Positions 1-64,000 are shown, counted from the stretch's first letter. The stretch: DNA of 64,000 nt from Acidimicrobiales bacterium (GCA_036399815.1 DASWMK010000057.1:1226-65225), one strand, 5' to 3'. Program-made: numbers and translations. Notes: generated by a model not told the origin, from the sequence alone.

Positions 1-732
1 CTCCGGGTGGGGGCGGCGCAGCATCGGCAGGTGGGCGGTGAAGCGGTCCCGGCGGTTGGCCGCCAGGCGCGCGGTGACCCGGCCGACGCCCGGGAAGGCG
101 GGCACGAGCAGGAGCGCGTCGGGCAGCGCGGCCCGGTAGCAGTCCTCGGCGCCGACGGGGTCGGGGAACCAGCACAGCTCCCGACCCGAGCCGCCCCGGC
201 GCCGGACCCAGCCGCCGTCCCGCCAGTCGATGGCCATGCCGCCGAGGGCCTTGTGGTGCAGGCGGGCGCACGCCGGCCCGCCGGTGCCGACCTTGGCGAC
301 GTGGATCTCGTCCACCCGCTCGACGTCGGCGGCCGCGTGCCGGGCCAGCACGCAGGTGAGGCCGGGCGAGAAGCCGGCGGCCACGACGACCGAGCGGCCC
401 CGCTCCCTCGCCTCGGGGTCGAGGTCGAGGAGCGCCTCCACGTCGGCCACGGCGTCCGACACCGACACGACCGACACGCCCCGCTCGAGCAGCGCCCTGG
501 CCTCGGCGGCGTGGTCGCCCGACGGGGTGGCCAGCACGGCGACGTCGGCCTCGACGGGCGCCGGGTAGGGCGGCTTGTCGACGACGGCCTTGGCGCCGAG
601 CGAGGCCGCCGCCGACTCCACCCGGTCGACCCGCTCGTCGCGGAGGACGACCTGGTCGACCTCGTCGGCGGACACCAGCTGGCGGGCGACCCGGGCGCCG
701 ACGGCCCCGACGCCCACGACCGCGACCCGCAT
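1..732 (-). CDS. NAD(P)-binding Rossmann-fold protein, saccharopine dehydrogenase-like (3' end lies beyond left edge)
   Basis: Absent from ORF track because it runs off the window. My translation of the minus strand from ATG 732..730 gives MRVAVVGVGAVGARVARQLVSADEVDQVVLRDE..., a GxGxxG dinucleotide-binding N-terminus. The frame stays open to position 1. Confidence 0.55.
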   Translation of the reverse strand, partial: MRVAVVGVGAVGARVARQLVSADEVDQVVLRDERVDRVESAAASLGAKAVVDKPPYPAPVEADVAVLATPSGDHAAEARALLERGVSVVSVSDAVADVEALLDLDPEARERGRSVVVAAGFSPGLTCVLARHAAADVERVDEIHVAKVGTGGPACARLHHKALGGMAIDWRDGGWVRRRGGSGRELCWFPDPVGAEDCYRAALPDALLLVPAFPGVGRVTARLAANRRDRFTAHLPMLRRPHPE

Positions 733-869
733 CAGCGCAGGTCCGGCCCGGACAGCTCCCGCCAGCCGCCCTCCTGGGGCGGCACCCCACCGGAGCCCCG
801 CAGGCGGATGGCGGCGGCGATGGCGCCGGCCGCGACCAGTGCCGTCACCGCTCGCCGGAGGGCCTTCAT
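732..869 (-). CDS. small hypothetical membrane-anchored protein (45 aa)
   Basis: Own translation: MKALRRAVTALVAAGAIAAAIRLRGSGGVPPQEGGWRELSGPDLR. Its TGA shares one base with the ATG of the downstream gene (TGATG). It is below the ORF-track size cut-off and I see no homology. Confidence 0.3.
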   Translation of the reverse strand: MKALRRAVTALVAAGAIAAAIRLRGSGGVPPQEGGWRELSGPDLR

Positions 870-900
870 GCGCCGAAGGGTACCCGCGCCGTCCCCGGCG

Positions 901-1152
901 TCAGCAGACGGCGGGGATGCGGGTGGTGAGGACGTACCGGTAGGCGGCGTCGCAGTTGCCGAAGATCACGAGGCGGATCGAGCCGTCCTCGTTGTGGACC
1001 TGGCGGCCGTCGACCGGGAGCTGCTCGGGCTTGGCCGACTGCTCGGCCGCCGCCTTGAGCGGCACCGCGCACCCGGCCACCGTGAGGACCAGGGCCGCCA
1101 GCGCCGCGGCGCCCCGCCCGGAGGTGCGTCGTCCTCCACCGCCCTCTGCCAT
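901..1152 (-). CDS. putative lipoprotein
   Basis: 83-aa ORF with a signal peptide ending in a lipobox-like LTVAGC. Confidence 0.5.
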   Translation of the reverse strand: MAEGGGGRRTSGRGAAALAALVLTVAGCAVPLKAAAEQSAKPEQLPVDGRQVHNEDGSIRLVIFGNCDAAYRYVLTTRIPAVC

Positions 1153-1384
1153 CCCCGACCTCCGCGCCGACGCCGACCGAGCCGTGGACGAACCGGGATC
1201 GGCGGTCGGTGGCGACGGTGCCGCGGACGAGTCGGTCCAGGAACGCTCGGCCCGTCCTTGCCCAGGATCCGCCGGCCGAACCGTGGTGGCACTCGGGCGA
1301 GCACGCGCCGTGAGCCCGCCGGTCGCGAGGCTCGACGGCCGGGGCGGCCGGAGCGCCGGGGCCCGCCCCCGGCGTGCGATCGGG

Positions 1385-1458
1385 TGGGGCTAGCTGGAAT
1401 CGAACCAGCGACCTCATCCTTATCAGGGATGCGCTCTAACCGACTGAGCTATAGCCCC
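1385..1458 (-). tRNA. tRNA-Ile (anticodon GAT)
   Basis: Reverse complement is GGGGCTATAGCTCAGTCGGTTAGAGCGCATCCCTGATAAGGATGAGGTCGCTGGTTCGATTCCAGCTAGCCCCA. It folds as a cloverleaf with a 7-bp acceptor stem, CTGATAA anticodon loop and TTCGATT T-loop. CCA is not encoded. A tRNA-Ile downstream of gyrA is also the mycobacterial arrangement. Confidence 0.92.
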
Positions 1459-1472
1459 GGAGGCGGTCGAGG

Positions 1473-2441
1473 CTACACGACCGGGCGGCGGGTCTCCTCC
1501 TCGATGACCGTCACCCGGATGCCGCCGACGAGGTCGCTGATGAGGTTGAACAGCACGGCCATCAGCACGTTCGTGGCGGTGCCGGCGACGACCATGACGA
1601 GGCCGACGAGGGCCGACGCCCGCAGCATCTGGTTGGGCTCGAACTGGAACGTCTCGAACCCGAACAGCTCCTCGACGAAGCTCTCGATGTTGTCCACCAG
1701 GCCGGTGGACGCGGCCGCGTTCCACAGCAGGACGGCGGCGGTGAGCACGACGAGGAACAGCACCAGGTAGAAGAGCAGCGAGAGCTTCAGCACCGACCAC
1801 GGGTCGACGTGGCGGATCTGGCGACGGACCTTGCGGGCCCGCATCTTCCGGGTGCGGCGCTTGGCCCGCCAGCCCCGGTTGAGGTTGGCCGGGGGCGAGT
1901 GCTTGCCGCGGCGGGGCAGCGGCTGGGTGTCCTCCGGCGACGCGTCCGGGTCGACGTCGGGCAGCGGGGCGGCCCGGAGGTCGACCCTCGTCTGGTCCGG
2001 GGCCATCGCCGGCGCCGCCGCCCCGGTGACGAACGGCGGCGGCATGGTGGGCGCGGTCACGTGCCCGGTCCCGTTGCCGCCGACGGCGGGAGGTGCCGGC
2101 GGGGCGGCCGTCGCCCCGGTGGCGTAGTGGCCGGCCCCGTTGCCGGTGTACGGCGGCGGGGGCGGCGGCAGGACCGACGGACGGCCGGCGTGGCCGGCGC
2201 CGTTGCCCGACATCGGCGGCGGCGGCACGACGGACGGGCCGCTCCCCATGTGACCGGCGCCGTTGGCGGCGACCGGCGGCGGGGGCGGCACGTAGGACGG
2301 CGCGGGCGCGGCGGTGAGGGGCAGGGTCGTCGCCCCTGGCGGCGGGACCGGTCCGGTCCCGGGAACGGCGGGCGCCGGCTTCGGCGGGGCGACGACCTCG
2401 TCCCAGGCGCGTTGGGGCCGAGAGCCGTCGGGCTGCATCAC
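1473..2441 (-). CDS. DUF3566-type membrane protein (Rv0007-like) with Pro-rich repeat N-terminus
   Basis: The C-terminal half (DPWSVLKLSLLFYLVLFLVVL...VGGIRVTVIEEE) matches the conserved transmembrane domain found downstream of gyrA in actinobacteria. The N-terminus is poly-Pro with four GNGxGH motifs. Confidence 0.8.
   Translation of the reverse strand: MMQPDGSRPQRAWDEVVAPPKPAPAVPGTGPVPPPGATTLPLTAAPAPSYVPPPPPVAANGAGHMGSGPSVVPPPPMSGNGAGHAGRPSVLPPPPPPYTGNGAGHYATGATAAPPAPPAVGGNGTGHVTAPTMPPPFVTGAAAPAMAPDQTRVDLRAAPLPDVDPDASPEDTQPLPRRGKHSPPANLNRGWRAKRRTRKMRARKVRRQIRHVDPWSVLKLSLLFYLVLFLVVLTAAVLLWNAAASTGLVDNIESFVEELFGFETFQFEPNQMLRASALVGLVMVVAGTATNVLMAVLFNLISDLVGGIRVTVIEEETRRPVV
2061..2268 (-). repeat. 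four degenerate ~60-66 bp coding repeats (PPPP-x-GNG[A/T]GH)
   Basis: The motif GTG[G/A/C]CCGG[C/T][G/C]CCGTTG[C/G]C starts at 2061, 2127, 2190 and 2250. On the coding strand it encodes GNGTGH, GNGAGH, GNGAGH and ANGAGH between proline runs. Confidence 0.8.
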
Positions 2442-2522
2442 AGGCAGTGTAGGTAACCAGTCGGGCGGGTCGTAGTCGCGCCCTTCCCGTCGGCCGCCCC
2501 GGCACCGGCGTGAGGCCGCCGA

Positions 2523-3194
2523 TCAGGGCCCACGGGCACCGCAGAGCTCGAAGTGGACGGGGTCCGTCGCCGGCAGCGGCTGGCACAGCCCGGCCTCGGC
2601 GGCCACCGTCAGCAACGTCGGGACGAACGACGACGGGACGTCGATGGCCAGCCCCCGCTCGTGCATCGACGTGCCCGGCCGGGCCACCGGGAACGGGTTG
2701 GTGGCTCGGTCGGCCCACAGGACCGCCTGCTCGGCCGTCGAGCGGTACCCCGAGACCACCGGCACCGGCTGCCCGAGCAGCGCGCCGGCCCGCTCCACGG
2801 CCGCCGCCATCGCCGGCACCAGGCCGCCCACGTCGCCCGCGCCGGCGCCACTGACGCCGCCCCCGCCCCGCTCCAACGCGGCCCTCGCCCTGGCCGTCGC
2901 CCCGTCGACGGTCACCTCGACCTGGGCGGCGCCCCCGTCGACCGTGAACGAGACGAGGCGACCGCCGTTGGCCGCCGCGGCGTCGGCGGCGGACGCCTCG
3001 CCCTCGGCGGCACCGGCCAGCGCGCCGGCGTCGGCGGCCGTGCGGGCCCTGGCCCTGGCGAACGTGGCCCCTCCGAGGTGGGTGAGGGCGACCGCCGCCA
3101 CCCCGGCCAGGAGGACGACGACGGCGAGCAGGGGCGTCGCCTGCCCCCGGTCGTGAGGAACGGGGGGACGACGGAGATCGGATCCGGGCGGCAC
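2523..3194 (-). CDS. TadE-like (Rv3654c-type) N-terminal domain fused to VanY/M15B D-Ala-D-Ala carboxypeptidase-like domain
   Basis: N-terminus: one TM segment followed by ARARARTAADAGALAGAA...ANGGRLVSFTVDGGAAQVEVTV, typical of TadE-like pseudopilin-type proteins. C-terminus: SGYRSTAEQAVLW ... PGTSMHERGLAIDV ... DPVHFE, the M15 zinc-peptidase motifs. Confidence 0.7.
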   Translation of the reverse strand: MPPGSDLRRPPVPHDRGQATPLLAVVVLLAGVAAVALTHLGGATFARARARTAADAGALAGAAEGEASAADAAAANGGRLVSFTVDGGAAQVEVTVDGATARARAALERGGGGVSGAGAGDVGGLVPAMAAAVERAGALLGQPVPVVSGYRSTAEQAVLWADRATNPFPVARPGTSMHERGLAIDVPSSFVPTLLTVAAEAGLCQPLPATDPVHFELCGARGP

Positions 3195-3223
3195 GGGCCA
3201 CCTCCAGGGCGCGACAGGGTCGA

Positions 3224-3306
3224 GGCGTCGGGGGAAGTGGCGCTGGGCTGCCGCGGCGTCGGGCGCGGCGGACGTCAGCCCGTCGTGGCGTCGGGGGAAG
3301 TGGCGC
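3224..3306. repeat. two identical 20-bp direct repeats GGCGTCGGGGGAAGTGGCGC (3224..3243 and 3287..3306)
   Basis: Read directly. Start-to-start spacing is 63 bp, with partial copies at about 3255 and 3307. The repeats lie between the gyrA stop and the start of the TadE-like/M15 gene. Confidence 0.85.
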
Positions 3307-3340
3307 CGGGGGAAGCGACGTGGGTGGCGGCGGGAGGCCG

Positions 3341-3359
3341 CCGGAGGTCAGGCCTCCGG
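3341..3359 (-). terminator. GC hairpin CCGGAGG-tcagg-CCTCCGG with the gyrA stop codon in its loop
   Basis: A 7-bp perfect stem was seen. There is no U-tract, so terminator function is uncertain. Confidence 0.3.
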
Positions 3360-5828
3360 GTCGTCGGCGCCGAGCACGGGGGCGGCGGCGGCCACGGCCT
3401 GGCCGCGATCGAGGTTCATCACCCGGACGCCGGTGGCGTCGCGGCCCTGGGAGCTGATCTCCCTGACCGGGATGCGGATGACCACGCCGGCCCCGCCGAT
3501 CAGCAGGATCTCGTCGTCCAGGCCGGCGAGGAAGGCGGCGACGACCCGACCCCGGGCACGCGTCAGTCGCATGCCGATCACGCCCATCCCGCCCCTGCCC
3601 TTGCGGGGGTAGTGGACGAGCTTGGTGCGCTTCCCGTAGCCGGCATCCGTGACGATGATCAGGTCGGCGTCGTCCCTGGCCACGTCGCAGGACACGACCT
3701 CGTCGCCGGCCCGCAGCTTCATGCCGATCACGCCGCCGGCGGCCCGGCCCATGGGCCGCACTTCGTCGCCGGCGAAGCGGATCGTCTGGCCGTCGGCGCT
3801 GACCATGAACACGTCGTCGCCCTCGTTGGCCGGGATCACCCGCACGAGCTCGTCGCCGTCGCGGAGGTTGATGGCGATGAGCCCCGCCCGCAGGGACGAG
3901 TCGTACTCGGTGAACCGGGTCTTCTTCACCTGCCCGTTCTTCGTCGCGAAGAACAGGAAGTGGTGGGACTCGTAGTCGCGGGTGTCGATGATGGCCTGCA
4001 CGGTCTCACCCGGCGCCAGCGGCAGCAGGTTGACGATGGCCGTGCCCCTGGCCGTGCGGTCCTTCATCGGGATCTCGTGGGCCCGCAGCCGGTACACCTT
4101 GCCGCGGTTCGAGAAGAACAGCAGGTAGGCGTGGGCGCTCGTGTGGATGATGTGGACGACGTAGTCCTCGTCCCGCAGGCGGGTGCCGGCCACGCCCCGC
4201 CCGCCCCTCGCCTGGGTGCGGAAGGCGTCGGCCGGGACCGTCTTCACGTAGCCCTTGGCGCTCATGGTGACGACGAGCTCCTCGTCGTCGATGAGGTCGA
4301 GGTTGTCGAGGTCGCCGGGGTCGAAGGTGATCTCGGCCTTGCGGGGCGTGGCGAAGTCGGCGCGGATGCGGCCCAGCTCGTCCTTGATGACCCCCCGCAG
4401 CTTGCCCTCGTCCTCGAGGATCGAGCGCAGCTCGGCGATGCGGGCCCGCAGGGTCTCGGCCTCGCCCTCGAGGTCCGAGCGACCCAGCCGGGTGAGGCGG
4501 CTGAGGGTCATGTCCAGGATGTGCTCGGCCTGCACGTCGGTGAACGAGAACGGCTCCGCCGTGAGCGCGGCGCGGGCGGCGGCCCGGTCGTCCGACGCCC
4601 GGATGGCGGCGATGATCGCGTCGATCAGGTCGAGCGCCTTGAGCAGGCCCTCGACGATGTGGAGCCGGCGCTCGTCCTTGTCCAGGCGGAAGCGGGTCCG
4701 CCGGGTGACGACCTCGATCTGGTGGGCGATGTAGGCGCTCAGCAACTGGGCGAGGTTGAGGGTGCGGGGCACGCCGTCGACCAGCGCCACCATGTTCACG
4801 CCGAAGCTCGTCTGGAGCGGCGTGTGCTTCCAGAGGTTGTTGAGCACGACGTTGGCGTTGGCGTCCCGCTTGAGCTTGATGACGAGCTTGGTGTCGTTGC
4901 CGGACGACTCGTCGTTCAGCTCGGCGATCCCCTCGAGCTCGCGGCTCGTCACCAGCTCGGCGATGCGGGCGAGGATGGCGTTGGGCGACGCCTGGTAGGG
5001 CAGCTCGGTGACGACGATCCACGTCGTCCCCCGCCGGTCCTCCCGGATCTCGGCCCTCGCCCGGATCTTGATCGAGCCCCGGCCCGTCCGGTAGGCGTCG
5101 AGGATCCCCGAGCGGCCGAGGATCAGCGCGCCGGTCGGGAAGTCCGGCCCCTTCACGAACTGCATGAGGTCATCCGGCGTGGCGTCCGGGTGGTCGATCA
5201 GGTGGACGGTGGCGTCGATCGCTTCGCCCAGGTTGTGGGGCGGGATGTTCGTCGCCATGCCGACGGCGATGCCCTGGCTGCCGTTGACGAGCAGGTTCGG
5301 GAAGCGGGCGGGCAGCACCTTGGGCTCGGTGAACTCGCCCGAGTAGTTGTCCTGGAAGTCGACGGTGTCCTCGTCGATCCCGTCGAGCATGTGGTTGGCC
5401 AGGGTGGCCAGCCGGCACTCGGTGTAGCGCTGGGCGGCGGGCGGGTGGTCGGGCGAGCCGAAGTTGCCCTGCCCGTCGATGAGCGGGTGGCGGAGGCTGA
5501 AGTCCTGCGCCATGCGGACGAGCGCGTCGTAGATCGCCCCCTCGCCGTGGGGGTGCAGCTTCCCCATCACGTCGCCGGTGACCCTGGCGCACTTCAGCCG
5601 GGGCCGGTCGGGGCGGGCGCCGAGGTCGTGCATACCGTAGAGGATCCGGCGGTGGACCGGCTTGAGCCCGTCGCGCGCGTCCGGCAGGGCGCGGCTGACG
5701 ATGACGGACATGGCGTAGTCCAGGAAGGACCGCTCCATCTCCTCCTGGATCTCGATGGCCTCGAAGGAGCCGAACGTCGTGGAGGTGCCGTCGCCGTCGT
5801 CGGGCGGGAGGTTCGTCGTGTCGCTCAT
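3348..5828 (-). CDS. gyrA: DNA gyrase subunit A
   Basis: 826 aa. Contains YAMSVIVSRALPDARDGLKPVHRRILY and the active-site region AAQRYTECRL, plus C-terminal beta-pinwheel repeats. No intein. Confidence 0.97.
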   Translation of the reverse strand: MSDTTNLPPDDGDGTSTTFGSFEAIEIQEEMERSFLDYAMSVIVSRALPDARDGLKPVHRRILYGMHDLGARPDRPRLKCARVTGDVMGKLHPHGEGAIYDALVRMAQDFSLRHPLIDGQGNFGSPDHPPAAQRYTECRLATLANHMLDGIDEDTVDFQDNYSGEFTEPKVLPARFPNLLVNGSQGIAVGMATNIPPHNLGEAIDATVHLIDHPDATPDDLMQFVKGPDFPTGALILGRSGILDAYRTGRGSIKIRARAEIREDRRGTTWIVVTELPYQASPNAILARIAELVTSRELEGIAELNDESSGNDTKLVIKLKRDANANVVLNNLWKHTPLQTSFGVNMVALVDGVPRTLNLAQLLSAYIAHQIEVVTRRTRFRLDKDERRLHIVEGLLKALDLIDAIIAAIRASDDRAAARAALTAEPFSFTDVQAEHILDMTLSRLTRLGRSDLEGEAETLRARIAELRSILEDEGKLRGVIKDELGRIRADFATPRKAEITFDPGDLDNLDLIDDEELVVTMSAKGYVKTVPADAFRTQARGGRGVAGTRLRDEDYVVHIIHTSAHAYLLFFSNRGKVYRLRAHEIPMKDRTARGTAIVNLLPLAPGETVQAIIDTRDYESHHFLFFATKNGQVKKTRFTEYDSSLRAGLIAINLRDGDELVRVIPANEGDDVFMVSADGQTIRFAGDEVRPMGRAAGGVIGMKLRAGDEVVSCDVARDDADLIIVTDAGYGKRTKLVHYPRKGRGGMGVIGMRLTRARGRVVAAFLAGLDDEILLIGGAGVVIRIPVREISSQGRDATGVRVMNLDRGQAVAAAAPVLGADDPEA

Positions 5829-5832
5829 CGTC

Positions 5833-7836
<2,004 letters not shown>

Positions 7837-7879
7837 TCACGATGGTTGACAGTTTACCAGCGGGGTGTGACAGCCAGGC

Positions 7880-8221
7880 TCACCGTCGCTCCGGCGGGCG
7901 CACGCGGACCTCGATCCTGGTGACCACGCCCTCCCCCGCCACGTCGGCGACGCGGCGCAGCAGGTCGGCCTGCAGGTAGCGCAGCTGGGTGGCCCAGCCC
8001 GGCTCGTCGACGGCGACGAGGAGCCGGCCGTCGTGGATCGACACGGGGCTGGCGTGGGCGGCCACCTGCTCGCCGACGAGCTCCTCCCAGCGCCCGAACA
8101 CGGCCACCACGGCGCGGGCCCCCGGCAGCCCCAGGTCGCCGAGCGCCCGGTCCAGCCCCTCGCCGAGCGGGACGAGCGGGCGGCCGCCCTCGTCGTCGGT
8201 GCGCTCCCAGCCGGCGCCCAT
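7880..8221 (-). CDS. dciA: DUF721 / DciA-like protein (Rv0004-like)
   Basis: 113 aa between recF and gyrB, the conserved actinobacterial position. C-terminus reads LLVAVDEPGWATQLRYLQADLLRRV. Its ATG abuts the recF stop. Confidence 0.8.
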   Translation of the reverse strand: MGAGWERTDDEGGRPLVPLGEGLDRALGDLGLPGARAVVAVFGRWEELVGEQVAAHASPVSIHDGRLLVAVDEPGWATQLRYLQADLLRRVADVAGEGVVTRIEVRVRPPERR

Positions 8222-9325
8222 CTACGCCGCCGCCACCCGCCCGCCGGCGACGCGCAGCACCAGCTCGGGATGGGCGTCGGCGGGCAGCGGGCCGGCCGTC
8301 GTCAGCACCGCCTGGCCGGCCGGGAGGTGGGCGAGCAGGGCCGCGCTGCGGTCGGGGTCGAGCTCGGAGAACACGTCGTCGAGGAGGAGCACGGGTGGCG
8401 TGCCGACGGCGTCGGTGACGACCGCGTGCGCGGCGAGACGCAGGGCGAGGGCCAGCGACCGCTGCTCGCCCTGGGACGCGTGGGTGCGGGCCGGGAGCCC
8501 GCCGAGGCGCACGACCAGCTCGTCGCGGTGCGGGCCGACCAGGCTCACCCCCCGCCGCACCTCCTCGGTCCGGGCCGCGGCGAGCGCCGGCGCCAGCCCC
8601 TCGGCCATCCACGGCGCGTCGTAGGCGACCTGCACGTCGGCCGACGTCGACGCCACCTGGTCGTAGGCCTTGCCGAGCTCGGGCTCCAGCCGGGCGACCA
8701 GGCCGGCCCGTCCCCTGGCCAGGGCCTCGCCGTGCTCGACCAGCTTGGCGTCCCACACGTCGAGGGTGGCGGCCACCCCGTCCGACAGGCGGCCGCCGGC
8801 CTGGCGGAGGAGCGCGTTGCGCTGGCGCAGCACCCGCTCCACGTCGGCGCGCACGGCGTCGTACCGGGCGGCCAGGGCGACGAGCGTGTCGTCGAGGAAC
8901 CGCCGGCGCTCGGCCGGGCCGCCCTTCACCAGCGTGAGGTCGTCCGGGGAGAACACCGTCACCCGCAGCGCGCCGAGCAGGTCCCTCGCCCGGCCCAGCC
9001 GCTGGCGGTTCACCTGCACCCTCGTGCGCACGCCCCGCCGGTCCGCGCCGGTCCCCCGCCCGGCCAGCTCGGCCTCGATGAGCAGCCGGCGGTCCGCCCG
9101 CTCGGCCTCGGCCCTGACCACCGCCCGCTCGGCGCCGACGCGGACCAAGGCCTCGACCGGTGCGCCCCGGAACGACGACAGCGAGGCCAGGAACCCGACC
9201 GCCTCGAGCAGGTTCGACTTGCCCTCGCCGTTGCCGCCGACGACGGCGGTGAGCCCGGGCGCGAGGGGCACGTCGGCCTCGGCGTAGTTCCTGAAGTCCG
9301 TCAGCCAGAGCCGGCCGAGGTGCAC
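8222..9325 (-). CDS. recF: DNA replication and repair protein RecF
   Basis: 367 aa. Walker A GGNGEGKSNLLEAV, signature SQGEQRSLALALRLA and LLLDDVFSELD. Confidence 0.95.
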   Translation of the reverse strand: MHLGRLWLTDFRNYAEADVPLAPGLTAVVGGNGEGKSNLLEAVGFLASLSSFRGAPVEALVRVGAERAVVRAEAERADRRLLIEAELAGRGTGADRRGVRTRVQVNRQRLGRARDLLGALRVTVFSPDDLTLVKGGPAERRRFLDDTLVALAARYDAVRADVERVLRQRNALLRQAGGRLSDGVAATLDVWDAKLVEHGEALARGRAGLVARLEPELGKAYDQVASTSADVQVAYDAPWMAEGLAPALAAARTEEVRRGVSLVGPHRDELVVRLGGLPARTHASQGEQRSLALALRLAAHAVVTDAVGTPPVLLLDDVFSELDPDRSAALLAHLPAGQAVLTTAGPLPADAHPELVLRVAGGRVAAA

Positions 9326-9355
9326 GGTGGCGTCACCAGGGGGCGGTCGCCCCCG

Positions 9356-10450
9356 TCACGACACCCGCACGGGCATGAGCAGGTAGAGGAACCCCTTGCG
9401 CTCCACCGAGCGGACCAGCGCCGGCTTGTGGGCGTCGACCGTCTCGAGGGTGATCTCGTCGCCGGGCGCCGCCTCCACCCCGTCGAGCAGGTACTCGGGG
9501 TTGAACGCCACCGTGAGCTCGGCCCCCTCGTACTTGGCGTCGAGCTCCTCGCGGGCCTCGCCGACGTCCTGGGCGACGGCCAGCAGCTCGAGCCCGTCGG
9601 GCCGCATGGCGAGGCGCACCGGGGTCGTGTCCCTGGCCATGAGCTTCACCCGGCGGACGGCGTCGAGCAGCGGCTCCCGACCCACCGTGAGGCGGTTCGG
9701 GTGGCTCGTCGGGATGAGGCCCCGGTAGTTCGGGAACTCGCCCTCGATCAGCCGGGTGGTGAGGCGGACGGTGCCGACGTCGAACGACGCGTCCCGCTCC
9801 CCCAGCCGCAGGGTGACCTCCTTCGGCCCCGTCAGCACCCTGGCCAGCTCGGTCAGGGCCCGCGACGGCACGAGCACGCTCTGGCCCTCCCGGAGGACGG
9901 CGACGCCCTCCAGGTCGCGCACGGCCAGCCGATAGGAGTCGGTGGCCACCAGGCGCAGCCCGTCCTCCTCGGCCGAGAGCAGCACCCCGGTGAGGATCGG
10001 GCGCGAGTCGTCGGCGCTGGCCGCCGGGACGACCTGGCGGAGCGCGGCGGCGAACTCGTCGGAGTGCAGGGTGACCGCGTCGCCGACCGGCTCGCTCACC
10101 CGGGGGAACTCGTCGGCGGGCAGCAGCCGGACGGAGAACTGCGACCGTCCGGCCGTGATCCTCGCCTCGTCGTCGTCGGCGTCCACGTGCACGGCGCCGG
10201 CGTCGAGGGCTCGCACGATCTCCGACGCCAGGCGGGACGGGATCACGGCCACCCCGTCCGCCTCACCCGACACCGGCGCGGTCACCGAGATCGTGAGGTC
10301 GAGGTCGCTCCCGGTCAGCCGCAGGGTGTCGCCGTTCAGCTCGGCCCGCACCCCGGAGAGCACGGGGAGCGCGCCGCCCCGGCTGGCGACCGCACGCCCC
10401 GCGGTGCCGAGCGCGTCGGCGAGGACGTCACGCTCGCATCGGAACCTCAC
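9356..10450 (-). CDS. dnaN: DNA polymerase III beta sliding clamp
   Basis: 364 aa with three-domain clamp pattern, positioned between dnaA and recF. GTG start preceded by AAAGGAGAGGG. Confidence 0.95.
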   Translation of the reverse strand: MRFRCERDVLADALGTAGRAVASRGGALPVLSGVRAELNGDTLRLTGSDLDLTISVTAPVSGEADGVAVIPSRLASEIVRALDAGAVHVDADDDEARITAGRSQFSVRLLPADEFPRVSEPVGDAVTLHSDEFAAALRQVVPAASADDSRPILTGVLLSAEEDGLRLVATDSYRLAVRDLEGVAVLREGQSVLVPSRALTELARVLTGPKEVTLRLGERDASFDVGTVRLTTRLIEGEFPNYRGLIPTSHPNRLTVGREPLLDAVRRVKLMARDTTPVRLAMRPDGLELLAVAQDVGEAREELDAKYEGAELTVAFNPEYLLDGVEAAPGDEITLETVDAHKPALVRSVERKGFLYLLMPVRVS

Positions 10451-10696
10451 TGGCCCTCTCCTTTGCTCTTCTCTCTAGATAGAACCGGTGCCGGTAGTAG
10501 GGGCTGTGGATTGTGGACGGCGGCCTCGCGGTGCAGGTCAGGCCGGCAACCGGAGCGCGCGTGCTGTCCCCAGGCTCCCACAGCGGGACGCCGGGGACGG
10601 TGACGGCGGGCGGCCGCGCGGTGGACGCGGCCCCGTCCGTCCCCCGCGACGGGCCGTCGGCCCACAGCCCTGTCCACCGTCGTTCCCCCGCCCGCC
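10451..10696. other. candidate oriC core (dnaA-dnaN spacer)
   Basis: This is the position of oriC in actinobacteria. The spacer is only 246 bp. It contains DnaA-box-like 9-mers TGTGGATTG (10505..10513), TGTGGACGG (10512..10520) and CTGTCCACC (10670..10678), plus a less GC-rich stretch at 10461..10485 that also carries the dnaN RBS. Confidence 0.45.
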
Positions 10697-12094
10697 TCAG
10701 TCGCCGGCCTGGATGGCCTGCATGAGCTCGGTGACCTGGTTGTAGATCTGGCGCCGCTCCTTCATCAGCGCGCCGATCTTCTCGACCGCGTGGATGACGG
10801 TCGTGTGGTCCCGGCCGCCGAACTCCCTGGCGATGGCCGGGTAGCTCAGGTCGGTGAGCTCGCGGCAGACGTACATGCCGACCTGGCGGGCCGTGACGAG
10901 CGGGCGCCGGCGGCTGCGGTCCTTGATCTCGTCGACGGTGAACCCGAACATCTTCGCCGTCGCCTCGAGGATGACGGCCGGGGTGATGAGCCGGGGCTGG
11001 CGCTCGGTGAGGAGGTCGCCCAGCACCCGCTCGGCCAGCTCCGGCGTGAGCGGCTCGTTGTTCAGGCTGGCGTAGGCCGACACCCGGATGAGCGCGCCCT
11101 CGAGCACCCGGATGTTGTCGGTGATGTGGCTGGCGATGAACTCCAGCACGTCGTCGGGCGCCCTGGTCTCACGGCTCTCCCGCTCGGCCTTCTTGCGGAG
11201 GATGGCGAGCCGGGTCTCGAGATCAGGAGGTTGGATGTCCGTGATCAGGCCCCACTTGAAGCGGCTGCGGAGCCGGTCCTCCAGGGTGGCGATGGCGTCC
11301 GGCTGGCGGTCGCTCGAGATGACGATCTGGCGGTTGGAACCGTGGAGGGAGTTGAAGGTGTGGAAGAACTCCTCCTGGGTCCCCTCCTTGTTCTCGAGGA
11401 ACTGGATGTCGTCGATGAGCAGGACGTCGAGCTCGCGGTAGCGGCGCTTGAAGGCCGTGCCGGTGTTGGTCCGGATGGCGTCGATGAACTCGTTCGTGAA
11501 CACCTCGGTCGACAGGTAGCCGACCCGGTAGTCCGGATAGTTCTGGCGCACGTAGTGCCCGATGGCGTGCAGCAGGTGGGTCTTGCCGAGCCCAGCTCCC
11601 CCGTAGATGAACAGCGGGTTGTAGGACCGGGCCGGCGTCTCGGCCACGGACAGCGCGGCCGCGTGGGCGAACCGGTTCGACGCGCCGGTCACGAACGCCT
11701 CGAACGTGTAGCGGGGGTTCAGCGCGTCCGTGAGGCCCGCGACCGGCGGGCGGTCCTCGGCCGGGGCGTGGCCACCGGGCTGGAACGCGGCCCGGGGCGC
11801 CAGCGGCGGCGGCTCGAGGGGCGGCGGGGTGGGGTCCGGGTCGCCGACGGCGACCACGTCGACCAGCACCTCGACCCCCGCGAACCCCGCCTCGGCCAGG
11901 GCGTCGCGCAGCAGCGGCGAGTACCGGCCGTCCAGGCGGTCCTTCACGAGGGGGCTCGACACGGCCAGGAGGAGGCGACGCCCGTCGAAGGCGACGGGCT
12001 CGGCGTCCTGCATGGAGGACAGCCAGACCGCCTCGGAGACCTGGGCTCGCAGGTTGTCGGCGACCCGATTCCACAGGTCCTGCGCTTCGCCCAC
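10697..12094 (-). CDS. dnaA: chromosomal replication initiator DnaA
   Basis: Walker [16 protein letters not shown], box VII, and C-terminal [15 protein letters not shown]. The track ORF starts at 12430, but the first 112 residues are Arg/Pro-rich junk overlapping the rpmH promoter. I place the start at GTG 12094 ([18 protein letters not shown]...). The start is less certain than the gene call. Confidence 0.93.
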
Positions 12095-12134
12095 CAGCCT
12101 GCACGCCTCCCTCTGCCGGACGGCATCCACAACG

Positions 12135-12155
12135 CCGTCCACACACTGTGGACAA
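12135..12155. promoter_or_regulatory. head-to-head DnaA boxes CCGTCCACA-cac-TGTGGACAA upstream of dnaA
   Basis: 12147..12155 is the perfect reverse complement of the actinobacterial consensus TTGTCCACA. 12135..12143 matches 7/9. The two form the inverted repeat GTCCACA-CAC-TGTGGAC about 40-60 bp upstream of the proposed dnaA start. A third weak box, GCATCCACA, is at 12123..12131. Confidence 0.65.
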
Positions 12156-12419
12156 TGCACCGAACACCGGGAGGAGCCCGGGTCGCCATCGGACCGTGCC
12201 GGGGGAAGCGGTGCGGCTGATGCCGCCGGGTGGACCGGAGCGACCGGGGCACGGTAGCACCGCGCCACTCGGGGCGCGCCGGCCGCCGGGCGGCCCCGTC
12301 CGCGGCGTTCGTGCCGGTCCACGGTTGCTCCCGGGACGGTCCAGGCTCTACCGTGACCGGTCGGCCCGACCGGCCGCGCGCGCCCTCGTGGCAGCCCGGC
12401 CCGCCTCGAGGAGGAGACC

Positions 12420-12554
12420 GTGAAGCGCACCTACCAGCCCAACAACCGGCGCCGAGCCAAGCGGCACGGCTTCCGGCACCGCATGTCGACCCGGGCGGGC
12501 CGGGCCGTGCTGCGGGCCCGCCGGCTGAAGGGCCGGCACCGCCTGTCCGCCTGA
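12420..12554 (+). CDS. rpmH: 50S ribosomal protein L34
   Basis: Own translation: [47 protein letters not shown] start after GAGGAGGAG. Too short for the ORF track. Confidence 0.95.
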
Positions 12555-12578
12555 CCCGGCCGTCGAGCGAGGTGACCC

Positions 12579-12938
12579 GTGGGGCCGGCCCCCGGCCTGG
12601 TGTGGCGGCTGCGCGGCCGCGCTGCATTCGCGGCGCTCATGGCCGACGGGCGACGGGTGCGGAGCGGGCCGGTCACGGTAACGTACCTGGCGGCGCCGGG
12701 CACCGAGCCGCCGAGGGTCGCGTTCTCCGTCGGTCGGGCGGTCGGGCCCGCCGTCGTGCGGAACCGCATCCGGCGCCGGCTGCGGGCCATCACCAGGGAG
12801 CTCGCCGCCGACCCCGCCGGCCTCCCGCCGGGCAGCTACCTGATCGCGGTGCGCCCGGCGGCAGCCACCCTGGACTACGTCGGACTGAGAGCGAGTGTGG
12901 AGCGAGCGGTGAGAGGGATCCCCGGAGCGGCGGCGTGA
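12579..12938 (+). CDS. rnpA: ribonuclease P protein component
   Basis: 119 aa directly after rpmH. Contains [21 protein letters not shown], the conserved RNR motif. Confidence 0.9.
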
Positions 12939-13174
12939 CGCCGCCGGCCCGTGCCCTCCGTGCCCTCGTGCGCGGCTACCAGGCGGTGCGCGCCGGCCGG
13001 CCGTCGCCCTGCCGGTTCGTCCCCTCGTGCTCGGTCTACGCCGTCGAGGCGCTCGAGCACCACGGCGCCGCGCGCGGCTCCTGGCTGACCGTCCGCCGCC
13101 TCGCCCGCTGCCACCCGTGGGGTGGCGCCGGCTACGACCCCGTCCCCCAGCGCCCCGAGAGAGAGGCGGCGTAG
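12935..13174 (+). CDS. yidD: membrane protein insertion efficiency factor YidD
   Basis: GTG 12935 overlaps the rnpA TGA (GTGA). Translation includes [49 protein letters not shown], the YidD signature. Confidence 0.88.
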
Positions 13175-14287
13175 GTGTTCGACCTCATCGCGTCGGTCCT
13201 GGCGTGGTTCTACGACCTCGTCCCCTCCTACGGGGTCGCCATCATCCTGCTGACCCTCACCGTCATGGTGATCCTCACCCCCTTGACCCTCAAGGGCACG
13301 CGGTCGATGATCGCCATGCAGCGCCTCCAGCCGGAGATGCGCAAGCTCCAGGCCCAGTACAAGGACGACCGGCAGAAGCTCAACGAGGAGCTGCTGAAGT
13401 TCTACCGGGAGCACAAGATCAACCCGCTGGGCGGCTGCCTCCCGCTGCTGCTCCAGGCGCCGGTCTTCATCGTCCTCTACCGGGTGATCTCGGGGCTGAC
13501 CCACCGGGCCGGCATCGGGGCCACCGCCGGGTCGGTCCTCGCCGGCGGTGAGGTGCTGAACACGTTCCGGCCCGAGTACCTCGACCGGAGCAGCGCGCTC
13601 TACCAGGCCCTCTCCCACGACACCGAGATGCGCTCGTTCGGCATCAACCTCGCCGACAGCGCCAGCCGGGCCCTGTCCGAGGGCGGGTTCCTCCACGCCC
13701 TGCCGCTGCTCGTGCTGATCCTCTTCGTGGCGGCGACGAGCTACATCCAGCAGAAGCAGGTGTCCGGGCGGAACCCGAACGCCACGATGAACCCGCAGCA
13801 GCAGATGCTCCTGCGGATCATGCCGGCCTTCTTCGCCTTCATCTCCCTCGGCCTGCCGGGCGGCGTCGTCCTGTACTTCTTCGTCTCGAACCTCTACCGG
13901 ATGGGCCAGCAGGCGTTCATCACGAGGACGATGTACCGCGACGGCACCGTGCCCGTCGACGTGCCGGCGAAGGACGTCACCGCCAAGCCGGCCAAGGGCG
14001 ACAAGCCCGCCAGGCCCTCGCTCGGGCGCGGCGCCAAGCCGCCGGTCGAGGCGAAGGCGAAGGTCAAGCCCCAGCCCGCCGTCGGGCGGTCGGGCAGCAC
14101 CAGCGCGTCGGCCAAGAACGGCGCGCCGGCGAAGACCTCGCGCATCGGCCGCGTCACCCGCGACGGCTCCGCCGACGGGGCGCCGCGCCGGCCCGTGACG
14201 AGGGCGTCCACCACCCCGCCCGCCGCCAACGGCCGGGCCCAGCCGCCGGCCACCCAGCCGCGGCCCCGCAAGAAGAAGAGGAAGTAG
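13175..14287 (+). CDS. yidC: membrane protein insertase YidC
   Basis: 370 aa. Contains KINPLGGCLPLLLQAPVFIVLY and the polytopic core, with a basic C-terminal tail. Confidence 0.95.
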   Translation: MFDLIASVLAWFYDLVPSYGVAIILLTLTVMVILTPLTLKGTRSMIAMQRLQPEMRKLQAQYKDDRQKLNEELLKFYREHKINPLGGCLPLLLQAPVFIVLYRVISGLTHRAGIGATAGSVLAGGEVLNTFRPEYLDRSSALYQALSHDTEMRSFGINLADSASRALSEGGFLHALPLLVLILFVAATSYIQQKQVSGRNPNATMNPQQQMLLRIMPAFFAFISLGLPGGVVLYFFVSNLYRMGQQAFITRTMYRDGTVPVDVPAKDVTAKPAKGDKPARPSLGRGAKPPVEAKAKVKPQPAVGRSGSTSASAKNGAPAKTSRIGRVTRDGSADGAPRRPVTRASTTPPAANGRAQPPATQPRPRKKKRK

Positions 14288-14291
14288 CGCC

Positions 14292-15239
14292 GTGGAGTGG
14301 GTCGAGACGACCGGTCGGACCATCGAGGAGGCGAAGGACGCCGCGCTCGACGAGCTCGGCGTCGACGAGGCCGACGCCGAGTTCGAGGTGCTGGAGGAGC
14401 CGAAGAGCGGGCTGTTCGGCCGGCTGCGGACCGAGGCCAGGGTGCGGGCCAGGGTCAAGCCGACCACGCCCAGGCCGAAGGCCGAGCGCCGCACGCGGCG
14501 CCGGCGGTCGAGCGGTGACGGGGACGACGCCGGCACGGCGGGCGAGGCGACGGCCGAGGTCGAGGCCACCGCGGGCCCGGCCGGCCAGGGAGCGGCCGGC
14601 GACGACGCCGGTGGCACCGGGGCCAGGCGCAGCCGCGGGCGGCGCGCCTCCGAGGGTCGCGGCAGCGGCCGGGGGACGCGGGCGGCGAGGACGACGACGA
14701 GCGACCGGGACGAGGCGGCCGCGCCGCCCGACGACGGGAAGGAGCCCGCCATGGAGGCGGCCGGCATGACCGTGCGCGAACAGGGTGAGGTGGCGAGCGA
14801 GTTCCTCGAGGGCCTGGTCGACGCCTTCGGCCTCGACGGCACCGTGGAGGTCGACGAGGTCGACGAGGAGACGGTGGAGGTGGCGATCGTCGGGGCCGAC
14901 CTCGGCCTGCTGATCGGGCCCCGGGGCCAAACGCTCACCGCCGTGCAGGAGCTGGCCCGCACCGTCGTGCAGCGCCAGCAGTCGGCGCCGCCGGTCGGGC
15001 GCCTCAGGGTCGACATCGGCGGCTACCGCCAGCGTCGCCGCGAGGCGCTGGAGCGGTTCACCCGCGACGTCGCCGCCCAGGTGATCTCGACGGGCGTGGC
15101 CAAGGCGCTGGAGCCGATGTCCCCCGCCGACCGCAAGGTCGTGCACGACACGGTCAACACGATCGACGGCGTGGCCACGAGGTCCGAGGGCGAGGAGCCC
15201 CGCCGGCGAGTCGTGATCGTGCCCGCCGAGGGCGCCTGA
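14292..15239 (+). CDS. jag: Jag/KhpB-type RNA-binding protein (Jag_N, KH, R3H)
   Basis: N-terminus MEWVETTGRTIEEAKDAALDELGV, acidic/basic linker, and C-terminal KH/R3H region (RERFTRDVA..., ADRKVVHDTV). Conserved position after yidC. Confidence 0.85.
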   Translation: MEWVETTGRTIEEAKDAALDELGVDEADAEFEVLEEPKSGLFGRLRTEARVRARVKPTTPRPKAERRTRRRRSSGDGDDAGTAGEATAEVEATAGPAGQGAAGDDAGGTGARRSRGRRASEGRGSGRGTRAARTTTSDRDEAAAPPDDGKEPAMEAAGMTVREQGEVASEFLEGLVDAFGLDGTVEVDEVDEETVEVAIVGADLGLLIGPRGQTLTAVQELARTVVQRQQSAPPVGRLRVDIGGYRQRRREALERFTRDVAAQVISTGVAKALEPMSPADRKVVHDTVNTIDGVATRSEGEEPRRRVVIVPAEGA

Positions 15240-15240
15240 C

Positions 15241-15852
15241 CTGGACGAGGCCCTCCTCGCCGTCCTCCGGCGGGCGCAGGCGCTCGGCTTCCTCGGGCCC
15301 ACCCCGGTCGAGGACCACCTCGAGCACACCGCGGCGTTCGCCGGCGCCGTCGGCGACCCGGGCTCGGCCCGGTGCCTCGACCTCGGCAGCGGCGCCGGCG
15401 TCCCCGGGCTGGCCCTCGCCTGCTGGTGGCCCGCCACTCGCTGGCTGCTCGTCGACGCCGGCGCCCGCCGCTGCGACGCCCTCGTTGCCGCCGTCGCCAC
15501 CCTCAAACTCGGCGACCGGGTCGAGGTCCGCCAGGCCAGGGCCGAGGAGGCCGGGCGCGACCCCGAGCTGCGGGCGGCGTTCGACCTCGTCGTCGCCCGC
15601 TCCTTCGGCCCGCCCGCCGTCGTCGCCGAGTGTGCCGCCCCGTTCCTGCGGGTCGGCGGCCGGCTGGCGGTGAGCGAGCCCCCGACCGGCGACGACCGCT
15701 GGCCGCCGACCCCCCTCGCCGAGCTCGGCTTGGAGGCGACCGAACGCAGCGATGTCGGCGCCGCCCACGTGCAGCTCCTGCGCCAGACGGCCCCCTGCCC
15801 CGACCGCTACCCCCGCCGCACCGGCGTCCCTACGAAGCGCCCCCTCTTCTGA
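15241..15852 (+). CDS. rsmG: 16S rRNA (guanine527-N7)-methyltransferase RsmG; start codon non-canonical or uncertain
   Basis: Own translation: LDEALLAVLRRAQALGFLGPTPVEDHLEHT...CLDLGSGAGVPGLALA...VARSFGPP...RYPRRTGVPTKRPLF. The frame opens at 15217. There is no in-frame ATG, GTG or TTG before 15670, which would delete the SAM-binding motif. CTG 15241 lies 1 nt after the jag stop. Confidence 0.85.
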   Translation: MDEALLAVLRRAQALGFLGPTPVEDHLEHTAAFAGAVGDPGSARCLDLGSGAGVPGLALACWWPATRWLLVDAGARRCDALVAAVATLKLGDRVEVRQARAEEAGRDPELRAAFDLVVARSFGPPAVVAECAAPFLRVGGRLAVSEPPTGDDRWPPTPLAELGLEATERSDVGAAHVQLLRQTAPCPDRYPRRTGVPTKRPLF

Positions 15853-15868
15853 CGTTCCACGTGGAACG
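15853..15868. promoter_or_regulatory. parS site 1, CGTTCCACGTGGAACG (perfect 16-bp palindrome)
   Basis: Starts 1 nt after the rsmG stop. Matches the canonical TGTTTCACGTGAAACA at 12/16, with symmetric T-to-C and A-to-G changes that keep the palindrome. Confidence 0.8.
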
Positions 15869-15966
15869 CCGACGCCGCGGGTCGGCGCCGCGCACGTCGA
15901 GCCCTCGTCAGGTGGCCCGGTCCCCGACCGCTAGCGCGTCGCTCCTAAGCGCGTCCTCTCTTCTCA

Positions 15967-15982
15967 TGTTCCACGTGGAACG
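15967..15982. promoter_or_regulatory. parS site 2, TGTTCCACGTGGAACG
   Basis: Same 14-bp core, GTTCCACGTGGAAC, as site 1. Confidence 0.8.
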
Positions 15983-16261
15983 TCGGCGACCCGGCGGGTG
16001 GCCGATACTGGCCGGCATGGCAGACCGTCCGGGCGTCCGCGCCGCGCACGTCGCCCCTGCATCACGTGGCCCCGTGCTCGAACGCTAAGTGCGTCGCTCC
16101 CCGCGGGCCGCCGAGCTGACCGCCGCGGGAGTCCGCGCCACGTCGAGGCCCTGCGTCCGGGGCCCCAGGCGCGGACCGCTACACGACGCGCGAGCCAGGG
16201 GCGTGCGATTCAGCGCAGGTGCGCGCGCCGCCGGGCGGTTAACGACTCCGGACTCTGCTGA

Positions 16262-16277
16262 CGTTCCACGTGGAGCG
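16262..16277. promoter_or_regulatory. parS-like site 3, CGTTCCACGTGGAGCG
   Basis: One core mismatch relative to sites 1 and 2. Confidence 0.6.
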
Positions 16278-16352
16278 TCCGCCGCACGTCGCCTCCCGCG
16301 GCCGGCGGCTCGGCGCCGCCGGGTGACGAGCGAGTCCGGACCGCTCTGCTGA

Positions 16353-16368
16353 CGTTCCACCTGGAGCA
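16353..16368. promoter_or_regulatory. degenerate parS-like site 4, CGTTCCACCTGGAGCA
   Basis: Two core mismatches, including the central CG. Possibly non-functional. Confidence 0.35.
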
Positions 16369-16605
16369 TTCGTTGCACGGAGGCCGCCCGTGGGGGGCGC
16401 CCCCAGCGCGGACGCCGTCGATGGCCGCGACGACTCCCGACGGCCGCCAGTTTGGCTACGCCGCGTGCACCCCGCGCCGTACCCGTGCGTTCGCGCTGCG
16501 GCAGCCGATAGCGGCGCGCGCCTTGCCACAGCCCCGGGCCGGCGGCGAGCGACAGGCGCTTAGGGCGGCGGGCTCGCTGGCGTGAACGGGCGAGGCTCGA
16601 GCCGT

Positions 16606-16621
16606 TGTTTCACGTGGAACG
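16606..16621. promoter_or_regulatory. parS site 5, TGTTTCACGTGGAACG
   Basis: Matches canonical parS at 14/16. Lies about 70 bp upstream of the proposed parA start. Confidence 0.8.
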
Positions 16622-16691
16622 GCTGCCTCGGCCCGGCCCCGCGGCCCCGGGAGGTCGAGGGTGCTTGCTTCTGGTAGGTGGGGCGGCGAGG

Positions 16692-17669
16692 ATGACCCGC
16701 GTGGGACCCGACGGCGAGGACGAGCTGCTGGCCAGGGGCCGGGCGATCGTCGAGCAGCTGGCCGGGTCGAACGGGACCGTCGAGACGCCGCCGGCGCCGG
16801 CCGAGGAGGCCGACCTGCCGGGGGCGGAGGCGCTGCCGGTCGAGGCCGAGGAGCCCGTCGCACCGCCGCCGGCGCCGCCGTTCCTGCGCCCGCTCCCCCG
16901 GTTCATCGCCGTCGCCAACCAGAAGGGCGGCGTCGGCAAGACGACGACCGCAGTCAACCTCGGCGCCTGCCTGGCCGAGCTCGGCTACCGGGTGCTGATC
17001 GTCGACCTCGACCCGCAGGGCAACGCCAGCACCGGCCTCGGCCTCAACCCCCGCAACCTCCAGGCCTCGATGTACGACGTCATCCTCCACGACACGCCGC
17101 TCGAGGACTGCGTCGAGGCCACCTCGATCCGGAACCTGTTCGTCGCCCCGGCCAGCCTGGACCTCGCCGGCGCCGAGATCGAGCTCGTCCCCGCCTTCAG
17201 CCGGGAGCTGAAGCTGCGGCGGGCGCTCGAGGAGGTGCGGGACGACTACGACTACGTCCTCATCGACTGCCCGCCCTCGCTCGGCCTGCTGACGGTCAAC
17301 GGCCTGGCGGCGGCCACCGAGGTGCTCGTGCCCATCCAGTGCGAGTACTACGCGCTCGAGGGGCTCGGCCAGCTCCTGCGCAACGTCAGCCTCGTGCAGC
17401 GCAACCTCAACCCGTCCCTCGAGGTCACCGCCATCGTGCTCGTCATGTACGACGCCAGGACCAAGCTCTCCGACCAGGTGGCGCGCGAGGTGCGGGCGCA
17501 CTTCGGCCCCAAGGTCTGCCGCAACGTCGTGCCGAGGACCGTGCGCCTCTCCGAGGCGCCGTCCTTCGGTCAACCGATCACCACGTTCGACGCCACCTCC
17601 CGCGGCGCCATCGCCTACCGGGAGCTGGCCAAGGAGGTCAGCGGTGGAGCGCCGCAGCGGGTTGGGTAG
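16692..17669 (+). CDS. parA: chromosome partitioning ATPase ParA (Soj)
   Basis: Deviant Walker A: VANQKGGVGKTTTAVNLG. Also LIVDLDPQGNAS and YVLIDCPPSLG. The track ORF starts at 16605 (MFHVER...), which is just the translation of parS site 5. I prefer ATG 16692. Confidence 0.9.
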   Translation: MTRVGPDGEDELLARGRAIVEQLAGSNGTVETPPAPAEEADLPGAEALPVEAEEPVAPPPAPPFLRPLPRFIAVANQKGGVGKTTTAVNLGACLAELGYRVLIVDLDPQGNASTGLGLNPRNLQASMYDVILHDTPLEDCVEATSIRNLFVAPASLDLAGAEIELVPAFSRELKLRRALEEVRDDYDYVLIDCPPSLGLLTVNGLAAATEVLVPIQCEYYALEGLGQLLRNVSLVQRNLNPSLEVTAIVLVMYDARTKLSDQVAREVRAHFGPKVCRNVVPRTVRLSEAPSFGQPITTFDATSRGAIAYRELAKEVSGGAPQRVG

Positions 17670-18531
17670 GGGCCTGGGGGCGCTGATCCCCCCCGACGTC
17701 GACGGCGAGCCCCGGGGCGCGACGGGGCGGGGCGAGCTGCGGGAGCTGGCGGTCAGCGACGTCCACCCGAACCGGTACCAGCCGAGGGCCCACTTCGACG
17801 AGGAGTCGCTCGACGCACTGACGGCGTCGGTCCGCGAGCTCGGCGTCCTCCAGCCCGTGCTCGTGCGGGTCGACCCCGAGGGCGGCTACGAGCTCATCGC
17901 CGGCGAGCGGCGGTGGCGGGCGGCCAAGCGGGCCGGCCTGCCGACGATCCCCGCCCTCGTCCGCGACGTCGCCGACGCCAGGGCGCTCGAGCAGGCCCTC
18001 GTCGAGAACCTCCACCGCCAGGACCTCAACGCCCTGGAGGAGGCGGCCGCCTACCAGCAGCTCATCGAGGACTTCCACCTCACCCACGACCAGGTCGCGG
18101 CCCGGGTCGGCAAGAGCCGGGTGGCGGTCAGCAACACGCTCCGGCTGTTCCAGCTGCCGCCATCCATCCAGCGGCTCGTGGCCGACGGCCAGCTGTCCGC
18201 CGGCCACGCCCGCGCCCTGCTCGGCACCCCCGACCGCTCCTTCCAGGAGCAGCTGGCCCGCCGGGCCGTGGCCGAGGGGTGGTCGGTGCGCCAGGTGGAG
18301 GAGGCGGTGCGGGCCCGGTCCGAGCGGGGCCTTTCGCTCCCGGAGCCGGCCACCCGCCGGCTGCGCCCTCCCGGCCTGCTCGAGCTCGAGGAGCTGCTGT
18401 CGTCCCAGCTCGACACGAGGGTGCAGGTGACGATGGGCGCCAAGCGGGGCAGGGTGGTGATCGAGTTCGCCGACCTCGAGGACCTCGAGCGCATCTACCG
18501 GGCGATGACGGAAGCCTCACCTGCTGGTTGA
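17644..18531 (+). CDS. parB: chromosome partitioning protein ParB (Spo0J)
   Basis: 295 aa. Contains GLGRGLGALI, the CTP-binding box ELIAGERRWRAAKRAG, and an HTH. GTG start overlaps the parA end. Confidence 0.95.
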   Translation: MERRSGLGRGLGALIPPDVDGEPRGATGRGELRELAVSDVHPNRYQPRAHFDEESLDALTASVRELGVLQPVLVRVDPEGGYELIAGERRWRAAKRAGLPTIPALVRDVADARALEQALVENLHRQDLNALEEAAAYQQLIEDFHLTHDQVAARVGKSRVAVSNTLRLFQLPPSIQRLVADGQLSAGHARALLGTPDRSFQEQLARRAVAEGWSVRQVEEAVRARSERGLSLPEPATRRLRPPGLLELEELLSSQLDTRVQVTMGAKRGRVVIEFADLEDLERIYRAMTEASPAG

Positions 18532-18590
18532 GGGTCGCGGGCCGCACCGGCCAGCGTGATCCTCAACTCGAAGTTCTCCCCACGGTGTGG

Positions 18591-19601
18591 TTAACCCTGT
18601 GGAGAACCGTCGGCCTGCACCGGAGTCTCGACCCAGCGGGTGAGAGCACGGGCCAAGGCCTCGACCACCGCTGCAGACCGGGCCACGACCAGGGCAGGAG
18701 GGCCGAGCTCGCACCAGGTGGCCGGCATCCGGGTCTCACGCAGCACTGGAAGGCGCATCCCGGTCGGCGCTGCCGGGCCGGCGTCGAGCACCGGCGCGAC
18801 CTCTTCGCAGAGGAGCTCGGCCAGGCGGCGCCCGCCGGTCGACTCGAACCCTCGAGCGGCGTAGAAGGCGACCGAGCACCCCGGCCCGCCGGCGGTCAGG
18901 CCGACGTAGGCGTCGGCGGCGAACTCGTTCGCCTCCCTGGCGTGGGCCGACTGGTCGGGGTGGTGGACGGTGAGGACGGTCGCCCCGACGTCGTGGAGGG
19001 CCCGTGCGACCGCGTCGGCCAGGGCCGCCACCCCGCCGGTCTCGCCGACGGCGACCCGCCGCTCGGCCAGCCGCTTCGGGGCCTGGCGCAGGGTCTCCCG
19101 CTCGCGCACGACGGCCACGTGCGCCGGGGACCCGACCTTGGCGCCCAGCCGCACCAGGGTGTGGACGCTGTCGGGCCCGCAGATCCCGTCGGCGCCGAGG
19201 CCGGCGTTCTTCTGGAAGTCGGTGACGGCGGCCGCCGTGCGGGGCCCGAAGATCCCGTCGACCCGGCCGGCGTCGAAGCCAAGCGCGCCGAGCCGCAGCT
19301 GGAGGTCGTGCACGTCCTCGCCCCGCAGCATGGGGGAGCGCAGGTAGAGCAGGCGATCGCCGAGCCGGTACCCGGCCTCGACGAGCGCGGCCCAGGTCTG
19401 GCGGCCGCAGATGCCGTCGACCCGGAGGCCGCGGCTCTGCTGGAAGGCCCGGACGGCGGCCTCGGTGGTGGCCCCGAACGCGCCCGGCTCGTCGTCCGCG
19501 TCGAAGCCGAGGGCGACGAGCCGGTGCTGGAGGTCCTTCACCGCTTCCGGCGGGCTCTGCGATCCGAGGGGGAGGCCGTCGTCGACAGGCACGACCGCCA
19601 T
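18591..19601 (-). CDS. cwlM: CwlM-like protein: two PG_binding_1 domains plus amidase_3-like domain with degenerate zinc ligands
   Basis: Two repeats of the LQxRLxALGFDxG..DGIFGPxT pattern. In the C-terminal domain, VAVGETGG replaces the usual DPGHGG and YVGLTAG replaces the SxHxN motif. It sits next to trxA-trxB, as cwlM (Rv3915) does in M. tuberculosis. Confidence 0.75.
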   Translation of the reverse strand: MAVVPVDDGLPLGSQSPPEAVKDLQHRLVALGFDADDEPGAFGATTEAAVRAFQQSRGLRVDGICGRQTWAALVEAGYRLGDRLLYLRSPMLRGEDVHDLQLRLGALGFDAGRVDGIFGPRTAAAVTDFQKNAGLGADGICGPDSVHTLVRLGAKVGSPAHVAVVRERETLRQAPKRLAERRVAVGETGGVAALADAVARALHDVGATVLTVHHPDQSAHAREANEFAADAYVGLTAGGPGCSVAFYAARGFESTGGRRLAELLCEEVAPVLDAGPAAPTGMRLPVLRETRMPATWCELGPPALVVARSAAVVEALARALTRWVETPVQADGSPQG

Positions 19602-19643
19602 TCTTCCCCGCCCGGGCCGGCCGGAGCGCCGGCGATCAGTCGA

Positions 19644-19970
19644 TCAGACGAACTCGGAGAGCTCCTGGAGCAGCTGGGCCTTGCCCTTGGCGCCGACCAG
19701 GCGCTTCACCGGCTCGCCCTCCTTGAAGACGATGAGCGTCGGGATGCTCATCACGCCGTAGCGGCGGGCCAGGTCGGGGTGCTCGTCGATGTTCAGCTTC
19801 GCCACCCGCAGCTTGCCGGCCTGCTCGGCGGCGATGTCCTCGAGGATCGGGGCGATCATCTTGCACGGCCCGCACCACTCGGCCCAGAAGTCGACGACGA
19901 CCGGCTCGGTCGCGGCCTTCAGCTCCTCGTCGAAGCTGCCGGCGGTGAGGGTGGCGATGTCGGTGGCCAT
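19644..19970 (-). CDS. trxA: thioredoxin
   Basis: 108 aa with the WAEWCGPCK active site. Confidence 0.96.
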   Translation of the reverse strand: MATDIATLTAGSFDEELKAATEPVVVDFWAEWCGPCKMIAPILEDIAAEQAGKLRVAKLNIDEHPDLARRYGVMSIPTLIVFKEGEPVKRLVGAKGKAQLLQELSEFV

Positions 19971-20034
19971 TGCGTGGTTCCTCTCCTCGGGTGCTCACGA
20001 CGGCCAACACGGCGGCGCCGCGGCGAATTCCGCG

Positions 20035-21021
20035 CTACCAGGTCGTCTCGGTGGCCATCTCGTGCTCGCCGTGCGCCTCCAGCCAGCGCTCGAGGTCGAT
20101 GGCCGCCATGCAGCCGGTGCCGGCGGCGGTGATGGCCTGGCGGTAGGTGTGGTCGGCGACGTCGCCCGCCGCGAACACCCCGGGGACGTTCGTGGCCGTG
20201 CCCGGGCCGACCACCAGGTAGCCGGCGTCGTCCATGTCGAGCTGGCCGGCGAACAGCGCCGTGTTCGGGGCGTGGCCGATGGCGACGAACACGCCGCCGG
20301 CGGCCAGGTCGTGCTCCTCGGCGGTCTTCACGTTGCGGAGCCGGACCCCCTCGACGGTCGTGTCGCCGAGGATGTCGAGGACCACCGAGTCCCAGACGAA
20401 GCGGATCTTGTCGTTCTTGAACGCCCGCTCCTGCATGATCTTCGACGCCCGCAGCTCCGAACGTCGGTGCACGACGGTCACCTCGGAGGCGAACTTCGTC
20501 AGGAAGAGGGCCTCCTCCAGGGCCGAGTCGCCGCCGCCGACGACGACGATGGGGCGGTCCCGGAAGAAGAAGCCGTCGCAGGTGGCGCACGTCGACACGC
20601 CGTAGCCGAGCAGCCGGCGCTCGTTCTCCAGGCCGAGCATGAGTGACCGCGCCCCAGTCGACACGATCACACTCTTCGCGGTGTACGTCGGTTCTGCGGC
20701 ATCCGGGTCGCCGACCCAGACCTTGAACGGCCGGGACGACAGGTCGACGCGGGACACCCGCTCGGTGCGGATGTCGGCGCCGAAGCGCATGGCCTGCTCC
20801 CGGAAGCGGAGCATGAGCTCGGGGCCCATGATCCCCTCTGGGAAGCCGGGGAAGTTCTCGACCTCGGTGGTCAGCATGAGCTGGCCCCCGGGCTGGTCGC
20901 TCGTCGACGACGGCTCGCCCTCGAGGACGAGGGGCGACAGGTTGGCCCTGGCCGTGTACACGGCGGCGGTGAGGCCGGCCGGGCCGGAGCCGATGATGAT
21001 GACGTTCCGCAGGTCGTTCAC
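20035..21021 (-). CDS. trxB: thioredoxin-disulfide reductase
   Basis: 328 aa. FAD motif IIGSGPAG, redox-active CATCDG, and NADPH motif VVGGGDSA. Confidence 0.96.
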
Positions 21022-21085
21022 GGGTGGTGCTCCCTCGCTGGGTGGCGACCGCGCCGAACGTGCGGGCGGCCGGCCGGATTCCCGG

Positions 21086-21427
21086 TCAGGCTGCGGCCGG
21101 CGCCCGGCGCTTCCGCCACAGCAGCAGCCCGGCCAAGGTGAGCACGGCGCCGACGATCAGGTGGGCGGACCACACCTCGCCCGGCACCAGCACGTCGACC
21201 AGCCGGACGAGCGCGGCGACGAGGAGCACGAAGGCGACGATGCCGGCGATGGCGGCGAGCAGCCCGTAGACGATGCCGCGCGCCACGGTGATGGCCGGGC
21301 CGGTCGTGCGGTCGCGCACCTGGCCGACGACGCGGACGACCGTGTCGGCGGCCTGGGCCGGCCAGTCGTCGGGGATCGACAGCCGCGTCGACGAGCCGTC
21401 CTCGGGGGCCCCAGCCGGGTGCGCCAT
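21086..21427 (-). CDS. hypothetical membrane protein (2 TM)
   Basis: The track ORF extends to 21508. I prefer ATG 21427 ([11 protein letters not shown]...). Two hydrophobic helices; no recognised family. Confidence 0.45.
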
Positions 21428-21468
21428 GGCCGGAGCGTAGTCCGGGGCGGCTCCGCCTAAACCTGGCG

Positions 21469-22305
21469 TCAGGGCGCGAGGGGGACGGGGCCAGCGAGGA
21501 CGGCGCACGCCCCGGCGTCGACGGCGACGACCAGCCGCCGGCCGTCGTCGGTGTCGAAGACCTGCACGACCACCGGCGTCCCCCGGTACGTCGCCGTGGC
21601 CGTGCCGCTGCGCGTCCCGTCGACGCCGACGTCCTCCGGGGTGAGCTCGTCGCAGGCGGTGAGCATGGCGGCCGACTCGTCGCCGCCGCCGTCCCCGGCC
21701 TCGGTGGTCGCGCCGGGCGCAGAGTGCGACGCCACGGAGGGCGCCGGCAGGGCGTCGCGCGTGACGGCGGCCAGCTCCTCGGTCGACGACACCTCGCCCA
21801 GGTCGGGGATGGCGTCCGCCCCCGCGGCGGCGCCGGCCCCGGCCGTGTCGAGGTCCTGGGTGGCCTCCGCGGCGCCGCCCCCGGCCCGGTCCTCGGCCAC
21901 CGGCCCGCTGGCTGCGGTGCCGGCGTCCTCGTCGGGGTCGGCTGCGCCCCGCAGCAGCGGGACGGCGAGGGCCAACACCACGAGGACGGCCGCGGCCGAC
22001 AGGATGGCGGTGGACCAGCGCCGGCGGCGGGCGACGTCGACGACCGGGGCGACGGCACCGTCCCCGGTGGCGCCCGATGCGGCGGCGGCCATCGCCACGG
22101 CCACGGCCTTCGACCTGACGGCGGCGGGCGGGGGCGTCACGGGGGCGGCGACGGCGGCCGCCGCCCGGGCCAGCGCGTCCAGCCGGTCCCTCGCCGCGCC
22201 GTCGGCCGCCAGGCGCGCCTCGACGGCCGTCGCCTCGTCGGGCGCCAGCTCGCCGTCCAGGTAGGCGGACAGCTGCTCGTCGGTGGGGGAGCCGGGTTCG
22301 GTCAT
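21469..22305 (-). CDS. anti-sigma factor (single-pass membrane)
   Basis: Own start at ATG 22305: MTEPGSPTDEQLSAYLDGELAPDEATAVEARL..., a typical anti-sigma N-terminus. One TM segment (WSTAILSAAAVLVVLALAV) and an extracytoplasmic domain. It overlaps the sigma-factor stop by 4 nt. Confidence 0.65.
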   Translation of the reverse strand: MTEPGSPTDEQLSAYLDGELAPDEATAVEARLAADGAARDRLDALARAAAAVAAPVTPPPAAVRSKAVAVAMAAAASGATGDGAVAPVVDVARRRRWSTAILSAAAVLVVLALAVPLLRGAADPDEDAGTAASGPVAEDRAGGGAAEATQDLDTAGAGAAAGADAIPDLGEVSSTEELAAVTRDALPAPSVASHSAPGATTEAGDGGGDESAAMLTACDELTPEDVGVDGTRSGTATATYRGTPVVVQVFDTDDGRRLVVAVDAGACAVLAGPVPLAP

Positions 22306-22847
22306 CTCGCGGGGGTTGGACGAGGCGAGCCGGGGCCCGGGTTCCCGGCCAGGCGATCGGCCAGCGCCGCCCGGCCCCTGGCGATCCGGGAGCGGACGGT
22401 ACCGGGAGGGATGTCGAGCACCTCGGCGATCTCGGCGTAGTCGAGCCCGCACAGGTCGCGGAGCACGACCGCGGCCCGGAACTCGGGGGCCAGGCCGGCG
22501 AGCGCGGCGTCGACGTCGACCTTGGCCACGGCGGCGTCGTCGACCCCGCCGGCCACCGCCTCCTCCCCGGGGCGGTCCTCGGGCAGGCCGGGGTCGGGCC
22601 GGCGCCGACGGCGGCGGACCTCGTCGAGGGCGGCGTTGGTCGCCACCCGGTAGCACCACGTGGAGAACGCCGACCGGCCGTCGAAGCGGGGGAGGCCGCG
22701 GACGATGGCGATCAGCGCCTCCTGGGCGGCGTCGAGCGCGTCGGCGTCGTTCCCGGTGAGCCGCCGGCACACGGCGTGGACCCGGTCGTAGTGGCGGCGC
22801 AGCAGCGCGTCGAGGGCCGCCCGGTCGCCGTCCCGGGCCGCGTCCAC
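22302..22847 (-). CDS. ECF-type RNA polymerase sigma factor (SigM-like position)
   Basis: Region 2 (DALDAAQEALIAIVRGLPRFDGRSAFSTWCYRVATNAALDEVRRR) and region 4 (LRDLCGLDYAEIAEVLDIPPGTVRSRIARGR). The track ORF (to 23237) overlaps the kinase in a junk frame. The first plausible start is GTG 22847 (VDAARDGDRAAL...). The exact start is uncertain. Confidence 0.8.
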   Translation of the reverse strand: MDAARDGDRAALDALLRRHYDRVHAVCRRLTGNDADALDAAQEALIAIVRGLPRFDGRSAFSTWCYRVATNAALDEVRRRRRRPDPGLPEDRPGEEAVAGGVDDAAVAKVDVDAALAGLAPEFRAAVVLRDLCGLDYAEIAEVLDIPPGTVRSRIARGRAALADRLAGNPGPGSPRPTPAR

Positions 22848-22903
22848 CAGGGTGCGGTCGTCCGCCTCGGGCGTGATCGGCGGAGCGTAGCGGCGGGCCG
22901 CGC

Positions 22904-24454
22904 TCAGCCCAGGGACAGCTCGTCGAGGATGACGCGGTAGCGGCCGTCGCTGCCCAGCTCGCCCGGGTCGGTGACCCAGAGCAGCAGGTAGGAGCCCTCG
23001 GCCTCGCCGAGGTCGAACTCGGCGGTGTCGCCCAGGGCGTCGCGGGCGGCCACCGGCTGGCCCCAGTCCTCGAGGGTCGTGCCGGGCTGCTCGGCCACGT
23101 AGACCGACGCCGCCCACCCGGTGCTCTGGGCCACCACCCGCAAGGTGCCGGCCCGCCCGGCCCGGTCGAGGCGGAGGACGAGCCCGACCCCCGGCTTCCC
23201 GGCGAGCGTCCGCTGCTCGTAGCCCTCCGAGGTCCACGCCGTCGACGGGTCGCCGTCGAGCAGCCGGCCCACGTCCTCGTCGTTCTCGCGACCGTCACCC
23301 GGCGGCGGGTCGAGGATCGTCACCTCGACGATGGCCGACGGCGGCGGCTGGGTGCCGGGGCCGGGATCGACGCCGACCGCGTCTCTGGCCCGCCCGAACA
23401 GGTCCTGGCCGGTGCCGGTCCTCGACAGCAGCACCCCGGCGACGCCGAGGCCCACGGCCAGCAGGACGACGAGGACGACCGGCACCAGCCAGCGCCGCTC
23501 GGTCTGGCGGAACGACGGCGCGCCGGTCGGCGGCGTGTGGGGCTCGGGCGCCGTCCAGGCCGTGAGGTCGCCGTCCCGGCCCGGGTCGGCGGCCAGCAGC
23601 GCGGCCCGGAAGTCGCCGGCGGTGGCGTAGCGGGCCTGGGCCTCGCGGGCCATGGCCCGCAGCACCACGGCCTCCAGCCGCCTGGGCACCCCGGCCCGCA
23701 CCGACCGGGGAGGCAGCGGGTCGCGGTGCAGCCGGGCCAGGGCCGTCGCCACCTCGCTGTCGGCCTCGAACGGGGCCCGGCCGGTCAGCACCTCGTAGAG
23801 GACGACGCCGAGCGAGTACACGTCGCTGCGGGGGGTGACCGGCTCGCCGCCGACCTGCTCGGGCGAGAGGTACTTGGCCGTCCCGAGCATGGCGCCGGTC
23901 TCGGTGAGGTCGCCGATGTCGACCGCCTTGGCGATGCCGAAGTCGCCGACCATCACCCGGCCGTCCTCGGACAGCAGGATGTTGGCCGGCTTGACGTCGC
24001 GGTGCACGACCCCCCGGCGGTGGGCGACCTCCAGCGCGTCGGCCACCTGCCCGATCACGTCGATGGCGTCCGACGGCGCCAGCGGGCCCGACCGGTCGAG
24101 GCGGTCGCGCAGGGTCGCCCCCCGCACCAGCTCCATGACGATGGCCTCGACGCCGTCGTCGGAGCAGGTGTCGAAGATCGACACGATCGACGGGTGCGAC
24201 AGCCGGGCGGCGGCGATGGCCTCGGCCCTGAACCGCTCGACGAAGGACCGGTCGGCGGCCAGGTGGGCGTGGAGGATCTTCACCGCCACCGGCCGGGCGA
24301 GGACCTCGTCGACCCCCTCCCACACCTGGGCCATGCCGCCGGTGGCGAGGCGGCGGACCAACCGGTAGCGGCCGACGATCAGGCGGTCGGTGAGGTCCTG
24401 CGACGGCAGGGGAGCGGGGCTGGCCACGCGGCGGCCACCGTACCCCCGGCCCAC
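22904..24454 (-). CDS. Ser/Thr protein kinase with one TM and discoidin/F5-8-type-C-like extracellular domain
   Basis: Intact catalytic motifs: GGMAQVW, VAVKIL, HRDVKPANIL, DFGIA. TM segment WLVPVVLVVLLAVGLGVAGVLL. C-terminal ectodomain reads ...LLDGDPSTAWTSEGY...YLLLWVTD... Confidence 0.9.
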   Translation of the reverse strand: MGRGYGGRRVASPAPLPSQDLTDRLIVGRYRLVRRLATGGMAQVWEGVDEVLARPVAVKILHAHLAADRSFVERFRAEAIAAARLSHPSIVSIFDTCSDDGVEAIVMELVRGATLRDRLDRSGPLAPSDAIDVIGQVADALEVAHRRGVVHRDVKPANILLSEDGRVMVGDFGIAKAVDIGDLTETGAMLGTAKYLSPEQVGGEPVTPRSDVYSLGVVLYEVLTGRAPFEADSEVATALARLHRDPLPPRSVRAGVPRRLEAVVLRAMAREAQARYATAGDFRAALLAADPGRDGDLTAWTAPEPHTPPTGAPSFRQTERRWLVPVVLVVLLAVGLGVAGVLLSRTGTGQDLFGRARDAVGVDPGPGTQPPPSAIVEVTILDPPPGDGRENDEDVGRLLDGDPSTAWTSEGYEQRTLAGKPGVGLVLRLDRAGRAGTLRVVAQSTGWAASVYVAEQPGTTLEDWGQPVAARDALGDTAEFDLGEAEGSYLLLWVTDPGELGSDGRYRVILDELSLG

Positions 24455-24467
24455 CCGCCGGAGCCGT

Positions 24468-25316
24468 TCACTCCTGGGCGCCGTCCCGGACCTGGAACAC
24501 GACCCCCATGGCCCCCCGGCCGGCGTGGGTGCCGATGACCGGGCCGATCTCGCCGACCACCACCTCGCCGTCGTAGAGCGGGCCGAGGCGGGCGACGAAG
24601 TCGTCCACGTCGTCGGCGTCGGCGTGCATGACGGCCAGGTTCTCGACCCGGCCCTGCTGGCGCACCTTGTCCACGAGGTAGGCGAGCGCCTTGGTCCTCG
24701 TGCGCTGGCGGGACTCGGGCTCGACCTTGCCGTCGCGCACCTCGATCACCGGCTTGATCGACAGCAGCGACCCGAGCGCGGCCTGGGCGCCGCCGATGCG
24801 GCCGCCCTTCTTGAGGTTGTCGAGCGTGTCGAGGGCGCCGTAGACGCGGGTGCGGGCGACGAGGTCCTCGACGGCGGTGGCCACCGTGTCGAGGTCGCGC
24901 CCGTCGGCGGCCAGGCGGGCGGCGGTCACGGCCATCATCCCGAGGCCCATGGTCACCGAGCGGGAGTCGACCACCCGCACGGCGAGGTCGCCGGCCACGG
25001 CCTTGGCCGCCACCTCGGCGGCCTGGATGGTCGCCGACAGCGCACCCGACAGCGCGACGCACACGATGCCGTCGGCGCCCTGGTCGGCGAGGCGCCGGTA
25101 GGCGGCCTCGAACTCGCCGGGCGGCGGGGCGGCCGTCTCCGGGAGGACGGCCGAGCGGGCGCACCTGGCCCAGAACTCCTTGGTCGACAGCTCCCGCCGG
25201 TCGACCAGCTCCTCCTCGCCGAACCGCACGCTCAGCGGCACGATCTCGATGCCCAGCTGGTCCGCCAGCTCCTGGGGCAGGTCGCACGAGCTGTCGGTCA
25301 CGATGCGCACGGGCAT
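24468..25316 (-). CDS. DegV family fatty-acid-binding protein
   Basis: 282 aa. Contains VRIVTDSSCDLP..., SGALSATIQAA and NLKKGGRIG, typical DegV motifs. Confidence 0.9.
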   Translation of the reverse strand: MPVRIVTDSSCDLPQELADQLGIEIVPLSVRFGEEELVDRRELSTKEFWARCARSAVLPETAAPPPGEFEAAYRRLADQGADGIVCVALSGALSATIQAAEVAAKAVAGDLAVRVVDSRSVTMGLGMMAVTAARLAADGRDLDTVATAVEDLVARTRVYGALDTLDNLKKGGRIGGAQAALGSLLSIKPVIEVRDGKVEPESRQRTRTKALAYLVDKVRQQGRVENLAVMHADADDVDDFVARLGPLYDGEVVVGEIGPVIGTHAGRGAMGVVFQVRDGAQE

Positions 25317-25328
25317 GGACCGCGGAGG

Positions 25329-27329
25329 TTAGTCCTGGCCCGGCGCGGCGGCCCCCACGAGGCGGCGCCGCCGGCGGGTGCCGCGCCAGTGCCGCGCCCA
25401 CCACGCCAGCAGGAACACGAGCGCCCCGGCCGACAGCACGATGCCGACCCCCGACACGGCCGTCGACCGCACCGTCAGCCGGGTCGTGCCCAGCTGGAGC
25501 AGGCCGTCCGGGGAGGTCAGGCGCACTTCGACCCGGCTGGTGCCCGAGGTCCTGGCCTCGACGACGACCTCGAGGCGGGTCGTCCCCTCGGCCAGCTCCA
25601 GCGGGAACGACTCGCCCTCGGGGAAGGCCAGCTTGTTGTCGCTGTCGAGCTGGACGGTGACGTCGACGGGGTAGCCCGCGTCGTTGCGGAACGTCAGCGG
25701 CAGCCGCCCCCGGCGGGCGGTGATCGTGATCGAGCGGTTGCCGGGCACCTGGACGGCGCCGGTCTCCCGGTCGATGGCGGCGACCACGGCGTCGACGTAG
25801 TCGTCGCGCTGCTCGGGGGTGAGCGCCTCGGACCCCGACACGAGGAGGCGGCGCTCGAGCTCGTCGAAGCGGGGGTTGACCGGCCCGATCATCGACCGGT
25901 AGCCGACGAGCGCGAGGCGGGTGAGGCGGAGGCGGTCGGCGTACCCGGCGAGCGACGGCGCCGGCGCGGCGGGGAGGAGGTCCCTGGTCAGCCGTTCGCC
26001 GGACGCGTCGACGGCCGGGGCGACGTCGCGGAACAGCTCGTCGACGTCGACCGGGCGGACCACCGAGGCGGGCGAGGCCAGGCCGGCGAGCAGCGCGTCG
26101 AGGAAGGCGGCGTCGGGCGCCCAGGTGTCGGGGGCCACGACGGCCACGCCCCTGACCGTGCCCGGCGAGTCGAAGAAGAGGACGGCGAGGTCGGCGAGGA
26201 GGCGGTGGGCGTTGAGGACCGGGTCGGCGGTGGCCGTGAAGTGGGCGGCCAGGCCGGCGTCGGCGGCGACGGCCGCCTGGGCCCGGTCGGTCTCGCCCCT
26301 CACCGTGAACGGCGAGGTCAGGGTGCGGTTGAACACGGTCTCGTCGAGGGGCTGGAGGGTCGCCTCGGGCAGCACCACCTGATCGACGCCGAGGTCCCGG
26401 AGCTGGGCCAGCGCGGCCGGCGTGGTCGTCGGCCCGGCGATCCAGGTCCTGGCGTCGGGGCGCACCGACAGCTGGTCGGCGATCACGTCGGTGCCCCTGG
26501 TCAGCTCGGCGCCGGCCTCGGGCCCGAGCCCGGCGGCCACCCAGGCGGGCAGGTCGAGGTCGACGTACGGGCGCCCGAGCACCTGGCGGTCGTCGACGGC
26601 CGAGCGCAGGGCGTCGAGCACGCCGACCTGGGCGTCGGTGCCGCCGGCCAGGGCGTCGACGGTCTCGGGCGTCGGCGCCAGGGTGAGGGCGACGTCGGGG
26701 TGGGTGTCGAGGGCGTCGGCCAGGACGCCGAGGGCGGCCTCGGCGTCCGGCGACACCTCGGTGCCGCCCTCGGGGGTGAGGCTCGGCGGGGCGCGGAAGG
26801 GGAGCACGAGGGCGGCCAGCAGGTCGGGCGACTCGTCGTCGCCGCCGGGCACGACCACCAGGTGGGTGACGACCCGGGTGAGGGACTCGGCCGAGGCCGG
26901 GGTGCGCAGGTCGAGGGTGACGGGGTGGACGCCGCCACCCGTGCCGAGGTCGAGGCCGCCGGCGCCGAGGTCCACCGCCACCTCGGCGGTGCCGTTCCCG
27001 TCGGGGTCGGCCTCGTCCCACGCCCGGGCCACGACGGCCACCGGCGAGCCCAGCTGCTCGCCGTCCAGGGTCGCCGCGAACGTGGACCTGAACGTCACCC
27101 TCCCGTAGACCGTCAGCGCCAGCTCGACCTCGCCCGTGTCGGCCGGCAGCCCGTCGGCGCTCACCCTGGCCCGGAACTCGCCGTCGGGCCGGGACCAGGC
27201 GGTCTGCTCGACGAGCGCCAGCCGGGGCGCGCCGCCCTCCTGGGCGCCCGCCGGCACGGGCGCCGGCAGCACGGCCACGGCGGCGGCCAGGGCCGCGGCG
27301 ACGACCGCCGCCGCCCGCCGGGCGCTCAC
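25329..27329 (-). CDS. large secreted/C-terminally anchored conserved hypothetical protein (Rv3909-like, DUF6049-type by recollection)
   Basis: The track ORF extends to 27494. I prefer GTG 27329 (VSARRAAAVVAAALAAAVAVLPAPVPAGAQ, a signal peptide), which overlaps the GNAT TGA as GTGA. There is a C-terminal TM anchor followed by a basic tail. The family name is from memory. Confidence 0.6.
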   Translation of the reverse strand: MSARRAAAVVAAALAAAVAVLPAPVPAGAQEGGAPRLALVEQTAWSRPDGEFRARVSADGLPADTGEVELALTVYGRVTFRSTFAATLDGEQLGSPVAVVARAWDEADPDGNGTAEVAVDLGAGGLDLGTGGGVHPVTLDLRTPASAESLTRVVTHLVVVPGGDDESPDLLAALVLPFRAPPSLTPEGGTEVSPDAEAALGVLADALDTHPDVALTLAPTPETVDALAGGTDAQVGVLDALRSAVDDRQVLGRPYVDLDLPAWVAAGLGPEAGAELTRGTDVIADQLSVRPDARTWIAGPTTTPAALAQLRDLGVDQVVLPEATLQPLDETVFNRTLTSPFTVRGETDRAQAAVAADAGLAAHFTATADPVLNAHRLLADLAVLFFDSPGTVRGVAVVAPDTWAPDAAFLDALLAGLASPASVVRPVDVDELFRDVAPAVDASGERLTRDLLPAAPAPSLAGYADRLRLTRLALVGYRSMIGPVNPRFDELERRLLVSGSEALTPEQRDDYVDAVVAAIDRETGAVQVPGNRSITITARRGRLPLTFRNDAGYPVDVTVQLDSDNKLAFPEGESFPLELAEGTTRLEVVVEARTSGTSRVEVRLTSPDGLLQLGTTRLTVRSTAVSGVGIVLSAGALVFLLAWWARHWRGTRRRRRLVGAAAPGQD

Positions 27330-28066
27330 GGCGGCGGGAGGCGGCGCTCGGCCGACGGGTCGAGCACCGTCCACAGCACGGCCAGCCCGCCGGGCTGGAG
27401 GCGGAACCCGAGGCGCAGGTAGAGGCGCAGGGCGGCCTCGTTCTGCTCCTGGGTGTTGACGACGGCCCGCTCCCCGCCGTGCCGGCGCATCCACCGCAGC
27501 CCGTCGACCACGAGGGCGGCGCCGATGCCCCGGCCGTGGTGGTCGGGGTGCACGGCCAGGCGCTGGAGGTACCCCCTGGCGCCGGCCCGGCCCGAGACGG
27601 CGTACCCGACGAGGGTCGGGTCGACGGCCACCCGGAGCCGGCTGGCCGGGGTGGCCGAGATCGCCTCCTGGAGGCCGGGGCCGTCGAGGCGCCAGAACGG
27701 CGGGAAGGCCAGCTGGTCGACGGCGAGGACGGCCCGCCGGTCGGTCCGGTGGCCCCGGCGGAGGCGGACCTCGGCCGGCACCTCGGGCTCGTCGGGCAGG
27801 TCGGACAGGTCCCGCGCCAGCAGGTGGAGCCGCTCCCGCACCGTGAAGCCGGCGGCGAGGAACCCGGCCTGCTCGGGCGGGGTCAGCGCGGCGGTGACGA
27901 CCTCGACCACCCCGTGGCCGGCCAGGCGGGCGAGGCAGCGCCGGACGGCGGCCGTCGGCACGGCGGCGTCGGCCTGCGGCGCCAGGTACCCGACGCTGGG
28001 GTCGCTGCGCCAGCGGCTGACCCGCAGCCGCTCCTCGGTCCAGGACCGGGTGTCCAGCCGGCTCAC
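27326..28066 (-). CDS. GNAT family N-acetyltransferase
   Basis: Acetyl-CoA motif QRLAVHPDHHGRGIGAALV followed by NEAALRLYLRLGF. The longest ORF starts at 28177 but would overlap the divergent deacetylase start, so GTG 28066 is preferred. The start is uncertain. Confidence 0.75.
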   Translation of the reverse strand: MSRLDTRSWTEERLRVSRWRSDPSVGYLAPQADAAVPTAAVRRCLARLAGHGVVEVVTAALTPPEQAGFLAAGFTVRERLHLLARDLSDLPDEPEVPAEVRLRRGHRTDRRAVLAVDQLAFPPFWRLDGPGLQEAISATPASRLRVAVDPTLVGYAVSGRAGARGYLQRLAVHPDHHGRGIGAALVVDGLRWMRRHGGERAVVNTQEQNEAALRLYLRLGFRLQPGGLAVLWTVLDPSAERRLPPP

Positions 28067-28157
28067 CGGGGACGGGCGGGGAGACTGGTCATCCTCGGGC
28101 CGAGGATACGGCCGCCCGCCGGTCGGGCCGGGGCACGCGGCGGTAGCCTCCGTCGCG

Positions 28158-29180
28158 GTGGCCGTCCTGTTCTCCACGTCACCGCGCTACCTCGACCACG
28201 ACACCGGCGTCGGGCACCCGGAGCGGCCCGCCCGCCTGGACGCGGTGGTCGCCGGCGTGAAGGCGGCCGGCGTGGGCGAGGCCCTCGTCCCGGTCAGCCC
28301 CCGCCCGGCGACGACCGAGGAGCTGACGAGGGTCCACAGCGAGCGCTTCGTCGCCGCCGTCGAGCGCCTCTGCGGGGGCGGCGGCGGCCGCATCGACGCC
28401 GACACGGTGGCCGGGGCGTCGTCCTACGAGGTCGCCGCCCTCGCCGCCGGCGCCGGCCTCGACGCGGTGGAGCGCCTGGAGCGGGGCGAGGCCGACGCCG
28501 CCTTCTGCGCCGTGCGCCCGCCCGGCCACCACGCCACCGCCACCCGGGCCATGGGCTTCTGCCTGTTCAACAACGTCGCCGTCACGGCGGCGGCGCTGGC
28601 CGACCGGGGCGAGCGGGTGCTCGTCGTCGACTACGACGCCCACCACGGCAACGGCACCCAGGACGTGTTCTACGAGGACCCGAGGGTCGTCTACGTCTCG
28701 ATGCACGAGTGGCCGCTCTACCCGGGCACGGGCACGCTCGACGAGACCGGGCGGGGCGACGGCGCCGGCGCCACCGTCAACCTGCCGTTCCCGGCCGGGA
28801 CCACCGGCGACGTCTACCTCGCCGCCCTCGACGAGGTCGTGCTGCCCCTCGCCGAGGCCTTCCGGCCGACGTGGCTGCTCCTCTCGGCCGGCTTCGACGC
28901 CCACCGCCGCGACCCGCTCACCGGGCTGGCGCTCTCGGCCGGCGACTACGCCGACCTGACCGCCCGCCTCGCCGCGCTGGTCCCGCCGGGCCGTCGCCTC
29001 GCCTTCCTCGAGGGGGGCTACGACCTCGAGGGGCTGGCCTCCTCGGCCGGCGCCTGCCTCGCCGCGCTGGCCGGCGGATCGTGGCGCCCGGAGCCGGCCA
29101 CGAACGGCGGTCCCGGCCGGGCCGTGGTGGCCGCGGCCGCCCTCCGCCGGCAGCGCGATTCCCTCAACGACCCCACCTGA
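28158..29180 (+). CDS. histone deacetylase-family (AcuC/arginase-fold) deacetylase
   Basis: Own start at GTG 28158: VAVLFSTSPRYLDHDTGVGHPERPARL... Motifs RPPGHHA, DYDAHHGNGTQ and LEGGY. It is embedded in the longer junk ORF 27453..29180. Confidence 0.9.
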   Translation: MAVLFSTSPRYLDHDTGVGHPERPARLDAVVAGVKAAGVGEALVPVSPRPATTEELTRVHSERFVAAVERLCGGGGGRIDADTVAGASSYEVAALAAGAGLDAVERLERGEADAAFCAVRPPGHHATATRAMGFCLFNNVAVTAAALADRGERVLVVDYDAHHGNGTQDVFYEDPRVVYVSMHEWPLYPGTGTLDETGRGDGAGATVNLPFPAGTTGDVYLAALDEVVLPLAEAFRPTWLLLSAGFDAHRRDPLTGLALSAGDYADLTARLAALVPPGRRLAFLEGGYDLEGLASSAGACLAALAGGSWRPEPATNGGPGRAVVAAAALRRQRDSLNDPT

Positions 29181-29257
29181 CCGGGCGATAGGGATGCACG
29201 GCCGAGCTCGGCCGCCCATCCGCGACCGCCGACGAAGGGGAACAGAGGGGACACCTT

Positions 29258-30337
29258 GTGGTCGACCTGAGCACGCTCCTGGCGCACCTCATGGAGCAGC
29301 GCGGATCTGACCTGCACGTCAAGGTCGGCGGCCCTCCCCGCGTCAGGGTGGACGGGAAGCTCGTCGCCGCGCCGTTCGACCCCGTCACCCCCGCCGACGT
29401 CGACCGCATCGCCAGGGAGATCCTCCCGCCGGGCCGGGCCCAGGAGTTCACCGAGACGGCCGAGGCCGACTTCGCCCACAGCCTCCCCGGCGTCGGCCGC
29501 TTCCGGGTCAACGTGCACCGCCAGCGGGGGACGGTCGGGCTCGTGTTCCGGGTGGTCACCCCCGGGATGCCGACCTACGACGCGCTGGCCATGCCGCCGG
29601 TCGTCACCCGCCTGGTCGACACCCTGCGGGGCCTCGTGCTCGTCACCGGCCCGGCCTCGTCGGGCAAGACGACCACGGTCGCGGCGCTGCTCGACCACCT
29701 GAACCAGCGGGTCGAGGCCCACATCATCACGATCGAGGACCCGATCGAGGTGCTGCACCCCGACAAGCAGTCGATCGTCACCCAGCGGGAGATCGGGACC
29801 GACACGATCGGCTTCGCCGACGCCCTCCGCCGGGCCACCCGCCAGGACCCGGACGTGATCTACCTGTCCGAGGTGCCCGACGCCGAGGTCATGTGGCTGG
29901 CGCTGACGGCCGCCGACACCGGCAACCTCGTGATCTCGACCATGCGGACGACCAGCGCGGTCGAGACGGTGAAGCGGGTGGTCGACTTCTTCCCGTCCCA
30001 GCAGCACCGCCAGGTGCGGCTGCTGCTGGCCCACTCGCTGCGGGGCGTGATCAGCCAGCGGCTGCTGGAGCGGGCCGACGGCAAGGGCAGGACGCCGGCC
30101 GTGGAGGTGCTGGTCGGCACCAACCGGGTGTACGACGCCATCGTCGACGGCAACGACGACGCCCTCGAGCAGCTGATCAGCGAGGGCGAGTACTACGGGA
30201 TGCAGACCTTCGACCAGAGCCTGTTCGACCTCTACAAGGACGGCATGGTGAGCCTGCGCGACGCGCTGGCGGCCGCGTCCCGGCCCGAGGACCTGCGCAT
30301 CGCCCTCCAGGCCGCCGGCCTGACGGCGCCGTACTGA
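29258..30337 (+). CDS. pilT: PilT-like type IV pilus retraction ATPase paralog with degenerate His box
   Basis: 359 aa. Contains SDLHVKVGGPP, Walker A GPASSGKTT, Asp box ITIEDPIE and Walker B DPDVIYLSEV. The His box reads TGNLVISTMRTT where PilT/PilB have TGHLVxSTLHT. Confidence 0.85.
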   Translation: MVDLSTLLAHLMEQRGSDLHVKVGGPPRVRVDGKLVAAPFDPVTPADVDRIAREILPPGRAQEFTETAEADFAHSLPGVGRFRVNVHRQRGTVGLVFRVVTPGMPTYDALAMPPVVTRLVDTLRGLVLVTGPASSGKTTTVAALLDHLNQRVEAHIITIEDPIEVLHPDKQSIVTQREIGTDTIGFADALRRATRQDPDVIYLSEVPDAEVMWLALTAADTGNLVISTMRTTSAVETVKRVVDFFPSQQHRQVRLLLAHSLRGVISQRLLERADGKGRTPAVEVLVGTNRVYDAIVDGNDDALEQLISEGEYYGMQTFDQSLFDLYKDGMVSLRDALAAASRPEDLRIALQAAGLTAPY

Positions 30338-30377
30338 GCCAGGCGGCCGGTCCCGCCCCGGTCGCTACGGTGGGGCC

Positions 30378-31763
30378 GTGGTCCCCGAGCGGCTCCGGGC
30401 CGTGCTCGACGAGGTCCGCCCGCTGGCCGAGCGCTTCGAGCGGGCCGGGCGGCGCGTCTACCTCGTCGGCGGGGTGGTCAGGGACCTGCTGCTCGGCCGG
30501 GAGCTGAGCGGCGACCTCGACCTCACCACCGACGCCCGCCCCGACGAGACCAGGCGGGTCGTCGCCGGCTGGGCCGACGCCGTGTGGGCCCAGGGCGAGC
30601 GGTTCGGCACGGTGGCGATGAAGAAGGACGGGCGCACCTACGAGGTGACGACCCACCGGGCCGACGCCTACCGGCCCGACTCCCGCAAGCCCGACGTGGC
30701 CTTCGCCGACGCCGTCGACGCCGACCTCTCCCGGCGGGACTTCACGGTCAACGCCATGGCCATCGCCCTGCCCGAGCCCCGCCTGATCGACCCGTTCGGC
30801 GGCGCCGCCGACCTCGCCGCCGGGCGCCTGCGGACCCCGCTCGACCCCGAGGTGTCCTTCGGCGACGACCCGCTGCGCATGCTCAGGGCCGCCCGCTTCC
30901 TCGCCGGCTACGGGCTGGTGCCCGAGCCCGAGCTGGTGGCCGCCGTGCGGGCCATGCACCCCCGCCTGGAGATCGTGTCGGCCGAGCGGGTCCGCGACGA
31001 GCTCGACAAGCTGGTGACGGTCCCCGAGCCGGGCGCCGGCCTGTGGTTCCTCTGCGACACGGGCCTGGCCGACGAGTTCCTCCCCGAGCTGCCCGGGCTG
31101 CGGCTGGAGCAGGACCCGATCCACCGGCACAAGGACGTGCTGGCCCACACGATCGCCGTCGTCGAGAAGGTCCGCCCCGAGCACCGGGTCACCCGCCTGG
31201 CCGCCCTGTTCCACGACGTCGGCAAGCCGAAGACCCGCTCGATCGGCCCCGGCGGGGTCAGCTTCCACCACCACGAGGTGGTCGGGGCCCGCATGACCCG
31301 CGAGCGGATGCAGGCGCTGCGCTACCCGACTGACGACGTCGAGCAGGTCAGCCGCCTCGTGTTCCTCCACCTGCGGTTCCACACCTACAAGATGGGGTGG
31401 ACCGACAGCGCCGTCCGCCGGTTCGTGCGCGACGCCGGCGACCAGCTCGACGAGCTCATCGAGCTGACGAGGTGCGACTGCACGACCCGCAACCTGCGCA
31501 AGGCCAAGGCCCTCGACCGGCGCATGGACGAGCTCGAGGAGCGGATCGCCGAGCTGCGGGCCAGGGAGGAGCTGGCCGCCATCCGGCCCGACCTCGACGG
31601 CCGCCAGGTGATGGCCCACCTCGGCGTGCCGCCCGGCCGGGTGGTGGGCGAGGCGCTCGCGTTCCTGCTCGAGCTGCGCCTCGAGGAGGGGCCGCTCGGC
31701 GAGGAGGAGGCCCTCCGCCGCCTCGACGCCTGGTGGGCCGGGCGCCGGGCGGCCGGCGACTGA
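30378..31763 (+). CDS. cca: CCA tRNA nucleotidyltransferase / poly(A) polymerase family (PcnA-like) with HD domain
   Basis: Contains GGVVRDLLLG, DLDLTT and RRDFTVNAM. The HD domain reads HRHKDVLAHT...ALFHDVGKP. Confidence 0.9.
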   Translation: MVPERLRAVLDEVRPLAERFERAGRRVYLVGGVVRDLLLGRELSGDLDLTTDARPDETRRVVAGWADAVWAQGERFGTVAMKKDGRTYEVTTHRADAYRPDSRKPDVAFADAVDADLSRRDFTVNAMAIALPEPRLIDPFGGAADLAAGRLRTPLDPEVSFGDDPLRMLRAARFLAGYGLVPEPELVAAVRAMHPRLEIVSAERVRDELDKLVTVPEPGAGLWFLCDTGLADEFLPELPGLRLEQDPIHRHKDVLAHTIAVVEKVRPEHRVTRLAALFHDVGKPKTRSIGPGGVSFHHHEVVGARMTRERMQALRYPTDDVEQVSRLVFLHLRFHTYKMGWTDSAVRRFVRDAGDQLDELIELTRCDCTTRNLRKAKALDRRMDELEERIAELRAREELAAIRPDLDGRQVMAHLGVPPGRVVGEALAFLLELRLEEGPLGEEEALRRLDAWWAGRRAAGD

Positions 31764-31781
31764 ACGGCGCCGCCGCGGCGG

Positions 31782-32441
31782 CTAGGTCCCGACCTTCCTC
31801 GCCCGCACGACGAGCGTGGTCGGCACGCGGGCGCCGCCGCCCGGGGGCTCGGGCTCGATCAGGGTGTCGACCCGGAAGCCGGCCCTCCCCAGCGCGGTGA
31901 ACAGGTCGGCGACGGTGCGGGGGCGGATGCCGTCGACCGGGGAGCGGTCGAACCAGCTGCGGCCCTGGGCGAGCGCGAACCAGGCCGGGTGGGGGAGGGA
32001 GAGCACGAGCGGCCCCTCCGTCCGCAGCACCCGGTGGACCTGGCGGAACACCCGGCTGAGGTCGTCGACGCGGGCCAGCCCCCAGGCGGCGACGGCGACG
32101 TCGATCGAGTCGGCCCGCACGAACGGCAGCTCGGCCGGGTCACCGTGGTGGACCTCGACCCGGACCCCGGCCCGGTCCGCCGCCCGCCGGGCGCCGGCCA
32201 CCGCGTCGGCCGACGGGTCGACGGCGATCACCTTGGCGCCCTGGCCGGCCATGGCCACGGCGGCCGCCGCCGACGCCGGCCCGCAGCCGAGCCCGAGCAC
32301 CCGCTTCCCGGCGAGCGCCCCGAGCAGCCGGGCCTCGGCCTCCGTCGGGCCCTCGGGCCCGTAGCGGACCTCGGCGGCGCCGGCCGGGCCGTCGCCGTCG
32401 CCGTCGCCCGGGCGGTTCCAGGCCAGGGGGTCGGACGCCAT
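31782..32441 (-). CDS. class I SAM-dependent methyltransferase
   Basis: 219 aa with motif I, VLGLGCGPASAA, followed by VIAVDPS. Confidence 0.8.
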   Translation of the reverse strand: MASDPLAWNRPGDGDGDGPAGAAEVRYGPEGPTEAEARLLGALAGKRVLGLGCGPASAAAAVAMAGQGAKVIAVDPSADAVAGARRAADRAGVRVEVHHGDPAELPFVRADSIDVAVAAWGLARVDDLSRVFRQVHRVLRTEGPLVLSLPHPAWFALAQGRSWFDRSPVDGIRPRTVADLFTALGRAGFRVDTLIEPEPPGGGARVPTTLVVRARKVGT

Positions 32442-32499
32442 GGCCGAAGTGTGGCGCGCCGGGCGGCGCCGTCAGCGGATGGCGTGCGAAGGTGGCGCG

Positions 32500-33198
32500 G
32501 TGCGGGTGGCGACGTTCAACGTGCAGCACGCCAGGCGGCCCGACGGCGCCGTCGACGTCGACGCCCTGGCCAACGCCTGCGCCGGGCTGGCCGCGGACGT
32601 GCTCGCCCTCCAGGAGGTCGACCGGTCCGTCCCCCGGTCGGGCCGGCGGGACCTCGCCGCCGAGGTGGCGCGGCGGTGCGGGGCGGCGTTCGCGTTCGCG
32701 TCGGCCCGGCCCCTCGACGGCGGCGCCTACGGCAACGCCGTCCTCGTGCGGGGCCGCATCGGGGAGGTCCGCGCCCTGCGCCTGCCCCGGCGCGGGCGCC
32801 GGGAGCCGAGGGGCGCGCTGCTCGCTCGGGTCGTCGTCGCGGGCACGGCGCTCGGCGTGGCCGCCACCCACCTCGGCACCGACCAGACGGAGTCGGCCCG
32901 CCAGCTGGCCGCCGTGCTCCGGGCCCTCCGCGACCTGCCCCGCCCGTGGCTGCTGCTCGGCGACCTCAACCGCCACCCCGACCAGGTGCTCGACGCCGTG
33001 ACGGGCGCCGGGCTGGACCTCGTCGGCGGGCCGCCCACCTACCCCGCGGGCGCGCCGGTGGCCCGCATCGACCACGTCGCCCTGGCCGGGCTGCGGGCCG
33101 AGCGGGTCGACGTCGTCCCCGCTCCGGTGAGCGACCACCGGCCGCTCGTGGTCGAGGTGGCCCCCGCCGGGGCAGGGGCCACCGTCGACCTCAGGTGA
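32500..33198 (+). CDS. endonuclease/exonuclease/phosphatase (EEP) family protein
   Basis: Contains VRVATFNVQHA, VLALQEVD and DHRPLVVEV. The track start, ATG 32440, shares a CATG with the divergent methyltransferase start. GTG 32500, preceded by GAAGGTGG, is preferred. Confidence 0.8.
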   Translation: MRVATFNVQHARRPDGAVDVDALANACAGLAADVLALQEVDRSVPRSGRRDLAAEVARRCGAAFAFASARPLDGGAYGNAVLVRGRIGEVRALRLPRRGRREPRGALLARVVVAGTALGVAATHLGTDQTESARQLAAVLRALRDLPRPWLLLGDLNRHPDQVLDAVTGAGLDLVGGPPTYPAGAPVARIDHVALAGLRAERVDVVPAPVSDHRPLVVEVAPAGAGATVDLR

Positions 33199-33208
33199 CG
33201 CTCCGGGC

Positions 33209-34279
33209 TCAGCGCCCGGCGGCGAAGTCCTCCACCATCTGGCGGGCGTCCTCGTCGCGGTACTGCACGGGCGGGCTCTTCATGAAGTAGGCGGACGGGC
33301 CGAGCAGCGGGCCGCCGATGCCGCGGTCCTTCGCCACCTTGGCGCAGCGGACGGCGTCGATGATGACCCCGGCCGAGTTGGGCGAGTCCCACACCTCGAG
33401 CTTGAGCTCGATGTTCAGCGGCACGTCGCCGAAGTTGCGGCCCTCGAGGCGGAGGTAGGCCCACTTGCGGTCGTCGAGCCAGGCGACGTGGTCGCTCGGG
33501 CCGATGTGGACGTCCCTGGCGGCGATGCCGTGGTCGATCTGGCTGGTGACGGCCTGGGTCTTCGAGATCTTCTTCGACTCCAGCCGGTCCCGCTCCAGCA
33601 TGTTCTTGAAGTCCATGTTGCCGCCGACGTTCAGCTGGTAGGTGCGGTCGAGCACCGTGCCACGGTCCTCGAACAGCCGGGCCAGGACCCGGTGGAGGAT
33701 GGTGGCGCCCACCTGGCTCTTGATGTCGTCGCCGACGATCGGCACGCCGGCCAGGGTGAACTTCGCGGCCCACGCCGGGTCGGAGGCGATGAACACGGGG
33801 ATGGCGTTGACGAAGGCCACGCCGGCGTCGATGCAGGCCTGCGCGTAGTGCTTCTGGGCCTCCTCGGAGCCGACCGGCAGGTAGCTGACCAGCACGTCGG
33901 CCCGGGACTCGCGGAGCGCGGCGGCGACGTCGACCGGCTCGGCCGGCGACTCCTCGCAGGTCTCCCGGTAGTAGCGGCCGAAGCCGTCGAGGGTCGGCCC
34001 CCGCAGCACCTCGACGCCGAGCTCGCCGACCGGGGCGAAGCGGATCGTGTTGTTCTGGCCGGCGAAGATCGCCTTGCCCACGTCGAGGCCGACCTTGTCG
34101 GCGTCCACGTCGAAGGCGGCGACGACCTCGATGTCACGGATGTGGTAGCCGCCCAGCTCGACGTGCATGAGGCCGGGCACCTCGTCGGTCGGGTCGGCGT
34201 CCCGGTAGTACTGCAGGCCCTGCACCAGCGAGCTGGCGCAGTTCCCGACGCCCGCGATGGCGAGGCGGATGGGGCTCAT
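33209..34279 (-). CDS. ino1: myo-inositol-1-phosphate synthase
   Basis: Start at ATG 34279 after GGAGGG: [25 protein letters not shown]... Conserved through ...SAYFMKSPP. Confidence 0.92.
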
Positions 34280-34902
34280 CGGTGGTTCCCTCCGGTTGGG
34301 GTGGGGACGCCGCGGTCCCGCTCGGCCTCGATGAGACCGTCGAGCCACGCGAGGTCCGACGCCAGGCTCTCGACCTGGTGCTGGAGCAGGGAGAGGCGGT
34401 AGCGGTCGGGCCGCTGCCCGTCCTCCCCCGCCATGGTGAGGGCCGCCTCGGTGGCGGCCATCCGCCCGGCCACGGCGGCCCGGCGGTGCTGGAACAGCGC
34501 GACCCGCCGGTCCGACGGCAGGAAGCGGCAGAAGGCGACGGCGAGGGCGAAGGCCCGGTCGTCGGCCACCTCCCCGGACAGGAGCTCGAGGAAGCGGCGC
34601 TCGCCCCGTTCGGTGATCCCGTACACCTTGCGCCCCCGCCGGTCGCGGCGGGGACGGCGTCGGGCCCGGAAGGCGGCCAGCTCGCCGGCGATCGACCCGG
34701 TCATCGGGGTGGTGGCGACGGCCTCGTCGTCCACCTCGACGGCCTCCACCTCGCCGGCCCGCTCCAGCTTGGCGAGCGCCGGGTACAGCGACCCGAACGA
34801 CACCGAGGCGCGCGGCCCCAGCAGCTCGCCGAGCCGCTTCTTCAGCTCGTAGCCGTGGAGCGGGCGCTCCTTGAGCAGGCCCAGCAGGGCGAGGTCGATC
34901 AC
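34276..34902 (-). CDS. PadR family transcriptional regulator (Rv0047c-like)
   Basis: Contains [19 protein letters not shown]...[15 protein letters not shown]. Its stop overlaps the ino1 ATG (ATGA), the same pairing as in mycobacteria. Confidence 0.88.
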
Positions 34903-35004
34903 TGCGGCGCCACTATATCGGACCGATGTATCAGCGCGACGTGTTTGCGCGTGTTCGTCTCCGACGGAGCCGACCGCCCGGAGCGCTGGCTACCCTTCCT
35001 GTCC

Positions 35005-35406
35005 GTGACGTTCAGCCGGGAGGCGATCAAGGGGGCAGGGGTCGCCGGGCCCGGCACGGTGGACTACCGGCTGGTCCGCCAGTCGGTGATCTCGGAGTTC
35101 CGCAAGGGCCGCCTGGCCCAGCACGAGGTCTGCGACGCCCATCCCGAGCTGCGCCGGGCCGCGCAGCACCACGGCGAGCCGACCTCCCGCGAGTGCCCGA
35201 TCTGCGAGGAGGCGAACGTCGTCCTCGTCACCTACGTGTTCGGCGCCCGGCTGCCGTCGTCGGGGCGGTGCATCAGCCAGAAGGGCGAGCTGTCGAAGCT
35301 GGCCGAGCGGTCCGACCAGCTGGCCTGCTACGTGGTCGAGGTGTGCCCCGAGTGCGCCTGGAACCACCTGACCCGCACGTTCCTCGTCGGCCGGCCGACC
35401 GGGTGA
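35005..35406 (+). CDS. small conserved Cys-containing protein (Rv0049-like, DUF5318-type by recollection)
   Basis: Own start at GTG 35005: VTFSREAIKGAGVAGPGTVDYRLVRQSVISEFRKGRLAQHEVCDAHPELRRAA...CPICEE...CPECAW. Located upstream of ponA, as in M. tuberculosis. Confidence 0.65.
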   Translation: MTFSREAIKGAGVAGPGTVDYRLVRQSVISEFRKGRLAQHEVCDAHPELRRAAQHHGEPTSRECPICEEANVVLVTYVFGARLPSSGRCISQKGELSKLAERSDQLACYVVEVCPECAWNHLTRTFLVGRPTG

Positions 35407-35419
35407 TCGGGCCGGCGTA

Positions 35420-37630
35420 GTGGCCGGGACCAGGGCGGAGCGGCGGGCCGATCGTCGCGCCGGCCACCGCCGGTCGATCCTCTGGCGCTGGCGCCGGCTG
35501 CTGTTCCTCCTCGCCCTGCTCGGCATCGCCGGGGTGGCCGGCGCCGGCTACGTGCTGTCGTCGATCCCCCTGCCGCCCGAGCGGACCCCCGAGCAGACCT
35601 CGTTCATCTGCGGCGCGGACGTCTCGTCGGGCTGCGGGCCGGCCAACGCCATCGCCGAGCTGCACGCCGAGCAGGACCGGGTGCTCGTCGACCTCGACGA
35701 CGTGCCCGGCGTGCTGGTCGACGCCGTCCTCGCGGCCGAGGACCGGGACTTCTTCGACCACGGCGGCATCGACCCGTTCGGCATCGCCAGGGCGGCCTGG
35801 GCCGACATCAGGGACGAGGGCAGGACGCAGGGCGGCTCGACGATCACCCAGCAGTACGTGAAGAACGTGTACCTGTCGAGCGAGCGGACCCTCGTCCGCA
35901 AGCTCAAGGAGGCGGTGCTCGCCGTCAAGCTCGAGCGCGAGCTCGGCAAGGACGAGATCCTCGAGCGCTACCTCAACACCGTCTACTTCGGCCGGGGCGC
36001 GTACGGGGTGGGCGCCGCCGCCCGGGCCTGGTTCGGCAAGCCGGTGGACGAGCTCGGCCTCGCCGAGTCCGCCTACCTGGCCGGGCTCATCCGGGCGCCG
36101 GAGTCGGCCGACTTCTCCGAGCACCCCGACGAGGCGACCAGGCGCCGCCGCACGGTCCTCGACGCCATGGTCCAGGTGGGGACGATCACCCGCCAGGAGC
36201 GCGACCAGGCCGACGCCGTGCCGTGGACCTGGCCGTGGGTGATGCCGAAGGACGAGACCCCGGAGAGCACGGAGGTGACCGACGCCGCCGCCGCGGCCGA
36301 CGCCGAGTACTTCGTCGAGGCCGTCCGCCGGTACCTCTCGGAGCGCTACGGCGACGCCAGGGTCTACGGCGGGGGCCTGCGGGTGTACACGACCATCGAC
36401 CTGCGGATGCAGCAGGCGGCCGTCGACGCCGTCGCCTCGACCCTGGACGAGCCGGGCGACCCTGCGGCCGCGCTGGTGGCCGTGGACGACGGCGGGTTCG
36501 TGCGGGCCATGGTCGGCGGGAACGACTTCGCCACCAACCAGGTCAACCTGGCCCTCGGCCGGGCCGGGGGCGGCAGCGGGCGCCAGCCCGGGTCGACGTT
36601 CAAGGCCGTCGCGCTGGCCGAGGCCGTCCGGGAGGGCTACTCGGTGCTCTCCACGTTCGAGGCCCCGGCCGAGATCACGATCCCCGAGGCCGACGCCGGG
36701 GGCGACTGGGACGTCGAGAACTACGACCAGGCCGAGTACGGCACCCTCGACCTCGTCGACGCCACCCGGCTGTCGGCCAACACGGTGTACGCCCAGCTGA
36801 TGGTCGAGCTGGGCGCCGAGAACGTCGTCCGCATGGCCCACGACCTCGGCGTCACCGCCGACCTCCAGCCCAACAACTCGCTCGTGCTCGGCGGCGGCGA
36901 GGTGTCCGTGCTGGACATGGCCACCGCCTTCAGCACCCTGGCCAACGAGGGCGTGCACCGCACCCCGGTCATGGTGACGAGGGTCGAGACGGCCGACGGG
37001 CAGGTGCTCGAGTCGAACGTGCCGTCGGAGAACGTCGTGCTCACCCCGGAGGAGTCGGCGGTCGTCACCTACTGCCTCCGCCAGGTGATCGCCGACGGGA
37101 CGGGCGTGGCCGCCGCGTTCGGCAAGGAGGCGGCGGGCAAGACGGGCACGACGTCGTCGTATCGGGACGCCTGGTTCGTCGGCTACACGCCGAAGCTGAC
37201 CGCCGCCGTGTGGATGGGCTACCCGGACCCCGACGCCGAGGGCAACCCGGTCCCGATGCTCGACGTCCACGGCCGGCGGGTGACGGGCGGGTCGTTCCCG
37301 GCCGAGATGTGGCGGGCGTTCATGGAGGTCGCCACCGAGGGGATGGACACCGGCGAGTTCCGCGAGCCGGAGGACTTCCAGGGCGTCATCCTCAACGAGG
37401 ACCTGCGCACGACGACCACCGAGGAGCCGCCGTCGACCGCCGCCCCGACGACGACGGAGGAGACGCTGCCGCCGTCGACCGAGCCGCCCTCGACCGAGCC
37501 GCCGACGACCGAGACGATCCCACCGCCCACCACGGGCACGACCCTGCCGCCGACGACGGTGACCCTCCCGCCGACGACGGACACCCTGCCGCCGACGACC
37601 GACACGACGGCGACGACGGGCCCTCCCTAG
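35420..37630 (+). CDS. ponA: class A penicillin-binding protein (transglycosylase/transpeptidase) with Pro/Thr-rich C-terminal tail
   Basis: Glycosyltransferase motifs EDRDFFDHGGID and GGSTITQQY. Transpeptidase motifs STFK, SAN and KTGTT. N-terminal TM anchor. Confidence 0.93.
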   Translation: MAGTRAERRADRRAGHRRSILWRWRRLLFLLALLGIAGVAGAGYVLSSIPLPPERTPEQTSFICGADVSSGCGPANAIAELHAEQDRVLVDLDDVPGVLVDAVLAAEDRDFFDHGGIDPFGIARAAWADIRDEGRTQGGSTITQQYVKNVYLSSERTLVRKLKEAVLAVKLERELGKDEILERYLNTVYFGRGAYGVGAAARAWFGKPVDELGLAESAYLAGLIRAPESADFSEHPDEATRRRRTVLDAMVQVGTITRQERDQADAVPWTWPWVMPKDETPESTEVTDAAAAADAEYFVEAVRRYLSERYGDARVYGGGLRVYTTIDLRMQQAAVDAVASTLDEPGDPAAALVAVDDGGFVRAMVGGNDFATNQVNLALGRAGGGSGRQPGSTFKAVALAEAVREGYSVLSTFEAPAEITIPEADAGGDWDVENYDQAEYGTLDLVDATRLSANTVYAQLMVELGAENVVRMAHDLGVTADLQPNNSLVLGGGEVSVLDMATAFSTLANEGVHRTPVMVTRVETADGQVLESNVPSENVVLTPEESAVVTYCLRQVIADGTGVAAAFGKEAAGKTGTTSSYRDAWFVGYTPKLTAAVWMGYPDPDAEGNPVPMLDVHGRRVTGGSFPAEMWRAFMEVATEGMDTGEFREPEDFQGVILNEDLRTTTTEEPPSTAAPTTTEETLPPSTEPPSTEPPTTETIPPPTTGTTLPPTTVTLPPTTDTLPPTTDTTATTGPP
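37541..37603 (+). repeat. 3 x 21-bp tandem coding repeat (TLPPTT[V/D])
   Basis: ACCCTGCCGCCGACGACGGTG / ACCCTCCCGCCGACGACGGAC / ACCCTGCCGCCGACGACCGAC, inside the ponA tail. Confidence 0.9.
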
Positions 37631-37818
37631 CCGGCCACCTCCTGGTGGGGGTAGTGGGCCCGGCACGGGAAGCACCAGCGCTCGACCTCGTCCTGCACGT
37701 CCACCCGCTCGGGCTCGTCCCAGGCCGCCGGGGTCACGTAGACCCGCCGCACGGCCACCAGGTCGTCCGCGTCGCCCCCGCAGCTCTCGCACCGGCCCAC
37801 CTCGCTCATGCCCCGCAC
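37627..37818 (-). CDS. small hypothetical Cys4 (zinc-ribbon-like) protein
   Basis: 63 aa: ...GRCESCGG...WCFPCRAHY (CxxC...CxxC). Convergent with ponA and overlapping its stop by 4 nt. No family recognised. Confidence 0.4.
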   Translation of the reverse strand: MRGMSEVGRCESCGGDADDLVAVRRVYVTPAAWDEPERVDVQDEVERWCFPCRAHYPHQEVAG

Positions 37819-37877
37819 TTCTACACTCGCGGGCGACCGCCGGCAGCCGAGTGGCGCTGGACGGGAAGGAGGCTCAC

Positions 37878-38774
37878 ATGAGCACGCGTGTGACGGCGCC
37901 CGCCGTACGGGGGCGCAAGCGGGTCACGGGGTCCGAGCCCCTCGTGATGGTGACGGCGTACGACGCGCCGACCGCCCGCATCGCCGACGAGGCCGGCGTC
38001 GACCTCATCCTCGTGGGCGACTCGGTCGCCATGGTCGTCCTCGGCTACGAGGACACGCTCCAGGTGACGACGGCCGACATGGCCCACCACGTGGCCGCCG
38101 TGGCCAGGGCGAAGCCGGCGGCGCTGGTCGTCGGCGACCTGCCGTGGATGAGCTACCACGTGTCGGTCGAGGAGACCGTGCGCAACGCCGCCGCCCTCGT
38201 GCGTGCTGGGGCCACGGCGGTGAAGCTCGAGGGCGGGCGCAAGCGCCTGCCGATGGTGAGGGCCATCCTCGACGCCGAGATCCCGGTGATGGGCCACCTC
38301 GGCCTCACCCCGCAGTCGATCCACGCCATCGGCGGGTTCCGGGTCCAGGGCCGGGCCCCCGACGCCGCCCAGGCCCTCCTCGAGGACGCCCAGGCGCTGG
38401 CCGAGGCCGGCTGCTTCGCGCTGGTCCTCGAGTGCGTGCCCGACGAGGTCGCCCGCCTCGTGACCGAGGCCGTCCCCGTGCCCACCATCGGGATCGGCGC
38501 GGGGCCGTGGTGCGACGGGCAGGTCCTCGTGTTCCACGACGTGCTCGGCCTCCAGGACGAGCTGCGGCCGAAGTTCGTGCGGCGCTACGCCGAGCTGAAG
38601 GGCGACGCGGTGGCCGCCCTGTCGGCGTACGCGGCCGACGTCAGGGGCGGGCGGTTCCCCGCCGAGGGCGAGAGCTTCCACCTGAGCCCCGAGCAGGCGG
38701 CCGCCCTCGGGCTCGCCCGGCTCGGCGAGGACGAGCCGGTGGTCCTCTACGGGGGTGCTACGAAGTCCGGGTGA
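37878..38774 (+). CDS. panB: 3-methyl-2-oxobutanoate hydroxymethyltransferase
   Basis: ATG 37878 after GGAAGGAGG. Contains MVTAYDAPTARIADEAGVDLILVGDS, KLEGG and GHLGLTPQS. Confidence 0.93.
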   Translation: MSTRVTAPAVRGRKRVTGSEPLVMVTAYDAPTARIADEAGVDLILVGDSVAMVVLGYEDTLQVTTADMAHHVAAVARAKPAALVVGDLPWMSYHVSVEETVRNAAALVRAGATAVKLEGGRKRLPMVRAILDAEIPVMGHLGLTPQSIHAIGGFRVQGRAPDAAQALLEDAQALAEAGCFALVLECVPDEVARLVTEAVPVPTIGIGAGPWCDGQVLVFHDVLGLQDELRPKFVRRYAELKGDAVAALSAYAADVRGGRFPAEGESFHLSPEQAAALGLARLGEDEPVVLYGGATKSG

Positions 38775-39391
38775 CCGACGCGCCGGACCGGCCGCCCACC
38801 GGGGTGGCGACCCCCGAGCAGCGGGGCGTCCCCGGCTGGGTCGGCTGGGCCGTCTTCGCCGTGCTCGCCGCCGCGGTGGTCGGCTTCCTGCTCTGGGGGG
38901 CCGACCGCCCGGTGGACCCGTACCTCGTCGACACCGCCCCGGCCTCGTCGACGGTGGCGTCGCCGTCGGGCCGGACCTCCCCGGTCGAGGGCCTGGCCGA
39001 GACGGGGGCCACGATCACCACGCCCGACGGCCGCAGCATCGAGCTGTGCCTGCTCGTGGCCGAGTCCCGCGAGGAGCGGGCGCAGGGCCTGATGGGGGTC
39101 ACCGACCTCGGCGGCTACGACGGGATGCTGTTCCGGTTCCCGACCGACACGACGTCGGGGTTCTGGATGAAGGACACCCCGATGCCGCTCACGATCGCCT
39201 ACTACGACGCCTCGGGGGCGTTCGTGTCCTCGGCCGACATGGCGCCCTGCCCGGACGACGACTGCCCGGTGCACGAGCCGGCCGGTCCGTTCCGGTCGGC
39301 CGTCGAGGTGCCGAGCGACCGCTTCGCCGAGCTCGGCATCGCCGAGGGGACGGTCCTCGTCACCGGCCTCGGCTGCCCGCCGCCCGACTGA
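38771..39391 (+). CDS. DUF192 domain-containing membrane-anchored protein
   Basis: GTG 38771 overlaps the panB TGA (GTGA). One TM segment, then ERAQGLMGVTDLGGYDGMLFRFP...GFWMKDTPMPLTIAYYD, which matches the DUF192 pattern. Confidence 0.75.
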   Translation: MTDAPDRPPTGVATPEQRGVPGWVGWAVFAVLAAAVVGFLLWGADRPVDPYLVDTAPASSTVASPSGRTSPVEGLAETGATITTPDGRSIELCLLVAESREERAQGLMGVTDLGGYDGMLFRFPTDTTSGFWMKDTPMPLTIAYYDASGAFVSSADMAPCPDDDCPVHEPAGPFRSAVEVPSDRFAELGIAEGTVLVTGLGCPPPD

Positions 39392-39547
39392 CCGGCGTTC
39401 CTGTCACACCCCCTCGGCATGCTGTCCCCGTGCGAGGGAACCGGCCGCAGCCGAGTAGGATCGTTCGGCCCAATCGAAGCCCTGCCCCGGGCCACCGGGG
39501 CCCCGGTCGCAGCGCGGCCGGGTCCAGAGGGAGGTGATGCTCGCCTC

Positions 39548-39892
39548 ATGCGAGCGTACGAGCTCATGATCATCTTCGACCCCGACCTGGACGACGCCGG
39601 CGTCCAGGCGCAACAGGACCGGGTCCGGTCGGGGATCGAGTCCGCCGGCGGGCGCATCGCGTCCGCCGACGTGTGGGGCAGGCGCCGCCTGGCCTACGAG
39701 ATCGACCACAAGCACGAGGGCTACTACGTCGTGTACGAGGTGGTCGCCGGCGGCGGTGCTCTCGACGACCTGGAGCGCCAGCTGCGGCTCGCCGACGAGG
39801 TCGTCCGCCACAAGCTGATCCGCCTGCCGGACCGGGAAGCGGCTCGCCGCGGCCTGGTCGACGGCCGGCGGGCCCCGGCGTCGGCCGGGTAG
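39548..39892 (+). CDS. rpsF: 30S ribosomal protein S6
   Basis: ATG 39548 after GGAGG: MRAYELMIIFDPDLDD...WGRRRLAYEIDHKHEGYYV. Confidence 0.93.
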   Translation: MRAYELMIIFDPDLDDAGVQAQQDRVRSGIESAGGRIASADVWGRRRLAYEIDHKHEGYYVVYEVVAGGGALDDLERQLRLADEVVRHKLIRLPDREAARRGLVDGRRAPASAG

Positions 39893-39908
39893 CGAAGGAA
39901 GACGAACG

Positions 39909-40370
39909 ATGGCAAACGGGAACAGCGTCACCGTGGTCGGCAACCTCACGCGCGACCCCGAGCTCCGGTTCACCTCGAGCGGCCAGCCCATGGCCACGAT
40001 CGGCATCGCCGTCAACCGGTCCTGGGTGGACCGGGTGTCGAACGAGCGCCGCGAGGTCACCAGCTTCTTCAACGTGGTCGCCTGGGGCACCCTCGGCGAG
40101 AACGCCGCGGAGTGCCTGTCGAAGGGCGACCGGGTGGTCGTCACCGGCCGGCTGGAGCAGCGGTCGTGGGAGACCCAGGACGGCGACAAGCGGTCGGTGG
40201 TCGAGATCAACGCCGACGAGATCGGCCCGAGCCTGCGGTGGGCGACCGCCGAGGTCCGCAAGAACGACCGTCGCGCCGGCGACGGCGGGTTCGATGGTGG
40301 TGGCGGTGGGGCGTCGCGCCCGGCGACGAACGAGCCGCCCGCCTACGACCTCAACGAGGAGCCGTTCTGA
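39909..40370 (+). CDS. ssb: single-stranded DNA-binding protein
   Basis: 153 aa. OB fold ([18 protein letters not shown]), Gly-rich linker, and acidic tip DLNEEPF. Confidence 0.95.
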
Positions 40371-40795
40371 TGCCGAAGAAGCCGAGGGCGAAGAACCGGG
40401 ACAACGCCCGGCGGAGCAAGAAGAAGATCAGCGTCCTCACGTCCGAGCAGGTCGACTACGTCGACTACAAGGACGTCAACCTCCTGCGCCGGTTCATGTC
40501 CGACCGGGCCAAGATCCGGGCCCGCCGGGTGACCGGCAACGACGCCCAGCAGCAGCGCGAGGTGGCGCGGGCGATCAAGAACGCCCGCGAGATGGCGCTG
40601 CTGCCGTACACGAACCGGGTCACCACCCAGCGGGGCGGCGGCGGCCGCGGGCGCGACGGCGACCGCGGGGATCGTGGTGACCGGGGCGACCGCGGTGACC
40701 GCGGGGATCGCGGCGACCGGGGTGACCGGGGCGACCGCGGCGCGCCGGTGACGGCCCCGGCCGAGGTGGCGGTGGGCGCGGAGGAGGCCTCGTGA
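40370..40795 (+). CDS. rpsR: 30S ribosomal protein S18 with about 55-aa C-terminal extension containing (Gly-Asp-Arg)x9
   Basis: ATG 40370 overlaps the ssb TGA. The core ([30 protein letters not shown]...[20 protein letters not shown]) is canonical S18. It is followed by GGGGRGRD(GDR)9[18 protein letters not shown]. Confidence 0.9.
40658..40738 (+). repeat. 9 x 9-bp tandem coding repeat GGN-GAY-CGN (Gly-Asp-Arg)
   Basis: Counted codon by codon in the rpsR frame. Synonymous variation among units (ggc/ggg/ggt, gac/gat, cgc/cgt/cgg). Confidence 0.95.
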
Positions 40796-41241
40796 TGCGC
40801 GTGGTGCTCCGGGCCGACGTGGCCACGGTGGGCAAGAAGGGCGACATCGTCGAGGTCAGCGACGGCTACGGGCGCAACTACCTGCTGCCGAAGGGCCTGG
40901 CCATGAAGGCCAGCCCGGGGGCCGAGGCCCAGGCGTCGGCCATGCGCCGCTCGCGCGACGTGAAGGACGCCAGGGAGCGGGCCTCGGCCGAGGAGGTGGC
41001 CAAGCGCCTCGTCCCGGCCGTGATCCGCATCCCGGCCAAGGCCGGCACCGAGGGCCGCCTGTTCGGCTCGGTGACCGCCGCCGACATCGCCGACGCCGTC
41101 GTCGCCCAGACCGGCATCGAGCTCGACCGGCGCCGGCTGCTGCTCGACGAGCCGATCAAGTCGGTCGGCGTGCACCAGGTGGCCGCCAAGCTCCACGCCG
41201 ACGTGGAGTTCCCGGTCACCGTCGAGGTGGTCGCCGGCTGA
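40792..41241 (+). CDS. rplI: 50S ribosomal protein L9
   Basis: 149 aa: [36 protein letters not shown]. Start is GTG 40792 or ATG 40795, overlapping the rpsR stop. Confidence 0.93.
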
Positions 41242-41256
41242 CCGGCGCCGGCGCGC

Positions 41257-41265
41257 TGTCCACAC
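41257..41265. promoter_or_regulatory. DnaA-box-like 9-mer CTGTCCACA upstream of dnaB
   Basis: Matches TTGTCCACA at 8/9. Lies in the rplI-dnaB spacer, about 110 bp upstream of the dnaB start. Confidence 0.35.
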
Positions 41266-41374
41266 CACCCCACAGCAAATCCCCAGGGTTCGCGGTCTAG
41301 CGATCCCCAAGCCGGGGGGGCGAAGGTGGCGAGCCGCCGCGGGGCGCGGCGGCTCGGGAGGAGGAGCGCGACGG

Positions 41375-42748
41375 ATGGTCCAGGCGATGACGGACGACGC
41401 CCCGAGGGCGAGGCGGGGAGGGGGCGGGAGGGTCCTCCCGTACAACCTCGAGGCCGAGGAGTCGCTGCTCGGGGCCATGCTCCTGTCGAAGGACGCGATC
41501 GCCGCGGCGGTCGACATCGTCGTCGCCGACGACTTCTACAAGCCGGCCCACGGCCACATCTTCGACGCCGTCGCCTCGCTGTTCGCGGCCGGCGAGCCGG
41601 CCGACCCGGTGACGGTGGCCGAGGAGCTGCGGCGGGCCGACCTGCTCGACGCCGTCGGCGGGCCGGCCGGCCTCGTCCGGCTCCAATCGGCCACGCCGGC
41701 GACGTCGAACGCCGCCCGCTACGCCCGCATCGTCGAGGAGCACGCCCTGCTCCGCCGGCTGATCCACGTGGCCGGCGAGATCGCCGAGCTCGGCTACGAG
41801 GTGCCCGAGGACGTCACCAAGGCCGTCGACCGGGCCGAGTCGCTCGTGTTCGAGGTGGCCCAGCGCCGGGTCACCGACACGGTGAAGCCGATCGTCCCGC
41901 TGCTCGACGACGCCATCGACCGGCTGGAGAAGCTGTACGAGCGGGGCCAGTCGATCACCGGCATCCCCACCGGCTACAACGACCTCGACGAGCTGCTGTC
42001 CGGGCTCCAGCCGTCGGCCCTCTACGTCGTCGGCGCCCGCCCGTCGATGGGCAAGACGGCCTTCGCCCTCGGCATGGCCACCCACGCCGCACTCACCGTG
42101 CACAAGCCCGTCCTCTACTTCTCCCTGGAGATGAGCCACCTCGAGCTCACCCAGCGCCTCCTCACCTCCGAGGCGAGGGTCGACGGCACGCTCATGCGCA
42201 CCGGGAACTTCAAGGAGGCGGACTGGCCGAAGATCATCAACGCCACCGGGCGCCTGGCCGACGCCGACCTCTGGATCGACGACAACCCGAACCTCACGAT
42301 CATGGAGATCAGGGCCAAGGCCCGCCGGCTGAAGAGCCGGGTGGGGGACATCGGCCTCGTCCTCGTGGACTACGTCCAGCTGATGACCGGGCGGTCGACG
42401 GCCGAGAACCGCCAGGTCGAGGTGTCGGAGATCAGCCGGGGCCTGAAGATCCTCGCCCGCGAGCTGGAGGCGCCGGTCGTGGCCCTGGCCCAGCTCAACC
42501 GGAGCCTCGAGCAGCGGGCCGACAAGCGGCCGATGCTGTCGGACCTGCGGGAGTCGGGCTCCCTCGAGCAGGACGCCGACGTCGTCCTGTTCATCTATCG
42601 CGACGAGGTCTACGACCCCGAGTCGGCCGACCGGGGGACGGCCGAGATCCTCGTCGCCAAGCACCGCAACGGCCCCACCGGCCGGGTGCGCCTCGCGTTC
42701 ATCGGGCACTACGCGAAGTTCGCCAACATGGCCAGGGTGAGCGCGTAA
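41375..42748 (+). CDS. dnaB: replicative DNA helicase DnaB
   Basis: 457 aa. Contains PYNLEAEESLLGAML, Walker A GARPSMGKTAF, and the RecA-like core. No intein. Confidence 0.95.
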   Translation: MVQAMTDDAPRARRGGGGRVLPYNLEAEESLLGAMLLSKDAIAAAVDIVVADDFYKPAHGHIFDAVASLFAAGEPADPVTVAEELRRADLLDAVGGPAGLVRLQSATPATSNAARYARIVEEHALLRRLIHVAGEIAELGYEVPEDVTKAVDRAESLVFEVAQRRVTDTVKPIVPLLDDAIDRLEKLYERGQSITGIPTGYNDLDELLSGLQPSALYVVGARPSMGKTAFALGMATHAALTVHKPVLYFSLEMSHLELTQRLLTSEARVDGTLMRTGNFKEADWPKIINATGRLADADLWIDDNPNLTIMEIRAKARRLKSRVGDIGLVLVDYVQLMTGRSTAENRQVEVSEISRGLKILARELEAPVVALAQLNRSLEQRADKRPMLSDLRESGSLEQDADVVLFIYRDEVYDPESADRGTAEILVAKHRNGPTGRVRLAFIGHYAKFANMARVSA

Positions 42749-42802
42749 ATCGAACGACCTGCATGTTTGATTTTGGTTGGTTTCCGTTCTACCGTTCGAA
42801 TC

Positions 42803-43189
42803 GTGAGCCTCGACGAGGAGCTGGCCGATCTCGACGACCGCATCGACAGCCGCAGCACCGAGCTCGTCAGGCTCCAGGCGGAGCTGGCCGGGCTGCGGGC
42901 CCAGCGGGCAGCGCTCGGCCGGGCCGTCCGGGACGCCGCCGACCGTGAGGAGGCCACCGCCAGGGTGGCGAGCGGGCTCTCCCCCGACCTCCGCCGGGTC
43001 GACCGCACCGAGGCCATCGAGCACGTGCTGCGCTCGGGCAAGCGGCTGATGTCGATCAGCGACGTGCTGGACGCGCTGCGGGCGGCCGGGCGCAGCGAGC
43101 CCGACCGCCAGGTCGTGGCCTCGACGCTGAACTTCCTGCACCGCCGGGGGCGGATCAGCAAGCCCCGCCGCGGGTTCTACGCGACCTGA
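42803..43189 (+). CDS. hypothetical coiled-coil protein with C-terminal winged-helix (HARE-HTH-like) domain
   Basis: The track ORF begins at TTG 42767; GTG 42803 (VSLDEELADLDDRIDSRSTELVRLQAELAGLRAQ) is an alternative. The C-terminus, EAIEHVLRSGKRLMSISDVLDALRAAG...VASTLNFLHRRGRISKPRRGFYA, resembles HARE-HTH-type wHTH. This is inference only. Confidence 0.5.
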   Translation: MSLDEELADLDDRIDSRSTELVRLQAELAGLRAQRAALGRAVRDAADREEATARVASGLSPDLRRVDRTEAIEHVLRSGKRLMSISDVLDALRAAGRSEPDRQVVASTLNFLHRRGRISKPRRGFYAT

Positions 43190-43225
43190 CCTGCACGGGC
43201 CGGCCCGCCGGCCGACAGGGACACC

Positions 43226-43933
43226 GTGGACGAGGGAGTGGCGCCGGCGCGGCGCGCCCCGTGGTGGCCCGTCGCCGCCGTGGGCCTGCTCGCCGCGGCC
43301 GCCACGGCGACGGTGGGGCTCGTGGGACGGGACGCGGCGCCGGCCGCCGGCGTGCCGGGACCGCCCACGTCGGCGGCGGTGACGCCGGCCGGGTCGGGGG
43401 ACGACGCGGTGGCGCCGTTCCTCGCCGCCTGGGAGCGCGCCGCGTCCGGCACCTTCGTCGTCCGGTCGACCTTCGAGCGGCGCCTGGCCGGCGGCCAGGC
43501 GATGTCGGCCGAGTCGGTGCTGGCCCAGCGCCCGCCCGACCGCCTGCTCCGCCAGGGCGGCACGGTGACCGGCCGGCTGGCCGGCCGCCAGGTGGCCTGC
43601 GCCGAGGTCGAGGGCGACCCGGTGCCGTGCGCGGACGCCGGCCCGGCGCCGCCGTGGCCCGACCAGGTGGCGGCGGAGGTGGCCGCCGTCCGCCGACTGG
43701 TGACGGGCGTGTCACCACGCTACGCGGTCGAATCGGTGGCCGACGGGTGCTTCCGGCTGCGCTTGCGGGTGTGGCAGCCGGCCCCGCCGTACGGGACGCG
43801 GTCGACGTTCTGCTTCGACCCGGCGACCGGGGCGCCGACCCGCACCGAGGTGGCCAGGCCGGAGGCCACCGACGTGACCACGGCGACCGACATCTCCGCT
43901 CCCACCAGCGAGGACTTCCTCGTCCCCGGCTGA
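43226..43933 (+). CDS. hypothetical exported/membrane-anchored protein
   Basis: 235 aa. N-terminal TM or signal segment WWPVAAVGLLAAAATATVGLV. Four Cys residues. No recognised family. Confidence 0.5.
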   Translation: MDEGVAPARRAPWWPVAAVGLLAAAATATVGLVGRDAAPAAGVPGPPTSAAVTPAGSGDDAVAPFLAAWERAASGTFVVRSTFERRLAGGQAMSAESVLAQRPPDRLLRQGGTVTGRLAGRQVACAEVEGDPVPCADAGPAPPWPDQVAAEVAAVRRLVTGVSPRYAVESVADGCFRLRLRVWQPAPPYGTRSTFCFDPATGAPTRTEVARPEATDVTTATDISAPTSEDFLVPG

Positions 43934-43956
43934 CCGCCGGGGTGGGCGGGTGGGGA

Positions 43957-44039
43957 GGAGCGGAGGCCACATAGGCGCCAGCACCCTCTGGTGAGAGGCT
44001 GGTGGCGATGCGTGTGGAGGGAGTAGCGACCTCCGCTCC
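43957..44039 (+). ncRNA. candidate structured RNA element (long imperfect hairpin) in the leader of the EamA transporter gene
   Basis: GGAGCGGAGG (43957..43966) pairs with CCTCCGCTCC (44030..44039). CCACA (43967..43971) pairs with TGTGG (44013..44017). The inner hairpin is GCCAGC..CCTCT-GGTG-AGAGG-CTGGTGGC. A second hairpin, GCCGGTG...CACCGGC, is at 44051..44076. I recognise no known riboswitch class. Confidence 0.25.
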
Positions 44040-44140
44040 CGATCCCCTGGGCCGGTGGTGGGCGAGACACACCGGCACTCTCAGTGATCGGCGGTGCCCG
44101 GCCCGGTCTTGAGCGGAACTTCCCGACGTAGCCTCCGACC

Positions 44141-45034
44141 GTGCGACGACGCCCCGGCCCGGCCCTCACGGTGGCCCTCGTCGCCACCCTGTGGGGCACC
44201 GTCGGCGTCCTCGTCCGGGAGGTCGACCTGCCCGCCGTCGCCATCGTCGCCGGCCGGGTGTGGCTGGCCGCCGCCGCCCTCGGCGTGTGGCTGGCCGTCC
44301 GGGACGTGCCCGGCGCCCGGCTGCTCGCCCACCGCCCCGGCCGCACCGTCGTCGCCGGCGTCGTGCTGGCCGGCCACTGGGTGGCCCTCGTCGAGGCCCT
44401 CCAGCGGGCCCCGATCGGCACCGTCCTGCTCCTCACCTACCTCTCGCCGGTGCTGGTGGCGGCGGCCGCCCCGAGCACGCTCGGCGAGGTCGTGCCGAGG
44501 ACGACGGTCGTGGCCCTCGGCCTCGGCGTCGCCGGCATGGCGCTGGTGGTCCTGCCGGGCGGCGGCGGGGGACCGGGCGACGGCCCGGCCGGCGTGGCCC
44601 TCGCCGTGGTCGCCGGCGCCTCGCTCGCCGTGCTGACGATCCTGTCGAAGCCCCTCTCGGAGGGGTACGGCGGCGTGCGGCTGGCGTTCCTCGAGATGGC
44701 CGTCGCCGGCGTCGCCCTGCTGCCGGTGGCGGCCGTCGCCGACTGGGGCCCGCCGCGCGGGACGTGGCTGTGGCTGGTCGTGCTGGGCGTCGTCCACAGC
44801 GGCGCGGCCGTGGCCGTCTACCTCGGCGCCCTGGCCCGGCTGCCGGCCACGTCGGTCGGCATCCTCGCCTACCTCGAGCCGGTCAGCGCCGTGCTGTTCG
44901 GCTGGCTGCTGCTGTCCGAGTCGCCCCATCCGGCGACGGTGGCCGGCGGCGCCCTGATCCTCGTCGCCGGCGGCCTCGTGGCCAGGGCCGGCGCCCCCGT
45001 CCCCTCCCCGGAGGTCGCCGGTGCTGCTCGCTGA
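44141..45034 (+). CDS. EamA/DMT family transporter
   Basis: 297 aa, about 10 TM, two EamA-like halves. GTG start. Confidence 0.85.
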   Translation: MRRRPGPALTVALVATLWGTVGVLVREVDLPAVAIVAGRVWLAAAALGVWLAVRDVPGARLLAHRPGRTVVAGVVLAGHWVALVEALQRAPIGTVLLLTYLSPVLVAAAAPSTLGEVVPRTTVVALGLGVAGMALVVLPGGGGGPGDGPAGVALAVVAGASLAVLTILSKPLSEGYGGVRLAFLEMAVAGVALLPVAAVADWGPPRGTWLWLVVLGVVHSGAAVAVYLGALARLPATSVGILAYLEPVSAVLFGWLLLSESPHPATVAGGALILVAGGLVARAGAPVPSPEVAGAAR

Positions 45035-45251
45035 CGACGCGCCCCTGTTCCTCGGCCAGGACCTGCTGGCCTGGCTGGTGCTGGCCCTCGGCGGGGCGCT
45101 GGCCGTCGGCAACGTGCTCGCCCTCGTGCGCCCGCCCGAGGGCCGGAGCGAGGGCGACCTGGCCAGCGCGCCGCTGGCCCGCACCGTCGCCATGGCCGCC
45201 CTCGGCGCCGTCGCCGCCGTCTGGGCCCTGGCCAGCCTCCTCGTCGACTAG
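45021..45251 (+). CDS. small hypothetical membrane protein (2 TM)
   Basis: 76 aa. GTG start overlaps the end of the EamA gene. Hydrophobic helices LLAWLVLALGGALAVGNVLAL and VAMAALGAVAAVWALASLLV. Confidence 0.4.
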   Translation: MLLADDAPLFLGQDLLAWLVLALGGALAVGNVLALVRPPEGRSEGDLASAPLARTVAMAALGAVAAVWALASLLVD

Positions 45252-45280
45252 AGGACCGGCCGGCGCCGTCGCCGCGGCCG

Positions 45281-46489
45281 TCAGGCGGGCAGCGGCAGGC
45301 GCACCGTGAACCGGCACCCGGGGCCGGCGTTGGCGACGTCGATCTCGCCGTCGTGGGCCTCGACCAGCCCCTTGGCGATGGCCAGCCCGAGCCCGGCCCG
45401 GCCGTCGCCCGGCGTGCGGGCGGCTTCGCCCCGGAAGGCCACCTCGAACACCCGGCCGAGGTCCTCGTCGGCGATCCCGCCGCAGCTGTCGGCGACGGCC
45501 ACGTAGGCCCGGTCCCGCTCCACCCCGGCCTCGACCCAGACGGTCCCGTCGGCCGGCGTGTGGCGGATGGCGTTCTCGAGCAGGTTGCGCAGCGCCCGCA
45601 GGACCTCCGGGGTCGACAGCTCCACCTCGACCGCCCGCCCGTCGAGGTGGCCCTCCAGGCGGACGCCCTTGGCCTCGGCCACCGGCCCGGCGGCGGCGAC
45701 GGCGTCGGAGACGACGTCGGCCAGCGCCGCCCGCTTCATCTCCAGCCGCAGGGCGCCGGCCTGGATGCGGCTCAGCTCGAACAGGTCGTCGACGAGGGCG
45801 GCGAGCCGGTCGGCCTCCTCCCGCAGGGTGCGGTGGTAGCGGTGGACGGTGGCCTCGTCGGTGACCACGCCGTCCTCCAGCGCCTCGGTGACGGCCCGGA
45901 TGGCGGCGAGGGGCGTGCGCAGGTCGTGGGACACCCAGGCGACGAGCTCGCGGCGGGACCGCTCCATGGCCCGCTCCGAGGCCCGGGAGGCGTCGAGCCG
46001 GGCCGACATGGCGTCGAGCTCGGCGGCCAGGTCGGCCAGCTCCCGGGGGGCGGGGCGGTCCCCGGCGGCGCCGGCGCCGTCGCCGTCGCCGATGCGGCGG
46101 GCGGTGGCCCCGAGCCGGCGGCTGGCGGCCCCGACGCGGCGGCCGAGCACGACCGCGCACAGCACGCCGGCCGTCCCGCCGGCGGCCAGGATGACCCGCA
46201 GCGCCGCCAGGTCGTGGGCCGAGACGTACATCGCCTGGGCGGCCGCGGTCGTCCCGGCGGCCACGGCCGCCACCCCGGTCAGGGCGACGACGGCGACCTG
46301 CTCGGCGAGGGACCGCCGGCGCAGGGCCCACAGCGCGGCGGCCCCGGCCACGCCGGCCACCGCGGCCCAGCCGACGGTGAGGACCACGAGCGCCACGGCG
46401 TCGCCCGCCGGCAGCCCGGTCGCCACCGCGACGGCGACGACGAGCACGGCCCCGGCGGCCGCCGTGGCCACCGGCGCCCACCGCGTCAT
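45281..46489 (-). CDS. sensor histidine kinase (HAMP/HisKA/HATPase_c)
   Basis: Own start at ATG 46489 (MTRWAPVATAAAG...). H box WVSHDLRTPLAAI, N box NLLENAIRHTP, G box GLGLAIAKG. The track shows it as the C-terminal third of a 1109-aa artefactual ORF. Confidence 0.9.
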   Translation of the reverse strand: MTRWAPVATAAAGAVLVVAVAVATGLPAGDAVALVVLTVGWAAVAGVAGAAALWALRRRSLAEQVAVVALTGVAAVAAGTTAAAQAMYVSAHDLAALRVILAAGGTAGVLCAVVLGRRVGAASRRLGATARRIGDGDGAGAAGDRPAPRELADLAAELDAMSARLDASRASERAMERSRRELVAWVSHDLRTPLAAIRAVTEALEDGVVTDEATVHRYHRTLREEADRLAALVDDLFELSRIQAGALRLEMKRAALADVVSDAVAAAGPVAEAKGVRLEGHLDGRAVEVELSTPEVLRALRNLLENAIRHTPADGTVWVEAGVERDRAYVAVADSCGGIADEDLGRVFEVAFRGEAARTPGDGRAGLGLAIAKGLVEAHDGEIDVANAGPGCRFTVRLPLPA

Positions 46490-47196
46490 CTCGCCGCTCC
46501 CACCCGCCCCGCGTCGCAGCGGTAGCCGACCCCCCACACCGTCGCGATCAGCGACGGCCGGGACGGGTCGTCCTCCACCTTCTCCCGCAGCCGGCGGACG
46601 TGGACGGTCACCGTCGACGTGTCGCCGTAGGTGTAGCCCCACACCTGCTCGAGCAGCTCCTCCCGGCGGAAGGCCGTGCGGGGGTGGCGCAGGAAGAACA
46701 CCAGCAGCTCGAACTCCCGGGTGGTGAGGGCCACCGGCGCCCCGGCCCTGCGCACCTCCCGGGCGGCCACGTCCACCTCGAGGTCGCCGGCGACGAGCAC
46801 CTCGGGCCCGGCCGGCGGCCGCTCGGGCGGCGGCGCCTGGGCCCGGCGGAGCACGGACTTCACCCTGGCCGTGAGCTCCCTGGGCGAGAACGGCTTGGCC
46901 ACGTAGTCGTCGGCGCCGAGCTCGAGGCCGGTCACCCGGTCGGCCTCGTCGCCCCGCGCCGTCAGCATGACGATCGGGATCGGGCCCATGGCCCGCAGCC
47001 GGCGGCACACCTCGATGCCGTCGATGCCGGGGAGCATGAGGTCGAGCACGACGAGGTCGGGGCGGTCGAGGGCGGCCGCCTCCAGTGCCCGCCGGCCGTC
47101 GTGGACGGCCTGCACGGCAAACCCCTCGCGCTCGAGGTAGCGGCGGACGACGTCGGCGACCGTCCGGTCGTCGTCGACGATCAGCACCCTGGCCAC
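46486..47196 (-). CDS. OmpR/PhoB-family response regulator
   Basis: Receiver domain (VLIVDDD...DLVVLDLMLPGIDG...KPF) plus trans_reg_C (LTTREFELLVFFLRHP...VHVRRLREKV...VWGVGYR). Its stop overlaps the kinase ATG (ATGA). Confidence 0.93.
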   Translation of the reverse strand: MARVLIVDDDRTVADVVRRYLEREGFAVQAVHDGRRALEAAALDRPDLVVLDLMLPGIDGIEVCRRLRAMGPIPIVMLTARGDEADRVTGLELGADDYVAKPFSPRELTARVKSVLRRAQAPPPERPPAGPEVLVAGDLEVDVAAREVRRAGAPVALTTREFELLVFFLRHPRTAFRREELLEQVWGYTYGDTSTVTVHVRRLREKVEDDPSRPSLIATVWGVGYRCDAGRVGAAR

Positions 47197-47278
47197 CGTC
47201 CCACCCTACGGACGCGGACGGCCCGGGGCCGGGCCGCCGGCCGGTAGTTCCGTCCCTCGTAAGGGGTAGGCCGGGCCC

Positions 47279-48043
47279 ATGGCTCGCGTCGCGATCGTCA
47301 CCGGCTCGGACTCCGGCATCGGCAAGGCCACCGCGGTGCGCCTGGCCCAGGACGGCTTCGACGTCGGCATCACCTGGCACACCGACGAGGCCGGTGCCAA
47401 GGGCGCCGCCGCCGAGGTGCAGGAGCTGGGCCGGCGGGCCGAGGTCCGCCACGTCGACCTGTCCTCGATGCCCGGCCCCGAGTCGGTCGTGGACGACCTG
47501 GCCGACGCCCTCGGCGGCCTCGACGTGCTCGTGAACAACGCCGGCACCGGGTCGTCGAGCCCGTTCCTCGACCAGGACCTCGACGGCTGGCGCCACGTGC
47601 TGGAGGTCGACCTGACGGCGCCGTTCCTGCTCGCCCAGCGGGCGGCGCAGCGCATGGTCGCGGCCGGCAAGGGCGGCCGCATCGTGAACGTCACGTCCGT
47701 GCACGAGCACGTGCCCCTGCCCGGGTCCTCGGCCTACTGCGCGGCGAAGGGCGGCCTCGGCCTCCTCACCAAGGTGATGGCCCTGGAGCTGGCCGAGCAC
47801 GGGATCACGGTGAACGCCGTCGCCCCCGGCGAGATCTCCACGCCGATGACCGGCCAGCACGACGTCGACCCCCACACCGAGGACCGCCCCGGCATCCCGG
47901 CCAAGCGGCCGGGCCACGCCAGGGAAGTGGCGGAGGTGATCGCGTTCCTGGCCGGCGAGGGCTCGTCCTACGTCACCGGGTCGTCCTACGTGGTCGACGG
48001 CGGGCTCCTCCTCATGGCGGCCGTGCGGAACGAGGCCGGCTGA
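47279..48043 (+). CDS. SDR family oxidoreductase
   Basis: Contains TGSDSGIGKA, NNAG and YCAAK. Confidence 0.9.
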   Translation: MARVAIVTGSDSGIGKATAVRLAQDGFDVGITWHTDEAGAKGAAAEVQELGRRAEVRHVDLSSMPGPESVVDDLADALGGLDVLVNNAGTGSSSPFLDQDLDGWRHVLEVDLTAPFLLAQRAAQRMVAAGKGGRIVNVTSVHEHVPLPGSSAYCAAKGGLGLLTKVMALELAEHGITVNAVAPGEISTPMTGQHDVDPHTEDRPGIPAKRPGHAREVAEVIAFLAGEGSSYVTGSSYVVDGGLLLMAAVRNEAG

Positions 48044-48044
48044 G

Positions 48045-48719
48045 GTGGACGTCGCCCCCGGGACGATCGTCGTGTGGGGCGACGTGGCCTGCCCGTGGGC
48101 CACGCTCGCCGTGCTCCGCCTGCACGCCACCCGGCGCCGGCTCGGCCTCGAGGGTCGGGTGACCTTCGAGCACCGGGCCTTCGCCCTCGAGCTGGCGAAC
48201 GAGCGGCCCACGCCGTGGTCGACGCTCCAGGCCGAGGTGCCGGTGGTCGGCAACCTGGCCCCGGACGCCGGGCTCCAGGTCTGGCAGGCGCCGCCGTGGG
48301 AGTGGCCGGTCACCGTGCTGCCGGCGCTGGCCGCCGTGCAGGTGGCGGCCGAGCAGGGGCCGGCGGCGGCCGAGGCGCTCGACCTCGCCCTGCGCCTGGC
48401 CATGTTCGCCGACAGCCGGTGCGTCGCCATCCGGTCGGTGGTCCTCGACGTGGCCGGGAGCTGCGACGGGGTCGACGTGGACGCCCTGGCCGGCGGGCTC
48501 GACGACGGGCGCGGGACCCGGGCCGTCATCGACCAACACCGGGCCGCGGCCGACGCCGGGGTGCAGGGCAGCCCGCACCTGTTCCTCCCCGACGGCTCCG
48601 ACGCCTTCAACCCCGGGGTGGAGATGCATTGGGAGGGCGGGTACGGGGAAGGGTTCCCCGTGGTCGATGCCGACGATCCGAGCGTGTACGAGCGGCTGCT
48701 GACGACCGCCGCCGGCTGA
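48045..48719 (+). CDS. DsbA/FrnE-like thioredoxin-fold protein with CPWA in place of CxxC
   Basis: The N-terminus VVWGDVACPWATLAV resembles the DSBA-like active-site helix, but the second Cys is Ala. The rest is compatible with a DsbA-like oxidoreductase/isomerase fold. Assignment is moderate. Confidence 0.6.
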   Translation: MDVAPGTIVVWGDVACPWATLAVLRLHATRRRLGLEGRVTFEHRAFALELANERPTPWSTLQAEVPVVGNLAPDAGLQVWQAPPWEWPVTVLPALAAVQVAAEQGPAAAEALDLALRLAMFADSRCVAIRSVVLDVAGSCDGVDVDALAGGLDDGRGTRAVIDQHRAAADAGVQGSPHLFLPDGSDAFNPGVEMHWEGGYGEGFPVVDADDPSVYERLLTTAAG

Positions 48720-48835
48720 GCGCCGGGGGTCGCTCGCGGCCGTCCACGGCCGTGGGTGACGAATGTGTTACTGTCTCGTGACCCTGACGGTCACCTTCCC
48801 TGCGGTGCCGTCCCGGACCATCAGCGAGGCAGGGT

Positions 48836-50215
48836 GTGCATCGGCTCCTGACGCCCCCGGCCCATCGGGTCGTGGTGGCCATCCTCATCGGCGCGGCCGT
48901 CCTCCTGGGCGCGCTGCCGGCCCGTGCCGGCGACTCCCTGTCCGACGCGCGCGCGCAGCGGGACCGGGTCCGCTCGCAGCGGTCGCAGCTGGCCTCCCAG
49001 CTCGACACGCTCGAGGCCAGCGAGGCCGAGGTGAGCGCCGCGCTCGGCGGGCTGACCGCCAACGTGCGGGACCAGGAGGCGCTCGTCGCCGACGCCCGCC
49101 GGGCCGCCGACGAGGCCCACCGGGAGCTCGAGGTGGCGCGCGCCGAGGAGGCCCGGGCCGAGCAGCAGCTGGTCGAGCTGGAGGGGTCGCTCCGGGAGCT
49201 GGCCGTGCGGGCCTACGTCCAGCCGCCGTCGGAGGACGACCTGATCGCGCTCTCGTCGGACTCGGCCGACCAGGCCATGGTCCGCCAGGCCCTGCTCGAC
49301 GTCCGGGCCGGCCAGTACACCGACCTGCTCGACCGCATGGAGGCCGCCAGGGAGGACCTCGAGCGCCAGCGGCAGCGGGCCGAGGACGCCGCGGCCGAGG
49401 CCGAGGCCCGGCAGGCGGCCGTCGAGGACCAGCTGGTCGAGCTCCAGGCGGCGAGGGACGAGCAGGCCCAGCTGATGCAGGCCGTGCAGCAGCGCATCGA
49501 CCACAACCTGTCCGAGGCCGCCGCCCTGGCCAGCCTGGACCGGCAGCTGTCCGACCAGATCGCCCGCCGCGAGGCCGAGATCGCCGCCCAGCTGCGGGCC
49601 GCCGAGGCCCAGCGCCGGGCCCAGGAGCAGGCGGCGGCGCAGGCCGCGGCCCAGCGCCAGGCGGCCGCCCAGGCCGCGCAGCAGCAACAGCAGCAGGCGC
49701 CGGCCCCGTCGGCCCCGGCCACGAGCGCGCCGGCCGCGCCCGCCACCACCTCGCCGCCGCCCCCGCCGACGACGGCCCCGCCGCCCCCGCCGCCGCCCGA
49801 GCCGGACCCGCCCACCTTCGTGTCGCCGGGCCTGTCCAACGTCCGGGGGATCGTGGTGGCGTCGTCCATCGCCGGCCAGCTGTCGGCCATGCTGGCCGCG
49901 GCCGAGGCCGACGGCATCGTCCTGTCGGGCGGCGGCTACCGCGACCCCGCCCAGCAGATCGCCCTGCGCCGGGCCCACTGCGGCACCAGCTACTACGCCA
50001 TCTACCAGATGCCGGCCTCGCAGTGCTCGCCGCCGACGGCCATCCCGGGCACGTCGATGCACGAGCAGGGCCTCGCCATCGACTTCACCTACGGCGGGTC
50101 GGTGATCTCGTCGCACAGCAGCCCGGCCTTCCAGTGGCTGGCCGCGCACGCCTCGACCTACGGCTTCTTCAACCTGCCGAGCGAGCCGTGGCACTGGTCG
50201 GTGAACGGCAACTGA
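48836..50215 (+). CDS. secreted coiled-coil protein with C-terminal VanY/M15B peptidase domain
   Basis: Signal peptide (VVVAILIGAAVLLGALPARAG), about 250 aa of heptad-rich coiled coil, and a Gln/Ala/Pro linker (QQQQQQAPAPSAP...PPPPPPP). Then GGGYRDPAQQIALR ... PGTSMHEQGLAIDF ... PWHWS. Confidence 0.8.
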   Translation: MHRLLTPPAHRVVVAILIGAAVLLGALPARAGDSLSDARAQRDRVRSQRSQLASQLDTLEASEAEVSAALGGLTANVRDQEALVADARRAADEAHRELEVARAEEARAEQQLVELEGSLRELAVRAYVQPPSEDDLIALSSDSADQAMVRQALLDVRAGQYTDLLDRMEAAREDLERQRQRAEDAAAEAEARQAAVEDQLVELQAARDEQAQLMQAVQQRIDHNLSEAAALASLDRQLSDQIARREAEIAAQLRAAEAQRRAQEQAAAQAAAQRQAAAQAAQQQQQQAPAPSAPATSAPAAPATTSPPPPPTTAPPPPPPPEPDPPTFVSPGLSNVRGIVVASSIAGQLSAMLAAAEADGIVLSGGGYRDPAQQIALRRAHCGTSYYAIYQMPASQCSPPTAIPGTSMHEQGLAIDFTYGGSVISSHSSPAFQWLAAHASTYGFFNLPSEPWHWSVNGN

Positions 50216-50295
50216 CCCACCACATGGGGTAGTCGCGCCCGCACGTCCCGTCGTACGATCCCGCGGCGGGCGGGACGCGACGAAAGGTGGGGGAC

Positions 50296-51120
50296 ATGCA
50301 GCGCTTTCGGCGGTGGGGGCTGATCGCCCTCGTCCTGGCGGCCCCGCTGGTGGCCGTCCCCGAGGTCGGCGCGGCGGCGCCGACGGGCCCGACGGTCCTC
50401 GCCCGCTCGGCCGCCTCGACGGTCGTCCGGGACGGGGCCTGGGTGTTGCGGACGTACTCGACGGCGCTGGCGTCGCCGACGGTCGTGACCTACCGGGGCC
50501 GGGCCGTGGACGGCGGCTGCCGCTACGGCGGCACCGAGCGGGTGCGGCCCGGGGCCGTGCCGGCCGGGATGGTGGTCGTCGAGCGGGAGATCGGGCACGA
50601 CCTGTCGGCCTGCCGGCTGCGGGTCGAGCGGGGGCTGGCCCCGGCCGGCTCGGTGGGCGGGGCGGACGGCCGCGTCGTGTCCCGCGAGGCCGTGCCGGCC
50701 GGCGAGGTGGGGCCGTCGACGCGGGCCAGCGCCGGCGCCTTCCACATGACGTACTACGAGGACCCGATCGGCATCGACGTGACGAGCGTGCAGGCGGACA
50801 TCCGCTGGTCCTACGACTGGTCGTGCGTGACCAACAGCTGGGACCACATCGGCCACTGGGGCTGGTACACGCCCTCCGGCTGGGTGCGTGACGACTACTC
50901 GGTCAGCGCCTACCGCTACTGCGACGGCGCCACGACGATCGTCTACGGCCTGTTCCACAACACGCCGTTCTGCTACCCGTACCCGGCGACCTACAACGAG
51001 TACGACGTCACCGTCGTGAAGGGCCAGAAGGACGGGTCGTACTGGATGCAGTGGAACGCCTACAAGTGGGGCGGCTGCAACGAGATGCTGTCGTTCCACC
51101 GGACGCACGGCTGGATCTGA
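50296..51120 (+). CDS. secreted hypothetical protein, Trp/Tyr/Cys-rich C-terminal domain
   Basis: ATG 50296 after AAAGGTGGGGG (the track start is 50287). Signal peptide WGLIALVLAAPLVAVPEVGAA. C-terminus: ...IRWSYDWSCVTNSWDHIGHWGWYTPSGWVRDDY...YWMQWNAYKWGGCNEMLSFHRTHGWI. No family recognised. Confidence 0.55.
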   Translation: MQRFRRWGLIALVLAAPLVAVPEVGAAAPTGPTVLARSAASTVVRDGAWVLRTYSTALASPTVVTYRGRAVDGGCRYGGTERVRPGAVPAGMVVVEREIGHDLSACRLRVERGLAPAGSVGGADGRVVSREAVPAGEVGPSTRASAGAFHMTYYEDPIGIDVTSVQADIRWSYDWSCVTNSWDHIGHWGWYTPSGWVRDDYSVSAYRYCDGATTIVYGLFHNTPFCYPYPATYNEYDVTVVKGQKDGSYWMQWNAYKWGGCNEMLSFHRTHGWI

Positions 51121-51121
51121 C

Positions 51122-51493
51122 GTGCTGGCGGTGCCGCTCCTCGCCCTCGGCCTGGCCGCGCTGGCGGTCGTGCGGGGCGGGGGGCGGCCCCGGCCGGCGC
51201 TCGTGGCCGCCGCGCTGGCCGCCGCCGCCGTGGCCGCCGCCGGGGTGGGCGTGGCGCTGGCCGGGGACGAGGGGCCCGGCGTGGTGGCCTGGGCCGCCGC
51301 CCCCGTCGTGCTGACGGCGGTCGACCTCGCCGGCGCCCGCTCGTCCCGGGCCGGGGCCGTCCACCTGGGGGCGGTCGCGCTCGTCGCCGCCTTCGTGGCC
51401 GTGACCGGGCTGTCGATCGGGGTCGTCTTCGTGCCCGCCCTGGCCCTCCTGGCCGTGGCCGGGCTGGGCGCCCCGGCCTACGTCCGCAGGTAG
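51122..51493 (+). CDS. hypothetical integral membrane protein (about 4 TM)
   Basis: 123 aa, Ala/Val/Leu-rich helices. GTG start 1 nt after the upstream stop. Could be a GC artefact, but the hydrophobic periodicity supports a real gene. Confidence 0.4.
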   Translation: MLAVPLLALGLAALAVVRGGGRPRPALVAAALAAAAVAAAGVGVALAGDEGPGVVAWAAAPVVLTAVDLAGARSSRAGAVHLGAVALVAAFVAVTGLSIGVVFVPALALLAVAGLGAPAYVRR

Positions 51494-52239
51494 GAGGCGC
51501 CGTTCACGTCGACGACGGTGCCGGTGGTGAACACGGCCTCGGGCGAGGCCAGGAAGGCGACGACGGCCGCCACCTCGTCGGGGGTGGCCACCCGGCCGAG
51601 CGGGCTCTGGGCGCGGACGGCGTCGCCCTCCGGCCCCTCGAGGATCGACGCCGCCATGTCGGTGGCCACGAACCCGGGCGCCACCGTCGTCACCGTGATG
51701 CCGTGGGGGGCGAGGGCCACGGCCAGCGACTGGCCCATGCTGTTCAGCCCGGCCTTGCTGGCGCCGTAGGCGGGGTGGTCGGGCTCTCCCCGGAAGGCGC
51801 CCCGTGAGGACACGTTGACGATGCGGCCACCGCCCCGGCGGAGCAGGTGCTGCACCGCGCACCAGGTGACGTTGGCCGTCCCGACGAGGTTGGTGTCGAT
51901 CACGGTCCGCCAGGCCCGCTGCCAGTCCTCGTAGGACACCTCGGCGATGCGGTGCTCCTCGTAGACGGCGGCGTTGTTGACGAGGATGTCGAGGCCGCCG
52001 AGCCCATCGGCGGCCTCGTCCACCATCCGCCGCACGCCCTCGGGGTCGGCGAGGTCGGCCTGGACGACGAGATGGCCGTCGCCGGCCAGCAGGGCGAGGG
52101 TCTCCCGGGCGGCGTCCTCGCCCGAGCGGTGGTGGACGGCCACCCGGGCCCCCAGCGAGGCGAGCCGGGCGCAGACGGCCCGACCGATCCCCCGGGACCC
52201 GCCGGTGACGAGCGCGGCGGAGCCGGAGAGGTCGATCAC
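51478..52239 (-). CDS. SDR family oxidoreductase (FabG-like)
   Basis: Contains [15 protein letters not shown] and YGASK. Confidence 0.9.
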
Positions 52240-52316
52240 GGAGCAGGGAGGCTAACCCCCGCCGCCGAGGATGTGCTCTGATCCAGGCGACATGGCGCTG
52301 GAGCCGGAGGGTGGGG

Positions 52317-53462
52317 ATGGCGGACGTCGACGGCACGTGTGACCCGCAGTTCGAGCGTGTCCGGGCGACGCTCGCGCAGCAGCTGGACGCCGAGGAGCTC
52401 GGCGCGTCGGTCGCCGTCGACGTCGACGGCGAGACCGTCGTCGACCTCTGGGGCGGCTGGAGGGACGAGGCGCGGACGACCCCGTGGACCCGCGACACGA
52501 TCGTCACCGTCTGGTCGACCACGAAGCCGGTCACCAACCTGGCCATGCTGACCCTGGTCGAGCAGGGCCGGCTCGACGTCGACGCACCGGTCGCCCGCTA
52601 CTGGCCGGAGTTCGCCGCCAACGGCAAGGAGGGGATCACCGTCCGGCAGGTGATGTCCCACACCTCGGGCCTCTCCGGGTGGGACTCGCCGCTGACGATC
52701 GAGGACGTGTACGACTGGGACGGCGCCGTCGCCCGGCTGGCCGCCCAGGCCCCGTGGTGGGAGCCGGGGACGGCCTCGGGCTACCACGCCCTGAACCAGG
52801 GGCACCTGCTCGGCGAGGTGCTGCGCCGCATCGACGGGCGGTCGCTCAAGCAGTACGTGGCCGAGGAGCTGGCCGGGCCGCTGTCGGCCGACTTCCAGAT
52901 CGGGGCGAAGGAGGAGGACTGGGACCGCATCGCCCCCGTCGTGCCCCCGCCGCCGCTGCCCGTGGACCTCGCCGTCCTCGACCCGATGAGCCCGGTGGTG
53001 CGCACGTTCACCGGCCCGCTCCCCGACGCGGGGTGGGCCAACACGCCCGGCTGGCGGGGCGCCGACATCGGCGCCGCCAACGGGCACACCAACGCCCGCG
53101 GCGTCCTCGACGTCATGCGGGTGGTGTCGCTCGGCGGCGAGGCCGGCGGGGTGCGGCTGCTGTCGGCGGCGACGATCGACCGCATCTTCGAGGTGCAGTC
53201 GTACGGCGTGGACCTCGTGCTCGGCCTGCCGATCCGCTTCGGCCTGGGCTTCGGCCTGCCGACCCCCGAGACCATCCCCTTCGTCCCCGAGGGGAGGATC
53301 TGCTACTGGGGCGGGTGGGGCGGCTCGTGGATCGTCATGGACCTCGAGCGCCGCCTGACGATCGGCTACGTGATGAACCGGATGGGCCCCGGCCTCGTCG
53401 GCAGCGACCGCACCGACGCCTACGTCACGGCCGCCTACGCCGCCTTCGACGAGAGCGGGTGA
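52317..53462 (+). CDS. serine hydrolase, beta-lactamase/transpeptidase-like family
   Basis: ATG 52317 after GGAGGG (the track start is GTG 52311). SxxK motif WSTTKPVT, followed by SHTSGL. Confidence 0.87.
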
Positions 53463-53524
53463 CGGGAATCGAACCCGCGTTCTCAGCTTGGGAAGCTGAT
53501 GTTCTGCCGCTGAACTACACCCGC
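53454..53524 (-). tRNA. tRNA-Gly (anticodon CCC)
   Basis: Reverse complement is GCGGGTGTAGTTCAGCGGCAGAACATCAGCTTCCCAAGCTGAGAACGCGGGTTCGATTCCCGTCACCCGCT. It folds as a cloverleaf with anticodon loop TTCCCAA. CCA is not encoded. It overlaps the last 9 nt of the hydrolase gene on the other strand. Confidence 0.9.
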
Positions 53525-53542
53525 GAGGAGCGCTCAGCTTAG

Positions 53543-55543
53543 TCAGCCCGTCCCCCGCCCGATCGCGGCGAGCCGGGGGAACAGCCACGGCGCGATCCAG
53601 TGGGCGCCGCTCACCGTGACGTGCACGCCGTCGGAGCGGACCCGCACGCCGTCGACGTCGCGCACGTACTCCGTGCCCGGCGTGACGTGGGCGCCGAACT
53701 CCACGAGCGTGACCGACCCGGGGTGGCGGGCGGCCACCTCCCGCACGAGCCGGTTCCAGGCGTCGACCCTGGCCGGCTCGTCCTCCGGGAAGATCCCGCC
53801 GTCGGGCCGCTCGCCCCGGCGGTAGTAGGGGGCGGTGAGCAGGGCGACGCGGGCGCCCCTGGCCGTCGTCACCGCCACCATCGTCTCGAGCTCCTCCAGC
53901 AGGTAGGCGTCGAAGGCCGGCTGGCCGACGTGGGCCCACTCGCCGTCGTGCACCCGCTCCATCACCTCCCACCGGCCGACGAGCACGGCGACCACGTCGG
54001 GGTCGTGGGTGGCGATCCAGCCCGCCCACGTCTCTGGCCAGGTCTCGCACTCCGGGAGCTGCTCCTTCTCGGCGCCGAAGTACCGGTACGGCCCGCCCCG
54101 CACGATCCCGCAGCCGAGGCGGGCCTCGGACACGAGGTCGACGCCGTACCCGCTCACGTCGGGCAGGCCCTGGGCCATCGTCATCGCCACCGAGTCGCCG
54201 ACGAGCAGGACCTTCACGTCGCCGACGGGCGGCGGGCGGGTCGACGTCGTCGTCGAGGCGACGGTGACGGCCGCGGCCTTGGCGGCGCCGGCGGTGCCCG
54301 GAGGGGCCGGCGCGGTGGTCGACGGCGGGGCCGTCGTCGGGGGCGGGGGTGCGGCGGCGACGACCGGGGCGGCGGCCGGCCCGCCGACGGTGGCCACCAC
54401 GACCACCACGGCGGTGACGGCGACGGCGCCGGCCAGGCCGAGCGCCAGGCGGGGCGAGCGGTCGCGCCGGGCCCGCACCGGCAGCTCCAGGAGGCGGTGG
54501 GAGGCGGCGGCGACGGCGACGGTCACGAGCGACCGCACGGCCAGCAGCGGCCACCCGGTCAGCCCGGTGCGGGCGCCGTTCAGGGCGAGGAACAGCGGCC
54601 AGTGCCACAGGTACACGCCGTAGGAGATGCGGCCGAGGGCGACGAGCGGCCGGGCCGACAGCGCCCGACCGACCGCGGCGCCGGGGGCGAGCTCGACCGC
54701 GGCCACGACCGTCCCAGCGGCGAGGGCGGCGGCGAGGAGCCCGCCCTCGTACAGGTCGGCCCGCCCGCCGTCGACGGCGACCGTCATCCAGGCCAGCACG
54801 GCCGCCCCGGCCACGCCGGCGACGCCGGCCCCCGGCACCGGCCGCCCGCCCCGGCGGGCCAGGCCGACGGCGAGCAGGGCGCCGACCAGCAGGCCGGTGG
54901 CGTGGGTGTCGGTGCCGAGGTACACCCGGCTCGGGTCGGTGAGCGGGCGGTGCAGCGCGGCCATGAGGACGGTCGAGCCGGCCGCGCCGAGGCCGGCGAC
55001 GGCGGCGAGGGCGACGAGCGGCCGCCGCCACCGCAGGGCCAGCCCGACCACGAGCGGCCACACCAGGTAGAACTGCTCCTCGACGGCCAGCGACCAGGTG
55101 TGCAGCAGCGGCGACGGCGGCGCCGCCTCCCCGAAGTAGCTCGCCGCCCCGGCCACGAACCGCCAGTTGGCCACGTAGGCCAGCGCTCCGAGCCCGTCGC
55201 CCCGCAGGGCGGCGTCGGTGCGGTCGCCGGCGCCGAGGCGGAGGGCGACGGTGGCGGCCACGACGGCCAGGAGCGGCGGGAGCAGGCGGGCGGCCCGGTA
55301 CCGCCAGAACCGGCCGAGGCGCAGGCCGCCCGTGGCCGAGCCCTCGTCGAGCAGGAGGGTCGTGATCAGGTAGCCGCTCAGCACGAAGAAGACGTCGACG
55401 CCGAGGAACCCGCCCTCGGCCCACGGCATGCCGCCGTGGAAGGCGAGCACGGCGGCGACGGCCACGCCCCGCAGGCCGTCGAGGGCCGGTCGCCGCGTCC
55501 CGGGGCCGACGGCGGCGGGGGCGTCACCGACCACGGCGGCCAT
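53543..55543 (-). CDS. acyltransferase family 3 (OafA/YrhL-like) fused to C-terminal SGNH hydrolase domain
   Basis: 666 aa. N-terminus LDGLRGVAVAAVLAFHG... with about 10 TM. Ala/Pro/Thr linker. C-terminus LLVGDSVAMT (GDS motif). Confidence 0.88.
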   Translation of the reverse strand: MAAVVGDAPAAVGPGTRRPALDGLRGVAVAAVLAFHGGMPWAEGGFLGVDVFFVLSGYLITTLLLDEGSATGGLRLGRFWRYRAARLLPPLLAVVAATVALRLGAGDRTDAALRGDGLGALAYVANWRFVAGAASYFGEAAPPSPLLHTWSLAVEEQFYLVWPLVVGLALRWRRPLVALAAVAGLGAAGSTVLMAALHRPLTDPSRVYLGTDTHATGLLVGALLAVGLARRGGRPVPGAGVAGVAGAAVLAWMTVAVDGGRADLYEGGLLAAALAAGTVVAAVELAPGAAVGRALSARPLVALGRISYGVYLWHWPLFLALNGARTGLTGWPLLAVRSLVTVAVAAASHRLLELPVRARRDRSPRLALGLAGAVAVTAVVVVVATVGGPAAAPVVAAAPPPPTTAPPSTTAPAPPGTAGAAKAAAVTVASTTTSTRPPPVGDVKVLLVGDSVAMTMAQGLPDVSGYGVDLVSEARLGCGIVRGGPYRYFGAEKEQLPECETWPETWAGWIATHDPDVVAVLVGRWEVMERVHDGEWAHVGQPAFDAYLLEELETMVAVTTARGARVALLTAPYYRRGERPDGGIFPEDEPARVDAWNRLVREVAARHPGSVTLVEFGAHVTPGTEYVRDVDGVRVRSDGVHVTVSGAHWIAPWLFPRLAAIGRGTG

Positions 55544-55597
55544 CGGCCCCCATCCTGTCCGCCGGCGCGCCCCCCAGTCGGTCCCGGCGCCGGGGCG

Positions 55598-56248
55598 CTA
55601 GTCGGCGATGCGCTTCAGGCGCTCGACCTCGTCCTCCCCGGCGGCGAGGTCGCCGACGGCCGGCGCCCCGGCCGTCTCGTAGGTCACGTGCAGGGTGCCG
55701 TTCGGGAACGTGACCGACTCGACGAGGCGGAGGGCGGCGGGCACGGTGGCGTCCCCGAAGGCGCGCTTGCCGGCCCCGAGCACGAGCGGGTAGATCCACA
55801 GGTCGAGCCGGTCGACGAGCCCGGCGCCGAGGAGCGATCGCACGAGGTCGAGGCTGCCGATCACGTGGACCTCGCGGTGGCGCTCCTTCAGCGCCGCGAC
55901 GCTCGCCGCCAGCTCGCCGGTGAGCAGGGTGGAGCCCTGCCACCGGAGCGGCTCGGCGAGGGTCCGGCTGGCGACGTACTTCGGCACGGCGTTGAGCAGG
56001 CCGGTGAACGGGATCTCCTGCGGCGCGTCCGGCCAGTAGCCGGCGAACAGCTCGTAGGTCCTCCGCCCGAGCAGCAGAGCGTCCATCGCCGCGGCCCGCT
56101 CGAGCATGACGCGGCCCGACGCCTCGTCGACCAGGGGCGCCTGCCAGCCGCCGTACGCGAAGCCGCCCTCGCGGTCCTCGTCGGGCCCTCCCGGCGCCTG
56201 GGCGACGCCGTCGAGGGTCGTGAACTCGGTGACGACGAGGGTGCCCAT
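55598..56248 (-). CDS. dihydrofolate reductase-family protein (RibD C-terminal domain-like)
   Basis: 216 aa: MGTLVVTEFTTLDGV...LLLGRRTYELFAGYW...VIGSLDLVRSLL...LWIYPLVLGAGKR. Confidence 0.85.
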   Translation of the reverse strand: MGTLVVTEFTTLDGVAQAPGGPDEDREGGFAYGGWQAPLVDEASGRVMLERAAAMDALLLGRRTYELFAGYWPDAPQEIPFTGLLNAVPKYVASRTLAEPLRWQGSTLLTGELAASVAALKERHREVHVIGSLDLVRSLLGAGLVDRLDLWIYPLVLGAGKRAFGDATVPAALRLVESVTFPNGTLHVTYETAGAPAVGDLAAGEDEVERLKRIAD

Positions 56249-56257
56249 GTCGACCGC

Positions 56258-56740
56258 TCAGTCGCTGGCCCGGCGGCGGCCCTCGACCCTGGCCTTCTCC
56301 TGCTGCTCCCGGCGGTGCCGGGGCCGGTCGGCGTCCGACCGGGCCAGCACCGACCAGACCTCCTCCAGCAGCGCGTCGGCGTGGAAGGGGCGGTCGAGGA
56401 AGCCGTCGATCCCCGACTGCCACGAGAACATCGGGTTGCTCCCCTGGCGGGCCAGCAGCACGACCCGCACGGACTGCACGGCCGAGTCCCGGGAGTGGCG
56501 GATGGCGTCGAGCAGCTTGAGGTTGGCCCCGCTCGCGCCCAGGTCGAGCACGGCGACGTCGGGGTGTTCGGCGGCGGCGACGGCCATGGCCCGGTCGTGG
56601 GACGGCGCGGTCAGCACGTCGTAGCCGGCCCGCTCGAGGAGTCGGCGCAGCAGCTCCAGCGCGTCCTGGTCGTCCTGGACGACCAGCACGCGGGCCGGGC
56701 CGCCCGGCGCCCCCCGCTCAGTCCTGGACCGTCGGAGCAA
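56258..56740 (-). CDS. stand-alone receiver-domain protein (atypical)
   Basis: Contains VLVVQDDQDALELL...DVAVLDLG...FLDRPF. The usual Lys of the KPF motif is Arg. The alternative start, GTG 56689, would avoid overlap with the upstream gene. Confidence 0.6.
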   Translation of the reverse strand: MLRRSRTERGAPGGPARVLVVQDDQDALELLRRLLERAGYDVLTAPSHDRAMAVAAAEHPDVAVLDLGASGANLKLLDAIRHSRDSAVQSVRVVLLARQGSNPMFSWQSGIDGFLDRPFHADALLEEVWSVLARSDADRPRHRREQQEKARVEGRRRASD

Positions 56741-58931
56741 CGGCCGCCCCCTGGCGTCTCCCGTCGCCGGCCTGGAGGGCGTCGAGGACGTGGATGGCGA
56801 TGTCCGCCACCTTCACCTCGTCGTCGTCCTTGCCGGCGCCCTTCACACCGTCGTCGATCATGATGTAGCAGAACGGGCAGGCGGTAGCGATGCGGCCGGC
56901 GCCGGTGGCGATGAGCTCCTCCGAGCGGGCGTCGTTGACCCGCTTGCCGAGCGTCTCCTCCATCCACATCCTGGCCCCGCCGGCCCCGCAGCAGAGGCCC
57001 TTGTTGGCGTTGCGGGGCGCCTCGACGACCTCGACCCCGCCGAGCGAGGCGATCACCCGCCGGGGGGCCAGGTACACGTCGTTGTGGCGGCCGAGGTAGC
57101 AGGAGTCGTGGTACACGATGCGCTCGGCGAGCGAGGCGCCGCTCAGGTCGAGGCGGCCGGAGGTGATCAGCTGGTCGAGCAGCTGGCTGTGGTGGATCAC
57201 CTCGTAGCGCCCGCCCAGCTGGGGGTACTCGTTGGCCAGCGTGTTGAAGCAGTGCGGGCACTGGGCGACGATCTTCCTCACCCCCATGCCCTCGAACGTC
57301 TCGACGTTCTGCATGGCGAGCATCTGGTACAGGTACTCGTTGCCCGAGCGCCTGGCCGGGTCCCCCGAGCACAGCTCGGAGGGACCGAGGACGGCGAAGT
57401 CCACGCCGGCCCGCTGCATCAGCTTGGCCATGGCCCGCGTGACCCGCCGGTTCTTGTCGTCGAAGGAGCCGGCGCAGCCGACGAAGTAGAGGTACTCGGC
57501 GTCGAGGGGCGCCGAGCCGTCGACGACGCGGACGCCGTCGAGGCCCCTCGCCCAGTCGGCCCGCTCGCCCTGGCTCATCCCCCACGGGTTCGAGGAGTTC
57601 TCCATCGACCGGTAGGCGGCGCCCAGCTCGGTCGGGAAGTTGGACTCCATGAGCGACAGGTAGCGCCGCATGTCGAGGATCTTGTCGAGGATCTCGATGC
57701 CGACCGGGCAGGCCTCGTCGCAGGCCTTGCACGACGTGCAGGCCCAGATCTCCTCGGGCGTGATCCGCTCGAACACGTTGCTCGCCGACACCGTGATGTC
57801 GCCGTCGACGCCGAGGGGCGGCGACACGGGCGGCGTGCCCGTGAGCGCCATGGTCTCGCCCACCTTGAGGACGATCTCGCGCGGGTCGAGCGACTTGCCG
57901 GTCAGGTGGGCCGGGCAGGACGCCGTGCACCGGCCGCACATGGTGCAGGCGTCGGTGTCGAGCAGCTGCTTCCAGGTGAAGTCCTCGACGGCCGACGCGC
58001 CGAACGTCTCGAGCTCGGTCTCCATCAGGTTGGGCAGCGGCTTCATGGCGCCCTTGGGCCGCTCCCGGTCCCGCAGGTAGAGGTTGAGCGGCGAGGTGAA
58101 CATGTGCCGCAGCATCGTGACCGGGAGGATGGCGAGGAAGGCCAGGAAGAACAGGGCGTGGACGATCCACCAGCCCTGGTGCCAGCCGCTCAGGTGGTCG
58201 GCCCCGTCCACGAGGCCGGACAGGGGGTAGCCGACCCACGACCACCGCTCCCACTCCTGGCGGTCGCCGAGGGCGATGCGGAACGCCTCGGCCCCGAAGC
58301 CGGTCACCCCGATGCCGAGGAACACGAGGAGGATCAGCGCGTGCTCGGGCTTGGACTTGATGCGGATCCGGTACGGGCGCCAGGGGCCGTAGCGGCGGAC
58401 GAGCGCCCACACCACGCCGACGAGGAACAGCACCCCGGCCGTGTCGGCCACGAACGAGTAGGCCCGGTACACGTCGCCGTGCAGGAACTTGGCCGACTCC
58501 GGCATCTGGTGGTCGATCTCGAGCACCGTGGTGACGGCCAACAGCACGAGGAAGCTGAAGTAGATCAGCGAGTGCATGACGCCGGCGGCGGGGTCGCGGA
58601 GGACGGTCTGCATGTAGACCCCGGCCCGGAAGTCGCCCAGCCGGCGCTTGACGTTGGCGGCCGTCGTGTCCCGGCGGTCGGGCTTGCCCCGCTCCCAGTT
58701 GCGGACGCGGTTGGCGAACTGGACGGTCCCGTAGACGAGGAGGAGCGCGGTCAGGGTGTAGAAGACGGCTTCGACGACGTCCGGGACGTTGCCGAAGGTC
58801 CGCCGGCTGACCGGCGAGTCGTCGTGGAACCCGAAGAGCGACGCCGTCGCGTACGAGCCGACGGTGACGATCGTGACCAGCGCCCCGATGGCGATGGCGA
58901 CGTGGCGGGCGCGGACCCTGGTGCCGTTCAT
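56718..58931 (-). CDS. membrane-bound iron-sulfur oxidoreductase (NarI/DsrM-like TM domain + 2x[4Fe-4S] + two CCG domains, HdrD/DsrK-like; Rv0338c-like)
   Basis: 737 aa. N-terminal ~5-6 TM domain, CTMCGRCTASCP and CTSCKACDEACP ferredoxin motifs, and two Cys-rich CCG-type motifs (...FVGCAGSFD...; ...KGLCCGAGG...). Confidence 0.85.
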   Translation of the reverse strand: MNGTRVRARHVAIAIGALVTIVTVGSYATASLFGFHDDSPVSRRTFGNVPDVVEAVFYTLTALLLVYGTVQFANRVRNWERGKPDRRDTTAANVKRRLGDFRAGVYMQTVLRDPAAGVMHSLIYFSFLVLLAVTTVLEIDHQMPESAKFLHGDVYRAYSFVADTAGVLFLVGVVWALVRRYGPWRPYRIRIKSKPEHALILLVFLGIGVTGFGAEAFRIALGDRQEWERWSWVGYPLSGLVDGADHLSGWHQGWWIVHALFFLAFLAILPVTMLRHMFTSPLNLYLRDRERPKGAMKPLPNLMETELETFGASAVEDFTWKQLLDTDACTMCGRCTASCPAHLTGKSLDPREIVLKVGETMALTGTPPVSPPLGVDGDITVSASNVFERITPEEIWACTSCKACDEACPVGIEILDKILDMRRYLSLMESNFPTELGAAYRSMENSSNPWGMSQGERADWARGLDGVRVVDGSAPLDAEYLYFVGCAGSFDDKNRRVTRAMAKLMQRAGVDFAVLGPSELCSGDPARRSGNEYLYQMLAMQNVETFEGMGVRKIVAQCPHCFNTLANEYPQLGGRYEVIHHSQLLDQLITSGRLDLSGASLAERIVYHDSCYLGRHNDVYLAPRRVIASLGGVEVVEAPRNANKGLCCGAGGARMWMEETLGKRVNDARSEELIATGAGRIATACPFCYIMIDDGVKGAGKDDDEVKVADIAIHVLDALQAGDGRRQGAAVAPTVQD

Positions 58932-58992
58932 GTCGCCGCGGAAACTACTCCCGGGCCGTCGCCCGGAACGAACCCCCTGGCGCCGTCCGGGG

Positions 58993-59415
58993 TCAGGCGA
59001 AGGCCTTGGCGTCCAGCTCCCGCACGCGGGCGGCGAGGCTGGTCAGGAGCTTCCTCGCCACGGTCGGCACCTCGTCCAGCAGCCCCGAGAACTCGCGGGC
59101 CCCGATGACCAGCACGGTCATCGCCCCGTCGGCGACGACGGTGGCCGTGCGGGGCCCGTGGTCGAGCAGGGACAGCTCGCCGGCGGCATCGCCGGGGCCG
59201 AGCGTGGCGACCCGGCGGCCGTTGCGGCGCACGGTGGCCGTGCCGTCGACGATCACGAAGCACTCCCGGCCGACCTGGCCCTGCTCCATGAGCACGCGGC
59301 CGGGCTCGACCTGGAGCTCGTCGGCGGCCCTGGCCACCCGCTGGAGGTCGCGCTTGGACAGGGACCGGAACAGCGGCACCTGCGCGAGGTGCTCGAGGTA
59401 GGCAGCTCTGGGCAC
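58993..59415 (-). CDS. cyclic nucleotide-binding domain protein (effector domain only)
   Basis: Own start at GTG 59415: VPRAAYLEHLAQVPLFRSLSKRDLQRVA...GRECFVIVDGTATV...GPGDAAGELSLLD...RTATVVA. No DNA-binding domain follows. The track ORF (to 59940) is an N-terminal artefact. Confidence 0.75.
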   Translation of the reverse strand: MPRAAYLEHLAQVPLFRSLSKRDLQRVARAADELQVEPGRVLMEQGQVGRECFVIVDGTATVRRNGRRVATLGPGDAAGELSLLDHGPRTATVVADGAMTVLVIGAREFSGLLDEVPTVARKLLTSLAARVRELDAKAFA

Positions 59416-59491
59416 CGAAGGAGTGTAGGGACTGGCGCCGTTCACGGGCAGGAAACCCCGCCGAAACGCGCCGTGCCTACGGTCGGGAGCG

Positions 59492-60019
59492 ATGGACGTC
59501 GCCAAGGTGCGCTGGCCGTCGCAGGGCGCCGACCTCGAGCGACTGCGGGCCGCCGACCGCCCCCGCCTCGTGCTCGTGGAGCCGGGCGCGCCCCCGCCGG
59601 TGCCGACCAGCTGCCGGGAGGACTGGGTCCGGCTCCCGGCCGACGACGGCGACGTGGCCGCCCGCCTCGACGGCATCCGCCGGCGCACGTCGGCCCACGG
59701 CGAGCCCGTGCCGGTCGTGGACGAGGACGGCGTGCTCCGCCACCGCTCGGCCCTGGTGCCGCTGCCACCGGTCGAGGCCCGCCTGGCCGCCGCGCTCGTC
59801 GCCCGCCGGGGCGCGGTCGTGAGCCGCGAGGCGCTGGCCCGGGCCGGCTGGCCGTCCGGCGCGCCGGGCCGCAACGCCCTCGACGTGCACGTGCTGCGCC
59901 TGCGCCGCCGGCTGCCGCCGCTCGGCCTCGCCATCCGCACCGTGCGCTCCCGCGGCTACCTGCTGGAGGCGTGCGACGGTCGGTCAGACGGGCGACAGCG
60001 AGCCGTGCGCGACGCGTAA
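59492..60019 (+). CDS. OmpR/PhoB-type winged-helix transcriptional regulator with only a remnant of a receiver domain
   Basis: C-terminus LPPVEARLAAALVARRGAVVSREALARAGW...NALDVHVLRLRRRL...IRTVRSRGYLLE is a trans_reg_C pattern. The about 85-aa N-terminus lacks the acidic pocket and phospho-Asp context. Located directly upstream of amtB. Confidence 0.7.
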   Translation: MDVAKVRWPSQGADLERLRAADRPRLVLVEPGAPPPVPTSCREDWVRLPADDGDVAARLDGIRRRTSAHGEPVPVVDEDGVLRHRSALVPLPPVEARLAAALVARRGAVVSREALARAGWPSGAPGRNALDVHVLRLRRRLPPLGLAIRTVRSRGYLLEACDGRSDGRQRAVRDA

Positions 60020-60064
60020 CGGCGGGCACACCGACGCGAAACCGGCCGTCCGTACCGTCCGGGC

Positions 60065-61624
60065 ATGCGACCTCTCCGCCGTTCCATCGCCGGCGCCGCG
60101 CTCGCGGTGGCCGCCGCGCTCGTCCTGGCCGCTCCGGCCGGGGCCCAGACGGGGACCGGCGCCCCCGAGGAGGCGGCCACCGCGCTCGGCCAGCAGGTGA
60201 ACCTCCTGTGGATCGTGCTCGGGGCCATCCTCGTGGTGTTCATGCAGGCCGGGTTCGCCCTGGTCGAGACCGGGTTCTGCCGGGCCAAGCACGCCGCCCA
60301 CGTCATGAGCACGAACTTCGCCGTCTTCGGCCTGGGGTTCGTCGCCTTCTTCCTCGTCGGCTACGGCCTGATGTTCGGCGGCTACAGCTACGTGCTGCCG
60401 GGCTACGACTTCGGCTATGCCCACCCGGTCGGGGACCGCCTGTTTGCCATCGGCGACTGGGTGTTCGTGTGGAAGGGCGGGTTCGCGCTGACCGACCTGT
60501 CCGGGCCGACGGGCGCGGCCGTCGCCGGCTTCTTCTTCTACATGGTCGCCTTCATGGACACCGTGGCGACGATCCCGACCGGCGCGATGGCCGAGCGGTG
60601 GAAGTGGACCTCGTTCGTCGGCTGGGGCCTGTTCTGCGGCGCCGTCTACTACCCGCTGTTCGGGGCGTTCACCTGGGGCGGCGGCTGGCTGAGCCAGCTC
60701 GGCAACAACCTGGAGCTCGGGTTCGGCTACGTCGACTTCGCCGGCTCGGGCGTGGTCCACGCCATGGGCGGGGTGGCCGCCCTGGCGGGCGCGGTCGTCC
60801 TCGGGCCCCGCATCGGCAAGTTCGGCCCGGACGGCATGCCGAGGACGATCCCCGGCCACCACGTCCCGATGGCGATGCTCGGCACGTTCATCCTGCTGTT
60901 CGGCTGGTTCGGCTTCAACGCCGCGTCCACCCTCGCCGCCACCGACGTGCAGTTCGCCGTCGTCGCCACCAACACCGCCATCGCCGGGGCGTTCGGGTCG
61001 GTGGTCGGCATGTTCTGGGTGATGCGCAGGACCGGCAGGCCCGACCCCGGGATGATGGTCAACGGCATGCTCGCCGGGCTGGTCGCCGTCACCGCCCCGT
61101 GCGCGTTCGTGGACCCGTGGGCCGCGGCCGTGATCGGCTCGGTGGCGGCCGTGGTCGTGATCGAGGCCATCTGGTTCGTCGAGCGCCGGCTGAAGGTCGA
61201 CGACCCGGTCGGCGCCATCTCCGTCCACGGCGTGGGCGGCCTGCTCGGCGTCCTCAGCGTCGGCATCTTCGCCAACGGCCGCTACGGCGCGGGGTGGAAC
61301 CTGACCGCCACGGGGGCGGCGACCGACGCCGCCGGGGTCACGGGCATCCTCACCGACGTCGGCCTGGGCCTCCGCCAGCTGGCCTCGCAGGCGATCGCCG
61401 CGCTCACGATCTGCGGGATGGGCCTCGTCGCCTACGCGTTCTTCCGGGTGCAGGACGCGCTGACCGCCGGCGGGATCCGGCCGAGCGAGGCCGACGAGCT
61501 CGCCGGGCTCGACCTGCCCGAGACGGGCGCGCTCGCCTACCCGGAGTTCGTCCTCGGCGAGCCGGCCGCCGCGGGGCCGGTGGCCGTCAGGCCCGACGAC
61601 CGGGAGGTCGTCACCCTGCCGTGA
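60065..61624 (+). CDS. amtB: ammonium transporter
   Basis: 519 aa. Signal peptide, then MQAGFALVETGF, DFAGSGVVH, WFGFN and ISVHGVGG motifs. Confidence 0.93.
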   Translation: MRPLRRSIAGAALAVAAALVLAAPAGAQTGTGAPEEAATALGQQVNLLWIVLGAILVVFMQAGFALVETGFCRAKHAAHVMSTNFAVFGLGFVAFFLVGYGLMFGGYSYVLPGYDFGYAHPVGDRLFAIGDWVFVWKGGFALTDLSGPTGAAVAGFFFYMVAFMDTVATIPTGAMAERWKWTSFVGWGLFCGAVYYPLFGAFTWGGGWLSQLGNNLELGFGYVDFAGSGVVHAMGGVAALAGAVVLGPRIGKFGPDGMPRTIPGHHVPMAMLGTFILLFGWFGFNAASTLAATDVQFAVVATNTAIAGAFGSVVGMFWVMRRTGRPDPGMMVNGMLAGLVAVTAPCAFVDPWAAAVIGSVAAVVVIEAIWFVERRLKVDDPVGAISVHGVGGLLGVLSVGIFANGRYGAGWNLTATGAATDAAGVTGILTDVGLGLRQLASQAIAALTICGMGLVAYAFFRVQDALTAGGIRPSEADELAGLDLPETGALAYPEFVLGEPAAAGPVAVRPDDREVVTLP

Positions 61625-61730
61625 CCGCCGCCGCGCCGACGCCGCTCTCCGGGGCACCGCCCGACCCGCTCGGCCGAGGCCGTCCCCCCGGCCGGCGCCC
61701 GGGCCCGGCGGTGCCCCGGCGGCGGGGCCG

Positions 61731-64000
61731 GTGAGCACCGGGGCCGCCCTCGCCGACATCCTCGCCGTCCTCCTCGCCGCCAAGCTGGCGGCCGAGGGGG
61801 CGGAGCGGCTCGGCGTGCCGGCCGTGGTCGGGGAGATCCTGGCCGGCCTCGTCGTCGGCCCGTCGGTCCTCGGGCTGGTCGAGCCGAGCGACGTGCTCGC
61901 CGTGCTGGCCGAGCTGGGCGTGATCCTCCTCCTGCTCGAGGTCGGCCTCCAGACCGACCCGGCCGAGCTGGGCGCGGTCGGGGGCCGCTCGCTGTCGGTG
62001 GCCGGCGTCGGCGTGGCCCTGCCGTTCGCCCTCGGCTACGGCGCCGTCGCCGCCATGGGGGAGGGGGGCTCGGCGGCCCTGTTCACCGGGGCGGCGCTGA
62101 CGGCGACCAGCGTCGGCATCACCGCCCGGGTCTTCGCCGACCTGCGGGCGCTGGCGACCCCCGAGGCGAGGACCGTGCTCGGCGCGGCCGTGGCCGACGA
62201 CGTGATCGGCCTCGTCCTCCTCACCGTCGTCGTCCGGGCCGTGACCGAGGGGTCGGTGTCGGCCGGCTCGGTGGCCGCCCTCGTCGCCGCCGCCCTCGCC
62301 TTCCTCGTCGTCGCCGGGGCGGCCGGGCTGCGGCTGGCCCCGCCGCTGTTCGACCGGGTCGACCGGGTGGCCCGCTCGGCGGGGACGATGGTGGCGCTCG
62401 CGCTCGCGTTCACCCTGGCCGTGGCCGAGCTGGCGTCGGTCGCCCGGCTCGCGCCCATCGTCGGCGCGTTCGTCGCCGGGCTGGCGCTCGGGCGCAGCCG
62501 CCAGGCCGACCGCATCGGGCGGGAGCTGGCGCCGGTCGGCCACCTGCTCGTGCCCGTGTTCTTCCTCCAGATCGGCATCGAGACCGAGGTCGCCGCCTTC
62601 GCCCGCCCGGCCGTGCTGGCCACCGCCGGCGTGCTCGTCGCCGTCGCCGTCGCCGGCAAGGTGGCGTCGGGGTGGGCGATGCGGGGCTCGGCCGGGGACC
62701 GGCTGCTCGTCGGCCTGGCCATGGTCCCGAGGGGCGAGGTGGGGCTGATCTTCGCGGCGATCGGGCTGCGGGACGGCGTGCTCGACCAGGACCTGTACGC
62801 CGGGCTGCTCCTCGTCGTGCTGGCCACGACCCTGGCGACGCCGCCCCTCCTCCGCGCCCGCCTCCGGCGCCTGCGGGCGACGGTGCCCGCCCCGGCCGCC
62901 GCCGGACCGGAGCCGGCGGGCGGCTGGCTGCGGACCGCGGGCGGGGTCGTGGACCTGGCCGGCGGGCGTCCCCCGGCCCACCGGGCGCTCGACCTCGCGC
63001 TCGACGCCGCGGTGGCCGTGCGCGACGCCGCCCCCGGCCCCGCGCTCCTCGACTGGCTGGGCGAGGCCGCCGGCGCCCCGCTGCGCTGGGACCGCCGGGC
63101 GACGGCCGCCCTCCTCCGGGTCCTGCGGGAGGGCACGCCCCGCTCGTGGCGGTTCCTCGAGACGACCGGCGTGCTCGACCGGGCGCTGCCCGAGCTGGCC
63201 GAGGCCGTCCGCCGCCGCCGGGCCGATCCCTTCGACCTCGACCCGGCCGGCGCCCTGCGGTGGCGGGTGGTCGAGGCGCTGCACGACCGCGTCGCCGACG
63301 ACCGTCACGCGGCCGCCGAGTACGCCCGCCTGGCGCACCCCGAGTGGCTGCTGCTCGCCGCGCTGCTCGTCGAGGCGGCCGGCGACGAGCCGCCGGTGGC
63401 GCTGGCCCGCCGCCTGGCCCACCGCCTGGACGTGGGCGCCGTCGCCGAGCAGGAGCTGGCCCTCCTCGTCGCGGCCACGGGCCTGCTGCGGTCGGCGGCG
63501 GCCAGGGGCCCGACCGAGGACGTCGTCCTCCCGCTCGCCGCCCACCTCGACACGCCCGAGCGGGCCCGGGCCCTGTTCCTGCTCGCGCTCGCCGTCGCGG
63601 GGGACGACCGGCTGGAGGCCGCCCGCCTCCGGGACGCGCACGACGCCGTGCAGGCGGCGCTGGCCCACCCCGAGCTGACCGGCCGGGCGGCGCGCAACCT
63701 CGTCGGCCGCCGCCGGGCCGAGGTGGCCCGCCTGGTGAACGGCGACGCCGGGGTGGCGGCCCGGCTGGCGGCCGCGCCCAGGGCCCACGTGCTCGCCACC
63801 GACGCCGCCGCCCTGGCCCGCCAGGCCCGGCTGCTGGAGCCGCCGCCCCGGCCGGGCGAGGCGCGGGCGGCGGTGGCCGACCACGGCACGGGCTGGGTGG
63901 TCGACGTCGCCGCCCGGGACTTCCCCGGCCTGCTCGCCACCGCCGCCGGCGCGCTGGCGGCGCTCGGCCACCACGCCACGCGGGTGACGGCCGGGACGTG
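61731..64000 (+). CDS. fusion protein: CPA2-type cation/proton antiporter (N-terminal) + degenerate GlnD-like HD region and ACT domain (C-terminal); 3' end beyond window
   Basis: Not in the ORF track because there is no stop inside the window. My translation from GTG 61731 is VSTGAALADILAVLLAAKLAAEGAERLGVPAVVGEILAGLVVGPSVLG...MVPRGEVGLIFAAIG...LLRARLRRLRA, which is antiporter. It continues in the same frame with ...WRFLETTGVLDRALPELAEAV...HPEWLLLAALLVEAAGD...DTPERARALFLLALAV...GTGWVVDVAARDFPGLLATAAGALAALG, which is GlnD-like. I checked frame continuity codon by codon at the junction, 62820..62940. Confidence 0.75.
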   Translation, partial: MSTGAALADILAVLLAAKLAAEGAERLGVPAVVGEILAGLVVGPSVLGLVEPSDVLAVLAELGVILLLLEVGLQTDPAELGAVGGRSLSVAGVGVALPFALGYGAVAAMGEGGSAALFTGAALTATSVGITARVFADLRALATPEARTVLGAAVADDVIGLVLLTVVVRAVTEGSVSAGSVAALVAAALAFLVVAGAAGLRLAPPLFDRVDRVARSAGTMVALALAFTLAVAELASVARLAPIVGAFVAGLALGRSRQADRIGRELAPVGHLLVPVFFLQIGIETEVAAFARPAVLATAGVLVAVAVAGKVASGWAMRGSAGDRLLVGLAMVPRGEVGLIFAAIGLRDGVLDQDLYAGLLLVVLATTLATPPLLRARLRRLRATVPAPAAAGPEPAGGWLRTAGGVVDLAGGRPPAHRALDLALDAAVAVRDAAPGPALLDWLGEAAGAPLRWDRRATAALLRVLREGTPRSWRFLETTGVLDRALPELAEAVRRRRADPFDLDPAGALRWRVVEALHDRVADDRHAAAEYARLAHPEWLLLAALLVEAAGDEPPVALARRLAHRLDVGAVAEQELALLVAATGLLRSAAARGPTEDVVLPLAAHLDTPERARALFLLALAVAGDDRLEAARLRDAHDAVQAALAHPELTGRAARNLVGRRRAEVARLVNGDAGVAARLAAAPRAHVLATDAAALARQARLLEPPPRPGEARAAVADHGTGWVVDVAARDFPGLLATAAGALAALGHHATRVTAGT

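What the first reader, a model, noticed from the sequence alone, without database searches (positions are those of the whole stretch)
59492..64000. amtB is followed by a cation/proton antiporter fused to a degenerate GlnD-like sensor module; no PII gene in the locus
Seen:
- amtB (60065..61624) is followed after 106 nt by a single frame, open from GTG 61731 to the window end (756 codons, no stop).
- About the first 385 codons read as a CPA2 Na_H-exchanger (GEILAGLVVGPSVLG, MVPRGEVGLIFAAIG).
- The rest matches GlnD (PII uridylyltransferase) motif by motif:
  - WRFLETTGVLDRALPELAEAV corresponds to GlnD ..GVL..LPEF.
  - PEWLLLAALLVEAAGD sits where GlnD has L.LA.LFHDI.KG, so the HD dyad is replaced by VE.
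  - AEQELALLVAATGLL corresponds to GlnD ..LV..LV..HLLM.
  - DTPERARALFLLALAV corresponds to ..ERL.LLYLLTVAD.
  - GTGWVVDVAARDFPGLLATAAGALAALG is a typical ACT-domain start.
- No nucleotidyltransferase domain is present.
- Upstream (59492..60019) sits an OmpR-type wHTH protein with only a receiver remnant.

Established: actinobacteria normally carry amtB-glnK-glnD.

Inference: a glutamine/nitrogen-sensing module that has lost both catalytic functions may gate an ion antiporter co-expressed with the ammonium channel. One possible role is charge or pH compensation during NH4+ uptake. I am not aware of this architecture being described, but I cannot check databases here.
Basis: partly seen in the sequence, partly recalled or inferred. 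Interest (0 to 1): 0.7.

Follow-up and report, generated by a model that had tools for sequence, protein, structure and literature searches.

The report
Nitrogen-regulated antiporter with dead GlnD sensor tail
An ammonium-transporter gene is followed by a gene for a sodium/proton-type antiporter whose tail is a catalytically dead copy of the nitrogen-sensor enzyme GlnD; this uncharacterised but widespread Acidimicrobiia family probably links ion or pH balance to nitrogen status.

Summary
GTG 61731 opens one frame that runs off the window. A 99%-identical metagenome protein shows the full length, 891 aa.

- **Transporter domain:** residues 1-385 are a NapA-like CPA2 antiporter, 41% identical to the Thermus NapA structure, with the DD motif intact.
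- **Sensor tail:** residues ~449-878 are collinear with positions 370-845 of the GlnD profile. They comprise an HD domain that has lost every metal ligand plus two ACT domains. There is no nucleotidyltransferase.
- **Spread:** at least 277 species, almost all Acidimicrobiia MAGs, and always fused. Databases name it only generically, and I found no paper on it.
- **Linked genes:** a truncated OmpR-type regulator (42 of 55 loci) and a GlnK-less AmtB paralog (26 of 55).
- **New here:** a GlnR-type operator, TTCAC-n6-GAAAC-n6-GAAAC, lies 24 nt before the regulator gene. It recurs in at least 55 of 69 species and also precedes canonical amtB-glnK-glnD, so the operon belongs to the nitrogen regulon.
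- **PII:** no glnK or glnD lies downstream, but relatives carry canonical amtB-glnK-glnD next door. The system is an addition to PII signalling, not a replacement.

Gating by glutamine and the ion transported remain inference. I rate it a new variant of known kinds, of moderate to high interest.

The parts
59441..59467 (+). GlnR-type operator: three direct repeats at 11-bp spacing, TTCAC-n6-GAAAC-n6-GAAAC
   Evidence: Single exact match in the window; 0.00 expected even with 2 mismatches. The same box ends 23-27 nt before the wHTH start codon in most related loci: at least 55 of 69 score >=14 bits, against 0.1% of random windows. It matches the published GlnR a-site gTnAc and b-site GaAAC with 6-nt spacers (PMC10235972).
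59478..59483 (+). -10-like hexamer TACGGT (TAnnnT), 8 nt before the ATG; suggests a leaderless or near-leaderless mRNA
   Evidence: Read directly. TACCGT/TACGGT is conserved at this position across the loci. That TAnnnT is the actinobacterial -10 consensus is from my own knowledge. The sigma-70 consensus scan found nothing.
59492..60019 (+). Truncated OmpR-family regulator (175 aa): receiver remnant (roughly beta4/beta5-alpha5, no phospho-acceptor region) plus a wHTH DNA-binding domain
   Evidence: Trans_reg_C, E 1.9e-13. Receiver models align only from position ~97. The family is ~168-180 aa throughout, with a near-invariant DNA-binding domain. Best NCBIfam match is the DNA-binding domain of PRK07239, the HemD-wHTH (NnaR) type.
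60065..61624 (+). AmtB-type ammonium transporter of a GlnK-less paralog clade ('amtB2')
   Evidence: Ammonium_transp, 319 bits. D and twin-His motifs VDFAGSGVVH and AISVHGV are present. Orthologues at 60-70% identity lie next to the fusion in 26 of 55 loci. None of 37 is followed by glnK, whereas 7 of 7 canonical amtB genes (32% identity) are.
61731..62885 (+). Fusion protein, residues 1-385: NapA-like CPA2 cation/proton antiporter domain (13 TM helices in the model)
   Evidence: Na_H_Exchanger, E 2e-61. Foldseek top hit is NapA 5bz2: 41% identity, TM-score 0.91 normalised to NapA, rmsd 2.5 A. KefC gives 24%. T126, S127, D156, D157 and K310 are invariant in 118 sequences.
62193..62204 (+). ADDV: the DD ion-binding motif (D156, D157) of electrogenic CPA2 antiporters
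   Evidence: Invariant columns in A3; coordinates. The role of the motif is from my own knowledge of NapA and NhaA.
62886..63845 (+). Fusion protein, residues 386-705: linker with a beta-hairpin, then a GlnD-type helical region containing a catalytically dead HD domain
   Evidence: Collinear with TIGR01693 positions 370 onward and with canonical GlnD residues ~300-650. pLDDT is ~90. Pfam HD does not match, although it matches the canonical GlnD of a related genome.
63369..63374 (+). V547-E548, the position of the GlnD HD dyad
   Evidence: Alignment columns 182-183. Six of six canonical GlnDs have H-D. In the family His occurs 0 times in 64 (L, V, S or I instead) and the acid is kept in 58 of 64. 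The first His and the last Asp of H..HD..D are also lost.
63861..64000 (+). Start of ACT domain 1, cut by the window end. The gene should run to about 64406, with ACT1 at ~711-787 and ACT2 at ~800-880.
   Evidence: P0052 on L083 gives the missing 135 residues. ACT scores 36.7 bits, above the 27-bit cut-off. The beta-alpha-beta-beta-alpha-beta units appear in the model.

Best explanation
The window ends in a nitrogen-regulated operon. In order it holds a GlnR-type operator, a truncated OmpR-type regulator, a GlnK-less AmtB paralog, and an 891-aa fusion protein.

The fusion is a NapA-like electrogenic cation/proton antiporter. Its cytoplasmic tail is a paralog of the C-terminal ~480 residues of GlnD. 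The break lies just after the transferase half. All HD metal ligands are gone and both ACT domains are kept.

**Shown**
- The architecture and the homology of both halves.
- The loss of the catalytic residues.
- Conservation in at least 277 mostly Acidimicrobiia species.
- The gene linkage and the operator.

**Inferred**
- The tail acts as an allosteric regulatory domain, much as the KTN domain does in KefC.
- Its ACT pair reads nitrogen status. Glutamine is the likely ligand, by analogy with GlnD.
- The dead HD domain passes the signal to the membrane domain.
- Cation/H+ exchange is thereby tuned to ammonium uptake and assimilation. The cation could be Na+, K+ or possibly NH4+.

The system works beside the PII/GlnD system, not instead of it.
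For: - **Continuous ORF.** It is seen in the window, in an independent 99%-identical contig, and in more than 60 species.
- **GlnD homology.** TIGR01693 gives E 2.6e-17 for the full-length protein and 1e-38 to 5e-49 for homologues, always against profile positions 370-850. Pairwise comparison with a canonical GlnD gives E down to 1e-25.
- **Dead HD.** None of 64 members keeps the ligand His residues.
- **Intact transporter.** 41% identity to NapA with the DD motif and the conserved Lys invariant.
- **Well-folded model.** pLDDT 89-90, pTM 0.79-0.87.
- **Always fused.** The module is never found free: every shorter hit tested was a truncated antiporter fusion.
- **Nitrogen context.** An amtB paralog is adjacent in 26 of 55 loci, in upstream, downstream and divergent orders. 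A GlnR-type box precedes the operon in at least 55 of 69 species and also precedes canonical amtB-glnK-glnD in 4 loci (motif definition from PMC10235972). In L016 the gene lies directly after amtB-glnK-glnD.
- **Operon structure.** No terminator-like site lies between the three genes, and the gaps are 45 and 106 nt.
Against: - No ligand, ion or regulatory effect was tested, and none can be with these tools.
- 29 of 55 loci have no amtB paralog within the fetched flanks, so the transporter is not obligatorily tied to AmtB.
- A NapA-type exchanger working in its usual direction (2 H+ in, 1 Na+ out) would add to the acid load from ammonium assimilation rather than relieve it. The physiological logic is therefore unclear.
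- The protein that binds the box is unknown. It could be global GlnR or the operon's own wHTH.
- That GlnD's ACT domains mediate glutamine control comes from my recollection of E. coli work, not from a test here.
- No solved GlnD structure exists to check the fold.
Confidence: 0.6

Rival explanations
1. PII receptor. The dead HD domain is a pseudoenzyme that still binds its old substrate, the modified or unmodified T-loop of GlnK. The antiporter is then one more PII-controlled transporter, and the ACT domains modulate that docking.
For: In GlnD the HD domain acts on the PII T-loop (my own knowledge). The family keeps the HD fold and many invariant surface residues (W473, R474, P487, R560, E573) while losing only the catalytic ligands. 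Relatives encode glnK close by.
Against: No glnK lies in the window or in the 7 kb downstream. The linked AmtB clade is never followed by glnK. No interaction data exist.
Confidence: 0.2
2. Signal transducer for the wHTH regulator. The membrane protein senses nitrogen or ion status and controls the truncated OmpR-type protein, for example by sequestering it at the membrane, in place of a histidine kinase. Transport would be secondary.
For: The wHTH gene is the most constant neighbour: 42 of 55 loci, and directly upstream in 35. It lacks the phospho-acceptor part of the receiver, so it needs another input. It sits behind an OmpR-type direct-repeat operator, which allows autoregulation.
Against: 13 of 55 loci lack a nearby wHTH gene yet keep both the box and the fusion gene. 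The same box precedes canonical amtB-glnK-glnD, which fits a global GlnR at least as well. All ion-binding residues are strictly conserved, which argues for real transport.
Confidence: 0.12
3. A generic Kef- or NapA-like ion homeostasis protein with amino-acid-binding ACT domains, with no specific link to nitrogen. The neighbourhood with amtB would be incidental.
For: Databases call it KefB, Na+:H+ antiporter or ACT protein. About half of the loci have no adjacent amtB.
Against: The tail is specifically GlnD-derived, not a free-standing ACT pair. The amtB paralog recurs in three different arrangements. A GlnR-type box is shared with amtB-glnK-glnD promoters.
Confidence: 0.06
4. Artefact or decaying gene: a frameshift or misassembly joined two genes, or the tail is a dying remnant of glnD.
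For: Several long-read MAG loci show the gene split by frame changes (L001/L008, L002, L014, L026, L030, L055, L070, L076).
Against: Most of those splits fall inside the antiporter domain, and the antiporter and tail remain adjacent and collinear in every split locus. More than 60 species and an independent contig have one intact ORF. There are 84 invariant columns in 118 sequences. The models are confident.
Confidence: 0.02

Closest known systems
GlnD (PII uridylyl/adenylyl-transferase and removing enzyme; TIGR01693)
   Same: The C-terminal ~480 residues are collinear: linker, HD-domain helices, intervening helices, ACT1 and ACT2. Identity to a GlnD of the same class is 26-31%. Both sit in nitrogen loci with amtB.
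   Different: No nucleotidyltransferase or GlnD_UR_UTase domain. All HD metal ligands are lost. The module is fused to a membrane transporter. It scores 62-134 bits against a 519-bit family cut-off, so it cannot modify PII.
NapA of Thermus thermophilus (CPA2 Na+/H+ antiporter; PDB 5bz2, 4bwz)
   Same: 41% identity, TM-score 0.91 normalised to NapA, and the same DD motif numbering (D156, D157).
   Different: NapA has no cytoplasmic regulatory domain. The ion specificity of the new family is unknown.
KefC/KefB (CPA2 K+/H+ systems gated by a C-terminal KTN/RCK domain)
   Same: The same design principle: a CPA2 membrane domain followed by a ligand-binding cytoplasmic gate. NCBIfam Kef models match the membrane part (61-65 bits).
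   Different: Only 24% identity. No KTN/RCK domain. The gate is GlnD-derived and the ligand is not glutathione.
AmtB-GlnK-GlnD module of Actinobacteria under GlnR control
   Same: An ammonium transporter, a GlnD-type sensor and a GlnR-type operator appear in one locus.
   Different: No PII protein. The sensor output would be direct control of a transporter instead of covalent modification of GlnK. The AmtB belongs to a separate, GlnK-less clade.
Eukaryotic CPA exchangers with sensor tails (SLC9C1 with a cyclic-nucleotide domain; plant SOS1)
   Same: Long cytoplasmic regulatory tails on a Na+/H+ exchanger fold. They appear as full-length Foldseek hits.
   Different: Unrelated tail domains and only 12-14% identity.
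AmhT/AmhM of Bacillus pseudofirmus (CPA2 system reported to efflux K+ and NH4+; my recollection, paper not in the library)
   Same: A CPA2 protein linked to ammonium handling. It is a precedent for NH4+ as a CPA2 substrate.
   Different: A two-component system with a separate KTN-like subunit and no GlnD-like domain. Sequence similarity was not tested here.

Membership tests
GlnD (TIGR01693 / PRK03381 equivalogs) | N-terminal nucleotidyltransferase domain plus GlnD_UR_UTase (PF08335) | tested here: not met
   No Pfam hit in the window protein, in P0052 or in three homologues. Both are found in the canonical GlnD of L016. Profile alignment starts at position 370 of 850.
GlnD (TIGR01693 / PRK03381 equivalogs) | HD domain with the H..HD..D metal ligands | tested here: not met
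   The helices align, but at the ligand positions His or Asp occurs in 0/64, 10/64 (second His of the YHRFTVDRH stretch), 0/64 (His of the dyad) and 0/64 (last Asp). The window has D, L, V-E and V. Pfam HD gives no hit.
GlnD (TIGR01693 / PRK03381 equivalogs) | Two C-terminal ACT domains | tested here: met
   ACT scores 36.7-60 bits, above the 27-bit cut-off, in the full-length protein and homologues (two matched stretches in the homologues, one in P0052). The model shows two ACT units. The window itself holds only the first ~40 residues of ACT1.
GlnD (TIGR01693 / PRK03381 equivalogs) | Whole-protein score above the curated cut-off (519 bits) | tested here: not met
   62 bits for P0052 and 121-134 bits for homologues.
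CPA2 cation:proton antiporters (PF00999; TIGR00932) | Na_H_Exchanger membrane domain above the Pfam gathering score | tested here: met
   208 bits against a 26.2-bit cut-off. TIGR00932 gives 174 bits, below its 238-bit subfamily cut-off.
CPA2 cation:proton antiporters (PF00999; TIGR00932) | NhaA/NapA fold with the TM5 Asp-Asp motif and the conserved Lys | tested here: met
   Foldseek hit to NapA with TM-score 0.91 and 41% identity. D156, D157 and K310 are invariant.
CPA2 cation:proton antiporters (PF00999; TIGR00932) | Cation/H+ exchange activity and ion selectivity | not testable with these tools
   Needs vesicle or complementation assays.
Kef-type glutathione-gated K+ efflux systems | C-terminal KTN/RCK (TrkA_N) domain | tested here: not met
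   No such Pfam hit. Kef equivalog scores are 61-74 bits against cut-offs of 752-804.
Amt/AmtB ammonium transporters (the neighbouring gene) | Ammonium_transp domain with the conserved Asp and twin His | tested here: met
   319 bits. VDFAGSGVVH and AISVHGV motifs are present. Their equivalence to E. coli D160, H168 and H318 is from my own knowledge.
Amt/AmtB ammonium transporters (the neighbouring gene) | Pairing with glnK | tested here: not met
   None of 37 genes of this clade is followed by glnK, whereas 7 of 7 canonical amtB genes are. None lies in the window or in L083.
Actinobacterial GlnR regulon | GlnR box: a-site gTnAc and b-site GaAAC separated by 6 nt, upstream of the promoter | tested here: met
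   TTCAC-n6-GAAAC-n6-GAAAC at 59441-59467. It is conserved in at least 55 of 69 loci and is present before canonical amtB operons. Motif definition from PMC10235972.
Actinobacterial GlnR regulon | Binding by GlnR and nitrogen-dependent transcription | not testable with these tools
   Needs EMSA, ChIP or RNA-seq. No glnR gene was identified here.
OmpR/PhoB response regulators (the wHTH gene) | Complete receiver domain with a phospho-acceptor Asp | tested here: not met
   No Response_reg hit. Receiver models align only from position ~97. The family is uniformly ~170 aa.

The most novel reading that the evidence does not exclude
The fusion is a PII-independent safety valve for a GlnK-less AmtB. 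When glutamine rises after an ammonium upshift, the GlnD-derived ACT/pseudo-HD tail directly opens, or reverses, a CPA2 exchanger. The exchanger exports NH4+ or K+ against H+, possibly in a physical complex with AmtB2. This would do by ion flux what GlnD-GlnK does by plugging the channel. It would be the first case of a GlnD sensor module re-used as a transporter gate, and of glutamine-gated ion transport in bacteria.
Probability: 0.2. Interest if true: 0.8.

Novelty: new variant of a known kind. Interest (0 to 1): 0.6.

Why it matters
- **A sensor re-used as a gate.** GlnD is the primary glutamine sensor of bacterial nitrogen control, and its sensing half has no solved structure. Here that half has been detached from catalysis and fixed onto an ion transporter in hundreds of Acidimicrobiia species, a group that is abundant in soil and water and mostly uncultured.
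- **A simple test system for GlnD sensing.** If the tail gates transport, it gives a direct read-out of what the GlnD ACT/HD module senses.
- **A second route of nitrogen control.** It would show nitrogen status controlling membrane ion fluxes without PII.
- **An explanation for the GlnK-less AmtB.** It could explain how this AmtB clade is kept safe from runaway ammonium uptake.
- **A regulon handle.** The conserved GlnR-type box offers a first means to define the nitrogen regulon of this class.

Tried and rejected
- **PDB comparison.** The PDB holds no GlnD. The tail found only weak matches: helical bodies of class-II nucleotidyltransferases (3wfp, E 2e-4) and assorted tandem-ACT proteins.
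- **Literature.** Searches for GlnD + antiporter + ACT, CPA2 + ACT, and antiporter/ACT/ammonium/glutamine found nothing on this family, and an Amt review did not mention it. The AmhT papers are not in the library.
- **Source genome.** It is not among the GTDB representatives, where the best identity is 59-61%. I could not look for glnK, glnD or glnR elsewhere in it.
- **Promoter and terminator scan.** The sigma-70 consensus scan found nothing useful in this high-GC DNA.
- **Module on other N-terminal domains: rejected.** All shorter or odd-length hits I checked are truncated antiporter fusions.
- **Frameshift artefact: rejected**.
- **wHTH versus GlnR.** A residue-level comparison of the wHTH recognition helix with GlnR could not be done because I had no GlnR sequence. 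I could only note V132, R136 and R138 against the published contact residues.


Full report
**1. What is in the window**

- A 175-aa protein at 59492-60019, whose only Pfam domain is Trans_reg_C (residues 89-158, E 1.9e-13).
- amtB at 60065-61624 (Ammonium_transp, 319 bits).
- After 106 nt, a frame from GTG 61731 that is still open at base 64000 (756 codons).

Residues 18-374 of that frame are a Na_H_Exchanger domain (E 2e-61). On its own, the remaining 371 residues match GlnD only weakly (PRK05092 E 0.13-0.017; ACT E 0.063). This is because the window cuts the protein at the first strand of ACT1.

**2. Completing the protein**

A protein search with the whole frame found P0052. It is 99% identical over all 756 residues, 891 aa long, and comes from a JGI metagenome.

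Its 15.9-kb contig, L083, is about 98-99% identical in DNA to the window end. It has the same order of genes: cNMP-binding gene, wHTH, amtB, fusion.

After the fusion gene come a histidine phosphatase gene on the other strand, a peptidase M14 gene and ABC-transporter genes. There is no glnK and no glnD. The window gene should therefore end near 64406.

**3. The tail is GlnD-derived**

- Full-length P0052 hits the GlnD equivalog TIGR01693 at E 2.6e-17, residues 449-878 against profile positions 370-845 of 850.
- Three full-length homologues give 1e-35 to 1e-39 over the same span. In A1, 23 of 24 members hit TIGR01693 (best 5e-49) and all 24 hit PRK05092.
- Locus L016 holds a canonical GlnD of 835 aa (593 bits on TIGR01693; Pfam GlnD_UR_UTase, HD and ACT). 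Used as a tblastn query, its residues ~300-830 align to the tails of about 70 loci at 25-34% identity, with E down to 1e-25.

| GlnD motif | Family motif |
|---|---|
| GVLERLLPEW | GVLERALPELA |
| LLLLGALLHDVGKG | EWLLLAALILDTAG (window: LLVEAAG) |
| LAWLVRHHLLL | IALLVGDSxLL |
| ERLDLLYVLTVGDS | ERARALYLLSLA |
| ACT1 and ACT2 | ACT1 and ACT2 |

The four HD metal-ligand positions are H, H-D and D in 6 of 6 GlnDs. In the family they read as follows.
- First His: L, V, E, Q or D.
- His of the dyad: L, V, S or I (0 of 64 keep His).
- Acid of the dyad: D or E in 58 of 64.
- Last Asp: L, R or I (0 of 64 keep Asp).

No nucleotidyltransferase or PF08335 domain is present. The tail is thus a GlnD paralog that begins just after the transferase half and is dead as a phosphohydrolase.

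**4. The transporter half**

AlphaFold2 with 118 homologues gave a confident full-length model (pLDDT 89, pTM 0.79).

Foldseek against the PDB put Thermus NapA first: 5bz2, 41% identity, TM-score 0.91 normalised to NapA, rmsd 2.5 A. KefC followed at 24%.

T126, S127, D156, D157 and K310 are invariant in the family. From my own knowledge, these are the NapA ion-site residues. No KTN/RCK domain is present. The 'KefB' label carried by many database entries is therefore loose. The membrane domain is NapA-like and looks functional.

A separate model of the tail alone (pLDDT 90, pTM 0.87) shows three parts.
- A small beta-hairpin.
- About 20 helices.
- Two beta-alpha-beta-beta-alpha-beta units.

The PDB has no GlnD, and the tail found only weak matches.

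**5. How widespread, and is it always fused**

- One scan of species-representative genomes gave 277 loci encoding a relative. The 80 fetched are nearly all Acidimicrobiia or Actinomycetota MAGs.
- In every locus with upstream sequence, the antiporter domain sits immediately N-terminal to the tail.
- 63 loci have one uninterrupted frame of about 900 codons.
- The split cases are mostly long-read MAGs. Most breaks lie inside the antiporter domain and none separates it from the tail, which points to indel errors.
- A profile search of 1.84 billion cluster representatives found 879 hits at E <= 1e-30. The top 150 are ~900-aa fusions or fragments.
- Seven of the eight odd-length or shorter hits I checked carry part of the antiporter domain. 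The eighth, P0176, begins after it, like the other fragments.
- Source names are generic. Literature searches found no description.

**6. Neighbourhood**

Among the 55 loci with at least 2.5 kb on both sides:

| Neighbour | Loci |
|---|---|
| wHTH orthologue nearby | 42 (directly upstream in 35) |
| Orthologue of the window's AmtB (60-70% identity) adjacent | 26 (13 downstream, 6 upstream on the same strand, 2 adjacent divergent, 5 further upstream beyond the wHTH gene) |
| No such amtB in the fetched flanks | 29 |

The window's order, wHTH-amtB-fusion, recurs in L038, L068, L070, L071 and L078.

This AmtB clade is never followed by glnK (0 of 37). Seven loci also hold a canonical amtB at 32% identity, and all seven are followed by glnK. 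A canonical glnD lies beside it in five of them, and another in L072.

L016 reads amtB-glnK-glnD-wHTH-fusion-amtB2. The family therefore coexists with the PII system and may have arisen beside it.

**7. A GlnR-type operator (new here)**

Aligning the DNA before the wHTH genes exposed a conserved direct repeat, gTTCAC-n6-GAAAC-n6-GAAAC. It is followed by a TACCGT/TACGGT hexamer a few bases before the start codon.
- In the window the repeat is at 59441-59467. It is the only match in 64 kb, with 0.00 expected even allowing 2 mismatches.
- TACGGT ends 8 nt before the ATG, which suggests a leaderless transcript. This is inference.
- A strict pattern hit 47 times in the loci plus the window (about 1.3 Mb). 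Of these, 45 lie just upstream of the operon, including the window's own box.
- A weight matrix scored at least 14 bits upstream of the first operon gene in 55 of 69 loci. Only 0.1% of random 410-nt windows reach that score. The matrix was built from these same sites, so the strict-pattern count is the independent figure.
- Loci without a wHTH gene keep the box before the fusion gene.
- Weaker boxes precede separate or divergent amtB2 genes.
- Similar boxes precede canonical amtB-glnK-glnD in L016, L044, L064 and L074.
- The repeat matches the published GlnR element: a-site gTnAc and b-site GaAAC with 6-nt spacers, three sites being sufficient (PMC10235972).

No terminator-like site lies between the three window genes. 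The operon is therefore very probably part of the nitrogen-limitation regulon. Whether global GlnR or the operon's own wHTH binds the box is open.

**8. The wHTH protein**

- Its family is uniformly ~168-180 aa and carries only Trans_reg_C. The DNA-binding domain is almost invariant (GRNALDVHVLRLRRRL...IRTVRSRGYLLE), and the N-terminal motif PRLLLVE...EDWIRVPADDxDVRAR is conserved.
- Receiver-domain models and structures align only from position ~97. This is the beta5-alpha5 end, without the phospho-acceptor region. 'Receiver remnant' is correct.
- The best NCBIfam match of its DNA-binding domain is PRK07239, the HemD-wHTH type to which the nitrogen co-regulator NnaR belongs.

**9. Mechanism**

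Shown:
- An intact NapA-like exchanger.
- A covalently attached GlnD sensor half with dead catalysis.
- Nitrogen-type promoter architecture.
- Recurrent linkage to a GlnK-less AmtB.

Inferred:
- The tail gates the exchanger in response to nitrogen status. Glutamine is the likely ligand, by analogy with GlnD.
- This parallels KefC's KTN gate or the sensor tails of SLC9C1 and SOS1.

The ion and the direction of transport are unknown. Normal NapA operation would import protons, which fits poorly with simple pH relief. K+ or NH4+ exchange, for which CPA2 has a precedent in AmhT (my recollection), would make more physiological sense.

The rival readings are PII docking on the dead HD domain, control of the wHTH regulator, or no specific nitrogen role. 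None can be excluded without experiments.

**10. Verdict**

The family is common in sequence databases but has no described function in the literature I could search. It combines two known kinds, a regulated CPA2 antiporter and the GlnD sensor module, in a new way.

Noticed in passing
window 59441-59483; L006-L082 upstream of the wHTH and fusion genes: A conserved GlnR-type operator (TTCAC-n6-GAAAC-n6-GAAAC) and a -10-like TACGGT lie at fixed distance from the wHTH start codon. Similar boxes precede canonical amtB-glnK-glnD in L016, L044, L064 and L074.
   Followed up: yes
L016:2440-11786: One Acidimicrobiia MAG has amtB-glnK-glnD-wHTH-fusion-amtB2 in a row. This suggests the fusion arose next to glnD by partial duplication.
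   Followed up: partly
L008, L010, L011, L022, L028, L029, L037 (about 82-94 nt before the fusion gene): A subgroup without an adjacent wHTH gene has ATTAAT instead of GTTCAC as the first repeat of the box. Other wHTH-less loci (L027, L040, L045) keep GTTCAC or GTTCAT. Whether the first repeat is the wHTH protein's own site is unexplained.
   Followed up: no
L001/L008, L002, L014, L026, L030, L055, L070, L076: In long-read MAGs the fusion gene is split by frame changes, mostly inside the antiporter domain. These are probably indel errors. They generate truncated database proteins, some of which JGI names '[protein-PII] uridylyltransferase'.
   Followed up: partly
window 60065-61624 and 37 orthologues in the loci: The AmtB next to the fusion belongs to a clade that is never followed by glnK. 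It is only ~32% identical to the canonical amtB of the same genomes. It has a signal-peptide-like N-terminus and scores 265 bits on the 'marine subtype' model TIGR03644.
   Followed up: partly
window 56258-59445 (- strand): Three genes lie upstream and divergent: a 150-aa cNMP-binding protein (~58993-59445), a 737-aa membrane Fe-S/CCG-domain protein (56718-58931) and a receiver-only response regulator (56258-56740). The same genes flank the operon in L083.
   Followed up: no
window 61611-63974 (-) and other long ORFs: Very long ORFs on the opposite strand and in other frames (for example 787 aa antisense to the fusion gene) are the usual stop-poor artefacts of high-GC DNA, not genes.
   Followed up: no
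window 59492-60019; alignment A5: The ~170-aa wHTH family has an almost invariant DNA-binding domain and a conserved N-terminal EDW(I/V)R(V/L)P motif. It shares V, R and R at three recognition-helix positions with the GlnR DNA-contact residues listed in PMC10235972, but has N where GlnR has R186. This mapping rests on spacing only; I made no alignment with a GlnR sequence.
   Followed up: partly
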